DNA of 64,000 nt from Squalus acanthias (lineage: Eukaryota), in NCBI GenBank assembly GCA_030390025.1, contig CM059432.1, positions 40,674,001 through 40,738,000 of the forward strand, in the 5' to 3' direction. The position numbers were made by a program, and so were the translations under genes. Each line of letters starts with the position of its first letter. Position 1 is the first letter of the stretch. This document shows positions 1-64,000 of the stretch, piece after piece. Below the pieces are notes generated by a model that was not told the DNA's origin, ran no database searches, and saw only the letters and a program-made list of their open reading frames with translations.

Positions 1-284
1 ATTTACTAATTTTAGATACCATGAAGAATTCTTCCTCCCGCTTTGCCAAAAAGTGCAATGTCTGTCAATGTATAGCTGTACCACAGAAGGAAAAACACAA
101 ATGTTACTTATACATTGTATGTCTACAATATAGGTTCTACCTATATATCCTTGAAATGTAAAAAAAAATTAGAATACAATGTTACATTTCACCCATTTTT
201 CTGCATCACAAATTGCTTACTATCCCAGTACAGTCTGTATACGGGCTGCATGAGGAGAGGGATGAGCTAGTACAAGATGATGAA

Positions 285-595
285 GGAAGTGCAGTGGTTA
301 CATTACTGGACGAGTAATCCAGAGGCCTAGAATAATAATCCAGCAAATGTTAGTTCAAATTCCATCACGGCAGTTGGAAAATTTGAATTCAGTTCTTTAA
401 AAATCTGGAAATAAAAGAGCTGGTATCAGCAAAAGTGACCATGAAGCTGTTGGAGTCTCGTAAAAACCCAACAGCATTGTGGGACCATCTTCACCATTCG
501 GAATACAGTGATTCAAGAAGGCCCACCACCACTTTGTCAAGATAACTAGGGATGGGCATTAAATGTGGCAGCGATGCCCACGTCCCATGAACAAA
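285..595 (+). mobile_element. Degraded tRNA-derived SINE (same family as 600-1290)
   Basis: agtggttacattactgga..gttcaaat head; tail ctagggatgggcattaaatg...cccacgtcccatgaac. Confidence 0.75.
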
Positions 596-599
596 TTAA

Positions 600-1295
600 G
601 GGAACGGTAGCATAGTGGTAATGTTACTGGACTAGTAATCCAGAGGCCTGGACTAATAATCCAGAGACAAGAGTTCAAATCCCACCACGGCAGCTGGGGA
701 ATTTAAATTCAGTTAATTAAATAAATTTGGAATAAAAGGCTAGTACCAGTAATAGTGACCATGAAACTACCGGATTGTCATTAAAAACCCATCTGGTTCA
801 CTAATGGCAACACGGTGGCATAGTGGTTAGCACTGTTGCCTCACAGCGCCAGGGACCCGGGTTCGAATCCGGCCTCGGGTGACTGTCTGTGTGGAGTTTG
901 CACATTCTCCCAGTGTCTGCGTGGGTTTCCTCCAGGTGCTCCGGTTTCCTCCCACAGTCCAAAGATGTGCGGGTTAGGTTGATTTGGCTATGATAAATTG
1001 ACCCTTAGTGTTAGGGGGATTAAATACGTGGGGTTACGGGGAATGGGTGGGATATGTGTCGGTGCAGGCTCGATGGGCCAAAATGGCCTCTATCTGCACT
1101 GTGGGGATTCTGTGATTCTGTGACTAATGTCCTTTAGGGCAGGAAATCTGGCGTCCTTACCCGGTCTGCCCTACAGCAATGTGGTTGACTCTTAACTGCC
1201 CCCTGAAATGGCTTAGTAAGCCATTCAAGGGCAAATAGGGATGGGCAATAAATGCTGGTCTTGCCAGCGACGCCCACATCCCGTGAACGAATAAA
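600..1295 (+). mobile_element. tRNA-derived SINE with LINE-derived tail, interrupted by an HE1-like SINE
   Basis: A box TAGCATAGTGG, B box GTTCAAATC; body resumes at 1124; colinear with the uninterrupted copy at 21166-21585. Confidence 0.85.
807..1122 (+). mobile_element. HE1-like (V-SINE type) SINE with CR1-type tail
   Basis: A box TGGCATAGTGG, B box GTTCGAATC, V-domain-like GTGGAGTTTGCACATTCTCCC...GGGTTTCCTCC...CCACAGTCCAAAGA, tail (ATTCTGTG)n; TSD ACTAATG at 800-806 and 1123-1129. Confidence 0.88.
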
Positions 1296-2485
1296 ATAAA
1301 AATCCGGAGAATGAATTAAAAAGTATAATGATATCTGCAAGAGTATTCTCACACCTACATTAGAAAAGCTTGAAGTTTTTTTTAAATGTACTATTTAGCC
1401 CTTTATTAAATCCATCAGTCAAAGAATAGGTATAAACACAGAACAATTTACATTATGTGTTGTATTGAAGCTTGCAACTACCAATGCTGGTAGTCAGCAG
1501 GCTGTTATTATATTGCTGATAAATATAAAAGAATGTAAGCATTTGTACAGCAATGATTTCATCTTATTTCAAATTGATTAATACTATTGTCTTCACTGCA
1601 AGTTATTGTCTAAAGCTAAAACAGATGTCTCATGGTGTAATTTCTGTCCTTTAGCAGCCTTTCAAATACTAAGCTATCTTAATGCATCATAAATGCTCTA
1701 TTTTTACAAAAGTTTACAATTGTAGATTGAATTGAATTTTGTTAGATTTAAAGATCAATACATTGCTATAATGAGCCATTCAGAGCTGGTGATGTCGGTA
1801 ACAGTGAATTTTAAACATCATTATGCCCTTTCTCGACTGCTTTGCTGTGTTGCAGCAGTGCTCGAATGCTCTGATTCACCTTTGAAGGTGGAAGCACCCC
1901 AGCGGCACCCATTGAAAATGATACACTAATTCAGTATGTAGTCCTCGCAAATGCACAGCTCTCGGAATTGTTGAGCTTTGTCACAGTTTATACGCGTCAC
2001 CGGATGAGGGCATGGTTTCATCCTGCGATTAGCCAGTGAAACAAAACATCATTACTGGATCTTGAATTCTCCATGAAAGAAATACGTCAGGCTAAGGTCA
2101 TATGGCTGCCTTAAGCATTCCTTGTTAGAATTTCCTATATGCAAAATATTTCCAAAAATAGATCTAGGATGCTATACCTGGAAAATATCTGAAATGTTAA
2201 ACTTCCATTTCTCAGCGCCAACATCTCTCACATTAATGAGTATAACATTCAAACAAATAAATTATGAGGCATCCAGTTGAATGCTTCCAGTATCACTCAC
2301 TCTTTCCCATCCATTGCTTATTTTCTTTAATAAATTAATCCTTCAGTCTCATGATAAATGTTCTAAAGTGGTTTTATGCATATAAATCATAATCCAATTA
2401 TTTATTGTGGAGTATTTCTTTAGCATCTAAGCTAAATCCTTTGGCAGCAATACACCAAGTCGATAACCTCTACTTCCTTCCTTAC

Positions 2486-2644
2486 CGAAACTTCCTGGAA
2501 ACTACTTCCAAGGTTGAGAAAAGGCAGATAAGCAACACAGACATACAGAATGGGAGAAGACAGGTCTGGGTCAGTCGGATAAAGAATTCTTGCGATGGGG
2601 TCTGGAAGGTTTCCTGACAGAGCAGCAAGTTTGTGTTGAAGTCT
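2486..2644 (-). CDS. DPY19L4: DPY19L4 exon: (R)[52 protein letters not shown](R)
   Basis: ccacttag|A...CG|gtaag; 159 nt; contained in track ORF 2482..2724. Confidence 0.95.
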
Positions 2645-3069
2645 CTAAGTGGAAAAAAGGGAAAATAGAGATTACTGGAGCAGTAAGGAACACAGCAAAA
2701 GGAATAGGCCATTCTGCCCATCAAGCCTGCTCATTTTAATGATCTAAAATTCTTAATTTCAGAAAGACTTTTCTAAAGTACTGCACTGTTCATGTGTTCC
2801 AATAAAAACAGAACTTAAGTGTTAAGAAAACAAAAATATTTGCTAAAGAATTACAAACTAATTTTCATACTGGGAAAAAAAGATTTGTGTGTAAAGCCAG
2901 ATGTGTGTCCAAATACTCATTACAATATAATTAATATATTCACAGCACGGCATACATTTGTATGTTAAGTTACACAAGAGGCCAAAATTCTGCTGTATGG
3001 TTAAAGGGGGCAGAAGGTATTAGTGAGTATTGTATATAGGAATACACATATACCCACACTTACTCCAAT

Positions 3070-3330
3070 ACCTCATCCACCACCTTAAACATTCACTCCC
3101 TCCACCGTGGCTGCAGTGTGTACCATCTACAAGATGCACTGCAGCAACTCACCAAGGATTCTTCGACAGCACCTCCCAAACCCGCAATCTCTACCACCTC
3201 GAAGGACAAGAGCAGCAGGCACATGGGAACACCATCACCTCAAAGTTCCCCTCCAAGTTACACACCATCCTGACTTGGAAGTATATCGCTGTTCCTTCAT
3301 TGTCACTGGGTCAAAATCCTGGAGCTCCCT
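3070..3330 (+). mobile_element. 3' fragment of the LINE family seen at 42083-44557
   Basis: AAVCTIYKMHCSNSPR..RQHLPNP..PPRRTRAAG is shared with track ORF 44187..44516. Confidence 0.85.
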
Positions 3331-3834
3331 CCGTAATTTTGGGAAACAGTTTCTGTTCTGTTATTGTGCTATTAATGATATCAAATATGCCCAATCCCTG
3401 TATGATGTGCATCACAGAAATTTACAACACAGAAGATCCGATTAGACACCCAATGACATTTTAAAAATAAATTAAAAAGCACCATTGTTGCACAAATATC
3501 AATATTTGTATTATTAACCTTGTCCACAACTTTTGGTCTTCCTGAAATATATTACATTGTTAGTTGTTTCCCTCCAAAAGCAACCCATTACACCTTTGTT
3601 AAGCACCTTGAGACATTTTTCTATGTTAATGGTGCTATATAGATACAAGTTGTTGTTATACTGTACTGCAACTTCTGGGTACTGCCAATGTTCTTTAATG
3701 TCCTCACCAAGTATATTTGGATCTTTGTTCTTGAATAGTATGTGGAGCACCATGTGGTACAGCACTAAGTGATGGGGCACAGATTTGATCTCCCTATTCT
3801 GCTGAGTTACCAATTCCAGCTATGCTGGTGTAAT

Positions 3835-4811
3835 AAGAACATAAGAAATAGGAGCAGGAGTAGGCCATTCGGCCCCTCGAGCCTGCTTCGCCATTCAATA
3901 AAATCATGGCTGATCTGATCTTGGCCTCAACTCCACTTTCCTGCCCACTCCCCATAACCCTGGATTCCCCTGTTTTTCAAAAATCTGTCTATCTCCGCCT
4001 TGAATATATTCAATGACCCAGCCTCCACAGCTCTCTGGAGTAGAGAATTCCAAAGATTCACGACCCTCAGAGAAGAAATTCCTCCTCATCTCCGTTTTAA
4101 ATGGGCGACCCCTTATTCTGAATCTATGCCCCCTAGTTCTCGATTCCCCCACGAGGGGAAACATCCTCCCTGCATCTACCCTGTCGAGCCCCCTCAGAAT
4201 CTTGTGTGTTTCAATAAGATCACCTCTCATTCTTCTAAACTCCAATGAGTATAGGCCCAACCTGCTCAACCTTTCCTCATAAGACAACCCCTTCAACTCA
4301 GGAATCAACCTAGTGAACCTTCTCTGAACTGCCTCCAATGCAAGTATATCCTTCCTTAAATAAGGAAACAAAAACTGTACGCAGTACTCCAGGTGTGGTC
4401 TCACCAACGCCCTGTACAGTTGTAGCAAGACTTCCCTACTTTTATACTCCATCCCCCTTGCAATAAAGGCCAATATTCCATTTGCCTTCCTAATTACTTG
4501 CTGTACCTGCATGCTAACTTTTTGTGTTTCATGCACGAGGACACCCAGATCCCTCTATACCGCAGCATTCTGTAGTCTCTCTCCATTTAAATAATATTTT
4601 GCTTTTTTATTCTTCCTACCAAAGTGGATAACCTCACATTTTCCCACATTATACTCCATCTGCTAAATTTTTGCCCACTCACTTAACCTATCTGTATATT
4701 CCTTTGCAGACTATTTGTGTACTCCTCACAACTTGCTTTCCCACCTATCATTGTATCATCAGCAAATTTGGCTACATTACACTCAGTCCCTTCATCCAAA
4801 TCATTAATATA
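3835..4811 (-). mobile_element. CR1 LINE, 5'-truncated
   Basis: INDLDEG..KFADDT and [18 protein letters not shown] motifs; (TTATGTTC)n tail. Confidence 0.93.
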
Positions 4812-5669
4812 AGCCAGGAATGATGGTAAGGGGAGGACAGGTAGGTCATTTACCCTACCAGTAATGATGGGGCTGGATTGGCAGCACAACTGGAGCAGGA
4901 TTCAAAGAAACACGTGTGCTGTTGTCTGGGAGCTCCTAGGGAACTGCTATAGCCATGTGAGCGACACATGCGATGTTGATTTAAGAAAGTTAGTCTACGT
5001 TATCAATTTTATGTTGCTTCCTATGCTCCAGTCACAAGGTACAAAATAGAGGCAAAGTTCTTCCCCCACTTGAGTGCAACGTGTAATACGCACTATACAC
5101 ATGGAGGCCAGTCCCCAGTTGCTTCGTACACTTCGCTAAGCTGCTGGCAGAGGCTTAGGCACAGATAAGTTGTGCCCTATTCGCTTCAGTTGGCATATGA
5201 TCCATGGAAACTTGAGAAAATATAAATAATTCATAGAAAATCAAACTGATTGCTATATCAGATATTTAACTTTTACTATATCTGTGCTCAAATTACTTGT
5301 AACCCATCCATCCAAGTTACTTCAGTTGTATTGAACCACAGATACAAAAAACTAAAAAGAATAACCAATGTAAAAATAACTGCCAAGCATTTCTCAGCAA
5401 CGACGGCATACAAAACCTGACTTTTAAATAAATATTGCTAGGTACTGTACATTTTATCCTCTGTACACATAACAACACACACAACACAAAGAGAAATTAT
5501 GTAAATGTGTTCAATTTTTATCTCATCCACTGGCTTACAACCTCCAACAAACTCAAAAGATAAAACTCAAAGAAAGAGCACTTGTGAAAAGTATAATATC
5601 AGACTGAGTGGGAGAGGGAAAAGGTGTTGAATGGAATCAGGGTCAGATCCTTATTGTTCCTTACCTACA

Positions 5670-6029
5670 TAAATGATCTGGATACTGAAAATGCTGAGAG
5701 GTTGTTTCCCCTGGCTGGAGAGTCTAGAGCGAAGGGGGCATAGTCTCAGGATAAGGGGTCGGCCATTTAAGACTGAGATGAGGAAGAAATTCTTCACTCA
5801 GAGGGTTGTGAATCTTTGGAATTTCTCTGCCCCAAAGTGCTGTGGGTGCTCAGTCGTTGAGTATATTCAAGGTTGAGATAGATAGATTTTTGGACTCCAG
5901 AGGAATTAAGGGATATGGGATAGGGCAGGAAAGTGGAGTTGAGGTCAAAGATCAGCCATGATCTTATTGAATGGCAGAGCAGGCTGGAGGGGCTGTATGG
6001 CCTACTCCTGCTCCTAATTCTTATGTTCT
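5670..6029 (+). mobile_element. CR1 LINE 3' fragment
   Basis: RGHSLRIRGRPFKTEMRKKFFTQRVVNLWN plus 3' hairpin and TTATGTTC tail. Confidence 0.9.
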
Positions 6030-6039
6030 TAAAACAACT

Positions 6040-7500
6040 GTAAGTTGGTCAAATTTACTGATGCCACAAAATAGGGAGAAGTAAAGACAGTGAAAGAAGC
6101 AAAAGATTTGCAAAAAGACTTGATTGGGCAGAACGCTAAATGCAAAATATTACACATAGGTTGACAAAATGTGGGACACAAGTATGCAATGAATGGAAGT
6201 GAATTAGCACAGGGAGACCAAGATAACAAATCTATTTCAAAGTCTAATGGCGCAAAGCAATTAAAAAATGACACTAAAATGCTAGGACATATAGCCAGAA
6301 CAGTGGACTACAAGTCCATAAACGTTATGCTAATGCTTTACAATGCACCAGTCAGACCCCACTGAGAGCATTGTGCTCAGTATGGGTCTCTAGCCCACAG
6401 AAATACATGCTTACATGAGAAAAGGACACCAAATAGGGCAATAGGGCTATCTAGTGTAGAAGAAATGAGGTATGAGGAAGGATCCGGCTAGATTAAGCTT
6501 TACAGTCTGAAAAGATGGTGGTTATAGGGTGAAACTTCATTGAAGCATATAAAATATTAAATGGATTGATAAAGTTTAGCCCGATTATTACTTCAAAGTA
6601 AAGCAAGAAAGTAAAAGAGAGAATATAAATGGAAATGAATGCATAGTAAATTTAGAACAGATATATATTGCTGCAGTTATATAAGGTATTGGTGAGACCG
6701 CATCTGGAATACTGCATACAGTTTTGGTGTCCATACTTAAGAAAAGACATACTTGCTCTCGAGGCAGTACAAAGAAGGTTCACTCGGTTAATCCCCGGGA
6801 TGAGGGGGTGGACATACGAGGAGAGGTTGAGTAGATTGGGACTCTACTCATTGGAGTTCAGAAGAATGAGAGGCGATCTTATTGAAACATATAAGATTGT
6901 GAAGGGGCTTGATCGGGTGGATGCGGTAAGGATGTTCCCAAGGATGGGTGAAACTAGAACTAGGGGGCATAATCTTAGAATAAGGGGCTGCTCTTTCAAA
7001 ACTGAGATGAGGAGAAACTTCTTCACTCAGAGGGTAGTAGGTCTGTGGAATTTGCTGCCCCAGGAAGCTGTGGAAGCTACATCATTAAATAAATTTAAAC
7101 AGAAATAGACAGTTTCCTAGAAGTAAAGGGAATTAGGGGTTACGGGGAGTGGGCAGGAAATTGGACATGAGGCTGAGTTCGGATCGGTCGAGGCCCTGTG
7201 GGTGGCGTAGCGGGCCCAGGTGCTGAGTGGCCGGGTCCTGCTCCTACTTCTTGTGTTCTTTAGATTTGAGGTGAGGATCAGATCAGCCATGATCTTATTG
7301 AATGGCGGAGCAGGCTCGAAGGGCCGATTGGCCTATTCCTGCTCCTATTTCTTATGTTCTTATGTTCTTATATCAGGAAAACTTCTTTACTCACAGTGAT
7401 AAATACTTGGAATAATTTATTAAGCTAGGTAATCGAGATAAAATATTACACATATCTGAAACAGAATTAGATGACATGGTGAGAAAGTTCATGTACCAGA
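6040..7500 (+). mobile_element. Old degraded CR1 fragment interrupted by a young CR1 (6666-7370)
   Basis: KFTDATK.., LYNAPVRPH; sequence tttagaacagatat|caggaaaacttcttt is split by the insertion. Confidence 0.7.
6666..7370 (+). mobile_element. Young CR1 3' fragment, subfamily with extended 3' UTR
   Basis: ORF 6668..7108; highly similar to 60197-60850. Confidence 0.93.
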
Positions 7501-7715
7501 GGGACAAACATTGGTAATTCCAGACTTTGGTTCACGTTCAAAGCTTGTGTTTTTTTTTTAAACACATGCTTTTAACTCTGCTGCCTTGATCCCACCATCC
7601 ACTTTAGAGACGAGTTACTAATTGATTTTTAAATGGTGTTTAACTGACTGAAAAACCATCCCCAAAGGCTGATGTTGCAGCCAATTGAGGCTCAAACATT
7701 GTAAGAATCATAAAA

Positions 7716-7822
7716 AAAGACTTGCATTTATATAGCGCCTTTCACGACCACCGGACGTCTCAAAGCGCTTTACAGCCAATTAAGTACTTTTGAAGTGGAG
7801 TCACTGTTGTAATGTGGGAAAC
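7716..7822 (-). mobile_element. 3' end of SacSINE1/Deu-SINE-like element (L2-type tail)
   Basis: Reverse complement reads ttacaacagtgactccacttcaaaagtac...aaaggcgctatataaatgcaagtc. Confidence 0.75.
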
Positions 7823-8842
7823 TAAGTAAAAATCTTATGTTTATTTACGAGTTGATGACCCGTGGTGTTGCACATGGGGAGTCAAGACCAAGGGCACTTT
7901 TGAGATCAAGGAGGATCAGAGGGGGCAGGATCAGAGGGGGAAGAGATAATTGAGCCAAGCTGAGGAGGTAGGAGAAAGGATAGAGGAGGAGGAGACGGGT
8001 GAGGAAAGAGAGGAGAGGCAGGTGGAGGGAGAGACAGGCAGGGTGGGAGGGAGAGGACACGGAGAAGGAGGAGGGGAGGGAGAGAGGTGTGCAAGGTGAG
8101 AGGGGGACAGACGTGCATCAACATTTGCCTAAGTGGTGCAGAAGGGATGGTGTTTTTTTTTCCCCTATTCAGGGTGGTGGGGTTGGGAAGATTCTTGTGG
8201 CTAATTTTGCGTTAACCTAGGGGAGGGAGTTGTACTGTGAAACGCTGACTCAGTTTGGGGTGGGGGGCTCATTAAGAACCAGCAGAGGGGGTAGCATAAG
8301 AATGTTACCTCAGGCATGGCAGTTGGGGTGTTTGCTGATGCGCATTTTTTTGTTCAGTGGTGGGTTCCAAAATTTTACCTCATCTGGTGGTGGGGGTGGG
8401 GGGGGGGCGGGGGAAGGACAAAGTTGAGAATTTTCCCCACAGTGGAGGTGTCAGGGAGGAGGGAAGAGTCTGGTTACCGACTGTCCAGAAGCATGGAGGG
8501 GTGGGCCCCTGACTGTGACTGTTGTTTTAGCAGGGACGAGCTTGGGGGGCAGGGGGTGGTCGAGGGGCGCATCGGAGGTTTTCTTTCCATTCAAAGCATA
8601 AGAAAGCACGACTGGTATTTCAATATGCGGTAGCATTTCAGCTTCTTCTGTGGGGCTGATAGATCTTTAGCTTACTGGTTGGGGGCTGTGCATTGATGCC
8701 AATGCTTGCATTTAATGTGCCGTTTTTTGGCAGGTTATGTTAAGCCGTAACTGGCTACATGACCCATTTGAGCTGGTTCGCTAACTGACCTATCCTTTGA
8801 TTCTTTAAATTGCATTTTTTTTTTTGCAAGAACACGTTCTTT

Positions 8843-9986
8843 AAGAACATAAGAATTAGAAGCAGGAGTAGGCCATATGGGCTCTCGAGCATGTTCCGCC
8901 ATTCAATAAGATCATGGCTGATCTTCGACCTTAACTCCACTTTCCTGCCCGAGCTCCATATCCCTGGATTCCCCTAGAGTCCAAAAATCTATCTATTTCA
9001 GCCTTGAATATACTCAATAATTCAGCATCCTTTGGAGTAGAGAATTCCAAAGATTCACAACCTTCAGTGAAGAAATTCCTCCTCATCTCAGTCTTAAATA
9101 GCCGACCCCTTATCCTGAGACTGTGCCCCCTAGTTCTAGACTCTCCAGCCAGGGGAAACAACCTCTCAGCATCTACCCTGTCAATCCCCCTCAGAATCTT
9201 ATATGTTTCAATGGGATCAGCTCTCATTCTTCTAAACTCTAGAGAGTATAGGCTCAATCTCTCCTCATAGGACAATCCTCTCATTTCAGGAATTAATCTA
9301 GTGAACCTTCGTTGCACCGCCTCTAAGGCATGTATATCCTTCCTCAGATAAGAAGACCAAAACTGTGCACAGTACTCCAGGTGTGGTCTCACCAAGGCCC
9401 TGTACAATTGTAGCAAGACTTCCTTACTCTTTTACTCCAACCCCCTTGTAATAAAGGCCAACGTGCCACTTGCCTTCCTAATTGCTTGCTGTACCTGCAT
9501 GCTATCTCTCTGTGTTTCCTGTACTAGGACACCTAAATCTCTCTGAACACCAACATTTAATAGTTTCTCACCATTTGTTTTTCTATTCTTCCTACCAAAG
9601 TGAATAACCTCATATTTCCCCACATTATACTCCATCTGCCACCTTATTGCCCACTCACTTAACCTGTCCATATCCCTTTGCAGGCTTGTGTCCTCCTCAC
9701 AGCTTACTTTCCCACCCAGCTTTGTATCGCCAGCAAACTTGGATACATTACACTAGGTCCCTTCATCTCTAAGTCATTAATATAGATTGTAAATAGTTGA
9801 GGCCCAAGCACTGATCCTTGCGGCACCCCACTAGTCACAGCCTACCAACCTGAAAATGACCCATTTATCCCTACTCTGTTTTCTATCCGTTAACCAATCC
9901 TCTATCCATGCTAATATATTACTGTACCCCCAACCTCATGAGCCTTTATCTTGCGTAGCTAGCAACCTTTTATGTGGCACCTTATC
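8843..9986 (-). mobile_element. CR1 LINE, 5'-truncated
   Basis: ORFs 8931..9416 and 9432..9671; GVPQGSVLGP and KFAGDTK motifs; CR1 tail. Confidence 0.92.
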
Positions 9987-10681
9987 AGGGTTTCTGAAGA
10001 TGGGTTACTTATTCTAGCTTTAGTTAGCCCTGTCACAGAACCTAATGTCATGTAACATTATACCCAAAGCACTACCTATCTTTGGAATGGTCAACCACAC
10101 ACCGTTTATAATATATAAAAGATTCTTCCCTTGCCTATTTTTGACTCACACTTCATGAAGATGTTGACTTGCTGTTTTGGGACTGGCCAGATGATCCACA
10201 AAAGGCCTTTTTCTTTTTGGTTTTATTTTAATAGGTGCTAGTTCTCATTCTTGCACAAGTGACTCTTTACCATCGTTAACTTTGACAATGAATGTTGACC
10301 GGCTATTCAACTGTGGGGGCATCATGGCCAAGCAGAAGTGAGTCTTTGCACAACATTCACACCCACACTTTCACAGCAGGGTTGCTGGACAGCAGTTAGG
10401 AGAGGGAGCCTGAGCCAATTTAACCCTCCTGACCAGATCAGTGAAGCCAGCTGTAGCGTCTCTACGAGCACACTGACTGAGATCAACTAATTCAGATCAA
10501 GTATTCTCTGATTTACTTTGAAGTGCAAAAAATGACTCATCACAACCCAAAGAGATAAATTAGCATCAGTACTCAAACGGTTAAAGCTCTGTTCAAAACT
10601 TACTGAATTATATTACTATTCTGCAGCACCAAAATATTGTTCCAAAACAAAATCTTAATAAAGTAAAAAGCACAACTTTAC

Positions 10682-10755
10682 CTTGTCGTATTCAAGTCAA
10701 ATTTTGCTTCAAAAAACTTTAATATGTGTTCATTTCCTTCCTGGGGGACCATTTT
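10682..10755 (-). CDS. DPY19L4: DPY19L4 exon: KMVPQEGNEHILKFFEAKFDLNTT(R)
   Basis: ttcccag|AAA...AG|gtaaag; 74 nt; similar to recalled human [25 protein letters not shown]. Confidence 0.92.
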
Positions 10756-11604
10756 CTGGGAATATTTAAATAAACAGAAATTGTGAATTCCAAGGCTGCA
10801 GTCACAGTCAGTCAGTCGTAACAACAAACAAAACAAACAAACAGGCCAAGATTACAAGACAGACACACTATCTACTTTGTATTTGACTGAGAAATTACCC
10901 ATTATTTTACTTCAAGTGGCATTAATTATCTTTGAATTAATTTTCTAGCATTAATATGCCCTTGTAAACTAGGAGGTTCCCACCCATCTGCTATGAGCAG
11001 GATTGCAGGGTAAAAGGATAAGTGTAGGATCAAATACTTGATGTACAATGGTTACTCCAGTTCTGTGGAACCATGGAGACATCAACTGCAAAATGCAACC
11101 GGTCAGGTTGAATATTATAGATCACAATATTAGATTAATGTGCTGCAGTTTTAACTCAATTGTCTATGGGGAAATCGAGGAAGTATGTCAGTTACATAGT
11201 TATTTGTCTTTTAGAGAGATCCCACGAAGTGGGAATAGTACATAATCCAATGGAAGAAGAGGCTCAAATGGTAACTTCTTGCTCCATAATTCTGAAATAG
11301 GTTTGTATCTTTTTGTTTCATTATTTCAGTAATTCGTGCCAGAAATTACACTGGAAAACTTTCACATTCATTAAGTACATGCCATAGACATTTTTCTGGT
11401 GAATGAGATAATCTCATAATATATAATAATCTACCTTTCATGTTTTTGTTTCTGGCATCAATACATATGGGGAACAATACATTATTTTAAAATCAAAGTA
11501 TCACAGTATTGCAAAATACAAACTGAAAAAGTAAATATTATGTGATAAAAATAGTTCAAGTAGAACTTTGCCTATTAATCACCGTACAGCAAAATACTGA
11601 GCGA

Positions 11605-11930
11605 TACAGACCAGAAATCCCAGGCTCAATCTCTCGTTTGTGCTCAGTTAGCTGACCTTGGCTGGATAGCATTTGGGTTGTTATAACTGGCTTCAGTGCT
11701 CCTGGGCTATGGAAACTAAAATCAGACAGGGTTTCTATTCATGATCACGGTCCAGTGACCTCCTACTGGAAAGTACGTGCATATAAACATCGGATTAGGA
11801 CGGGATTGGACTCGGCCGTGATGCCCTCGATAGTGGAAATAGCCTGCAAGCGCTTACTGTCCAGGCCCACCCATGTATAATGGACACAGTATCCAAGCAG
11901 TCATGAAACCATACCCCAGCAAGAATCAGA
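11605..11930 (+). repeat. Old dispersed SINE-like repeat, unclassified; related copies near 10200-10500 (-), 12340-12600, 21770-22030 and 33850-34830 (-)
   Basis: Shared degenerate blocks (ccagtgacc..ctggaa; gctgtgatgccc; tagcctgc..cact..tgtc..cacatga) recognised by eye. Confidence 0.5.
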
Positions 11931-12922
11931 AAAGGTACAAGAAAGCCAAGATCTCAAACAGGGTAGTAGCAGCAGGGTCATTACAATTGGTCTCCGTGTC
12001 ATGAAAGAGAGGGGAGCAAGTCAACCAGTATTATAGCTCAATATCAAGTGATCCTTGCGTGAATCAAAACCGATCTCCTGTTTAACCCATGCAGCTTATA
12101 AAACAAATTCTTTGCACACACTCCTGTTCAGTGATGCAACCAAACTTTACTCAAGCAGAATTTTTAAATAGGACATGAAATCATTTAAAACTGCACTCCG
12201 ACGCTCTCAAACACCATAACCAGAAACATAGTAACATTCCACAGAACAGCAGAACTTTCAAACTCTGAGCTACAGCCATGTGGCTTCAAAACATGAATGA
12301 TGTTGGCTGTTAGAATAAAGAGGAATGGCACAAACGAAATGGAGCGAGATGATGTGAGCCAGGTTAAGATTAAGGATGCTACAATTGGCCTCAGTGCAGT
12401 GGATTAGGGAGGGCAAAAAGAAAAATCAGCCTTATTCCTGACTGCGATCTAGTCACACTTGCTGGATAGATGTGTGAACATTGCATGAGCACAGAATCAG
12501 GCTTAGCTGTGATGCCATCCATGGAGAACTGAATTACAACACCCACTGTTCTAGACTTGTACATAAAGAATGGCTCCTTCGATGAGGATCAATGTCCATT
12601 GCTCATACCTTCAGGAGAGGAGGAGGGAAAATGTGAGTAGGGAAGGGAAATTAAAAAAAAATTTAAATTTAGATATGTGTAATATATATAAAAAAAACAC
12701 AACGCAATGCAATAGTGAAGGATTTTGTTTTTTTAAAAAAAGCTTATTCTGGATATTTGAGACAAGGTTTCTCATAAAGCATTCCCATGCAAATGAGCAG
12801 AAAGATCTTTGTCTGTAAGAGGGATGTGTTATTGAAACGAAGCATAACTGGTCTTCAGCTAATGAAGTGCAAAATAATAATGACAAAAATATACATACCG
12901 AGCTGCTAGATCTCATACTTAC

Positions 12923-13024
12923 CTTTATTACAAGATTCAAAGTGACTGAAACTGTGAAAACCAAGTAAAAATGAAGCAGCAATTTCATCAGCCTTGCTAC
13001 GAAGTGACCTTTTTTTAGATTTTG
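12923..13024 (-). CDS. DPY19L4: DPY19L4 exon: QNLKKGHFVARLMKLLLHFYLVFTVSVTLNLVIK
   Basis: tttaacag|CAA...AAG|gtaagt; 102 nt. Confidence 0.93.
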
Positions 13025-13297
13025 CTGTTAAAGAAAAGGGGAATGAATCAGTATTAAAACATCACTAACACTTGTGTCACACCCCAGAATATTTTAAACT
13101 AACTCCACTTCACAAAGAAAATTTGGCCATTTCAATTATCAGTCCTATTCAAAACAATGCAGCGGGAGCAACAAAGTGGATTTTTGTTTTGGCAATACTT
13201 TGTTTTTATTAAATGGACCAATACGATGTGGGCTCCAACATGCTTACTCAAAAAGGTTAAAACTAAATGATGAAACGTCAAGGCCATCTTCTACTAC

Positions 13298-13429
13298 CTG
13301 AATGTACTTCGCAAGGTACGAGCCACCAATGAAGCTTAGCAACGGGGAAGCCAGCAAAGCAGAATTTCTGAACTGCATAAAATATCCCAGCGCAAGGCAC
13401 ACCAAATACATTCTGTAAACATCAGTCAC
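13298..13429 (-). CDS. DPY19L4: DPY19L4 exon: VTDVYRMYLVCLALGYFMQFRNSALLASPLLSFIGGSYLAKYIQ
   Basis: ttttgcag|GTG...CAG|gtagt; 132 nt; contained in track ORF 13244..13468. Confidence 0.93.
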
Positions 13430-14705
13430 CTGCAAAAGAAAACCAAGGACAATCCTTAACCATTTCACAACTGCAACAGCACCCCTACACCAAAATAAAA
13501 AAGTGTAAACAAAAGCTACTCACACAGAATACTGAAATTTAAATGACTTATTATTGGGTTCAGTACATTTCTTTATTCATATTCAGATGGATGGCTAAAG
13601 TAATTATTGTGCACTGCATTGGTATAAAAAATGTTTTAAAGCATGTATTTTGCTATCCGCCACCCTCTTTGTAAAGATAGTTAGTGAGGATCACAAAGAC
13701 AGCCTTATGAATATGGTTTGTTGTATTTGAAAGATTTAGACTTGCAAACAAATATGGAAAACTATTCCTTCAAAGACTTGCAGTAATGATCCAGACCGAT
13801 TGCTTAGAAATCATGAAGCCCATCATCTTAGCCTTTTGTTTCATAGTGTAAAATGAAACTAAAACTATTCATCAATCGTGCAATCATATCCATTGCACTA
13901 TTACAAATAAAATAGAACCCCAATTATATGCTCCAGGCTACTGCCGCTTCCCAGGAAAGCAGTTACTGAATTTATTCTCTCTTGTGTTGGTGTTGTATTT
14001 ACCCAACCAGCCAGCACAAAACAACCATAAACAATTAGTCACTTATGCTATCTTTTAAAACTCAGAGCACACAACTGCACAAAGGCAAGCATGCACTGTA
14101 TTTTATGCCCCTTGTTATGTGCCTGTGATGCACAACAACTCAAGAGTCTCAGAGGAAACCAGAGGGCCTGGTACAGGCAGGCCATTTCACACCGTGATAC
14201 AAGCATTAAACCTACTTGCTAGCAAAAGCCTACCAGTTGCAAGGGGTCAGATACACACCACGAAGTAAGGGCAGTTTTAACACAAGTGACATGCTTTAGA
14301 TTCTGAAGCAGTGTTAGTACCAATCATTATGCTAGATCGAGCAATAATGACACCCGAGTCAGTGGGATGGATCTCCAAGTCAGTGTGTACAGTCAGATTC
14401 AACTACTCTCTACTACCAATTTCTACATCAACTATAGAATATAGTAATAGAAAATCATAGTGCAAACATGGTCATCACTAAACACATTCCACAAACTCAA
14501 GATACTCCTTCAATACACTTATAACAATTTGTAATGGCTTAACCTTGCCCCCTCCACCACTACTAAAATACAACTAACATGGTCAAAATGTTGTGGTCAG
14601 CTCCAATTAACTTCTCTGTACCTTCCTCCCTTTGGTATTTGTCCACACTTCCTTCCCCCCCCCCGCCCCCCCGCAACGAGAATTTATATTCTATTTTTCA
14701 CATAC

Positions 14706-14840
14706 CTTACGGCTTTGAATTAGATCCAGGCAATCCAACAGGAAAAGACTGAAGGCTTGTACAAATAATACATAGTGACTAATCTCCCACATCATTAGAA
14801 AGGCAAACGTAGATGCACACATTAGGAGATATGAAAACAT
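14706..14840 (-). CDS. DPY19L4: DPY19L4 exon: [45 protein letters not shown]
   Basis: ccctag|ATG...AAG|gtatg; 135 nt. Confidence 0.94.
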
Positions 14841-14929
14841 CTAGGGCAGGAGGAAACACCAACATTAGTTTTTGTTAGCCAAGATCCTATATGCAGATCT
14901 CAAATTAAGATCTATATTATTATACAACT

Positions 14930-15975
14930 TACATTTATCTAACATCTTGCATTGGAAAGATACTATACAAACTTTATAGTGTGGAGAAGAAAAAAAAACA
15001 GACATCAAGTGCGAGGGAAGTACAAGTAGATAGAACTAGGGAATGGAGCTGAAATTTTGAGAGAAATCTTTTGAAAGCAAGAATGGAGGTGGTAAAATGG
15101 AAGGGATTTAGGAGGAGAGTTCCAGAGGGGAAGGACAGGATAGTGTTCGAGAAATTGAGCCATAATGGCATGGATTAGCATCTCAGCAGCAGGAGTGGCA
15201 GAGGTGGAGCAGAGATGGGCAGTATTTTGAAGATGGGAAAGGGTACTTGGTCAGCGAAAGGAGTGGGGGGATGCGCAAGAAGTCAGAGTTGGAGGAACAC
15301 AGGGTTCTCGGAGAGCTGTAGGAGGTGACAGAGATAGGGAGTGGCGAGGCCATGGAAGGATTTGAACATGAGGATGAGAAATTTCAATTTGAGGAGTTGG
15401 TGGACCGAGAGACAATGCAGGTCAGCGAGCACAGGGGTGATGGGTGAGCAGGACTTGGTATGGGTTAGGATATGGGCAACAGAGTTTTGGATGAGCTCAT
15501 GTTTATGGAGAGTAGAAGATAGGAGGCCAGCCAGGAGAGCATTGGGATAATTGAGTCTGGAGGTAACAAAAGCATGGACGAAAGTTTCAGCAGCAGATGG
15601 GCTGAGGCAGGGCGGAGACAGGCAAAACTGTGGACGTGGAAGTAGGCAGTCTTGGTGATGCAGAGGATATGGAATCAGAAACTCAGCTCAGGGTCAAATA
15701 GAATGCAGAGGTTACAAACAGTCTGGTTCAACCTGAGACAGGGCCAGGGAGGTGGTTTGAATCGGTGACAAGGGTACAGAGTTTTTTTGTTTTTTTTGCA
15801 GCGGGGGCCAAAATAATGGCTTCGGTCTCCCCAATATTTAACTGGAGGAAATTGTGGCCCATCCAGGACTAGATGTCGGACAAGCAGACTGATAACGCAG
15901 AGGTAGTGAAGGGTTCGAGAGAGGTGGTGGTGAGGTAGAGCTGGGTCTTGAGAGTCAAAGGACAGCATGTAGTTG
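14930..15975 (-). mobile_element. L2 LINE fragments
   Basis: Homologous to 31563-32553 and to the 3' part of the L2 at 62700-63590 (..NLCILFDPELSF). Confidence 0.8.
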
Positions 15976-16169
15976 ACAAATAGGAGAGGATAAAATCTGT
16001 CCTTTCCTGGCTGTAAGGGTCCTATGAAATGAGTTTGGGTAGTCTCAACAAATAACCCACATCAAAAATGCCCAATAGTTGGCAACCTCTCTAAATATGC
16101 AGGAGAATGACTTGTGGGAAAATGAAAAAAAAAAATTACACTCATGCAATAATTCACACTAATTTTATG

Positions 16170-16686
16170 AAACCTCCCATCTTCCACCCTACATAAACTT
16201 GAGCTCAACCAAAACTCTACTGCCCGTATCCTAACTCGCATCAAGTCCCGTTCACCTATCACCCCTGTGCTCGCTGACCTACATTGGCTTCAGGTCCAAC
16301 AATGTCTCAATTTTAAAATTCTCACCCTTGTCTTCAAATCCCTCCACGGCCTCGCCCCTCCCCAACTCTGTCACCTCCTCCAGTCCGATAACACTCAGGT
16401 GTCTGCGCTCCTACAATTCTGGTCTCTTGCGCATCCCCGATTAAATCACTCCACCATTGGCAGTCGGGCCTTCAGCTGCCTAGGCCCAAAGCTCTGGAAT
16501 TCCCTCCCTAAACCTCTCTACCTCTTTAAAACCTTCCTCTTTGACCAAGCTTTTGGTCATCTATCCTAATATCTCCTTACGAAGCTCTCTGTCAAATTTT
16601 GTTTGCTAACGCTCCCGTGAAGCGCCTTGGAACATTTTACTACATTAAAGGTGCGATATAAATGCAAGTTGTTGTTGTTGTTGTTG
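16170..16686 (+). mobile_element. L2 LINE 3' fragment
   Basis: LADLHWL..FKILTLVFKSLHGLAP..GSRAFSCLGPKLWNSLP; tail gcgatataaatgcaa(GTT)n. Confidence 0.9.
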
Positions 16687-16992
16687 AAGCTGGGACAGAG
16701 TTGAGGGAGTTCACTCTTTATTTGGTATGCTTCTCAAATCTAGTATGAGGTACAATTGCATGTGAAAAGCCATCCTAGTTTGAAATGAACACCAAAAAAT
16801 ATTTGCATCGGCACATTTTTCCTAAGAATCTGGGTAGCCATTTCAAAAATGGCCAGGAACACAACAGCAGTGCAAATGCTTTACAATTTCCTTTACTGGG
16901 TGTAGGGGAAATGAAAGAGAAGATAGGTATTGTTTCTATACGCATAATAAATAATTTGGTCATCTGTTCCTAATTGCCCTATTCTGTCCGCA

Positions 16993-17155
16993 CTAGCATT
17001 TAAGGGGAAGCTAGATAAGTACATGAGGGAGAAAGGAATAGAAAGATATATTGATAGGGTGAGATGAAGTAAGGTGGGAGCAGGCTCATGTGGAGCATAA
17101 ACACCAGCAAAGACCTGTTGGGCCGAATGGCATGTTTCTGTGCTGTAAAATTCTG
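16993..17155 (+). mobile_element. Short CR1 3' end
   Basis: gcatttaaggggaagctagataag...gggccgaatggc..tttctgtgctgta, as in 22688-24058. Confidence 0.8.
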
Positions 17156-17364
17156 TGTGTGTAGTAGCCATCATCATAGTTATGGATACCTTCAGGAAAG
17201 CCAGCTTTATGTGGCAGCCGGCAGGTACTACAAACACCACCTAAGTCAAAGGCAGGAGCTTTATAGGCAGCAAGAAATTTCAGGTTTTCCACTCAGAAAT
17301 TAAGCATCACACAAAAAATCTAATCTAAGTTTGGATTACTGTGGTTCACCACTTCTTCACTCAC

Positions 17365-17488
17365 CCCCATAGTAGAATTAATGTTGGTCTTCAGATAGCC
17401 TGTGAGTGCCCCAACCTGTAATGCAAAATATGGTAATGCCCAATTTTCCCTTAAAGGAATGGTATGTTCCACTCTGGTTGTATCAGTC
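17365..17488 (-). CDS. DPY19L4: DPY19L4 exon: (R)[41 protein letters not shown]
   Basis: ttttag|G...GGG|gtgagt; 124 nt; PLRENW motif typical of the DPY19 family. Confidence 0.96.
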
Positions 17489-17631
17489 CTAAAATAGATA
17501 ATGAAATCAGAAGTACATTAGAAAAGGCACATGCAATTCTGAAGGCTAACTGTAGATGGCAGGCTTGCTCAGAGGTAGTCTGAGTCAGAAGGTTGTGGGT
17601 TCAAGTTCCACTCCAGAAACTGAAACGCATA

Positions 17632-18264
17632 GGCCCGGATATTCCGATCCCGACAGGTGGGTACGCGCTGTGTACCCACCCGTAGGGACATCGAAATGCC
17701 AGTTTCAGGCATGCACAGCGCATGCGCTGAAAACCGGCATTTCCGATCTGTCAAGAATGCTCTTGACAGATCAGACGCCTGCCCTGGAGAAGGGCCTCTG
17801 CGGGCGGATAGTTCCGCTTTCTGGAGCCCCTCCGCCCGCAAAAAAACTTTAGAATTCTTACGCCTCGTAAGGCCTGCTTTTACCAGGATAAGAGTTGAAA
17901 AAAGTTTTTTAAAATATTTAATTTAATGTAATTTCAACTAATTTTAAAAATGTGATTTTTTAAAAATTTATTTAATGTTTTGAAGTGTTTTTGGGGTGAT
18001 CTCCATTCATATATTTGACAGGTTTATCTGTCAAAAGTATGAAGGGAGATTCCCTTCTTTGATTGGCTCCTCATGGCCCACGTGATCCCAGGGATGCTTG
18101 CGAACCACATGCGCCTCTGGGATACGTAGGCCCTGCGCACTTGGAGTTGGAGAGGCCCAGCATCGGAACTATACGCACCTCGGGAGCCCTCAGGTAAGTG
18201 CGTAGATTTTTTCCAGATCGGAGGCTTCCGCACGCGGGAAGCCTCCGATCGGAAAATACGACCC
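17632..18264. mobile_element. CpG-rich MITE-like non-autonomous DNA transposon
   Basis: Imperfect TIRs GGCCCGGATATTCCGATC / GATCGGAAAATACGACCC; homologous to 33936-34696; interrupts a SINE. Confidence 0.75.
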
Positions 18265-18390
18265 ATTATCTAGGCAGACAGTGCAGTACTGAGGGAGTGT
18301 TGGATGAGAGGTTAAACCAAACGGATGTAAAAGATCCCATGGCACCATTCGTAGTAAAACAGGGTAGTTCTCAGAATGTTGTGGCCAATA

Positions 18391-20118
18391 CATAGAAACA
18401 TAGAAGATAGGAGCAGGAGTAGGCCATTCGGCCCTTCAAGTCTGCTCCGCCATTCAATGAGATCATTCAGTACCCTCGCCCTGCTTTCTCCCCATATCCC
18501 TTGATCCCTTTAGCCTTAAGAAATATATTTAACTCCTTCTTGAATATATTTAATGATTTGGCCTCAACTGTCTTCTGTGGTAGAGAATTCCACAGGTTCA
18601 CCACTCTCTGGGTGAAGAAATTCCTCCTCATCTCAGTCCTAAATGGCTTACCCCTTATCCTTAGACTGTGACCCCTGGTTCTGGACTCACCTGCCATCGG
18701 GACCATCCTTCCTGCATCTAGTCTGTCTAGTCCTGTTAGAATTTTATAAGTTTCAATGAGATCCCCTCTCATTCTTCTAAACTCTAGCGAGTATAAGCCT
18801 AATCGACCCAATCTCTCTTCATACGTCATCCCTGTCATCCCAGGTGTCAGTCTGGTGAATCTTCGCTGCACTCCCTCCATGGCAAGAACATCCTTCCTCA
18901 GATAAGGCGACCAAAACTGCACACAATACTCAAGGTGTGGTCTCACCAAGGCCCTGTACAACTGCAGCAAGACATCCTTGCTCCTGTACTCGAATCCTCT
19001 CGCTATGAAGACCAACATACCATTTGCTTTCTTAACCGCCTGCTGAACTTGCATGCTTACCTTCAGCGACTGGTGCACAAGGACACCAGGTCTCGTTGCA
19101 CCTCCCCTTTTCCCAATCTATTGCCGTTCAGATAATAATCTGCCTTCCTGTTTTTGACACCAAAGTGGATAACCTCACATTTATCCACATTATACTGCAT
19201 CTGCCATGCATTTGCCCACTCACCCAACCTGTCCAAATCATACTGGAGTTTCTCTGCATCCTCCTCACAGCACACTCGCCCACCCAGCTTTGTGTTGTCT
19301 GCACACTTGGAGAGATTACATCTAGTTCCCTCATCTAGATCATTAATATATATTGTGAATAACTGGGGTCCTAGCACCGATCCCTGCGGTACCCCACTAG
19401 CCACTGCCTGCCACTCGGAAAAAGACCCGTTTATTCCAACTCTTTGCTTCCTGTCTGCCAACCAGTTCTCTATCCAAGTCAGTACCTTACCCCCAATCCC
19501 ATGTGCTTTAACTTTGCATGCTAATCTCTTATGTGGGACCTTGTCGAAAGCCTTCTGAAAGTCCAAATACACCAGATCCACTGGTTCTCCCTTATCAATT
19601 CTATCAGTTACATCCTCAAAAAATTCCAGTAGATTTATCAAGCACGATTTACCTTTTGTAAATCCATGTTGACTTTGTCCGATCCTGTCACTGTTTTCCA
19701 AGTGCTCTGCTATTACATCTTTTATAATGGACTCTAGCATTTTCCCCACTACCGATGTCAGGCTAACCGGTCTATAATTCCCCGTTTTCTCTCTGCCACC
19801 TTTTTTAAATAGTGGGGTTACATCAGCTACCCTCCAATCCATGGGAACTGTTCCAGAGTCTATAGAATTTTGGAAGATGACCAGCAATGCATCTACTATT
19901 TCTAAGGCCACTTCCTTAAGTACCCTAGGATGTAGATTATCAGGCCCTGGGGATTTATCGGCCTTCAATCCCGTCAATTTCCCTAACACCATTTCCCTAC
20001 AAATACTGATTTCATTCAGTTCCTCCCTCTCATTAGACCCTATGTTCCCGACCTCTCTGGGAGGTTATTTGTGTCCTCCTTTGTGAAGACAGAACCAAAG
20101 TATGTATTTAATTGGTCT
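18391..20118 (-). mobile_element. CR1 LINE, 5'-truncated, RT region (one frameshift near 19070)
   Basis: ORFs 19063..19992 (NYRPVSLTS, YLDFQKAFDKVPH, GVPQGSVLGP) and 18467..19078; TSD AATA. Confidence 0.95.
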
Positions 20119-20704
20119 AATATTTATCCCTCAACCAACATCACGAAAAATAATTTATCTGTCATGTATCTCAAGTACGCTACATTACAACAGTGACTAC
20201 ACTTCAAAAGTACTTCAATGGCTGTAAAGCACGTTGGGACATCCTGAGGTCATGAAAGGTGCTATATGAATGTTTTTAATTAAAAGGAAAGGACTTGCAA
20301 TGAAATAGTCATCACAAAGCAACATCTATAATGACAATGTCTACACTAAGCTTGATTGGCTAATGCATGTTAAAGTAGGTTAAAAAAACTTCAGGAAGTA
20401 TTAAAATAATGAATTCCTGTACCATCTATATTATAGAAGAAACCTTCTTGAAAAAGCTGTTCTGTCATGACTACTAATATCATGTAATATTTACTTTAGA
20501 TTGGCATCTCATAGGAATTTAATTCCACAATATTCATATACACAGACAAATTAAGAAATCAACTTTTTAAAGGGCAGTTGGTGGAGCACATTCACATTAC
20601 AATACGTCATCCTAGAGTGGTAGAACAAGTGAGCATTTATGATTCCATTTACTGAATTTTCAATCTCGATTCCACCATCCTGTGAATACGCCAAATGAAA
20701 GAAA

Positions 20705-21072
20705 GATAGAACTTGCATTTGTATCACACATTTCACACCCCCAGGATATCGTACAGTGCTTCACAGCCAATAAATTACTTTTGAAACGTAGTCACTGTTG
20801 TAATGTGGGGAAATGCAGCAGTCAATTTGCGCACAGCAACTTCTCACAAACAGCAATGAGATAAATGATCAGAAAATGTGTGTTTTTTTTTTAAAGTGTT
20901 GTTGGTAGACGGATATATGTTGGTCAGGCCACCGGGAAAATTCACCTGCTCTTCTACAGATAGTGCCATGGGATCCTTTATGTCCACCCAAGATGGCAGA
21001 TGGGGCATTGATTTAACATCTCATCTGAAAGATGGCACTCTCAAAAGTGCAACACTCCCTCACTACTGCGCT
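20705..21072 (-). mobile_element. SacSINE1/Deu-SINE-like element
   Basis: Reverse complement has gcagtagtgagggagtgttgcact..gccatctttcagatgagatgttaaa and the L2-type tail. Confidence 0.78.
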
Positions 21073-21165
21073 GATCGTATAACATTCATATGCCACATGT
21101 GAAGGACGACCTACAAAACACATTCATCTCTGTGGTACTGATAAGTCAATCATCCCTCCAAGAGG

Positions 21166-21585
21166 GGATACGGTAGCATAGTGGTTGTGTTACTGGACTA
21201 GTAATCCAGAGGCCTGGACTAATGATCCAGAGTTCAAATCCTAACACGGCAGCTGAGAAACTTAAATTCAAAGTAATTAAATAAATCTGGAACTTAGAAA
21301 AAAAAGCTAGCATCAGTAATGGTGACCATGAAACTACCAGATTGTCATAAAAACCCATCTGGTTCACTAATGTCCTTTAGAGAAGAAAATCTGCTGTCCT
21401 TACCCGGTCCGTCTTATACGTGACTCCAGACCCACAGCAATGTGGTTGACTCTTAACTGCCCTCTGAGATGGCCTAGCAAGCCACTCAGTTGTATTCAAG
21501 GCGGCGGCTCACCACCACCTTCGAGGGAAATTAAGGATGGGCAATAAATGCTGGCCTTGCCAGCGACGTCCACAGCTAATGAATA
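21166..21585 (+). mobile_element. Uninterrupted tRNA-derived SINE with tail shared with LINE 42083-44557
   Basis: A box TAGCATAGTGG, B box GTTCAAATC; 3' ttcaaggcggcggctcaccaccacct..gatgggcaataaatgctggccttgccagcgacgtccaca. Confidence 0.87.
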
Positions 21586-22229
21586 ACTTTATTCTTATTT
21601 AAAGAGGCAAATGAAAAGGATATTCACATGTCAGTTAGTGTTGATTGAAACCCACATTTCCAAGGGGCACACCCTTGCTCTCACCCAAGTCAAGGAGGTA
21701 TCCTTCTTACATTACTCAGATACAAACCCCTAAAGTTGACCAAGTAACGTGACACCTTTAACATCTCACTGAAAGTCAGTGGTCTGGAATATCCAATAAA
21801 GTTAGTACAAAGCCCAGGGGAGACTTCACGCTCCTAATAGCTATCCAGTGAATCCTCCAAGATAAAATGGACACGAGACGAGGACAAGAATGGGCTCCTG
21901 TGATGCCCTCCTCTCCTAGAATAACCTGCCAGCATTGAATATATTGTCTCACACATGAAGACTGCATGAGGGACTGGAGGGCTACTGGTGCCTATGGAAC
22001 TGTATCCCAGCAAGGTTCAGTGTCTTCAGAAAAGGAGAAAAAAAATAGAAAAGTACAATAAAAAAATACCAATCATCATTCACTCTAACAAACTGTGTGG
22101 ATACATTCTACTACAGTGGAGTCATGATGCCTGTACACAGAAACAAAGGCCGATTTTCAGCTTGAAGTGGTGTACGGATGCACCTCAGACAAGCATAGTA
22201 TTTTATGAAGTTCACTTATTTAAATACAG

Positions 22230-22630
22230 CAACCTTAGAGCAGAGTAGGTTATGGGGATATTTAATAGATGTGTTCAAAATTGTGAAGGATTTTTATAGA
22301 GTAGATAAGGAGAAACTGTTTCCAATGGCAGGAGGATCAGCAACCAGAGGGCACAGATTTAAGAGAAGTGGCAATAGAGGAAGAGAGGGGTGGATTTAGG
22401 AGAATTTTTAATTTTTTTTATATGATGATATGGAATGTACTACCTAAAAATGTGGTGGAAGCAGAATCAACAGTAACTTTCAAACGGGAATTGGATCTAT
22501 TCTTGAAAAGGAGACATTTAGAGGGCAATGGGGAAAGAGCAGAGGAGCGTGACTAATTAGATAGATCTTCAATGAGTCGACACAGACACGATGGACCGAA
22601 TGGCCCCTTCCTGTGCTGTATGATTCTATG
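22230..22630 (+). mobile_element. Degraded CR1 3' fragment
   Basis: LIDVFKIVKDF..EKLFPMAGGSATRGHRFK; (ATTCTATG) tail. Confidence 0.8.
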
Positions 22631-22687
22631 AAATACAGTACTGTATTACTGAGTGATCCCAGTACAGATTGGGCCATGCACTTGGAG

Positions 22688-24058
22688 CGTTGGCAGGATA
22701 TCACACAGAATGGTAGGAAAAATAATGGAATCCCTACTAAAGGAGAAAATAGAAGAACATCTAGAAGCCAAAAATATAATAACGAATAGTCAACATGGAT
22801 TTCAAAGGGGAAAGTCTTGCTTGACCAACCTCATTGAAGTTTTTGAAGAGGTAACAGAGAGAATAGACAAGGGTAATGCAGTAGATGTAATTTATCTGGA
22901 TTTTCAAAAGGCATTCGATAAGGTACCACATAATAGACTAATGAATAAGGTCAGAGAATGCGGAGTCAGGGGACAAGTAGCAGAATGGATAGCTAGCTGA
23001 CTTCAAGACAGAATGCAGAGAATAGGGGTAAAGGATAGCTATTCACAGTGGCAGAAGGTGGGTAGTGGTATTCCACAAGGATCAGTGCTGGGACCACTGT
23101 TGTTCACAATTTATACTAAAAATTTAGATTTTGGAATCAAAAACACAATTTCTAAATTTGCAGATGACACCAAACTCGGGGGGATAGTCAATACCGAGGA
23201 GGACATTAATAAACTTGCAGGATGGGCATATAATTGGCAAATGAATATCAACACAGATAAATGTGAGGTATTACATTTTGGTAGGAAGAATAGGGAGGTC
23301 ACTTGTTACTTGGAGGGTGCGAGTCTGGGTGGGGTAGAGGAGCAAAGGGATCTCGGAGTACAAATACACAAATCGCTAAAAGTAGCAACACAGGTTAACA
23401 AGGCCATAAAAAAGGCAAACCAAGCACTAGAGTTTATTTCTAGAGGGATAGAATTGAAAAATAGTGAAGTTATGCTAAACTTGTATTGAACCTTGGTTAG
23501 ACCACACTGGAGTACTGCATACAATTCTGGTCGCCATATTATAAAAAGGATATAAAAGGCACTAGAGAGGGTGCAGAGAAGATTTACAAGGATGATACCA
23601 GAAATGTGAGGGTATACATATCAGGAAATGATGAACAGGCTGGGTCTCTTATCTCTTGAAAAGAGAAGGCTGAGGTGTGACCTAATAGAGGTCTTTAAAA
23701 TTATGAAAGGTTTTGATAGAGTAGATACAGAGAGGGTGTTTCCACTTGTGGGGAAGAACATAACTAGAGGCCATCAATATAAGCTAGCCACTAAGAATTC
23801 AAATATGGAATTCAGAAGAAACTTCTTTACCCAGAGGGTGGTGAGAATGTGGAACTCGCCACCACAGGGAGTGGTTGAAGCGAATAGTATAGAAGCATTT
23901 AAGGGGAGGCTAGATAAGCATATGAGGGAGAAGGGAACAGAGGATTATGCTGGCAGTGTTAGATGAGGAAAGATGGGAGGAGGCTCGAGTGGAGCATAAA
24001 CACCAGCATGGACTGGTTGGGCCGAATGGCCTGTTTCTGTGCTGTATATCCTATGTAT
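22688..24058 (+). mobile_element. CR1 LINE, 5'-truncated
   Basis: ORFs 22653..23000, 23013..23489 and 23628..23966 with RT motifs; same subfamily as 47340-49240. Confidence 0.93.
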
Positions 24059-25430
24059 GTCAGAAGCAGATTTAATGAGCTGCTGCTATACCTTAAAAGG
24101 ACAGCAATAACTCCAAGCAATGCAAGTTAGCAGCAAGCAAAATGACAACTTCACTGCAAAGTGATAGTTGAGGGTACTGCCAGAACCCCTTTATCAGGAG
24201 AGCTCTGGATGTGATGCTGAAGGAGGTGCAGTAAAACTGGGCTGTCATTTTTGAATCCAAGAGGCACCCTCCTCAGAAATCTACAATTTGGGCTGCCAAT
24301 GAAGATGCAGTCAAGCAGGTGAATGGCATGTTGCATGTGAGGAAGTCATCATCACAGAAGAGAAAAAAAAATTACCATGCTGTGGAAGTTTGACAAAGGT
24401 ATCCTGAATAGAAACATAGAAGATAGGAGCAGGAGTAGGCCATTCGGCCCCTCTAGCCTGCTCCGCCATTCAATGCGATCATGGCTGATCATCCAAATTC
24501 AGAACCCTGTCCCTGCTTTCTCCCCAATAGAAACATAGAAGAATGTTGCAGCATCTTGAAGAGTACAAAGCCCGTCTCCTGCTGGTCACTTTTCTTCAAG
24601 CAAGTGATAAAGTCACTCACTGCGGTAAATAAGGCATCGGTAATCTGATGCATGGGGTTTTATTTGACAGATACCACCTGTGGCAGCTTCAAAAAAAAAA
24701 AACCAGTTGCATAGAAGTTAAAGCCAGTAGTGATTTTCCCCACCAGGATTGAAATTTGCAGGTCAGACTGTGGAAGATGGCAAGATCCTGAGACTGCTTC
24801 TGTGATGTAGTATTTATATGGGGCATGCCCAAGCAACTCTGACAGGGTCTATAGAAACCTGCTTGGGCAAGAGTGGGTTGGATCAGGGCTGGGCACCTCT
24901 AGTGCAGGAGCACTGGCCTCTGTGCAGTCCTGCAGAACTCATCCTCCAGCTCCCCAAAGGGAAGAGGAATTTTCAGACGAATGTCTATCCTACGAACATA
25001 AAGGTTTTTAATTACTTAATGGTAGAAACCAAAATTAAAGAGCAAAAATTCAGTGCAAAACGGGTAATAAAAAAAACACATGCACAGAATTAAATGCACA
25101 AAAGAAAACAAATAAACAAAAGCACCAGTTCACAGTCACACCCAAAGCAGCTAAGCAGATTAAGAATGACTGTCAATAGCCAGGAAATTAGTTTGCAAAT
25201 GTGCCCATTTGAAACAGGCCTTCAGCAATCACGTCACATTTCAGTAGGAAATGGCAGAGTAGGGAAGTTCTCTCCTAATTAGCACAATTTTTACATCCTT
25301 AATTAGGCCCATGGGTCCCCTATAATGCACTTGCATACAGTTAAAGAACACTCCATGAGGTGGAGTTACATACCTTGATTACAAAGGTGAAACAAAAGAA
25401 AATATGATTTCTGCATTAAGACAGCCTTAC

Positions 25431-25576
25431 CGGTTGATAATGTACCACACTACTGTAAGCATGCCTGCCATCCACGTCCCACTCAGCATCCAGCTTGTGA
25501 CATATAGCGCAGTCACATAAACTGCTTGCAATCCAAATATTATGCCAATGTAAAAATACACTGGCTCAATTGCTTC
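25431..25576 (-). CDS. DPY19L4: DPY19L4 exon: [48 protein letters not shown](R)
   Basis: tttttgtag|GAA...CG|gtaag; 146 nt. Confidence 0.96.
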
Positions 25577-26036
25577 CTACAAAAAAAATGCAAAGAAAAA
25601 AAAGTAAGACTTAATAATACCATTTTTTACAAAGTAAGTTTATAGAGAATGGACAGGAGTATTAAGCAGAGTCTCTAGGACGCTCCCTTTAGATACCATA
25701 GGGGTAATTTCATGATCCTGTTATAGCCCCATCTCTGACCCACGCTCCCTGCAAGCCTGGCTTCCTGCTGGGTGCCAGGCAACTACACATCATATTATTT
25801 CTTTCAAAAAAGGGATTCAAAAAGGCATTTAGTTTACATTAATTAGGAAGTTACGACGAATGGTGTTATTTATGTTACAGTGCAGACACCCACAAATATA
25901 ATACAGCTCTGCTGAAGAAATACTTCAGGATCAGATAATACAATAACTTTTATTAAATATTCATTCAAAATATGTATCTCTCCCAAAAGTCACCTTTCAC
26001 AAAATATTAAATCACATTAAACCAGGCATCTATCAT

Positions 26037-26131
26037 CTGACGAAGGGTCATCGACCTGAAACGTTAACTCTGTTTCTCTCTCCACAGATGCTGCCTGACC
26101 TGCTGAGTATTTCCAGCGTTTTCTGTTTTTA
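26037..26131 (+). mobile_element. Penelope-like pLTR fragment beginning at a hammerhead core
   Basis: CTGACGA-A-GGGTC-ATC-GACCT-GAAAC-GTT; matches the 3' end of the Penelope fragment 51711-52475; flanked by TATCAT at 26031-26036 and 26132-26137. Confidence 0.85.
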
Positions 26132-27125
26132 TATCATTTTCAGGGACTTGGTACTGAAATCCGATATTTCTTTACCTAGTCATTGCAGTGTGTGCTGCGG
26201 TAGAGGTGACTGATACTGCAATAGAACATAGCAAAGTCTCTCCATATCCAACACGTGATGGGTTTAAAGGGTACTCAAGTTAGTGTTTGGAGTTGGAAGC
26301 CTGGTTTTCTGTAGGCTTGGCAAAACAGCTACATTTGCTGCTTTTCCCAGCTGTGATGGCTAATGTCATTTGCCCCAATTTAGAGACAAAACTTGCTGAA
26401 AATCCATGAAGGTGATAGCTCATTTATTCTTTAATTTAAGAAAAACTTAAAAGATATCAGGATGAGGCGAGTCATTTTTCTGATCAGTATTTGAGGACAA
26501 GGTCACCGTTAGATCCTCATCCTGTTCTGAAGAGAAGCACCTTTAAAACAGCCAGGCTCTATCGATTTTCAAGTCAGCAGCTTCACTTAGATCAGCGCTT
26601 TCAGTGGAGGCTGTTGACAGGAACGTTGGAGGTGAGCACGTACAGCCCTTAGCCCTCACCTCTGTAGCTGGGACTGGTGGTTGGCACACGGATGATATTT
26701 TTGCCAGTCTCTTGTGGGTCAAGGAGCTGGAGTCACGGGCAGGTACATAGGAGAGCTGCAAGCCAGCAGATATTACCAACAGGAGTACTGGAGATGAGTG
26801 CTGCCACAGTGGACAGATGTAGGTGAGTAGGGAGAGGCAGAGCAATCAGCAGTGTACAGTAATTTGGGGATTATCCACCAATTTCTATTATCCACGAGGA
26901 CTGTTACCCCATTACGGCAGATTATCAAGGTTCTGTTGTATATAGGGCCCTCAAGAACCTACATTAGCGGTGTTCTTATTGCTACAAAAGAATTACTCTC
27001 CTGACACCATAAAAACATTTATCTGTAGCTCTTTTAATGACTTCATTTTCAGAATAAAAATGTTAAAATAAATTGCATTCAAAGAAAGTGTCTACAGATG
27101 CAGTATACATTGGCGGAGTACGTAC

Positions 27126-27247
27126 CTGACTGCCAGTAATGCGGTACAGAATGCCAGCAAAGACCTCTGGATACAGATTGATCTGTTGCACTGAATTAAG
27201 GGTCCTTAACGATAATGTCTTGTTATCATGTGTCAATTCAAAAAGGC
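27126..27247 (-). CDS. DPY19L4: DPY19L4 exon: (G)LFELTHDNKTLSLRTLNSVQQINLYPEVFAGILYRITGSQ
   Basis: ctattag|GC...CAG|gtacg; 122 nt; NLYPE motif. Confidence 0.95.
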
Positions 27248-27331
27248 CTAATAGTAAAATAGTAACATACTGAGCAAATCACTTTTATACAACATTATGT
27301 AACTAATTTCCTTCTCTGACAGTCTTTCACC

Positions 27332-27793
27332 ATAATTCCAGAGATGAGGGGGTTGACTTATGAAGAAAGGTTGGGCCTATACTCATTGGAATTTAGAAGA
27401 ATGTGAGGTGATCTTGTTGAAACATAAGATACTGAGGGGGCTCGACAAGGTAGATGCAGAGAGGATGTTTCCCATTGTGGGGAAATCTAGAACTCGGGGG
27501 CATAGTTTTGGAATAAAGGGTCGCCCTTTTAGAACTGAGATGAGGAGGAATTTCTTCTCTCAGAGGGTCGTAAATCTGTGGAATTCTTTGCCGCAGAGAG
27601 CCGTGGAGGCTGGGTCATTAAATACATTTAAGGTGGAGATAGACAGATTTTTGCAAGATAAGGGAGTGAAGGGTTATGGGGAGCGGGCAGGGAAGTGGCT
27701 TTGAGCCCAAGAGCAGCCATGATCTTATTGAATGGCGGAGCAGGCTCGAGGGGCCAAGTGACCTATTCCTGCTCCTATTTCTTATGTTCTTAT
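27332..27793 (+). mobile_element. CR1 3' fragment
   Basis: ORF 27360..27704; TTATGTTC tail. Confidence 0.9.
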
Positions 27794-28172
27794 GGCTAGG
27801 TTACACATCAGGATGACCACACCAGTGAGAAGGTCACCAGCAGTGAAGCATGACAAGCATGCAAATTCAGAGGTCCAACAGCACAATGGGTTGCAAACAT
27901 ACAATAAAATAATCTGGACATCTGGGAGTAAATTAATGCAGATTACATTACAGAACACCCAAAAGAAATATTTACACTTCAGATACAAGCTTTAAAAAAA
28001 CCCTAGATAATAGTGGGGCAAAATCACGCTGCACTCCCAGAAAGAAAAGAAAAAAGGGCATCTATCTATAATAAAGTTAAAAGTGCTGCTAAAGGTTGAG
28101 TGGCTTCAACTGATTGTTTATGGCTTGTGGGGAAAATCTACCAAAGATACATTGCAAAATTTATTAAAATAC

Positions 28173-28263
28173 CTTCTTGGATTGACGTTGCCTGCAACAT
28201 CTTTTTATAATAGTAGTAGTATAAGCCACTGTCCGCTTGAAAAGAGATTTCTCGTTCAAGATC
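28173..28263 (-). CDS. DPY19L4: DPY19L4 exon: DLEREISFQADSGLYYYYYKKMLQATSIQE(G)
   Basis: ctttag|GAT...GAAG|gtatt; 91 nt; conserved EREISF..YY DPY19 luminal motif. Confidence 0.95.
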
Positions 28264-28587
28264 CTAAAGGGCACAAAAACAAACAAGGTTGATGAGGGCA
28301 TTCAGCGTTGTTCCTATGCAACAATGAAGTTGACAGTGAGAAACCTGAAATTTGTCTTTCAATGACTTTCATATTAAAAATAAACAGTATTTGTTGATGC
28401 ACAGAGTGGTCTGCACAGAATGGTTTTAAACCGAGTGCACTTGAACAGAGTGTTAAAGTTGGGAATTTGGAGAGCGTGGGAATTCAGTGCAGAGGGGGAA
28501 GGAGGTGCTGCTTTTTGCAGGTAATTATTTAATTAATTGTATCTGTAACTTAAACTAAATTTATAAGTTAATGTAATTAAATACTAG

Positions 28588-28854
28588 AGCCTAGAAATTG
28601 GGATACTTACCACCACCATGAAAAAAAATGGTGGCTGCCACACTAACGTGTTTTAGCCGCATGCACTGATTTTAGTCGAAAACGCCTCACACACAATACA
28701 GGTAAATGTACATCAAGTGTATATTTATTTAACAAATATCTACCACCGTTCAGTGTGAAAATGTAGTTTTTCTCTGTCACCAAAGTTCTGGTGTGGGACT
28801 CGGCGGCCGCCATTTTGGTGAGGGCCATAGCGCAGCCATTAGCAGCCCTGGACA
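28588..28854. mobile_element. Truncated CpG-containing MITE-like fragment
   Basis: Start agcctagaaattgg resembles the GG(G)C..GAA(A)TT ends of the other MITEs; contains GGCGGCCGCCATTTTG, similar to GGCGGCCATTTTG in 50484-50831. Confidence 0.4.
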
Positions 28855-29165
28855 TGAACTAGAACAAGGGGGCATAGTCTCAGGATAAGGGGTCGGCCAT
28901 TTAAGACTGAGATGAAGAGGAATTTCCTCACTCAGAGGGTTGTGAATCTTTGGAATTCTCTACCCCAAAGGGCTATGGATTCTGAATCGTTGAGTATATT
29001 CAAGGCTGAGATAAACAGATTTTTGGACTCATGGGGAATCAAGGGATATGGGGATCAGGCAGGAAAGTGGAATTGAGGTCAAAGATCAGCCATGATCTTA
29101 TTGAACGGTAGAGCAGGCTCGAGGGCCATATGGCCTACTCCTGCTCCTAATTCTTATGTTCTTAT
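28855..29165 (+). mobile_element. CR1 3' fragment
   Basis: aggggcatagtctcaggataaggggtcggcc...ttcttatgttcttat. Confidence 0.9.
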
Positions 29166-29559
29166 AGTCTTAATATCACATATCAGCAAATAAAACTAAA
29201 GTGTGCGTACATATGCAAATTTGCACTGAGGGCGTACACACATAGGCAGTGGGTGGGGCAGAGGGCAAGTACTCTTGATCAACTTTTCTATTAGTTCTGA
29301 AACATATAGGGGAAGATATTATTGGGTGTGCACCCAGATGCACTGTCGACCTGAGCACGGCGAATATTGGAAAATCAAGGGGCTCGAAGTGCACGCCTGT
29401 AAAGCAACACACCTAATTTTCCTCTGTCCTTTACAGGCGTGTGCTCCCATCAACCTGATTTTTTGATATTTGCTGCATCCAGGCACAGACCCAGGAAAAT
29501 CTCCCCGATCATCTCATATTTCTCCTCATCAAGAAAGGTGACGAATTACTCATTTAATA

Positions 29560-31180
29560 AGAAAATAAAAACTACAAATGATGGAAACCTAGAACAAAAG
29601 TAGAAAATGCTAGAAATACACAGATCAGTCAGCAGGTCAGCAGAAAACACTGGTAACACCTTCAATAGAACTGAATTTTAGTAGGGTTGGGGGAAAAAAA
29701 ACTGCAGATGCAGAAGGTTTGAAATGAAAATAAAAAATTGCTAGAAACACGGTAGATCCACTCTTACCAATAAACAGGAAAAAAAAAAGGTCAATGCTTT
29801 GGACACAGACACCCCCTGCCAGAACTTAGTACGGTTGAGGCATCTACACTGACGTGTCAACTTGCCTCTTCTCCCCCGGATGCTGACAGACCCACCTCTA
29901 CATTAACAGCATCCCCTGTTGTAAAGAAAATGAGGGATATAGCTCAGGGCTGAAGTTACTAAAGTTTCATCTTTCTCATGGAGTGCAGAGTGCCGAGGAC
30001 AAAGACACTTTTCTTTAAGCTTGTGCGAGCTTGGTTAAAACTGTACAAGAGGCAAAAGATGGAGAGCTCAAAGTGTGCATGAAAGGGGGAGTTAAGTGAC
30101 AAGCTACGGGGAGGTCAGGGTTAAGCTTACTGCAGAATGGAGATGTTCAGAAAAGATGTCACTGGTTTCCCAATGTAGAGAAGACCATATCACGAGCAGC
30201 GAATACAGTATACCAGATTAGAAGAAATAAACCACCATCTCATGGAAGGATTGTTTAGTGCTCCAGACAATGGCATGGGAGGAGGTGAAGGAACAGGTGT
30301 GGCATCTGCTGCTGTTACACAGGAAAGTGCCAGGGTGGGCCGCTGCAAGTGGAGGTAGTGGAAGGGTGAACAAGGGTATCCTGGAGTAACAGTGCCTCCG
30401 GAAAACAGAGAAGGGAGAGGAACTGAAGATCTACCTCGTGGCAGGATCACGTTGTTGGTGATAGAAATAGCAGATGATGATCTGGTAAATGTGGAGGCTA
30501 GTGGTGGGAAGATGCAGATAAGGGGACCTCGTCATTGCTGCAAAAGAAGGGGGAAGGGGCGAAAACAGAAGTACAAGAAACTGAGCAAACCGGATCAAAA
30601 GTTCTGCTGACCATTATTGAAAGGCAACCTCAGCCAAGGAAAAAGGACATTAAAGAAACTCTGCTATGGAAAATGGAATAATCACAGGAAATGTGACAGA
30701 GACAGCGAAACTGGGAGAATGCAGTAGAGATTTAACAGAAATTGAGGTGGAACGAAACATTATCCAGAGACTTATGGGAGTCGGTAGGCTTGTAATAGAT
30801 CTCTGTGGAAAACCAATCACTCGAGATGAAGAGATAGAAGTCCAGGAAGAGAAGGGATGAGTCAGAGATGGATTATATAAAAATGAGGAATTGAAAGCAT
30901 TGTTAATGCAATTCTGAAGATCAGAGCAAGGCCGGAGGCAGCACCAAAACAATGGTCAATGTAATGGAAGAAGAGGTTAGTAAAGGGTCCTGAATAGGAT
31001 TGGAACAATGTGTTCCTATAAAAAGACAGACAGATATAGCTGGAACCCAAGTGGGTTGCCATAGTGACACCTATTATCTGGAGGAAATGAGTGGAGTTAA
31101 AAAAAGCTGTTCAAGGAGAGAAACTGTTCAGTCAGGCGAAGGGTGGTAGTGGTGGATGGGAACTGTTTGAGCCACTGTTC
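29560..31180 (-). mobile_element. Old degraded Penelope-like retroelement (RT, GIY-YIG remnants, pLTR)
   Basis: MATHLGSSY..LFQSYSGP..LFFHYIDHCFGAAS (YIDD-type PLE RT motif) and SSNLVYCIRCS (GIY-YIG region); decayed aaatgctagaaatacac pLTR blocks at 29570-29760. Confidence 0.78.
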
Positions 31181-31562
31181 AACTATTTATTTGCATTTTG
31201 TTAAATGAGAAATGAATAATGGCTTAAACAGAAGTTGTGAAACTCTGACTTTCATTTTCTTACATTTCTAGCAGGAACAATCATAAATAATAGCTGGAAG
31301 AATGCAAAAGACTGCATTCTTGAAAGCTAATCTAGGTTTACTGTTGTAACGGATTCACATTATGCACCATCGTTTATCTTTATTAAATCTGCCATTTTCC
31401 AATTCTGTGATTTCCAAGTACTACCACCTTACACTAAACTGGCAACCCTGGCTGCATTAACCGGATCTACCAGTGTTTTATCTCCATTTCACTTTTGGAA
31501 TTTACTTAGTTTGCAATGTGTCCATATATTCCTATTAAATACCACTGATTTTATGTCATTAG

Positions 31563-32553
31563 AACAACAACAACTTGTATTTATACAGCGCCTTTAACAC
31601 AGTAAAATGTCCCACGGTGCTTCACAGGAGCGTTATCAATCAAAATTTGACACCGAGCCACATAAGGAAATATTAGGGCAGAGCTTGGTCAAAGAGGTAG
31701 GTTTTAAGGAGAGTCTTAAAGGAAGAAAGAGAGGTAGAGAGGCGGAGAGGTTTAGGGAGGGAATTCCAGAACTTAGGGCCTTGGCAACAGAAGGCACGGC
31801 CACCAATGGCGGAGCAATTAAAATCGGGGATGCTCAAGAAGCCAGAATTGGAGGAGTGCAGATATCTCGGAAGGTTGTAGGGCTGGAGGAGATTACAGAG
31901 ATAGGGAGGAGTGAGGCCATGGCGGGATTTGAAAACGAGAATGAGAATTTTAAAATCGTGGCGTTGCTTAACCGGGAGCCAATGGAGGTCAGCGAGCACA
32001 GGGGTGCTAGGTGAACAGGACTTGGTGCGAGTTAGGACATGGGCAGCCGAGTTTTGGATGCCCTCAAGTTTATGAAGGGCAGATCATGGGAGGCCAGCCA
32101 GGAGTGCGTTGGAATAGTCAAGTCTAGAGGTAACAAAGGCATGGATGAGGGTTCCAGCAGCAGATGAGCTGAGGCAGGGGCAGCGTAGGGCGATGTTACA
32201 GAGGTGGAAATAGGCGGTCTTAGTGATGGCGCGGATATGTGGTCAGAAGTTCATCGTGGGGTCAAATATGACACCAAAGTTGCAAACAATCTGGTTCAGC
32301 CTCAGACAGATGCTAGGGAGAGGGATGGAGTCAGTGGGTAGGGAACAGAGTTTGTGGCGGGGACCGAAAACAATGGCTTCAATCTTCCCAATATTTAGAT
32401 GGAGGAAATTTCTGCTCATCCAGTACTGGATGTCGGACAAGCAGGCTGACAATTTAGAGACTGTGGAGTCGTCGAGAGAGGTGGTGGTGAGGTAGAGCTG
32501 GATGTCGTCAGCGTACTTGTGGAAACGTCGCTGTGTTTTCGGATGATATCGCC
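31563..32553 (-). mobile_element. L2 LINE 3' fragment
   Basis: FHKYADDIQLY, LHWLPVKQR, GGRAF..GPKFWNSLP; (GTT)n tail. Confidence 0.92.
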
Positions 32554-33935
32554 TAGAAACATCAGAATTGGTTCTTTTAACTAGAGCACCCCTATTCAAA
32601 AATCACAACTCTGACTGGAGACAAATACATTAGCTTAAAGGAAGAGATAAAAAGGTGTCACTATGGCAATGTACTGGTTCCAGCTATACCTGTTTTGTTT
32701 GTAAGCTATGTGGAACATTACATTGCCCAGGGTGTTGGTGCTGCCTTCTCCTGATCTGGTGAATTACATCAACTATGCTTCCAATTCCTCATGCTTATAT
32801 AATCCCTCTCTGACTCATCCCTTCCTGTACTTCTCTTTCTGTCTCATTTTTGTCAGCCAGTGTCAGTTTGAACGCATCTTATTTTATATGAAATATATAT
32901 CAGAGTAGATAATGTGAGACCACATGAAGCAGTCATAGCACAAACAGAATTACCACCGAGCAATGGGGGCAAACATACCTAATAGCATCAAACAAAGTCT
33001 TTACATGAACACACTTAATAACTGTTTCTGTAAACTAGCAAGCGTCTTCAAGTTTGTTACACTATAGCTGTGAAAATCTCCTTACACAGGCTTTGGTGTC
33101 ATTTGCTAATACAGTGTATCTGTGGGGCCCTTTATTAATACTGAGAAACAGATACTCAAATCCTTTACTCAGAAGCCGTTTGGAGCAGTGCCGAAGTAAT
33201 ACTGTATTTTGTTACAAGAAATGAGAGAGCACAGATAAGCTTACACCTCTTCAGTGCCTTAATCACTTAACAGTCAGAATTACCATAGATTTCTGTACCA
33301 AAACTAAAACTGCTTTACAAAAACATTGTGCTGATAAACTAACAGCATCTTGAATTTTAGATACTTGTCTTGAAGTCCACATATTAAAATTGTACAAATA
33401 TGCGCTTCATTTTTGTGCAGGAAATTAAATATGAATTTAAAGGTGTGATTCCCCAAATGGTGAGGTTTCATTATCTGCCTCAGAACATCCAGGGAGCGCA
33501 GAGTAGTAGTACTTCCCTGCAAGAAGGGGGTTAAATAAAAATAAATATGACAGTGGGTGAGTCGTCCCAGGTCTTGAAGTGGGGTATCTACCATACTCTT
33601 GCTTGTGCTGTGCTTCATTCATCGACCATTAGACATTGCAAAGTTACTTTAGATTTGCAATTACTAAGATCACATAAAAAAGGCTTCATGTAAATCCAGT
33701 AGTTTTCCAATTCTATCATTAACATTTGTTTGGAAGCTGCAGTCAATGGCTGAGAACAGCATGTTACCCAGTGACTTTCAAAAGGATGTCTCCCCAGTTG
33801 TACTGAAGTATCTGAAAGTGCTGATTCTTGGAGTACAGTTTCACAAGTGTCAGCCCTCTCCAAACTTTACACAAGAGCCCATTCTTCATGTGAGAGACTT
33901 GAATGGGAGTACTAGCAGCAACTGTGAGACACAAT

Positions 33936-34696
33936 GGGCCAAAAATTCGGCACTTGCCGGGTGAGTACGCGCTGTGCACTCACCCGTAAGGCCTCCTGAA
34001 GTGCCGGTTTCCTGCATGCACTGCGCATGCGCGGGAAACCGGAACTTCCGGTCTCATGAAGGGAGCGGTTCAGAGGTGAACCGCATGCGCGGTAGAGGCT
34101 GCGCGCACGCAGCGAACCTAGGTTTTTTTCCAGGTTTCTCCGGAAGGGTAAGTATTGAAGAAGCTGTGCTTTTAAAAAGGAGGCGCAGGACCCGTTTTCA
34201 ACAAGGTAAGTGGTTAATTAATTAGAATTTAAAAAAATTTTCAACAGGTATCTTTTTCAGATACTTTAAAGAAAGGTAAGTTTATTTTTAGCACTGTTAA
34301 AAAGTATTTTAATTTTTTCAAAAATTTAAATTTTTGTTTAAAGTAGTTAATTTATTTAACTTAGTTATTTTAAAAATGTGATGGTTTTTTAAAATTTATT
34401 TGAAGTTTAGGTGTTGTTTTGGGGCTGATTTCAATTCATAAATTTGACAGGTCTTCCTGTCAAATCTATGAATGAAAGATGGTCTGCTGCCATTGGCTCT
34501 CCATGGCCCACGTGATCCCAGGGGACGCATCGCACTAACTACGCCCCTGGGATACACAAGCACTGCGCGCCGGCAGTTGGGGGGAGGCCCAGGAGCTGAA
34601 GTCCCCGTGGGCCCAGAGGTCAACGGCAGGCGCGGTAGGTAGTTGCGCGCGGGATCCTTGCACCCGCGGGAAGCCAGGGAGCCTCATTTCTGGGCC
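33936..34696. mobile_element. CpG-rich MITE-like element, same family as 17632-18264
   Basis: Ends GGGCCAAAAATT / ATTTCTGGGCC, AT on both flanks; shared blocks gggtgagtacgcgctgtgcactcacccgta and catggcccacgtgatcccaggg; AT-rich centre. Confidence 0.75.
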
Positions 34697-35694
34697 ATTG
34701 TACCCAAGTCTGATCCTGTCCTTAGAAGTGCACTTTCTAGCATAGGGATCAGGAGTGGGAACACTGGCTGATTTTTCCCCTCCTTCACCCAGGGGTGCTG
34801 AGGCCAGGTGTAGCATTCTGACTGCAGTTGCTCTAATTTTATTCTTTACTGCTTAGTTATGTTGCAGTATCTTAAAATCAACTATTTAAAAAAATTCCAT
34901 GATCCTGACCATCACAGATCTGCAAAGATAGGCAGGACATGCATCTGAGCAGATGAAATCTGAACATTGAATATATTGGCTAAAACTTGTAAATATTTCC
35001 AACCATGCAAGAAAGTCGGACATTTTTCACAAGTCCAACACCAGCAGGCACTTCTTGGTGACTCAACATGATGTACATCAGATGGGTAATGACATGTGCC
35101 TTTGCACAGCAACTGCCTCAGACTGCTTGCAAGCACGTTAGCAAGTTGTAAGATTTTCAAAAATCGAAGCTTCCCAATCGCCAAAGCAAAGTCATCTTAA
35201 AATGAACTAGTATGGGCTCAAGACTAGCCACTATACATCCTGGAAGGGCTTCTGAGCAATAAGCATAAATACTTAGAGAAAGACCATTTGGGTTACTGAA
35301 GAATCTTTTCTGTAGTTTCCATTGTCAGAATAAATCGAACAACTTCAGTTTCTGAGATGCATTATAAAACATACAAAATTAATCAGGAAATGTAATCAAA
35401 AAGATTCAACAACATGCATTACCATTTTTTAAAAATCTTTTATTTGAAAATAGGGCTCTTTGGAGAGGGAACAGAGGTGGGCTCAAAGAGTTTCAAGGCT
35501 GATTTGGAACATTATTCCAAGTCATCAATGGTTTTCAAATCACTGCTTTTGAAAAATTGACTCCATTATATCTTAGACGCAGTTCTGTACTTTACTATAC
35601 ACATATTTTATGTCCACCTCTCACTTCTAAACATGACAGAAAAACTTAAATAAAAATATAGCATTTAGCATGTAACCCATACTAAGTATTGGAG

Positions 35695-35925
35695 TAACAA
35701 CAGAAAACGCTGGAAAAACTCAGCAGGCCAGGCAGCATCCGTGGAGAGAGAAAGAGAGTTAACGTTTCAGGTCGATGACCTTTCGTCAGAACTGTTCTGA
35801 CGAAAGGTCATCGACCTGAAACGTTAACTCTCTTTCTCTCTCCACGGATGCTGCCTGGCCTGCTGAGTTTTTCCAGCGTTTTCTGTTGTTATTTCAGATT
35901 TCCAGCATCCGCAGTATTTTGCTAT
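35695..35925. mobile_element. Penelope-like pLTR fold-back insertion: 98-bp perfect inverted repeat with 1-nt spacer
   Basis: Arms 35695-35792 and 35794-35891; near-TSD CTAAGTATT(G/A)GAGT at 35682-35695 and 35929-35942. Confidence 0.9.
35757..35793 (-). ncRNA. Minimal type-I hammerhead ribozyme motif (family A); mirror copy on + at 35794-35829
   Basis: AGUU-CUGACGA-A-AGGUC-AUC-GACCU-GAAAC-GUU/AACU: stem I AGUU:AACU, stem II AGGUC:GACCU, palindromic AACGUU stem III. Confidence 0.75.
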
Positions 35926-36456
35926 CGCCTAAGTATTAGAGTGGTGGTCTGCCATAGGTAAACACACTCTTGGTGCAGCATAGAATCAAAGTTGATGAGT
36001 AAAGATTTGTAAGAAGGGCTTGGATGATACCCCCATAGTCGAATAGCACGCCAAAATGTGTAGAATAGACATTTGGACAAGGTACTACATGGCCTATTGA
36101 ACTGTACTCCAGCAGAAAGAAAGAGCAAACTTGTACTTATATAGCACCTTTCATAACCTCAGGGCACCCCAAAATGCTTCAGTCAATTAAGTACTTTTGA
36201 AGTGCAGTCACTGTTGTAATAACCACCTCCTTCAAGAAAGGAACAGAGGACTGATGGAGAGAGTGAAAGGGAAAAAAAGTAAGTACAGTGCCCACCGCTT
36301 ATAGCAGGTGCATTGGTGTTAACGCGATTTTTTTGGTAAAACTAAAAAGCTAAGTTACCAACATGTTTTAAAAAAACAGAACATCTCACTTAGCAACTGG
36401 CAATTGTTAGCAGTTGCATCCAGAATCTCATCACTAAGGTAATCGCACTTTAACAT

Positions 36457-36718
36457 GGTGTGAACAGCGGATTGAACCTGCTTGCAGACTCGACTCCATC
36501 TGAAATCAGCACAGTCTATTCAATCAATAAATACAATACAGGGGAATAACAAGGTGTGAACGGTGGATTGAAACTGCTTGAAGACCTGACTGCAACTGGA
36601 ATTAGTGCAGCCTTTTAAATGAATAAATACAATACAGGGGAATAACAAGGTGTGAATGGTGGTTTGATACTGCTTGAAAACCTGATCTTGGCTGAAATCA
36701 GCAGAGCCTTTTAAATTG
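36457..36718 (+). repeat. Tandem repeat, 96-bp period, about 2.7 diverged copies
   Basis: GGTGTGAA recurs at 36457, 36553 and 36649; aataaatacaatacaggggaataacaa is present twice. Confidence 0.85.
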
Positions 36719-37844
36719 GTAAGTACTTGTTGAACTGCCTGAAACAATCAGCACGCCACGTTATAAGTGACGCCTTTGCAATAGGCTCCTATAGTGATTG
36801 AAAATGTTAGCACCATTTGCCCGATATGGACAGTGTAAGTGGTGGGGACAGTTCAGTGCATTTGAAATTACTCTCAGCACTCAACTTCAGAAAGACACAC
36901 CTTAAAAGCACTGTAAAAATACTCAAAGGACTGCTTGTAATGATTAGAATTTTTTTTAATTACATATTCAAAGTAAAGCTCAATATTAGAGCACCTGGCT
37001 TGGAGGACATCGCCACCCCCTCATAAATCAGGAGACAAACTCTTAAAAATTCATGAGATTTGGTATAGAAATCATGAGTTGCTATTTTTTTCCCTCAACC
37101 TGCCCCCTCGCTGGCCTTTGCTCCGGACAGGAAACGCATTCGGCCATCACGCACCAATTACTGACATTAAAAACACATGAACATACGAAATAGGAGCAGG
37201 AGTAGCTGTCGCATCACTCGCAGGCCGGCCTCGCTCTGCTTTTGACTATTACCCTTTCCGGAACACTATGTTGTTATAATCTAGACCCTTCAATCACAGA
37301 AAACAGTCTGGCCTAGAAATACGGCTCGAGTGGTAGCACAAAACGGGCGGTATCGGATCAGCCGCCCATTATATGCAGAGCCTGGTATTCGGTTCCATTG
37401 ATGGCATTGGGGATTCAGTACACCTACTGAGCAGGGGAAGGGGGAAATTAGCTGGCAGAGAAAAATCAGTAAGAAAAATAACAATGCCAAATTCCCATTT
37501 TAAAAATCCTGCCAGTGTCAAGATGCATGAAAATTGTCACCATCCCGACTTTTGCCTATTTTGTAAGCAATGGCATATAGATTGTTCTTTGTATACAGCT
37601 TTGTGTGGTTGTATACAACTCATTGTATTCTGACTCATTACAGAGGGTAATATTCCATGCAATGCAGCTTCAATAATAAGAATCTTGAAGTCGGTATTAT
37701 AGTTATAAGTTATAAATATTGATTCATATTGATTCAACAAGATTTTCAAAGATGCATGTATTGAGAATAAATGAGATATTGCATCTAGCTGTGGATTCAT
37801 GTATCTTTGTCCAGTGGTCAAAGTGGTGCTCTCCAAGCTTTTTT

Positions 37845-37847
<3 letters not shown>

Positions 37848-37876
<29 letters not shown>
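37848..37876 (+). repeat. (AT)n microsatellite
   Basis: Seen directly; abuts the 5' end of a CR1. Confidence 0.95.
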
Positions 37877-37878
<2 letters not shown>

Positions 37879-38829
37879 GACCTGGATATTGGAACACAGT
37901 AGAATTTCTAAATTTGCCGATAACACCAAACTTGGGGGTGTGGCAAACAGTGAGGATGAAACCAATCGACTGCAACAGGACATAGAAAGGCTAGCAGAAT
38001 GGGCAGACAAGTGGCAGATGGAATTTAATACAGAGAAGTGTGAGGTGATGCATTTTGGCAGAAGGAACAGGAAGAGGCAATATACACTTAACGGCACAGT
38101 TTTAAAGAGAGTGCAGGGACAGAGGGACCTGGGAGTTAATGTGCATAGGTCCCTGAAGGTGGCAGGACATATTGAGAGAGTGGTTAACAAAGCATATGGG
38201 ATCTTGGGCTTCATAAATAGAGGTATTGAGTACAAAAGTAGAGAAGTCATGCTGAACCTTTATAAAGCACTGTTTAGGCCACAGCTGGAGTATTGCGTCC
38301 AGTTCTGGTCACCACACTTTAGGAAGGATGTGAAGGCACTTGAGAGGGTGCAGAGGAGATTTACCAGAATGGTTCCGGGGATGGGGGATCTTAGCTACAA
38401 GGACACGTTGGAGAAGCTGGATTTGTTTTCATTGGAGCAAAGGAGGTTGAGGGGTGATTTGATAGAGGTGTACAAGATTATGACGGGTTTGGATAGGCTA
38501 GACGGGGAAAGGCTGTTCCCACTAGTTGATGGTACAAGGACTAGGGGACACAGATTTAAGGTTTTGGGCAAGAGATACAGGGGGGACGTGAGGAAAAACT
38601 TTTTTACGCAGCGAGTGGTGAGGACCTGGAACTCGCTGCCGACGGAAGTGGTGGAAGCGGAGACACTCAATGTTTTCAAGGGGAGACTGGATAGGCACTT
38701 GAGGGAAATAAATTTGCAGGGCTACGGGGATAGAGTGGGGGAATGGGACTGACTGGATTGCTCTAGAGAGAACCGGCACGGACGCGATGGGCCGAATGGC
38801 CACCTTCTGTGCCGTTATGACACTCTATG
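37877..38829 (+). mobile_element. CR1 3' fragment with uninterrupted reading frame (young copy)
   Basis: ORF 37799..38752: ISKFADNTKLGG...[13 protein letters not shown]...WNSLP without stops. Confidence 0.93.
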
Positions 38830-39915
38830 GTCATCAGGATTACACGCTCAATTTAAGCTGTGCAAACCCAGTCTGAAGAAGGAGCAAAGTTTGGTTCTAT
38901 ACTATTGCCAACTTTCCCCAGGATGTCTCACTCCAAACCAATCCCTTTGCAGTCTGAAGGTTACATGGGATCTGAAGACCGAGATGAAAGGGATAGACAG
39001 TAACCCCTGGCGCTGAGAAGTGCTTCACACACAGTCTGAAACTCACAAACGCTCCAGAGCCCAGCGATTAGACTCAGATAAAACATCACACAGCGCAGGA
39101 AGTCTGGCACAGCTCGTTGCTGTTTCGGACTGCAGCTAGGCACAAGAAAAGCGATCGCATCCGCAAGAAAAATGGAGTCGACTTTCGAGGTACACTTCAA
39201 CATTAAATGGGGTCTGCGATCTAACGCTGCGGTCGGTACTGTGCCTGTTTCAGTGCCCATGGTCCGCAACAGCCTTTGATCAGGCAGTGATCCCGGACCC
39301 CATCCCCTTGAGAACCACTGACCCAACCCATGTGTCCCCAGCAGCCAATCACAGGAGGCAGTGACGAAGATTCACACAGCCGGGAAAAAAAATCATAATT
39401 TAATCGGAGGTGAATCGAGAGATCGCGAGTTGGGGAAAACTTTCATTAAAAAATCGTGTCTCTCGCAATTAAATCGCGAGAGTTGGCATTACTGGACATT
39501 CCTGACATGACAGGATTTTTGTTTTCTCTCCTTTCCGTCTCGGTCATGCATGTCTGATCCCCCCACCCCCAAAACTATGCTATAGGAAATACAGTCCACA
39601 GGGTAGTACCATTTTTGGGAGGCCAGGCACAGAGCTTGCCATTCAATCTTCTAAAGATGAACAACCTACACCAGCAAAGCACTGCTTTTAAACAGTACTT
39701 GCAGCCATCTGGTTCAAAGGTCATTAACAGGCCCTGAAACTTGCTTTCATTTATATGTGAAGAATAGCCACTTATGCAAGGTACCAGAGAACCACAACTG
39801 CTTGTTAGTATGAGTCACCACCTTCAGAAAAGGTGGTGTGGGGAGGGAAAAAATATCTTTAGCATTATCTTTAACAGCAAATTAGGCAAATCTCAAGATA
39901 TACTAACAATCTCAC

Positions 39916-40037
39916 CTGTCTGCTAGAAAACCAGAATTTTCTTTCATGAAATGTAGAAAGGTACACAGCATACAACATTCCACTTGCAATTGCTGCCCAG
40001 CTGCCAAAGAAAACCTTTACCCACTGATGAAAGGCAG
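39916..40037 (-). CDS. DPY19L4: DPY19L4 exon: (S)[40 protein letters not shown]
   Basis: tttgcag|CT...CAG|gtgag; 122 nt; first TM segment plus HERKFWFS motif. Confidence 0.95.
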
Positions 40038-40365
40038 CTGCAAAACATTAAAAAAAACATATTCAACTCCATCACAAATATGAAATACAGAAACTTCCAC
40101 ACACAATTACAAGTTTTTAATTACAGACTGGCAAACACAATAATGTGTGTAATTTATACAAACATATCCATTCCGAATTGTTAAAAACAACAGCATCAAT
40201 GTGGGTAACTTTTACAATTAATTGTGCATTTTTTTCCTCTAAAGGACAAGTTCAAAACAGGTGCAATTTAGCTCAGTGTGGCATATTATTCATGAGTCTA
40301 CCTTAAGTAATAACTCCATGTTATATAAAAGTGTAATCCAATCCTGTTTGACTGTTTATTTATAA

Positions 40366-40581
40366 CCATGATGTGGAGAAGCCGGTGTTGGACTGGGGTG
40401 GACAAATGTGAGAAGTCGCACAACACCAGGTTATAGTCCAACAGGTTTATTTGAAATCACAAGCTTTCGGAGCGCTGCTCCTTCGTCAGGTGAAGTCGAC
40501 TGACGAAGGAGCAGCGCTCCGAAAGCTTGTGATTTCAAATAAACCTGTTGGACTATAACCTGGTGTTGTGCGACTTCTCAC
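40366..40581. mobile_element. Fold-back insertion of a second, probably Penelope-like family: 82-bp perfect inverted repeat with 10-nt spacer
   Basis: Arms 40408-40489 and 40500-40581; 12-bp direct repeat GTTTATTTATAA at 40354-40365 and 40582-40593; family assignment is by analogy to family A and from recall. Confidence 0.82.
40457..40493 (-). ncRNA. Minimal type-I hammerhead ribozyme motif (family B); mirror core on + at 40500-40532
   Basis: UCAC-CUGACGA-A-GGAGC-AGC-GCUCC-GAAAG-CUU/GUGA: stem I UCAC:GUGA, stem II GGAGC:GCUCC, palindromic AAGCUU stem III. Confidence 0.75.
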
Positions 40582-41796
40582 GTTTATTTATAAAACCATG
40601 GTCTGTCTTTGTGCAATTCTGCCCTGCCAATGACCTGGGCTGAGGGGGTATAGTTTACTGCAATTGGAAATATATTAATAGTTATTTTAATAGTCATTAG
40701 ATAAGGTTCTAGTTAAATCACAACCCATAGTTTGGATAGGCCCCGATAAACAGTTAAAGTCTTCTTGATTACAACAGTTCTTCAAACATGCAAGTATTTG
40801 TTTTTTTTTAAAAAAAATATTGGACTCCCACAATTATTCAAAACTGCAGAAATGCAATTGATTTCCAGTGACTGGATTCAGTACCAGGAGGGGATGCCAC
40901 CTTGTCAAATTCAAGCTAGGAGAAACCAAAGTAGATGTGCAGCCAGGAGAGGTTCAGTCATTGAACAGAGTTGGTTCAGAAGAGAAGAGGTACATGCCAT
41001 TGTGAAACAGATTAATGAACCATAGCCACAAATTCACAAAATGACTAAATATCGCTTTTATTACAGGAGATTTTTACAAGCATTTTTTGGGGTTTGAATT
41101 CTGTGACTGTACACTTTTCTGTGAAAACTGTAAAAATAGTAGCCCTGATTTGAACAGCAGAGGGGTTTAGGAAGAATAGCGCATTAAGTCAGAGGATGCC
41201 AGTCATGTCTTTGGCCAGGGCTGCCTCGAATGCTATGAGCAGGGTAAGCTGGACTGAAGGGATTTAACTAGGGTGTTTGGTAGAGAAAAGCATGGAGCTG
41301 GAAGGTGACAACACATTTAAGTCCATTTATTATGGCAAAATAATGGAAACTAATGTTGTGTGGAATGGCATCATTTGAGAGTTTCTGGAAACCACGAGCA
41401 TCCAGGACAAACATAGGTGTAAGGAGTGATTCCCATTCAAGGCTACTGAGCTTGAGAAACAGTGGAGACAATCCAGACTGTACAAGAAAAGGAAAGCTTC
41501 CTATAATGCATATTTCATGTCACTGGCAGCTAAAGAGGAATAGTGAAACAGAGGAAGGGAAGTGGGTGACCATCAGCTGGGGGGGAGGAGGGAAAGAGCA
41601 ACTGAGGTAGAGGCAGTGTGGGAAACTCCTGAGGTTCTGAAGTTGTCTGATGGAGAAGAGGACTGGCTGTGACAAGTCTTTTCTTAAACAAAGTAAGTTG
41701 GTTTATGTAGATGACAAACCAATGGAATTTTCAATTTCATTCTTCCCAAGTATTTTCTCAATCCATGCAATAATGTCTGCATTGCTGACAGTAGTA

Positions 41797-41933
41797 CAAA
41801 AGCGAAATACTGTGGATGCTGGAAATCTGAAATAAAAACAGAAAATGCTGGGAATACTCAGCAGGTTAGGCAGCATCTGTGGACAGAGAAACAGCGTTAA
41901 CGTTTCAGGTATTCCCTGCATTTTCTGTTTTTG
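41797..41933 (-). mobile_element. Penelope-like pLTR fragment (family A) with short fold-back
   Basis: aaatactgtggatgctggaaatctgaaataaaaacagaaaatgctgggaatac...gttaacgtttcaggt then attccctgcattttctgttttt (inverted). Confidence 0.8.
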
Positions 41934-42082
41934 TTATTGCTTACAGTAGTACCTACTTGGAATAAAACTGAGAATATGCCTTGGATAAATAAATTACCTG
42001 TAGTAATTGTGCTGCTACTATGGCAGTCATTTGACAGCAAACTTTTAAAGGTCATTGCAGGATCAGTGAAAGTAAGAAGAAA

Positions 42083-44557
42083 TGTTGAACACCACTTGGA
42101 AGAAGCAAGGGCACAGAATGTACTCTGGGTGGGGGACTTCAATATCCGTCACCAAGAGTGGCTCATTACCACCACTACTGACCGAGCTGGCTGAGTCCCG
42201 AAGGACATAGCTGCCAGACTGGGCCAGCAGCAGGTGGTGAGAGAACCAACACGAGGGAAAATCCTACTTGACCTCGTCCTCACCAATCTACCTGTCGCAG
42301 ATGCATCTGTCCATGACTGTATTGGTATTGGTAGCAGTGAACACCGCAGTCCTTGTGGAGACGAAGTCCCGTCTTCACACTGAGGACACCCTCCATCATG
42401 TTGTGTGGCACCACCACCGTGCTAAATGGGATAGATTCAGAACAGATCTAGCAGCTCAAAACTGGGCATCCATGAGGTGCTGTGGGCCATCAGCAGCAGC
42501 AGAATTGTATCCCACCACAATCTCTAACCTCATGGTCCGGCATATCCCTCACTCTACCATTTCCATCAAGCCAGGAAACCAACCCTGGTTCAATGAAGAG
42601 TGTAGAAGAGCATGCCAGGAGCAGGACCAGGTGTACCTAAAAATGAGGTGCCAACCTGGGGATGCTGCAACACAGGACTACATGCATGCTAAACAGCAGA
42701 AGCAGCATGCTATAGACAGAGCTAAGTTGAGATCAAAGCTCTGCAGTCCTGTCACATCGAGTCGTGAATGGTGGTGGACAATTAAACAACTAACGGGAGG
42801 AGTGGACTCCATGAACATCCCCATCCTCAATGATGATGGAGCCTAGCACGTGAATGCAAAAGACAAGGCTAAAGCGTTTGCAACCATCTTCAGCCAGAAG
42901 TGCCGAGTGGATGATCCATATTGGCCTCCTCCTGAGGGCCCCACCATCAGAGAAGACAGTCGTCAGCCAATTTGATTCACTCCTAGTGATATCAAGAAAT
43001 GGCTGAGCGCACTGGATACAGCAAAGGCTATGGGCCCCGACAATATCCGGCTGTCGTGCTAAAGACTTGTGCTCCAGAACTAGCTGCGCCTCTAGCCAAG
43101 CTGTTCCAGTACAGCTACAATACTAGCACCTACCAGACAATGTAAAAAAACTGCCCAGGTATGTCCTGTCCACAAAATGCAGGACAAATCCAATCCAGCC
43201 AATTACCGCCCTATCAGTCTACTCTCAATCATTAGCAAAGTGATGGGAGGCGTCATCGACAGTGCTATCAAGCAGCACTTAGTCACCAATAGCCTGCTCA
43301 CTGATGCCCAGTTTGGGTTCCGCCAAGAACACTCGGCTCCTGACCTCATTACAGCCTTGGTCCAAACATGGACAAAGAAGCTGAATTCCAGAGGTGAGGG
43401 GAGAGTGACTGCCCTTGACATCAAGGCAGCATTTGACCGAGTGTGGCATCAAGGAGCCCTCATAAATCTGAAGTCAATGGGAATCAGGAGGAAAACTCTC
43501 CACTGGCTGGAGTCATACCTAGCACAAAGGAAGATGGTTGTGGTGGTTGGAGGTCAATCATCACAGCCCCAGGACATCGCTGCAGGAGTTCCTCAGGGCA
43601 GTGTCCTAGGCCCAACCATCTTAAGCTGCTTCATCAATGACCTTCCCTCCAACATAAGGTCAGAAATGGGGATGTTCGCTGATGACTGCACAGTGTTCAG
43701 TGCCATTCACAACTTCTCAGATAATGAAGCAGTCTATGCCCACATGCAACAAGAACTGGACGACGTTCAGGCTTGGGCTGATAAGTGGCAGGTAACATTC
43801 GTGCCAGGCAATGACTATCTCTAACAAGCGAGAGTCTAACCATCATCCCTTGACATTCAACGACATTACCATCGCCGAATCCCCCACCATCAACATCCTG
43901 GGGGTCACCATTAACCAGAAACATAACTGGACCAGCCACATAAATACTGTGGCAACAACAGCAGGTCAGAGGCTCGGTATTCTGCGGCGAGTGTCTCACC
44001 TCCTGACTCCCCAAAGCCTTTCCACCATCTACAAGGCACAAGTAAGGAGTGTGATGGAATACTCTCCACTTGCCTGGATGAGTGCAGCGCCAACAACACC
44101 CAAGAAGCTCAACACCATCCAAGACAAAGCAGCCCGCTTGATTGGCACCCCATCCACCACCTTAAACATTCACTCCCTCCACCACCGTGCGTACCGTGGC
44201 TGCAGTGTATACAATCTACAAGATGCACTGCAGCAACTCGCCAAGGCTTCTTCGGCAGCACCTCCCAAACCCGCGACCTCTTCCACCTAGAAGGACAAGG
44301 GCAGCAGGCGCATGGGAACACCATCACCTCCAAGTTCCCCTCCAAGTCACACATTATCCTGACTTAGAAGTATATCGACGATCCTTCATCGTCGCTGGGT
44401 CAAAATCCTGGAACTCCCTAACAGCACTATGGGAGTACCTTCACCACACTGATTGCAGCGGTTCAAGAAGGCGGCTCACCACCACCTTCTCAAGGGCAAT
44501 TAGGGATGGGCAATAAATGCTGGTCCTGCCAGCGACGTCCACATCCCAGGAACGAAT
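42083..44557 (+). mobile_element. Long CR1/L2-group LINE of a distinct family (endonuclease end, RT and 3' end), decayed
   Basis: VLWVGDFN (APE), NYRPISLLS, LDIKAAFDRVWH, GVPQGSVLGP, MFADDC; several stops and frameshifts. Confidence 0.92.
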
Positions 44558-44585
44558 TTAAAAAAAGGAAAATACACATACTTAC

Positions 44586-44835
44586 ACTTGCTCTTTGTAT
44601 CCTTGCTTCCTGTGCTGGCCGTTCTGTCTGTCGGCGTCAGTTTTTCTGTGCGTTCCTCCTCTTCTTCCTCCTTTGAGACAATTTCTTCTGCACAGGCTTG
44701 TTCGACCTCATCCTTCGGGACAGACTCTTCCAGGCATGCATCTGCTGCTGCCGCCGCCGCCATGGGCTTGGCCTCCTCCTGAATGGCGGGTTCTTCTAAA
44801 CATTTCTGTGTTCTTCTCTTTCTCAGCTCTGTCAT
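44586..44835 (-). CDS. DPY19L4: DPY19L4 exon (equivalent to exon 2): MTELRKRRTQKCLEE...GSKDTKSK; exon starts at 44840
   Basis: Acceptor ttacag|GTGAAATG (AG at 44842-44841); donor AAGT|gtaag; 250 nt, phase 1 fits the next exon (T+CT=Ser). ELRKR resembles the ELRQR N-terminal motif of DPY19 proteins. Confidence 0.8.
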
Positions 44836-45431
44836 TTCACCTGTAATGCAAAAGCTATTGCATTACTAAAATGGTTATAATACTTGGAACTAAACAGCAC
44901 TACAAAAATCACTTTCAGAAAATTAAAAATTACCATGATCCTCCACTGGTACCTCGGACATAAAAAAAAACTTTGGACAAACGGTTTACTATTTATGTAG
45001 GGTGGGATATGTGTACTGTGGGGATTAAAGCAGGGACAGGGTACTGGATTTGGATGATCAGCCATGATCGTATTGAATGGTGGAGCAGGCTCGACGGGCC
45101 GAATGGCCTACTCCTGCTCCTAGATTCTATGTTTCTATGTATTCAACAGGTACATAATAAATGAAAATGTAGTCAGTAAATAGAGAAACAGAAATATAAG
45201 CTCATTTATAATTGTATTTATAAAAATATCGGATATTTTATATTCTGAGCCGCAGTATTTGCCACCTACAGATTTTACTTTGAGGAATGATTTTACACAA
45301 AAATTTGAAAAATAATATTACTGCTACTCCTTCAAAATATTTAATGTCCCCACTAAATAGCTTATTACTGCTTGGCACAGCAAATAGAAAATTAGATACT
45401 AAAGAATTAAAGAAATAATTTATAATTCGCA

Positions 45432-47185
45432 ACCAATATACATTCCTTTAAGGAATAAAAACCCCACGGGAAATGTGGTCCAACTGTGGCTAACAAGAGA
45501 AGTTAAAGATAGTATTAGATTAAAGGAGGAGGCTTATAATGTTGCCAAAAAGGAGCAGAAAGCCTGAGGATTGGGAGGATTTTAGAATTCAGCAAAGGAT
45601 GACCAAGAAATTGATGAAGAGAAAGAAACTAGAGTATGAGAGTAAACTAGCAAGAGACATAAAAACAGCTTCTATAGGTATGTAAAAAGGAAGAGATTAC
45701 CGAAAGTAAACGTAGGTCTCAGAGGCAGGGACAGGAGAAATTATAATGGCGAATAAGGAAACGGCAGAGACATTAAACAAATCTTTGTATCTGTCCTCAC
45801 GGCAGAAGACACGAAAAACATTTTGGAAATAGTGGGGAACCAAGGGTCTCGTGAGAATGAGGAACTTGGATCAGTAAAGAAAGAGTACTGGGGAAATTAA
45901 TGGGACAAATTACCTGGACGTGTTGGCCTATATCCTAGGGTTTTAAAAGAACTGGCTATAGAGATAGTGGATGCATTGGTTTTGATCTTCCAGATTTCCC
46001 TAGATTTTAGAATGGTCCCCGAAAATTGGAAGGTAGAAAACATTACCTCGCTATTCAAGAAAGGAGGGAGAGAGAAAACAGGGAACTGTAGGCCAGTTAG
46101 CCTGACATCAGTAGTATGGAAAATGCTAGAATCTATTATTAGGGACATGGTAACAAGGCACTTAGAAAAATCATAATATGACTGAGCAGATTACGGATTT
46201 CTGAAAGGGAAATCATGTTTGACAAATCTGTTTTTTGAGATTGTAACTAGCAGGTTAGATAAGGGGGAAGCAGAGAATGTAGATTATTTCAATTTTCAAA
46301 AAGCATTCGATAAGGTGCCATACAAGAAGTTATTACACAAAATTATGGCTCATCGGATGGGGTAATGTTGGAGAAAATAGAAAATCAGAATATTTTTTAA
46401 ACGGTGAGAGACTGGGAAAGGCTGGTGTTCAGAGGGATCTTGTTGTCCTTGTACAGGAATCACAGAAAGTTAACATGCAGGTACAGCAAGCAATTAGGAA
46501 AGCAAATGGTATGTTCGCCTTTCTTACAAAGAGACTGTAGTACAAGAGTAAAGGAGTCTTACTGCAATTATATAGGGCCTTGGTGAGACCACACCTGGAG
46601 TACTGTGTACAGTTTTGGTCTCCTTACCTAAGGAAGGATATACTTGAATTAGAGGGAGTGCATCAACGGTTCACTAGACTGAGTCCTGGGATAAGTGGAT
46701 TGTCCTTGGAGGAGAGATTGAGTAGACTGTCCTTGGAGGAGAGATTGAGTAGACTAGGCCTATATTCTCTAGAGTTTAAAAGAATGAGAGGTGATCTCAT
46801 TGAAACATAGAAAAATTCTGAGAGGGCTTTACAGGGTAGATGCCGAGAGGTTGTTTCCCCTGGCTGGAGAGTCTAGAACTAGGGGTCGCAGTCTCAGAAT
46901 AAGGGGTCGGCCATTTAAGACTGAGATCAGGAGAAATTTCTTCACTCGGAGGGTGGTGAATCTTTGGAATTCTCTACCCCAGAGGGCTGTGGAGGCTCAG
47001 TCGTTGAGGATATTCAAGGCAGAGATTGATAGATTTTTGTAGACTAAGGGAATCAGGGGATATGGGGAGAGTGCGGGAAGGTGGAGTTGAGTTAGACGAT
47101 CAGCCATGATCTTATTGAATGGTGGAGCAGGCTCGAAGGACCAAATAGCCTACTCCTGCTCCTATTTGTTCTGTTCTTATATGTT
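45432..47185 (+). mobile_element. CR1 LINE fragment with internal deletion
   Basis: PWLTREVK.., [22 protein letters not shown], 3' tail. Confidence 0.9.
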
Positions 47186-47339
47186 CTGAGCAGAGGCACA
47201 CAGAACCTTTTCTCAATTTTCTGTGACGTATGCAATTCCACAACATTATTAATATAAATAGAGGAGGTCAGGAACTCAGGGTGGGAGGCGGGAGATGGAG
47301 AGGGTATGGAATTCGGGGGGGGGGGGGGGGGGGGGAGGA

Positions 47340-49240
47340 GAGCATGACGAGGGAGAATACAAAGAAATTAGGAGAGGAGAGAAGTAAAAAAAAAAACACG
47401 ATTAGGAAGGCAAAGAGAAACTATGAAATTAAATTATCAAGGAACATAAAACAAAATAGTAAAATATTCTACAGGCACCCAAATGAAAAAAAAGGAAGGT
47501 TGGATGGGAATAGGGCCACTAAGGGATGGACAGGATAATATCACAGGCAGCGATAGAGAAATGGCAAGAATATTAAATAATTACTTTGCTTCAGTATTTA
47601 CCAGGGAGACAGAACAGGTGGATATGACATCGGATGATCAGAAATGATTTAAGCGCATTTAAAATAAAAAGCGGAGAAATATTAAATAAACTAATCAAAC
47701 TCAGAGGATAAAACCCGTGGACTGGACAGATTACATCCGCGCATTTTAAAAGATTCTAGGGAAGAGATAGCAGAGGCACTACTACACATATTCAATAATT
47801 CGTTAGAAAAAGGTGTAGTGCCAGATATCTATATTTAAGAAGGGAGATAGGACATGTGCATAGACCAGTCAGCTTAACATCGATGGTAGGAAAAATAATG
47901 GAATCCCTATTAAAGGAGAAAAAAGATCTAGAAACCAAAAATATAATAATGAATAGACAGCATGGATTTCAAAACGGAAAGTCTTACTTGACCAACCTCA
48001 CTGAATTTTTTGAAGAGGTAACAGAGAGAGTAGACAAGGACAATGCAGTAGATGTAATTTATCTAGATTTTCAAAAGACTTTCGATAACGTACCACATAA
48101 CAGACTAATGAATAAGGTCAGAGAATGCGGAGTCAGTGGACAAGTAGCAGAATGGATAGCTGGCTTCAAGACAGAAAGCAGGGAATAGGGTAAAGGGTAG
48201 CTATTCAGAGTGGCAGAAGGTATTCCACAAATGGTGTTCCACAAGAATCAGTACTGGGACCAATGTTGTTCACAATTTAAACTTTGGAATCAAAACCACA
48301 ATTTCTAAATTTGCGGATGACACCAAATTGGAGGGGTGGCGGGGGGGAGTAGTAGTCAATACTGAGGAGGACTGCAACAAATTACAAGACATTAATAAAC
48401 TTGCAGAATGGGCATATAATTAGCAAATTAAGTTCTTCGACACAGATAAATGTGAGGTATTACATTTTGGTAAGAAACATAGGGAGGTCACATATTACTT
48501 GGAAAATAAGAATCTAAATGGGGTAGAAGTGCAAAGGGATCTCGGAGTACAAATACAAAAATCACTAAAAAGTAGCGACGCAGGTTAACAAGACCATAAA
48601 AAAAAACAAGCACGAGGGTTTATTTCTAGAGGGATTGAATTGAAAAGTAGAGAAGTTATGCTAAACTTGTATCAAAACTTGGTTAGACCACACTTGGAGT
48701 ACTGCTTACAATTCTGGTCGCCATATTATAAAAAGGAGAGAGAGGCACTGGAGAGAGTGCAAAAAAGATTTGCAGGGATTGTACCAGAACCCATCAGGAA
48801 AGGATGAAAAGGCTGGATCGCTTTTCTCTTGAAAAGAGAAGGCTGAGGGGTGACCTAATAGAGGTCTTTAAAATTATGAAAGGTTTTGATAGAGTAGATA
48901 CAGAGAGGGTGTTTCCACTTGTGGGGAAGAACAAAACTAGAGGCAATCAATATAAGATAGTCACCAAAAAATCAAATAGGGAATTCAGTAGAAACTTCTT
49001 TACCCAGAGATTGTTGAGAATGTGGAACTCGCTACTACAGGGAGTGGTTGAAGCGACTACTATAGATGCATCTAAAGGGAGGCTAGATAAGCATGTGAGG
49101 GAGAAGGGAATAGAGGGTTATGCTGATAGATTTAGATGAGGAAAGACGGGAGGAGGCTCGAGTGGAGCATAAACGTCGGCATGGACTGGTTGGGCCAAAT
49201 GGCCTGTTTCTGTGCTGTATATCCTATGTATTCCTATGTA
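47340..49240 (+). mobile_element. CR1 LINE fragment
   Basis: ORFs 47856..48188 and 48804..49139; same subfamily as 22688-24058. Confidence 0.9.
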
Positions 49241-49959
49241 AATACAGACTCTATAACAGCCTGTACTGTATACACAGAAGCTTTTGCACTATTTTGGTCT
49301 GTATTTTTGTGATTTGTTGTGGCCCTCTTATAAGCACTCTCACCAAGAATGGTGTATTTCATGACTCAGATCTCTTGATCCATCTTTCTACACTGTGATT
49401 ATTTGCACGGGGTCCTCTACGTCCTTCTGCACATGCACACGGTATGTTAGACATGGATCACGGTCTTCCAATCGGATGAATTAGTGAATCCCTTCCCACA
49501 CACTGAGCAAGTGAATGGCCCTCTCTCCAGTGTGAACTCGCTGGTGTGTTAGAAGGTTGAATACACATACACACCTCACACATGGACCCCACCCAGAGAC
49601 GCAACCCCCACACACGCACGTACCTCCCATACACGCGGTCCATTCATTTTGAATTACAGAATTATCACGTACAGAAGGAAAAAAAAATAAAACTCCAAAG
49701 AAGTAACTAACCCACTAATTAGAGTATAAAGTCTTTTATTTTACCAGCCAAGGACAACTATAATTACAATTGCAGATTACTAGATAACAGAGGATCTTCA
49801 TAAAGCTAACTACACTTCCACTTCTGTAAGCTGCGTGACAAGACTGGATCAAATTACACATGCAGACTCTTCTACAGCAGGCAGAATCAAATTTCACATT
49901 CCAGACAAACTGTTGGGTGTGTCTTGTCCTCAAAGGGGACCAATCAGAAATCTTGTCCA

Positions 49960-50345
49960 ACCCTCCTCCTCGGCTATTCTGCTGTAACCATTTACACCTC
50001 CTCTGGACCCATCTTTTGTTTCTCTACTTGTCTCATTATTACCTAATTTTGCCTTGCACCAGCATCACTTTTGTCACTTAATCACTCCTGCCCCTCTAGC
50101 CTATCACTTTTGTTCCTTGTCCCTTTACCCTGGCTCTGTACTTGCTTAAAAACTATTGATCTCCAGCAAATAAAGCAAAAGCTAAATACTCAAAATGCTG
50201 AAAACACACAGCAGGTCAGGCAGCATCTGTGGAAAGAGAAACAGAGTTAACGTTGCAGGTCGATGACCTTTTAGCCTGAAAGGTTCTTTCTCCACAGATG
50301 CTGGCTGACCTGCTGAATGTCTCTAGCATTTTGTGTTTTTATTTC
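49960..50345. mobile_element. Degraded Penelope-like 3' UTR plus decayed fold-back pLTR (family A)
   Basis: 49985-50155 resembles 52135-52320; 50190-50340 has cagcaggtcaggcagcatctgtggaaagag...tctccacagatgctggctgacctgctg inverted arms. Confidence 0.72.
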
Positions 50346-50483
50346 TCTCTGTCCATGGTTGCCACTAATCACATTCTAAAATTACCAGCAATCAAAAGCA
50401 CTTGCAGAAAGTGGGCAATGCCAGAATTTTTCCTAATTATGTTTTCACAAACCAGATGAAATCCTTCACTACAGAAAGAGAGT

Positions 50484-50831
50484 GGGGGGAAAATTGGGTT
50501 GATTTATGCCTCTCGTTAGTGCCCCCAGGGGGCGCTAACTAGGCAAATCCACCAGCGCCCGGGAGCGGCGCCCCTGATGCCTCCCGCGAAATTCAGCGGG
50601 AGTTTAGCGCCGGCGTTGGCCAGTAGTGCCCCGCGGTTCCACCGATGATGAAGTCATTGCCGTGCGCAGCGCCCCGGCCGCAAACTTCGCTTGCGCCCCC
50701 AGACCTATCGCCGGATGATATGTCCGACAGGGTCGGGGGCCGATTTTGCAGCGGCGGCGCTAGGAAAAGGGGCAGGTGCCGGGCGGCCATTTTGTTTGGG
50801 CCGACAATTGGGGCTGGCAAATTCTAGCCCC
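50484..50831. mobile_element. GC/CpG-rich MITE-like element
   Basis: Ends GGGGGGAAAATT / AATTCTAGCCCC; internal palindromes such as ttagtgcccccagggggcgctaa. Confidence 0.6.
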
Positions 50832-51477
50832 ATAATGTCTTCGGAATTATATTCCCGCTCTCAAACAACTGTTGTTATCTTGCTGCTTTAAAACGTATAA
50901 TTTTTAATAGTCTTTGAGTAGACATGGTACTCATTTTATCCACTATGAAAACGTACACACCCTAAAACAAGGAGACCTCTCTGCAATTCATCGAATAAGG
51001 TCAGTGGATCATTGAAGTCTACCTGAACAGGCAGATGGGGTGAGCCTTGGTTTAACATCTGATCCGAGAAACGCATCTCCAATAGTGCAATACTCCAGAA
51101 AATTGTCACTAGTTTATGTGCTCAAGTCCTAGAGAGAGAACATACAACTTCTGACTCCGAGATAAGAGTGCGACCAACTGATGACCGTGTTACTCCGCTA
51201 GCAAAATGGCAGGTCCGTGTGGACACATGATCTATGAGAGCAGGCATCTGCTGGATTTTCCCCCCTCACAGTAATGACAGCCATAATTTTGCTTTGCCTC
51301 TTCCCAACCTTGCTTTTACCTCAACTTCAAGCAGCAGTTCTTGGGCTACCCGTGTTGCTTTCCTTGTCCTCTTGCCACATTATCCCTACTTGGCCTCCCA
51401 CTTGATCACGACCGCTCTTCTTTTCAGGTGGCCTCTGCTTGATTCGTCCCTCCGTGGCAGCCGAGTCCACTCCTCCA

Positions 51478-51710
51478 GCACCGCAACACCCGCTCCCCTT
51501 CCCACGGCACCGCAACACCCGCTTCCCCTTCCCACAGCACCGCAACACCCGCTCCCCTTCCCACGGCACCGCAACACCCGCTCCCCTTCCCACAGCACCG
51601 CAACACCCGCTCCCCTTCCCACAGCACCGCAACACCCGCTCCCCTTCCCACAGCACCGCAACACCCGCTCCCCTTCCCACGGCACCGCAACACTCGCTCC
51701 CCTTCCCACA
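51478..51710 (+). repeat. Minisatellite, 8 x 29 bp (GCACCGCAACACCCGCTCCCCTTCCCACR)
   Basis: Near-identical units seen directly; one unit has a 1-nt insertion. Confidence 0.95.
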
Positions 51711-52475
51711 GCACCTTCTCATGCAACACCTACCCTTTTACCTCCTCCCTTCGCACCATTCAGGGCCCCAAACATTCCTTGCAGGTAAAACAGCGATCGA
51801 GTTACTTGTACTTCTTTCAATTTAGTATACTGTATTTAGGTAGACCAAATGCAGATTGGTTGATCGCTTTGTGGAACACCTCCGTTCAGTCCACAAGCGT
51901 GACCCTGAGCTTCCGATCGCCTGTCATTTTAATTCTTCCGCCCCACTCCCACTCTGACCTCGGCCTACTACACTGTTCCAATGAAGCTACACGCAAGCTC
52001 GAGGAGCAACGCCTCATCTTTCGATTTAGACACTTTACAGCCTTCCGGACTCAACATCGAGTTCAACAATTTCAGATCATAACCACTGCCCCCATTTTTT
52101 TCCAGACAGCAGCTGTAGGTAATCATTCTGCTACTCCCATTTACACCTCCTCGCGACCCTTCTTTTACTTCTTTACTTGTCCCATTACCATCCTCCTTTG
52201 CCTTTTACCATCATCCCTTTTGTCATTTAATCTCTCCTGCCTTCCACCCAATTATGGACCTTCCCTTTTGTTCTTTCCTCCCCTCCCCCTTTCCCTGCCT
52301 CTGTACTTACTTAAAACCTGTTACATCTCTAACTTTTTCCAGTTCTGATGAAAGGTCATCGACCTGATCTGGTCATCTGTTTCTCTCTCCACAGATGCTG
52401 CCTGACCTGCTGAGTATTTCCAGCGTTTTCTGTTTTTATTTTAGATTTCCAGCATCCGCAGTATTTTGCTTTTGT
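51711..52475 (+). mobile_element. Penelope-like element 3' part: GIY-YIG endonuclease remnant, 3' UTR and pLTR
   Basis: Frameshifted QVKQR..TSFNLVYCI..RLVDRFVEHLRSVHKRDPELPIACHFN..LGLLHCSNEATRKLEEQRLIFR..LQPSGLNIEFNNF; AGTT-CTGATGA-AAGGTCATCGACCT at 52341-52365 (GAAAC lost). Confidence 0.88.
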
Positions 52476-52481
52476 ATCTAT

Positions 52482-52725
52482 TTAGTCATGTTGGTTAAGG
52501 GATAAATATTGGCTCAGGCACTGGGAGAACTCCCCTGCTCTTCTTCGAACAGTGCCATTGGATCTTTTACGTCCACTTGAGGGCCTTGGTTTAATATCTC
52601 ATCTGAAAGACAGTGCCTCCAGTAGTGCAGCACTCCCTCAGCACTGCACTGAAGTATCAGCCTAAATTAGGTGCTCAAGTCCTGGAGTGGAGCTTGAACC
52701 TGCAACCTTCTGAATCAGAGGCGAA
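52482..52725 (-). mobile_element. SacSINE1/Deu-SINE-like 5' and central part; another degraded copy at about 50965-51180
   Basis: Reverse complement: gttcaagctccactccagg..cagtgctgagggagtgctgcact..tctttcagatgagatattaaacc..gccaatatttatccc. Confidence 0.78.
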
Positions 52726-53469
52726 AATACAATTGCATGCATCTATAATTGGGTGTATTTTGAAACAATCATATCTATTGACAAAACAGAGATTTCTGTA
52801 TTTTATCTCATACAGCACTGAAATAGCTAGAGTTAAAATCAAAGCAATCTTTCCTTATCAAATACTAAATGAAGCTTATAGACCAGGTTAAGTTCGTTGC
52901 ACTTGAAATTAATCAGGATACAGAGACTTTGTGCTGATTAAACTGTACATAGTCAAAGTATTAATAGTATGAGAGACAGAATGGTGTATGACTACCTGCT
53001 CATTAGCATGCTATGCAATATCCCCCACCTCTGTCATTAATCAAGGAAAACTGGCAGCTCTGATTTCAGAGGCTTTGAGAAGAATGCTCCCATAGGCTTT
53101 AGCTCTGGCTAAAGATTCGAACTCGGTGGATGAATTGAGTTTCACAATTGTGCAGGTACAATGTTGTATCTGGAAAGTCTACCAACTGACAAACATATTT
53201 CACCCAAAAGTCTATCAGGCCATGTAAAATATACATTCTAAAATGTGTATTTCAACCACTTATGGACTGATTTTAGCCTTATTGTTTTTAAATATTCCAA
53301 TATTACTTTCATACTGTGTCTTACTGCTTCTATCCTGTAAATAAATCTAGCAATTTTAGTCTGTACACAAAAGAGTTAGGAGTGTGCAGTGGGCATCACA
53401 TGTGATCTCCAACATTGCAAGTGAGGGTAAATACTATTCCTAAACACAATATCTCAGACATGGCAACGG

Positions 53470-53770
53470 TGAATTTCCATGGTGGTTGTCCTGCTCGCCG
53501 ACTGTAACTTTGATGGAAGAGCCACAGAAATCCCAGGGAAACAACATAATCGCTGGTTACACCTTTATTCCGGAGTTTCCGCAGCGTTTCCACCGAAGTT
53601 ATGGGGGACGAGCGAGAGTGCCTCTGCAGAATACAGCCCCCGTCATGTACAAGGGCACAGATTAAGGTTCATAGTAGAGTTAGTCTACTTACTGAACCAA
53701 TCTTTTTGCTCAGAGCAGAAGACAAAAAAGTCTTCAAGCGTAGTGCGACTTTAGCAGAGCGTGAATAACT
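53470..53770 (-). promoter_or_regulatory. Possible DPY19L4 promoter / exon 1 region
   Basis: Apparently non-repeat CpG cluster upstream of exon 2, with ETS-like GCGGAAAC and CCGGAAT on the minus strand; no convincing splice donor found. Confidence 0.3.
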
Positions 53771-53902
53771 CTTACATTGGGAGTTGTGACCAAGGGAGAG
53801 ATTTATCTGTGGTTTGTATGGGGCTAGTAAGAAATTAAATACAGATATATTTACTTATTAAACTGCAATGCACAAGAGAAACACTTATTTTATGTAACTA
53901 TA

Positions 53903-53994
53903 ATAAAAATACAAAATGCTGGAAATACTCAGCAGGTCAGGCAGCATCTGTGGAGAGAAACAGAGTTAATGTTTCAGGTTGATGACCTTTCGTC
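53903..53994 (-). mobile_element. Penelope-like pLTR fragment (family A) truncated at the hammerhead core
   Basis: Reverse complement TGACGAAAGGTCATCAACCTGAAACATTAACTCTG... Confidence 0.82.
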
Positions 53995-54039
53995 ATCAAT
54001 GTAAGTACATTGTTTACGTACACAAATCTTGGCATGTGG

Positions 54040-54345
54040 CAGGATAAGTCGGTAACCAGAGGACACAGATTTAGGTAATTAGCAAAAGAACCAGAGGGGA
54101 GATGAGGAGAATTTTTTTACGCAGCGAGTTGTTATGATCTGGAATGCAGTGCCTGAAAGGGTGGTAGAAGCAAATTCAATAGTAACTTTCAAAAGGAAAT
54201 TGGATAAATCCTTGACGGGGGGGCGGGGTGAGTTACAGGGTTATGGGGAAAGAGCAGTTGAGTGGGACTAACTCTTTCAAAGAGCCGGCACAGTCAGGAT
54301 GGGCCGAATGGACTCCTTCTGTGCTGTATAGTTCTATGTTTCTGT
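54040..54345 (+). mobile_element. CR1 3' fragment
   Basis: aaccagaggacacagattt..ttttacgcagcgagtt..tggaatgca..gggccgaatggactccttctgtgctgta. Confidence 0.82.
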
Positions 54346-54518
54346 GGGGACTCAGAGTAGGACAATCAAATATATTCCATTGGCACCAATGGCTCCAGGG
54401 TGGGTGGGGCAAATGAGCAATCAGAGGCTCAATAGTTAGAAGAGTGGACACTATCTTTTGCAATCCAGTCCTAGTGTCCCAAATGCTTAGTTGCTCCCAG
54501 GTGTGAGGGTAAGAGACA

Positions 54519-57500
54519 TTAGAACATAGAAACATAGAAAAATAGGAGTAGGCCATTCGGCTCTTCGAGGCTGCTCCTCCATTCAATATCATGGCTGATC
54601 CTCTATCTCAATACCATATTCCCACTCTCTCCCCATACCCCTTGATGCCTTTTGTGTCTAGAAATCTATCTATCTCCTTCGTGACTTGGCCTCCACAGCT
54701 GTCTGTAGTAGAGAATTCCACAGGTTCACCACCCTCTGAGTGAAGAAATTTCTCCTCATCTCAGTCCTAAATGTCCTACCCCGTATCCTGAGACTGTGAC
54801 CCCTCGTTCTAGACCCCCCAGCCAGGGGAAAGATCCTCCCTGCATCCAGTCTGTCTAGCCCTATCAGAATTTTATACGTTTCCATGAGATCCCCTCTCAT
54901 TCTTCTAAACTCTAGTGAATACAGGCCTAGTCGACCCAATCTCTCCTCATACGACAGTCCTGCCATCCCAGGAATCAGTCTGGTGAACCTTCGCTGCACT
55001 CCCTCTATGGCAAGTATATCCTTTCTTAGGTAAGGAGACCAAAACTGCACACAGTATTCCAGGTGTGGTCTCACCAAAGCCCTGTGTAACTGTAGTAAGA
55101 CATCCTTGCTCCTGTACTCAAATCCTCTTGCAATGAAGGCCAACATGCCATTTGCCATAAGAACATAAGAAATAGGAGCAGGAGTAGGCCCTTTGAGCCT
55201 GCTCCGCCATTCAATGAGATCATAGCTGATCTTCTGCCTCAACTCCATTCACCAGCCCTATCGCCATATCCCTTGATGCCCTTACTAGTCAAAAATCTAT
55301 CGACTTCTGTTTTGAATATACCCAATGACTGAGCATCCACAGCCCTCTGGGGTAGAGAATTCCAACGATTCACCACCCTCTGTGTGAAGAAATTTCTTCT
55401 CATCTCAGTCCTGAATGGCCTACTCTTTATCCTGAGGCTGTGGCCCCTGGTTCTAGACTCCCCAGCCAAGGGAAACATTCTCCCAGCATCCACCCGATCA
55501 AGCCCTGTAATAATTTTGTATGCTTCAATGAGATCCCCTCTCATTCTTCTGAATTCAAGAGAATACAGGCCTAGTTTGCTCAATCTCTTCTCATACGACA
55601 GTCCCGCGATCCCAGGAATCAATCTCGTGAACCTTCGTTGCACTCCCTCTATGGCAAGTATATCCTTCCTTAGGTAAGGAGATCAAAATTGTACACAGTA
55701 CTCCAGGTGTGGTCTCACCAAGGCCCTATATAATTGGAGTAAGACTTCTTTACTCCTGTACTCAAATCCTCTTGTAATGAAGGCCAGCATACCACTTGCC
55801 TTCCTAATGGCTTGCTGCACCTGCACATTCACTTTCAGTGACTCATGTACAGGTCCCTTTGAGCATCTGCATTCCCCAATCTTTCACCATTTAGGAAACA
55901 CTCTGCCTTTCTGTTTTTTCTACCAAAGTGGATAACTTCATATTTATCCACATTATAATCCATCTGTCATGTTCTCACCCACTCACTGAGCCTGTCGAGA
56001 TCCCCTTGAAGCCTCTTCACATCCTCTTCGCAACTGACACTGCCACCTAGCTTTGTGTCATCAGCAAATTTGGAAATGTTACATTTAGTCCCCTCATCCA
56101 AATCATTGATATAGATTGTGAATAGCTGGGGCCCAAGCACCGATCCTTAAGGTACCTCACTATTCACAGCCTGCCATCCTGAAAAAGACCCGTTTATCCC
56201 TACTCTTTGTTTTCTGTTGTTAACCAATTCTCAATCCATGCTAGTATATTACCCCCAATTCCATGTGCCCTAATTTTGTTCACCAACCTCTTGTGTGGGA
56301 CCTTATCGAAGGCCTTCTGAAAATCCAAATACACCACATTGTCTACTCCACTAGTTATATCCTCAAAGAACTCCAATAGGTTTGTCAAACAGGATTTCCC
56401 TTTCATAAATCCATGTTGATTCTGCCCAATCTTACGATTAGTTTCTAAGTGCCCAGTTATTGCATCCTTTATAATAGATTCCAGCATTTTCCCAACTACT
56501 GATGTGAGGCTAACAGGTCTGTAGTTCCCCGTTTTCTCTCTCCCTCCTTTCTTAAATAGCGAGGTTACATTTGCTATCCTCCAATCTGCAGGAACCATTC
56601 CAGAATCTACAGAATTTTGGAAGATGACAACCAATGCGTCCACTATCCCAATGGCCTCCTCTTTCAAAACCCTAGGATGTAGGTCATCCGGTCCTTGGGA
56701 TTTATCGACTTTTAGTCCCATTAATTTTGCTAGTACTGTTTTTTTACTAATAATAATTTCTTTAAGTTCCTCATTCTCGCCACACCCTTGGTTTTCTCCT
56801 ATTTCTGGGAGGTTTTTTGTGTCTTCCTCCGTGAAGACAGAAACAAAGTATTTATTTAATTTCTCTGCCATTTCCTCATTCCCCGTTATAAATTATCCCG
56901 TCTCTGACTGTAAAGGACCTACATTTACCTTTGCCAGTCTTTTCCTTTTCACATACCTATAGAAGCTTTTACAATCCGTTTTTATATTTTTCGTTAGTTT
57001 GTGCTCATATTCCATTTTCCCTTTCTTTATCAATTTCTTGGTCCCCCATTGCTGATTTCTAAAAAGATCCCAATCCTCAGGCTGACCGCTTTTTCTGGCA
57101 ACTTTATAAGCTTCCTCCTTTGACTTAATACTAGCTTTAATTTCTTTTGTTAGCCATGGTTGGTTAACTGCTTGCTGCACCTGCATGTTTGCTTTCAGTG
57201 ACTGGTGTACAAGGACACCCAGGTCCCTTTGTACATCAACATTTCCCAATCTATCACCATTTAAATAATACTCTGCCTTTCTGTTTTTCCTACCGAAGTG
57301 GATAACTTCACATTTATCCACGTTATACTGCATCTGCCATGTATTTGCCCACTCACACAACTTGTCTAAATCGCCTTGAAGCCTCTTTGCATCCTCCTCA
57401 CAACTCACAATCCCACCTAGTTTTGTGTCGTCAGCAAACTTGGAAATATTACATTTGGTTCCCTCATCCAAATCATTGATATATATTGTGACTAGCTGGG

Positions 57501-57760
57501 GCCCAAGCACTGATCCCTGCGGAACCCCACTAGTCACCGCCTGCCACCCCGAAAAAGACCCATTTATTCCTACTCTCCGTTTCCTGTCTGTTAACCAATT
57601 TTCAATCCATGCCAGTATATTACCCCCAATCCCATGTGCTTTAATTTTGCACACTAACATCTTATGTGGGACTTTATCAAAGGCCTTCTGAAAATCCAAA
57701 TACTGTACACCACATCCACTGGTTCTCCCTTATCTATTCTACCAGTTACATCCTCAAAAA
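54519..57760 (-). mobile_element. CR1 (outer: 57760-57165 and 55156-54519) interrupted by a second CR1
   Basis: Outer reading ..QVQQAV| resumes as |ANGMLAFIARG on the far side of the insert. Confidence 0.9.
55157..57164 (-). mobile_element. Inner CR1 LINE, 5'-truncated
   Basis: NQPWLTKEIK...; ORFs 56200..56871 and 55239..55643; own (TTATGTTC)n tail at 55157-55175. Confidence 0.92.
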
Positions 57761-57898
57761 TCTCCTGGAAAGGTTTATACAAGGAGTGAGAGAGCAACCA
57801 GTCATTGCGGTCCACGTGGGAGCCACCAATATAGGAAAGGAAATAGTTTTGTAAAAGTCGTTTAGCAGATTAAGAAGCAGGTTTAGGAGCAGGACTTC

Positions 57899-58940
57899 CT
57901 AGAATCATAGAATGGTTACAACACAAAAGGAGGCCATTCAGCCCATGCCAGCTCTCTGCAAGAGCACCTCAGCTAGTCCCAATCCCCCGCCCTTTCTCCG
58001 TAGATCTACAAAATCATTTCCTTCAGGTACTTATCCAATTCCCTTTGAAAGCCACAATTGAATCCGCCTCCACCACCCTTTCAGGCAGTGCATTCCAGAT
58101 CATAACCACTCGTTACATAAAAAGATTTTCCTCACGTCGCCTTTGGTTCTTTTGCCAATCACCTTGAATCTGTGTCCTCTGGTTTTTGACCCTTCCGCCA
58201 ATAGGAACAGTTGCTCTCTATCTAATCTGTCTAGACCCCTCATGATTTTGAATACCTCTATCAAATCACCTCTCAACCTTCTCTGCTCCAAGGAGAACAA
58301 CCCCAGCCTCTCCAGTCTATCCACATAACTGAAGTCCCTCATCCCTGGAATCATTCTCGTAAACAGTTATGCACCCTCTCCAAGGCCTTCACATCCTTCC
58401 TAAAGTGCGGTGCCCAGAATTGGACACAATACTCCAGTTGAGGCTGAACCAGTGTTTCATAAAGGTTCATCATAACTTCCTTGCTTTTGTACTCTATGCC
58501 TCTATTTATGAAGAGGTCGCACAACACTATTTATGAAGCCCAGGATCCTGTATGCTTTTTTAAATGCTTTCTCAACCTGCCCTGCCACCTTCAACGATTT
58601 GTGCACATATAGCCCTAGGTCTCTCCGTTCATGCACCCCCTTTAGGATTGTACAACTTTAGTTAATATTGCCTCTCCTCGTTCTTCCTACCAAAATGTAT
58701 CACTTTGCACTTTTCTGCATTAAATTTCATCTGCCACGTGTCCGCCCATTTCACCAGCCTGTCTATGTCTTCTTGAAGTCTATCACTATCCTCCTCACGG
58801 TTCACTATACTTCCAAGTTTTGTGTCATCTGCAGATTTTGAAATTGTGCCCTGTACACCCAAGTCCAAGTCATTAATATATATCTCAAGAAAAGCAGTGG
58901 TCCTCGAACTGACCCCTGGGGAACAACACTGTATACCTTC
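57899..58940 (-). mobile_element. CR1 LINE 3' fragment
   Basis: ORFs 58662..58958 and 58100..58354; (ATTCTATG) tail. Confidence 0.9.
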
Positions 58941-59979
58941 CTCCAGTCCGAAAAACAACTGTTCCTGGATGGTAATCTCTGGATTACTCCTCCATTCACG
59001 TACTAAATAGGGAAGGATAGAAAGATTAGCATCTGAAACTAATCTAGCATCTCTCTGCTGAGCTTGTTCTACTGGTTTTTCAGCTTTGTGGCTTCTGGCT
59101 AGCAGCTGCTGTGCTGTCTGGTGACTAGGTCTACTGGTTTTTCAGCGTTGCTGGTCGCTGGCTTGTGGCTTTACATTTTCTCTGCCACTTTTGATCAACG
59201 GTCCAACTTGCGTCAATTTCACCATCATCTTTCTGAACCGCTACCGATTCTTATTCCTACAGCAATAACCTCCATTCTCCAATTCTCTACCATTCAAATA
59301 GCTTCTGGATTTCACTCGCCTGCTTCAAGTGTCTCCGAATTTGGACAGCAGTTTGTCGATGCTCCATGCCGACACCATCCTACCTACATCAACTTTATCC
59401 CTCATGGGACCTCTGACTTTAATGCTGGTCTCCCTACTATTGTCTCCAACCTATTCCCCGCTACTACTAGGAAATATGTATCCCATTAATTACTACATAA
59501 TCAGGCCGATGCAACCTGAGCTTTTCACGGTGTCCATTTGCGTGCACACTCTGGCTGCCGCTCCAGACCTGAGCCGTTTACTTCCATTTCCACTTTTTTC
59601 TCCCCCCCCTTTTCTTTTTCTCTTTATCCCTCCCTGACCGCTCTCTCCTGTCGTCATGCCTCCTTTCATCTCTCCTCTCTCAAATACTCTGCCCTCCCAA
59701 ATCCCTACCTCAATCCTTCATTACTCTTCGACCTTCCTACTCTCCTGCCACCGTCCCATGCTGGACTCCCTCTTAGATAAGCCCACTGCTTCCCTCTGTG
59801 CCTCTCTTAGCATCCTCGGAAAGGCCCACCATGGCACTCGTCGCTGCCTCCTCACTAGCAGCAACCCCAACTGTCCCATTCTACTCTCTCGCCGACCTTA
59901 CCGCCCAACGCGGCCGTTAGGGCTAATCTTGCCAATCTCCTCCCCGTCCAACTCACCCCTCCCAGCGCTGACTCTATAG

Positions 59980-62900
59980 ACGCTGCAGTGGGTCAACCAT
60001 CACCGACCCTCTCCGCATCTCCCTCCAGAATGTCCATTCACTTGCGTACAAGGCCCTTACCATCCATGAGCTTATCGTGGATGATTGCATCGACATCATG
60101 GCCACTAACGGAAACTTGGCAGAGGGGTGATGACACCTTACCCTTAAATGAAGCCTCCTCACCTGACTATACCTTCCACCACTTGCCCCGCCCAGAATAC
60201 AGTTTTGGTGTCCATACTTAAGAAAAGACATACTTGCTCTCGAGGCAGTACAAAGAAGGTTCACTCGGTTAATTCCGGGGATGAGGGAGTGGACATACGA
60301 GGAGAGGTCGAGTAGATTGGGACTCTACTCATTGGAGTTCAGAAGAATGAGAGGCGATCTTATTGAAACATATAAGATTGTGAAGGGGCTTGATCGGGTG
60401 GACGCGGTGAGGATGTTCCCAATGATGGGTGAAACTAGAACTAGGGGACATAATCTTAGAATAAGGGGCTCCTCTTTCAAAACTGAGATGAGGAGAAACT
60501 TTTTCACTCAGAGGGTAGTGGGTCTGTGGAATTTGCTACCCCAGGAAGCTGTGGAAGCTACTTCATTAAATAAATTTAAAACAGAAATAGACCGTTTCCT
60601 AGAAGTAAAGGGAATCAGGGGTTACGGGGAGCGGGCTGGAAATTGGACATGAGTTTGAGTTCGGATCGGTCAAGGCCCTGTGGGTGGCGTAGCGGGCCCA
60701 GGGACTGAGTGGCCTGGTCCTTCTCCTGCTTCTTGTGTTCTTTAGAGTTGAGGTTGGATCAGATCAGCCATGATCTCATTGAATGGCGGAGCAGGCTCGA
60801 GGGCCGATTGGTCTACTCCTGCTCCTAGTTCTTATGTTCTTATGTTCTTAATGCCATGGTGGCAGTGTGGCTCTCATCACCAAATCACACCTTGGTCTCT
60901 CCCTCTACTCCTCCGGCACTTTCACCTCCTTTGAGCATCTCACCTTATTCCACCCCTCTCACCTCATTTAAAAATCTCGTTCTCTACCGCCCACCCAAGT
61001 ACCATAAAAATTTTATTACCGAGATATCTTCACTGCTTTCGTCCCTCAGCCTCTGCACCAAACGACTTCTCATCCTCGGTGATTTCAACCTCCATCTCAA
61101 TTCATCATGTTCTCTCTCCTCCGAGTTCACTCCCCTCCTATCCTCCCTTAATCTCTCCCTCTATATAAATTCCCCAACCCATATTCACGCCACCACCTCG
61201 ACCTTGCCATCTCTCGTGGCCTCACTACTCCCATCATGTCAATCGCAGATAAGGCCATATCTGACCACTTCCTCGTATCGCTCTCCACCCACATCCCCCT
61301 TCCGCCCCCCACCCCGCCCCCAACCCTACTTCCTTCTGTGTCCACCCCTGGAAAAAACGCTCTCCCAACTCTCTTACAATGGCACTTACGAAATCCCAAC
61401 TGTCCAGCCTTTGGCCCTCCATTCACCACGACATTTCTGCAGCTACTAATCAGCTCAACCACATCCTCACCACCACCTTTGATGCCCTAGTCCCTATTAA
61501 AACAATTACTCTCTCTCTCTCACCCTTGCTATTCCCCCTGGTACAGCCCTTATCTTCAAGGGCTTAAACGATATGGCAGACAACTGGTTTAGCCATTCAC
61601 TGCCAGATCTGGCTGGCCCACATAAAGCATTATCAGGTCCTGCTCTTGTCTGCCAAAACTGCTCACTATTCCAGAATCGTTCTGGAATGCAAATATAAAC
61701 CCTGGCTTCTATTCTCTACTGCTAACCATCTTCTTAAACCCCTCTCCCCTGTCTCCTCCACCCTCACCTCCAACAAGTGTGAGGAGCTCATGAACTTCTT
61801 TGTATCCAAGATTGAGACCATCCGTTCAGCTGCCTCTGCCACTTCCCTTCCTTCCTCTAGCCCACCGGGCCAAACTTCCTATAAAGTTCCCCCTGCCCTA
61901 GCCCTGAACTTGCATCTTTCTCCAGTTTCTCTCCAATCTCCCCTCCTGATCTCGCCGCGCTCATCTTGTCCATGAGACCTACTTCCTGCTCCTTCAACCC
62001 TATTCCCACCAAACTGCTGACCACCCAACTTCCTTTTCTGGCTCCCATGTTAGCTGACATTGTTAACGGTTCTATCTCCTCGGGTACTATCCCCCTCTCC
62101 CTCAAATCTGCCATCATCACCCCTCTCCTCAAAAAAATCCCTTGACCCCTCTGTCCTTGCAAACTACTGCCTCATCCCCAACCTCCCTTTCCTCTCCAAA
62201 GTCCTTGAACGTGTTGTCGCCTAGCAAACCCGTGCCCATCTTTCCCGCAACTCCATGTTTGAATCCCTCCAATCAGGTTTCCGCCCTTGCCACATTACCG
62301 AAACAGCTCTCATCAAAGTCACAAATGACATCCTTTGTGACTGTGACAAAGGTAAACTATCCCTGCTTGTCCTTGTCGACTTGTCTGCAGCCTTTGACAC
62401 AGTTGACCACTTCATCCTCCTCCAACACCTCTCCACCGTCATCCAGCTGGATGGGGCTGCACTCGCCTGGTTCCATTCTTATATATCTAATCGTAGCCAG
62501 AGAATCACCTGCAACAGCTTCTCTTCCCGCTCCCGCATCATTACCTCTGGTGTCCCCCCCAAGGATCTATCCTTGGCCCCCCTCCGATTTCTCATCTACA
62601 TGCTGCCCGTTGGCGACATCATCCGAAAACACAACGTTAGTTTCCACATGTACGCTGACAACACCCAGCTCTACCCCAACACCACTTCTCGTGACCCTTC
62701 CACGGTCTCTAAATTGTCAGACTGCTTGTCCGACATCCAGTTCTGGATGAGCAGAAATTTTCTCCAATTAAAGATTGGAAAGATCAAAGCCATTGTTTTC
62801 GGTCCCCACCACAAACTCCGTTCCCTACCCACTGACTCCATCCCTCTCCCTAACATCTGTCTGAGGCTGAACCACACTGTTCGCAACCTTGGTGTTATAT

Positions 62901-63591
62901 TTGACCCTGAAAATGAGCTTCCGACCACATATCCGTGGCATAACCAAGATTGCCTATTTCCACCAATGTAACATTGCCCGACTTCGCCCTTGCCTCAGCC
63001 CATCCGTTGCTGAAACCCTCATCCATGCCTTTGTTACCTCTAGACTTGACTATTCCAATGCACTCCTCGCTGGCCTCCCACATTCTACCCTACGTAAACT
63101 TGAGGTCATCCAAAAATCGGCTGCCCGTGTCCTAACTCGCACCCATCACCCCTGTGCTCACTGACCTACATTGGCTCCAGGTTACGCAACGCCTCTATTC
63201 CAAATTTCTCATCCTTGTTTTCAAATCCCTCCATGGCCTTGCACCTCCCTATCTCTGTAATCTCCTCCAGCCCCACAACTCCAGAGATATCTGCGCTCCT
63301 CTAATTCTGCCCTCTTGAGCATCCCTGATGATAATCGCTCAATCATTGGTGGCCGTGCCTTCTGTTGCCTAGGCCCTAAGCTCTGCAATTTCCTCCCTAA
63401 ACCTCTCCACCTCGCTATCCTCCTTTAAGACGCTCCTTAAAACCTACCTCTTTGACCAAGCTTTTGGTCATCTGCCCTAATTTCTCCTTATGTGGCTCGG
63501 TGTCAAATTTGTCTTATAACACTCCTGTGAAGCACCTTGGGACATTTTACTACGTTAAAGGCGCTATATAAAATACAAGTTCTTGTTGTTG
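59980..63591 (+). mobile_element. Near full-length L2 LINE ORF2 (APE + RT), decayed; 5' UTR may extend to about 59050
   Basis: ISLQNVHSL, VLYRPPK, LILGDFNLH, QSGFRPCHITETAL, VDLSAAFDTVDH, YADNTQLY, TSRLDYSNALLAGLP; tail gcgctatataaaatacaagttcttgttgttg. Confidence 0.93.
60197..60850 (+). mobile_element. Young CR1 3' fragment inserted in the L2 endonuclease region
   Basis: ORF 60281..60652; L2 sequence ccccgcccagaat|gccatggtggc is split by the insertion. Confidence 0.93.
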
Positions 63592-64000
63592 CAAATGGGA
63601 AGCAGCTCAGCCCCAGTGACAGATTACTAAGGCCGGAGCCCGCTGCAGGCTACTGCGTGTCCCCTTGATTCCAACTCTTATTATAGGAGAGCTGCAAATT
63701 CTCCACTCAGGTTCCCATGCAATTGCACGAGAATTCCAATAGTGAGCGAGGCTAGCTAGCTAACAGTCAACTGTGCCCTGGAGTACTGCAACCTGCCTCG
63801 CTCAATGATTGTATGGCCAAGTCTATCGCAGAAGGCAAGTTTGGTTCCAAACATCTATTGCCAAGCAAGATATCTTGGAGCCACCTCAACCCTGGAGATA
63901 CCCTGCCTACTCCCTCCCCTCCCCCTCACCCCAAGGAATCACTAATTGTACATTGCACATTACACAACTGACAAGTGCATGTTAAAGCTCTTGCTAGGAG

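Follow-up and report, generated by a model that had tools for sequence, protein, structure and literature searches.

Two fold-back elements in a 64,000-nt stretch of the Squalus acanthias genome (contig CM059432.1, hereafter the window) are stubs of Penelope-like retrotransposons (PLEs), lying between target-site duplications (TSDs), with full-length copies elsewhere in the genome. We consider it probable (about 70%) that both are head-to-head stubs of two related Neptune-type PLE families, formed when the elements' protein copied the uncleaved, capped front ends of their RNAs onto both sides of a DNA cut. The analysis establishes their parentage, TSDs, one-sided tail and copy numbers, and a pile-up of 5' ends with an excess of upstream G. 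Each element carries a motif that fits the published minimal type-I PLE hammerhead and is a predicted ribozyme. The features of the two elements, A and B, are as follows.

35682..35695, element A left TSD, 14 nt, final base common to the arm; 13 of 14 positions identical to 35929-35942
35695..35793, minus strand, element A inverted arm without tail, in a 98-bp perfect palindrome; 5' end 4-5 nt upstream of core C3
35757..35793, minus strand, complete family A minimal hammerhead from the descriptor scan; stem I 4 bp, stem II 5 bp closed by A-U, triplet GUU
35761/35760, minus strand, predicted cut of this hammerhead, placed by standard hammerhead numbering
35794..35928, plus strand, element A direct arm, the pLTR end of a Neptune-type PLE by linker motif, including the first codons of the ORF
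35794..35829, plus strand, plus-arm copy of the family A hammerhead from the descriptor scan; stem I only 3 bp, predicted cut 35825/35826
35892..35928, plus strand, element A one-sided tail, 37 nt, an unpaired extension of the palindrome; 3' end common to genomic copies
35929..35942, element A right TSD
40355..40370, element B left TSD, 16 nt, last 3 nt common to the element end; right copy with two additional A
40368..40496, minus strand, element B long arm with tail, beginning 7 nt upstream of core C3
40368..40403, minus strand, element B one-sided tail, about 36 nt, reaching in the full-length copy to the ORF start codon
40457..40493, minus strand, complete family B minimal hammerhead; stem I 4 bp, stem II 5 bp closed by G-C, triplet CUU, predicted cut 40461/40460
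40500..40582, plus strand, element B short arm, tailless; intact core, stem I lacking its 5' strand
40583..40600, element B right TSD

Full-length parents and genomic copies

The arms pair perfectly over 98 bp around base 35793 in element A and over 82 bp in element B (40408-40489 and 40500-40581, with a 10-nt centre). Both elements combine an inverted, 5'-truncated copy with a one-sided tail and a TSD, the features by which EN+ PLE insertions are recognised, and the fold-back is this already known form of PLE copy. The direct arm of element A shows 99-100% identity to the best 40 genomic copies, and the same stretch flanks the ORFs of three family A parents (L061, L330 and L331); the long arm of element B also stands before the ORF of a family B parent, L329. 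These four parents have two direct pLTRs, 3,136-3,202 nt apart. Their open ORFs span 955-971 aa in L330 and L331 and 848 aa in L329.

Pfam matches to RVT_1 and GIY-YIG were obtained for the family A parents, both under the cutoff. In the family B parents RVT_1 was over the cutoff and GIY-YIG under it (in L068); a GIY-YIG motif was found by regular expression, and close homologues are annotated with the RVT_1 and GIY-YIG families. The parents, and not the stubs, thus have the single ORF with RT and C-terminal GIY-YIG and the partial-tandem pLTRs that characterise EN+ PLEs. With such parents for both families, the attribution of the motifs to PLE pLTR type-I hammerheads in a previous sequence-only reading is confirmed. 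The proteins of both families contain a CX4CXXC linker between RT and EN, plus C/H motifs. A zinc-finger-like CX2-5CXXC linker with a CCHH motif in the EN defines Neptune and is common to Nematis (PMC8557442); by the linker motif the parents would be Neptune-type, an assignment that leaves Neptune and Nematis unseparated. Protein identity between A and B is 31-34%, and judged from these sequences they are two related Penelope-like families. The two elements had been called unrelated, which is not the case, despite the lack of a significant blastn match between their DNA outside the core.

Pattern searches of the genome returned 54,362 A-GUU, 4,041 A-GUC/GUA and 80,121 B matches, with 9, 15 and 17 for the respective controls. 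The total of about 138,000 hammerhead pattern matches is among the larger counts of hammerhead-like motifs in the reports consulted (compare 120,000 retrozyme copies in axolotl, PMC7229834). The proposal that at least two ribozyme-motif families have spread in this genome is supported. The predicted NUU cleavage triplet proved dominant and not fixed: besides the 4,041 A-type GUC/GUA matches, of which GUC accounted for 96 of the 100 listed, CUC occurred in 12 of the 100 B matches listed. U17 is therefore dominant yet variable, and GUC and CUC subfamilies exist. Head-to-head core pairs at most 30 nt apart numbered 6,917, versus 70 in the control, and fold-back junctions vary between loci.

The hammerhead motif and its predicted folding

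The full descriptor (core, extra nucleotide, stem II of at least 4 bp, Watson-Crick pair 15.2-16.2, U16.1, H17 and stem I of at least 3 bp) had three matches in the window and none in any of 50 shuffles, and both motifs are present in the sequence as originally written out. The bare core pattern by itself was not in excess of chance (9 in the window, mean 6.3), and an Rfam scan of the window gave no hammerhead family match at E up to 10. Rfam matches of miRNA-like type in the window merely mirror the palindrome. The placement of the motifs in the sequence-only reading holds for the minus-strand arms, each with a complete motif, and fails for the plus arms, where stem I has 3 bp in A and 0 bp in B.

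The core (C3-A9, G12-A15.1, U16.1 and H17) is conserved in both families, with U4C in a small B subfamily. Stem III, described earlier as a 6-nt palindrome, has a functional palindrome of 4 nt (15.1-16.1); the longer version takes in core A14 and N17. In a sample partly chosen on such positions, an extra A lies between 9 and 10.1 in 266/267 motif copies, and 15.2-16.2 is a Watson-Crick pair in 102/110 A and 155/157 B copies. The G10.1-C11.1 pair is present in 152/157 B copies; family A has A-U (74/110) or G.U (33/110) instead. The helices had been said to differ fully and in a compensatory way: between A and B both sides have changed in 8 of 10 variable pairs, and stem II pairs 2 and 5 are identical. 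Covariation inside each family is thin. In B, 130 copies have C-G and 16 have U-A at stem I pair 3, and 2 have U-A at stem II pair 5; among the 110 A motif copies no pair has changed on both sides.

We think it very unlikely that the motif is retained as a promoter, splice-acceptor or protein-binding element without cleavage, and that U17, pair A10.1-U11.1 and a competing helix betray a vestigial ribozyme. The core and its pairing are kept across lineages at 31% protein identity, and what varies in B is N7 and loop II, where hammerheads tolerate change. Furthermore, cleavage with protein and C3-G8 rescue have been described for the hammerhead of PAc (Poseidon of Anolis carolinensis; Frangieh et al. 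2024, PMC11167929). Consistent with a vestigial motif are the family A alternative helix, which sequesters the core and whose stability exceeds that of the hammerhead-like fold by 3 kcal/mol, the departure of family A from the conserved G10.1-C11.1 pair, the B subfamily with U4C, a change that lowers activity in vitro (PMC3088659), and the scarcity of copies that begin at the cut site.

Folding provided no thermodynamic support for an active dimer: the hammerhead dimer (-9.9 and -20.7 kcal/mol) was not the lowest-energy co-fold, unconstrained co-folds reaching -22.9 and -30.5 kcal/mol. Hammerhead monomer folding z-scores were weak. For read-through transcripts of the window copies, folding gave a hairpin with an energy of about -170 to -205 kcal/mol, in which the pairing probability of stem II is about 1e-17; because of this hairpin, ribozyme action by these copies is unlikely. 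Nor would the fold-back supply a dimer, its cores being on opposite strands and its stem II suppressed by the hairpin.

These models also bear on whether the fold-backs could be functional, self-propagating, retrozyme-like mini-elements whose two hammerheads act as a dimer, which we regard as extremely improbable. One transcript would contain one sense core and its antisense, with stem II practically unpaired, and the plus arm of element B is without stem I. There are thousands of close head-to-head core pairs, and retrozymes have been proposed to derive from PLE pLTRs (bioRxiv 10.64898/2026.07.22.740005). Non-LTR retrozymes (PMC7229834; bioRxiv 10.64898/2026.07.22.740005) are likewise non-coding repeats with type-I hammerheads and a PLE link; they are, however, direct tandem repeats, whereas the window elements are inverted, TSD-flanked single insertions with locus-specific junctions.

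5' ends of the copies and a proposed insertion route

The 5' ends were tallied by eye over the first 100 matches listed per family from one contig, some of them tandem or paired and hence non-independent. Among the matches listed, 40 of 100 were truncated in view in family A, 13 of these at -5 to -1 and one at the cut; about 31 of 100 were truncated in family B, six at -7, none at the cut and two located 2 nt past it. The pile-up has Poisson p values of about 3e-5 (A) and 1e-5 (B), with bins chosen post hoc, and ends in family A are scattered from -5 to +11, with no single base. A pile-up at the cleavage site, which would have pointed to cutting in vivo, was not seen among the matches listed for either family.

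The base preceding the A start was G in 39/73 truncated copies, versus 10/42 at a control start (Fisher p = 0.003), and in 28/57 solo copies without an inverted arm (p = 0.003). In family B the preceding base was G in 84 and A in 16 cases, a count without a control position; among B copies with non-element flanks it was G in 14 and A in 8 (p = 0.09). Many of the B G's could be templated by the G-rich opposite arm. A G absent from the family sequence directly precedes the long arm of element B. In four cases resolved by TSDs, the G lay within the TSD in three and was untemplated in one. Several solo copies starting at -4 directly adjoin a TSD; their other TSD lies near +100 or +134, positions that match two priming sites. 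An extra 5' G is a mark of capped full-length L1 insertions (PMC11702581). We propose that the 5' ends, 3-7 nt before the core, likely record the point at which copying of uncleaved RNA ran off its capped transcription start, and not the ribozyme's cut; copies that span the cut site and stop just upstream of the ribozyme favour uncleaved, capped templates.

The same stubs could have acquired their ends by stalling of the RT or by snap-back self-priming of the cDNA at stem I, with the G excess a product of microhomology to partner strands rich in G. The junction found most often in B is a perfect hairpin whose 2-nt centre sits at the boundary of stem I, a gap of 10 is the most frequent among core pairs, and junction palindromes have been interpreted as self-priming (PMC3846280). 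In 16 B fold-backs the arms of one fold-back differ by 1.3 nt, versus 2.5 nt between loci, although two cDNAs made from a single source RNA or subfamily should also be this similar. We judge this origin unlikely: the solo family A copies, with no inverted arm, share the start and the G excess, and a tail on one arm only is expected of two priming events. A spliced-RNA origin of the A starts, suggested by a resemblance of the sequence before stem I to a 3' splice acceptor, is disfavoured, as the solo copies retain the AG and several have TSDs directly adjoining. None of the contig joints examined fell at the A acceptor, contigs alone not being conclusive here.

In PAc, the protein cuts and extends both strands, reverse transcription sets out from two internal sites delimiting the tail, and the main template is uncleaved RNA, the hammerhead cleaving only with protein (PMC11167929). 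In the proposed route, transcription would start at -4 in family A and -7 in family B, and the mRNA would open with the hammerhead as its first 40 nt. From the tail sites of the 5' pLTR, priming would then yield cDNAs of 100-135 nt whose synthesis runs off at the cap, and a fold-back would arise when two of them were joined by their 3' ends. As part of the parent mRNA the ribozyme would be slow, protein-assisted and possibly dimeric, and a cut would take off a leader of 33-36 nt together with the cap; a silent ribozyme is predicted for the fold-back stubs. In Penelope of D. virilis the start is a good distance upstream of the hammerhead and an intron separates the two (PMC2377424, PMC4209133), which counts against a start at stem I.

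A bolder version is possible, at somewhat less than even odds. In it the capped mRNA would begin with the hammerhead, ahead of any other structure (stem I at the cap or 3 nt after it), the stubs and fold-backs, present by the tens of thousands (100-135 nt), would be fossil run-off cDNAs that copied the cap, and protein-assisted cleavage, slowed by U17 and competing helices, would be a self-decapping brake on translation and not a transposition step. If so, the genome preserves a record of where transcription starts, of the two priming sites and of insertion by a double-ended route.

In Logan contigs (17 runs, RNA status mostly guessed, four mapped), depth was high over the stubs and fell at the putative start; this drop tracks stub copy number and subfamily divergence and was excluded as evidence.

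Relation to known elements

The extra nucleotide at 9/10.1, the palindromic 15.2-16.2, the dimer model and the inverted copy with a tail are all in print (PMC4209133, PMC8557442, PMC3846280). Because ribozyme and fold-back are known PLE features, the finding as originally posed is mostly ordinary. The role of the hammerhead in EN+ PLEs is still an open question (PMC8557442), to which a genome-scale end map offers a cheap in vivo clue; the young open-ORF parents, in GUU/GUC and CUU/CUC versions, form a natural series for relating cleavage rate to transposition. A literature search mostly outside subscription journals found no prior report of a shark Neptune element or of a cap or start signature.

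The metazoan PLE minimal type-I hammerheads (Cervera and De la Pena 2014, PMC4209133) share with the shark motifs the pLTR location, a helix I of 4-5 bp, the lack of loop 3, the extra nucleotide, the palindromic 15.2-16.2, several families per genome and nearby opposite-strand pairs. The shark motifs differ in a 5-bp helix II, possibly in the dominance of U17 and, in family A, in having A-U or G.U where G10.1-C11.1 is conserved. Counts were about 4,000 in coelacanth and 9,000 in Xenopus, against about 138,000 here, with different counting methods.

PAc resembles the shark elements in a hammerhead overlapping or just before the ORF start, as well as in its two RT start sites, its cutting and extension of both strands and its uncleaved template. 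Unlike PAc, the shark elements carry the CX2-5CXXC linker of Neptune/Nematis type, and the portions of the PAc account consulted describe neither a cap signature nor transcription starting at stem I (PMC11167929). Canonical EN+ PLE insertions (Craig et al. 2021, PMC8557442; Arkhipova et al. 2013, PMC3846280) have the same head-to-head copy, one-arm tail of 30-40 bp, TSD, palindromic junction and Inr-like TCACT in the pLTR. In contrast to these, both arms here are only about 100-135 nt long, and their ends cluster at the 5' edge of the hammerhead.

Structure and parentage of the fold-back elements

Both hammerhead motifs reported by the sequence-only reading were found in the window sequence. 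The bare core pattern showed no excess (9 matches in 64 kb vs 6.3 by chance); the full structural descriptor matched 3 times in the window and never in any of 50 shuffles. An Rfam search of the window returned no hammerhead match. The motifs lie in two fold-back elements, A and B, each consisting of head-to-head inverted arms with a one-sided extension (tail). In each element only the minus arm carries the complete hammerhead; on the plus arms, stem I has 3 bp in A and none in B. Features of the window are as follows.

35695-35928: element A; 98-bp perfect arms, centre 35793, 37-nt extension on the right arm alone; 14-nt TSD with one mismatch
40368-40582: element B; 82-bp perfect arms, 10-nt centre, ~36-nt extension on the left arm alone; 16-nt TSD with two additional A in the right copy
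26036-26136, 41801-41910, 50192-50345, 52340-52470, 53902-53995: five further, older A-type Penelope-like element (PLE) fragments; 50192-50345 is another A-type fold-back, and the copy at 52340 has a damaged ribozyme
29983-31131, 51698-52079: decayed PLE ORF pieces (tblastn with the A protein, 36-57% identity), the latter directly upstream of the 52340 terminal repeat (pLTR) copy
37878-38830: 3' part of a LINE-like element between the two fold-backs, presumably CR1-type; across the window, related copies occur in either orientation
51436-51755: minisatellite, 29-nt unit, ~11 units

In the 3.7-Gb genome, the best 40 copies of each arm were 97-100% identical and shared a common 3' end with variable 5' ends. 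Full elements were reached by walking upstream from stub copies. In the family A parents (L061, L330, L331), two direct pLTRs lie ~3.2 kb apart; open ORFs of 955-971 aa are present in L330 and L331, which represent a subfamily with the cleavage triplet GUC. In the family B parent (L329), the distance between pLTRs is 3,136 nt, and an open ORF of 848 aa starts 125 nt after core C3, where the tail ends. Pfam analysis of the PLE proteins identified RVT_1, with GIY-YIG below cutoff, and both A and B proteins contain the CX4CXXC linker and endonuclease C/H motifs described as a mark of Neptune/Nematis elements (PMC8557442). The two elements had been considered unrelated; an alignment of their proteins over 827 aa shows 31% identity (34% in another comparison), and the families are therefore related, their ribozymes most simply being homologous. 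Among named proteins, those closest to the B protein come from sharks (80-94%), which points to a shark as the probable host.

Several loci show further arrangements. Two different B-type pLTR ends are in tandem at L093:3810-3860, and at G000:C1:5743077-5743158 an A-type arm directly follows several bases that look like an inverted B-type arm, a possible A/B chimeric junction. A-type stubs are amplified within tandem or segmental repeats (L005-L009; G000:C1:6988657-7130834).

Abundance, pairing and predicted folding of the hammerheads

Exact-pattern matches genome-wide numbered 54,362 for A with GUU (control 9), 4,041 for A with GUC/GUA (control 15; GUC in 96 of the 100 matches listed) and 80,121 for B (control 17; 88 CUU and 12 CUC among 100 listed). 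Since these patterns require an intact core, decayed copies are missed. Pairing was compared across 267 motif copies in sampled loci (110 A, 157 B), a sample in part chosen for carrying the motif. Both sides of the helix differ between families at 4/4 pairs of stem I, 3/5 of stem II and the 15.2-16.2 pair; the families share pairs 2 and 5 of stem II, so the helices are not fully different as first described. Family B has C-G at stem I pair 3 in 130 copies and U-A in 16, with N7 and loop II also variable; the sole change within A is a one-sided A-U/G.U at 10.1-11.1. Both motifs match the minimal PLE hammerhead described in PMC4209133, except that A does not have its conserved G10.1-C11.1 pair.

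Natural hammerheads usually carry the triplet GUC (PMC1636495), and GUU is among the cleavable NUH sites (PMC3138052); U17, the last base of the triplet, is thus atypical yet permitted. The proposed NUU triplet dominates as GUU and CUU, but is fixed in neither family (GUC in A, CUC in B). The sequence-only reading is partly supported, in that these are minimal hammerheads of abundant PLE families.

In folding models, U17 could pair with A14 across a dimer, adding 2.4-2.6 kcal/mol of stability at the cost of core bases. A competing helix is predicted to sequester the core in family A (-9.1 vs -6.0 kcal/mol), and would be equally stable in the GUC subfamily, where it is retained. Even dimers of published PLE motifs cleave poorly (PMC4209133), and the hammerhead of PAc, the Anolis carolinensis Poseidon PLE, is reported to cleave only with its protein (PMC11167929). 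Read-through fold-back RNA is predicted to fold so strongly (-167 to -205 kcal/mol) that stem II becomes improbable (probability 1e-16 or lower), and the window stubs are therefore predicted to be silent as ribozymes.

Variant subfamilies were observed in B. A U4C core change with a compensated stem II closing pair occurs in 6 of 100 matches listed (G000:C1:906666, 1072557, 1072672, 2004958, 3393234, 3393562 (L255)); U4C reduces hammerhead activity in vitro (PMC3088659). An 8-nt near-palindromic loop II (L093, L229, L230) is very common among the B matches listed. In one B subfamily (L245, L251, L252), stem I resembles the pairing between a 5' splice site and the U1 snRNA 5' end, perhaps by chance.

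Start positions and the preceding base

Copies were sampled by an anchor downstream of the predicted cut, and 5' ends were read by eye among 100 matches listed per family (core C3 = 0; predicted cut = +29). For A (100 listed of 57,147), 60 extend beyond -17 and 40 end in view: 13 at -5 to -1, 12 at 0 to +11, 8 at -17 to -6 and 7 beyond +11, with 1/40 at the predicted cut. For B (100 listed of 89,355), ~31 end in view, six at -7 and two at +31, and none of these was seen at the cut. The ends are clustered (Poisson p ~3e-5 for A and ~1e-5 for B, with post hoc bins). In the window, the A arms begin at -4/-5 and -3, and the B long arm at -7, with an extra G before the start. The modal start in both families is an A following a pyrimidine, which presumably resembles an initiator. 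An Inr-like TCACT is described in a rotifer pLTR (PMC3846280), and the same 5 nt occur in B.

The base before the A start is G in 39/73 cases (A 22, T 12; 27 untruncated point variants removed), vs 10/42 events at a control start (+1; untruncated rows removed, four identical rows collapsed), a significant excess (Fisher p=0.003). A solos, copies without an inverted arm, gave G in 28/57 (p=0.003 vs base composition). G precedes the B start in 84 cases vs A in 16, the partner arm itself being G-rich; with non-element flanks only, the counts were 14 vs 8 (p=0.09). The control start was sampled in family A alone. Of the loci inspected for flanks (A, 30; B, 30), four with a preceding G carried a credible TSD, the G lying inside it in three and being untemplated in one. 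An extra G is a known cap trace in full-length L1 insertions (PMC11702581); a literature search of limited coverage found no report of a start/cap signature. Several A solos have a second TSD at ~+100 or +134. The sequence before stem I in family A (L062:3590-3630, L061) resembles a polypyrimidine tract and 3' splice acceptor. Helix I marks the end of an intron in D. virilis Penelope (PMC4209133).

A candidate route to fold-backs

Head-to-head core pairs within 30 nt numbered 6,917 (control 70), and 56 of the 100 B matches listed belong to 28 such pairs within 3 kb (by eye); the two cores of a fold-back are on opposite strands. The standard PLE insertion comprises an inverted 5'-truncated copy, a one-sided 30-40-bp tail and a TSD (PMC8557442, PMC3846280). 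For PAc, both strands are cut and extended, RT starts at two internal sites that correspond to the tail ends, and the template is mainly uncleaved RNA (PMC11167929). The ribozyme class, insertion structure and PAc mechanism are already in print. We propose that the mRNA would start at stem I, and that short cDNAs primed at the tail sites of the 5' pLTR would run off at the cap. Two such cDNAs, one per priming site and each made on one side of the break, would then join head to head. The main rival explanation is that reverse transcription stalls, or the cDNA snaps back, at stem I.

The first AUG is at +51 in A-GUU and +125 in B, with an additional AUG at +3 in the GUC subfamily. Cleavage at +29 would take the cap off the mRNA upstream of the first AUG, which suggests, speculatively, that cleavage acts as a brake on expression. 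In the GUC subfamily (L330:287-330, L331), N7 and N17 are altered together, creating an in-frame AUG inside the core.
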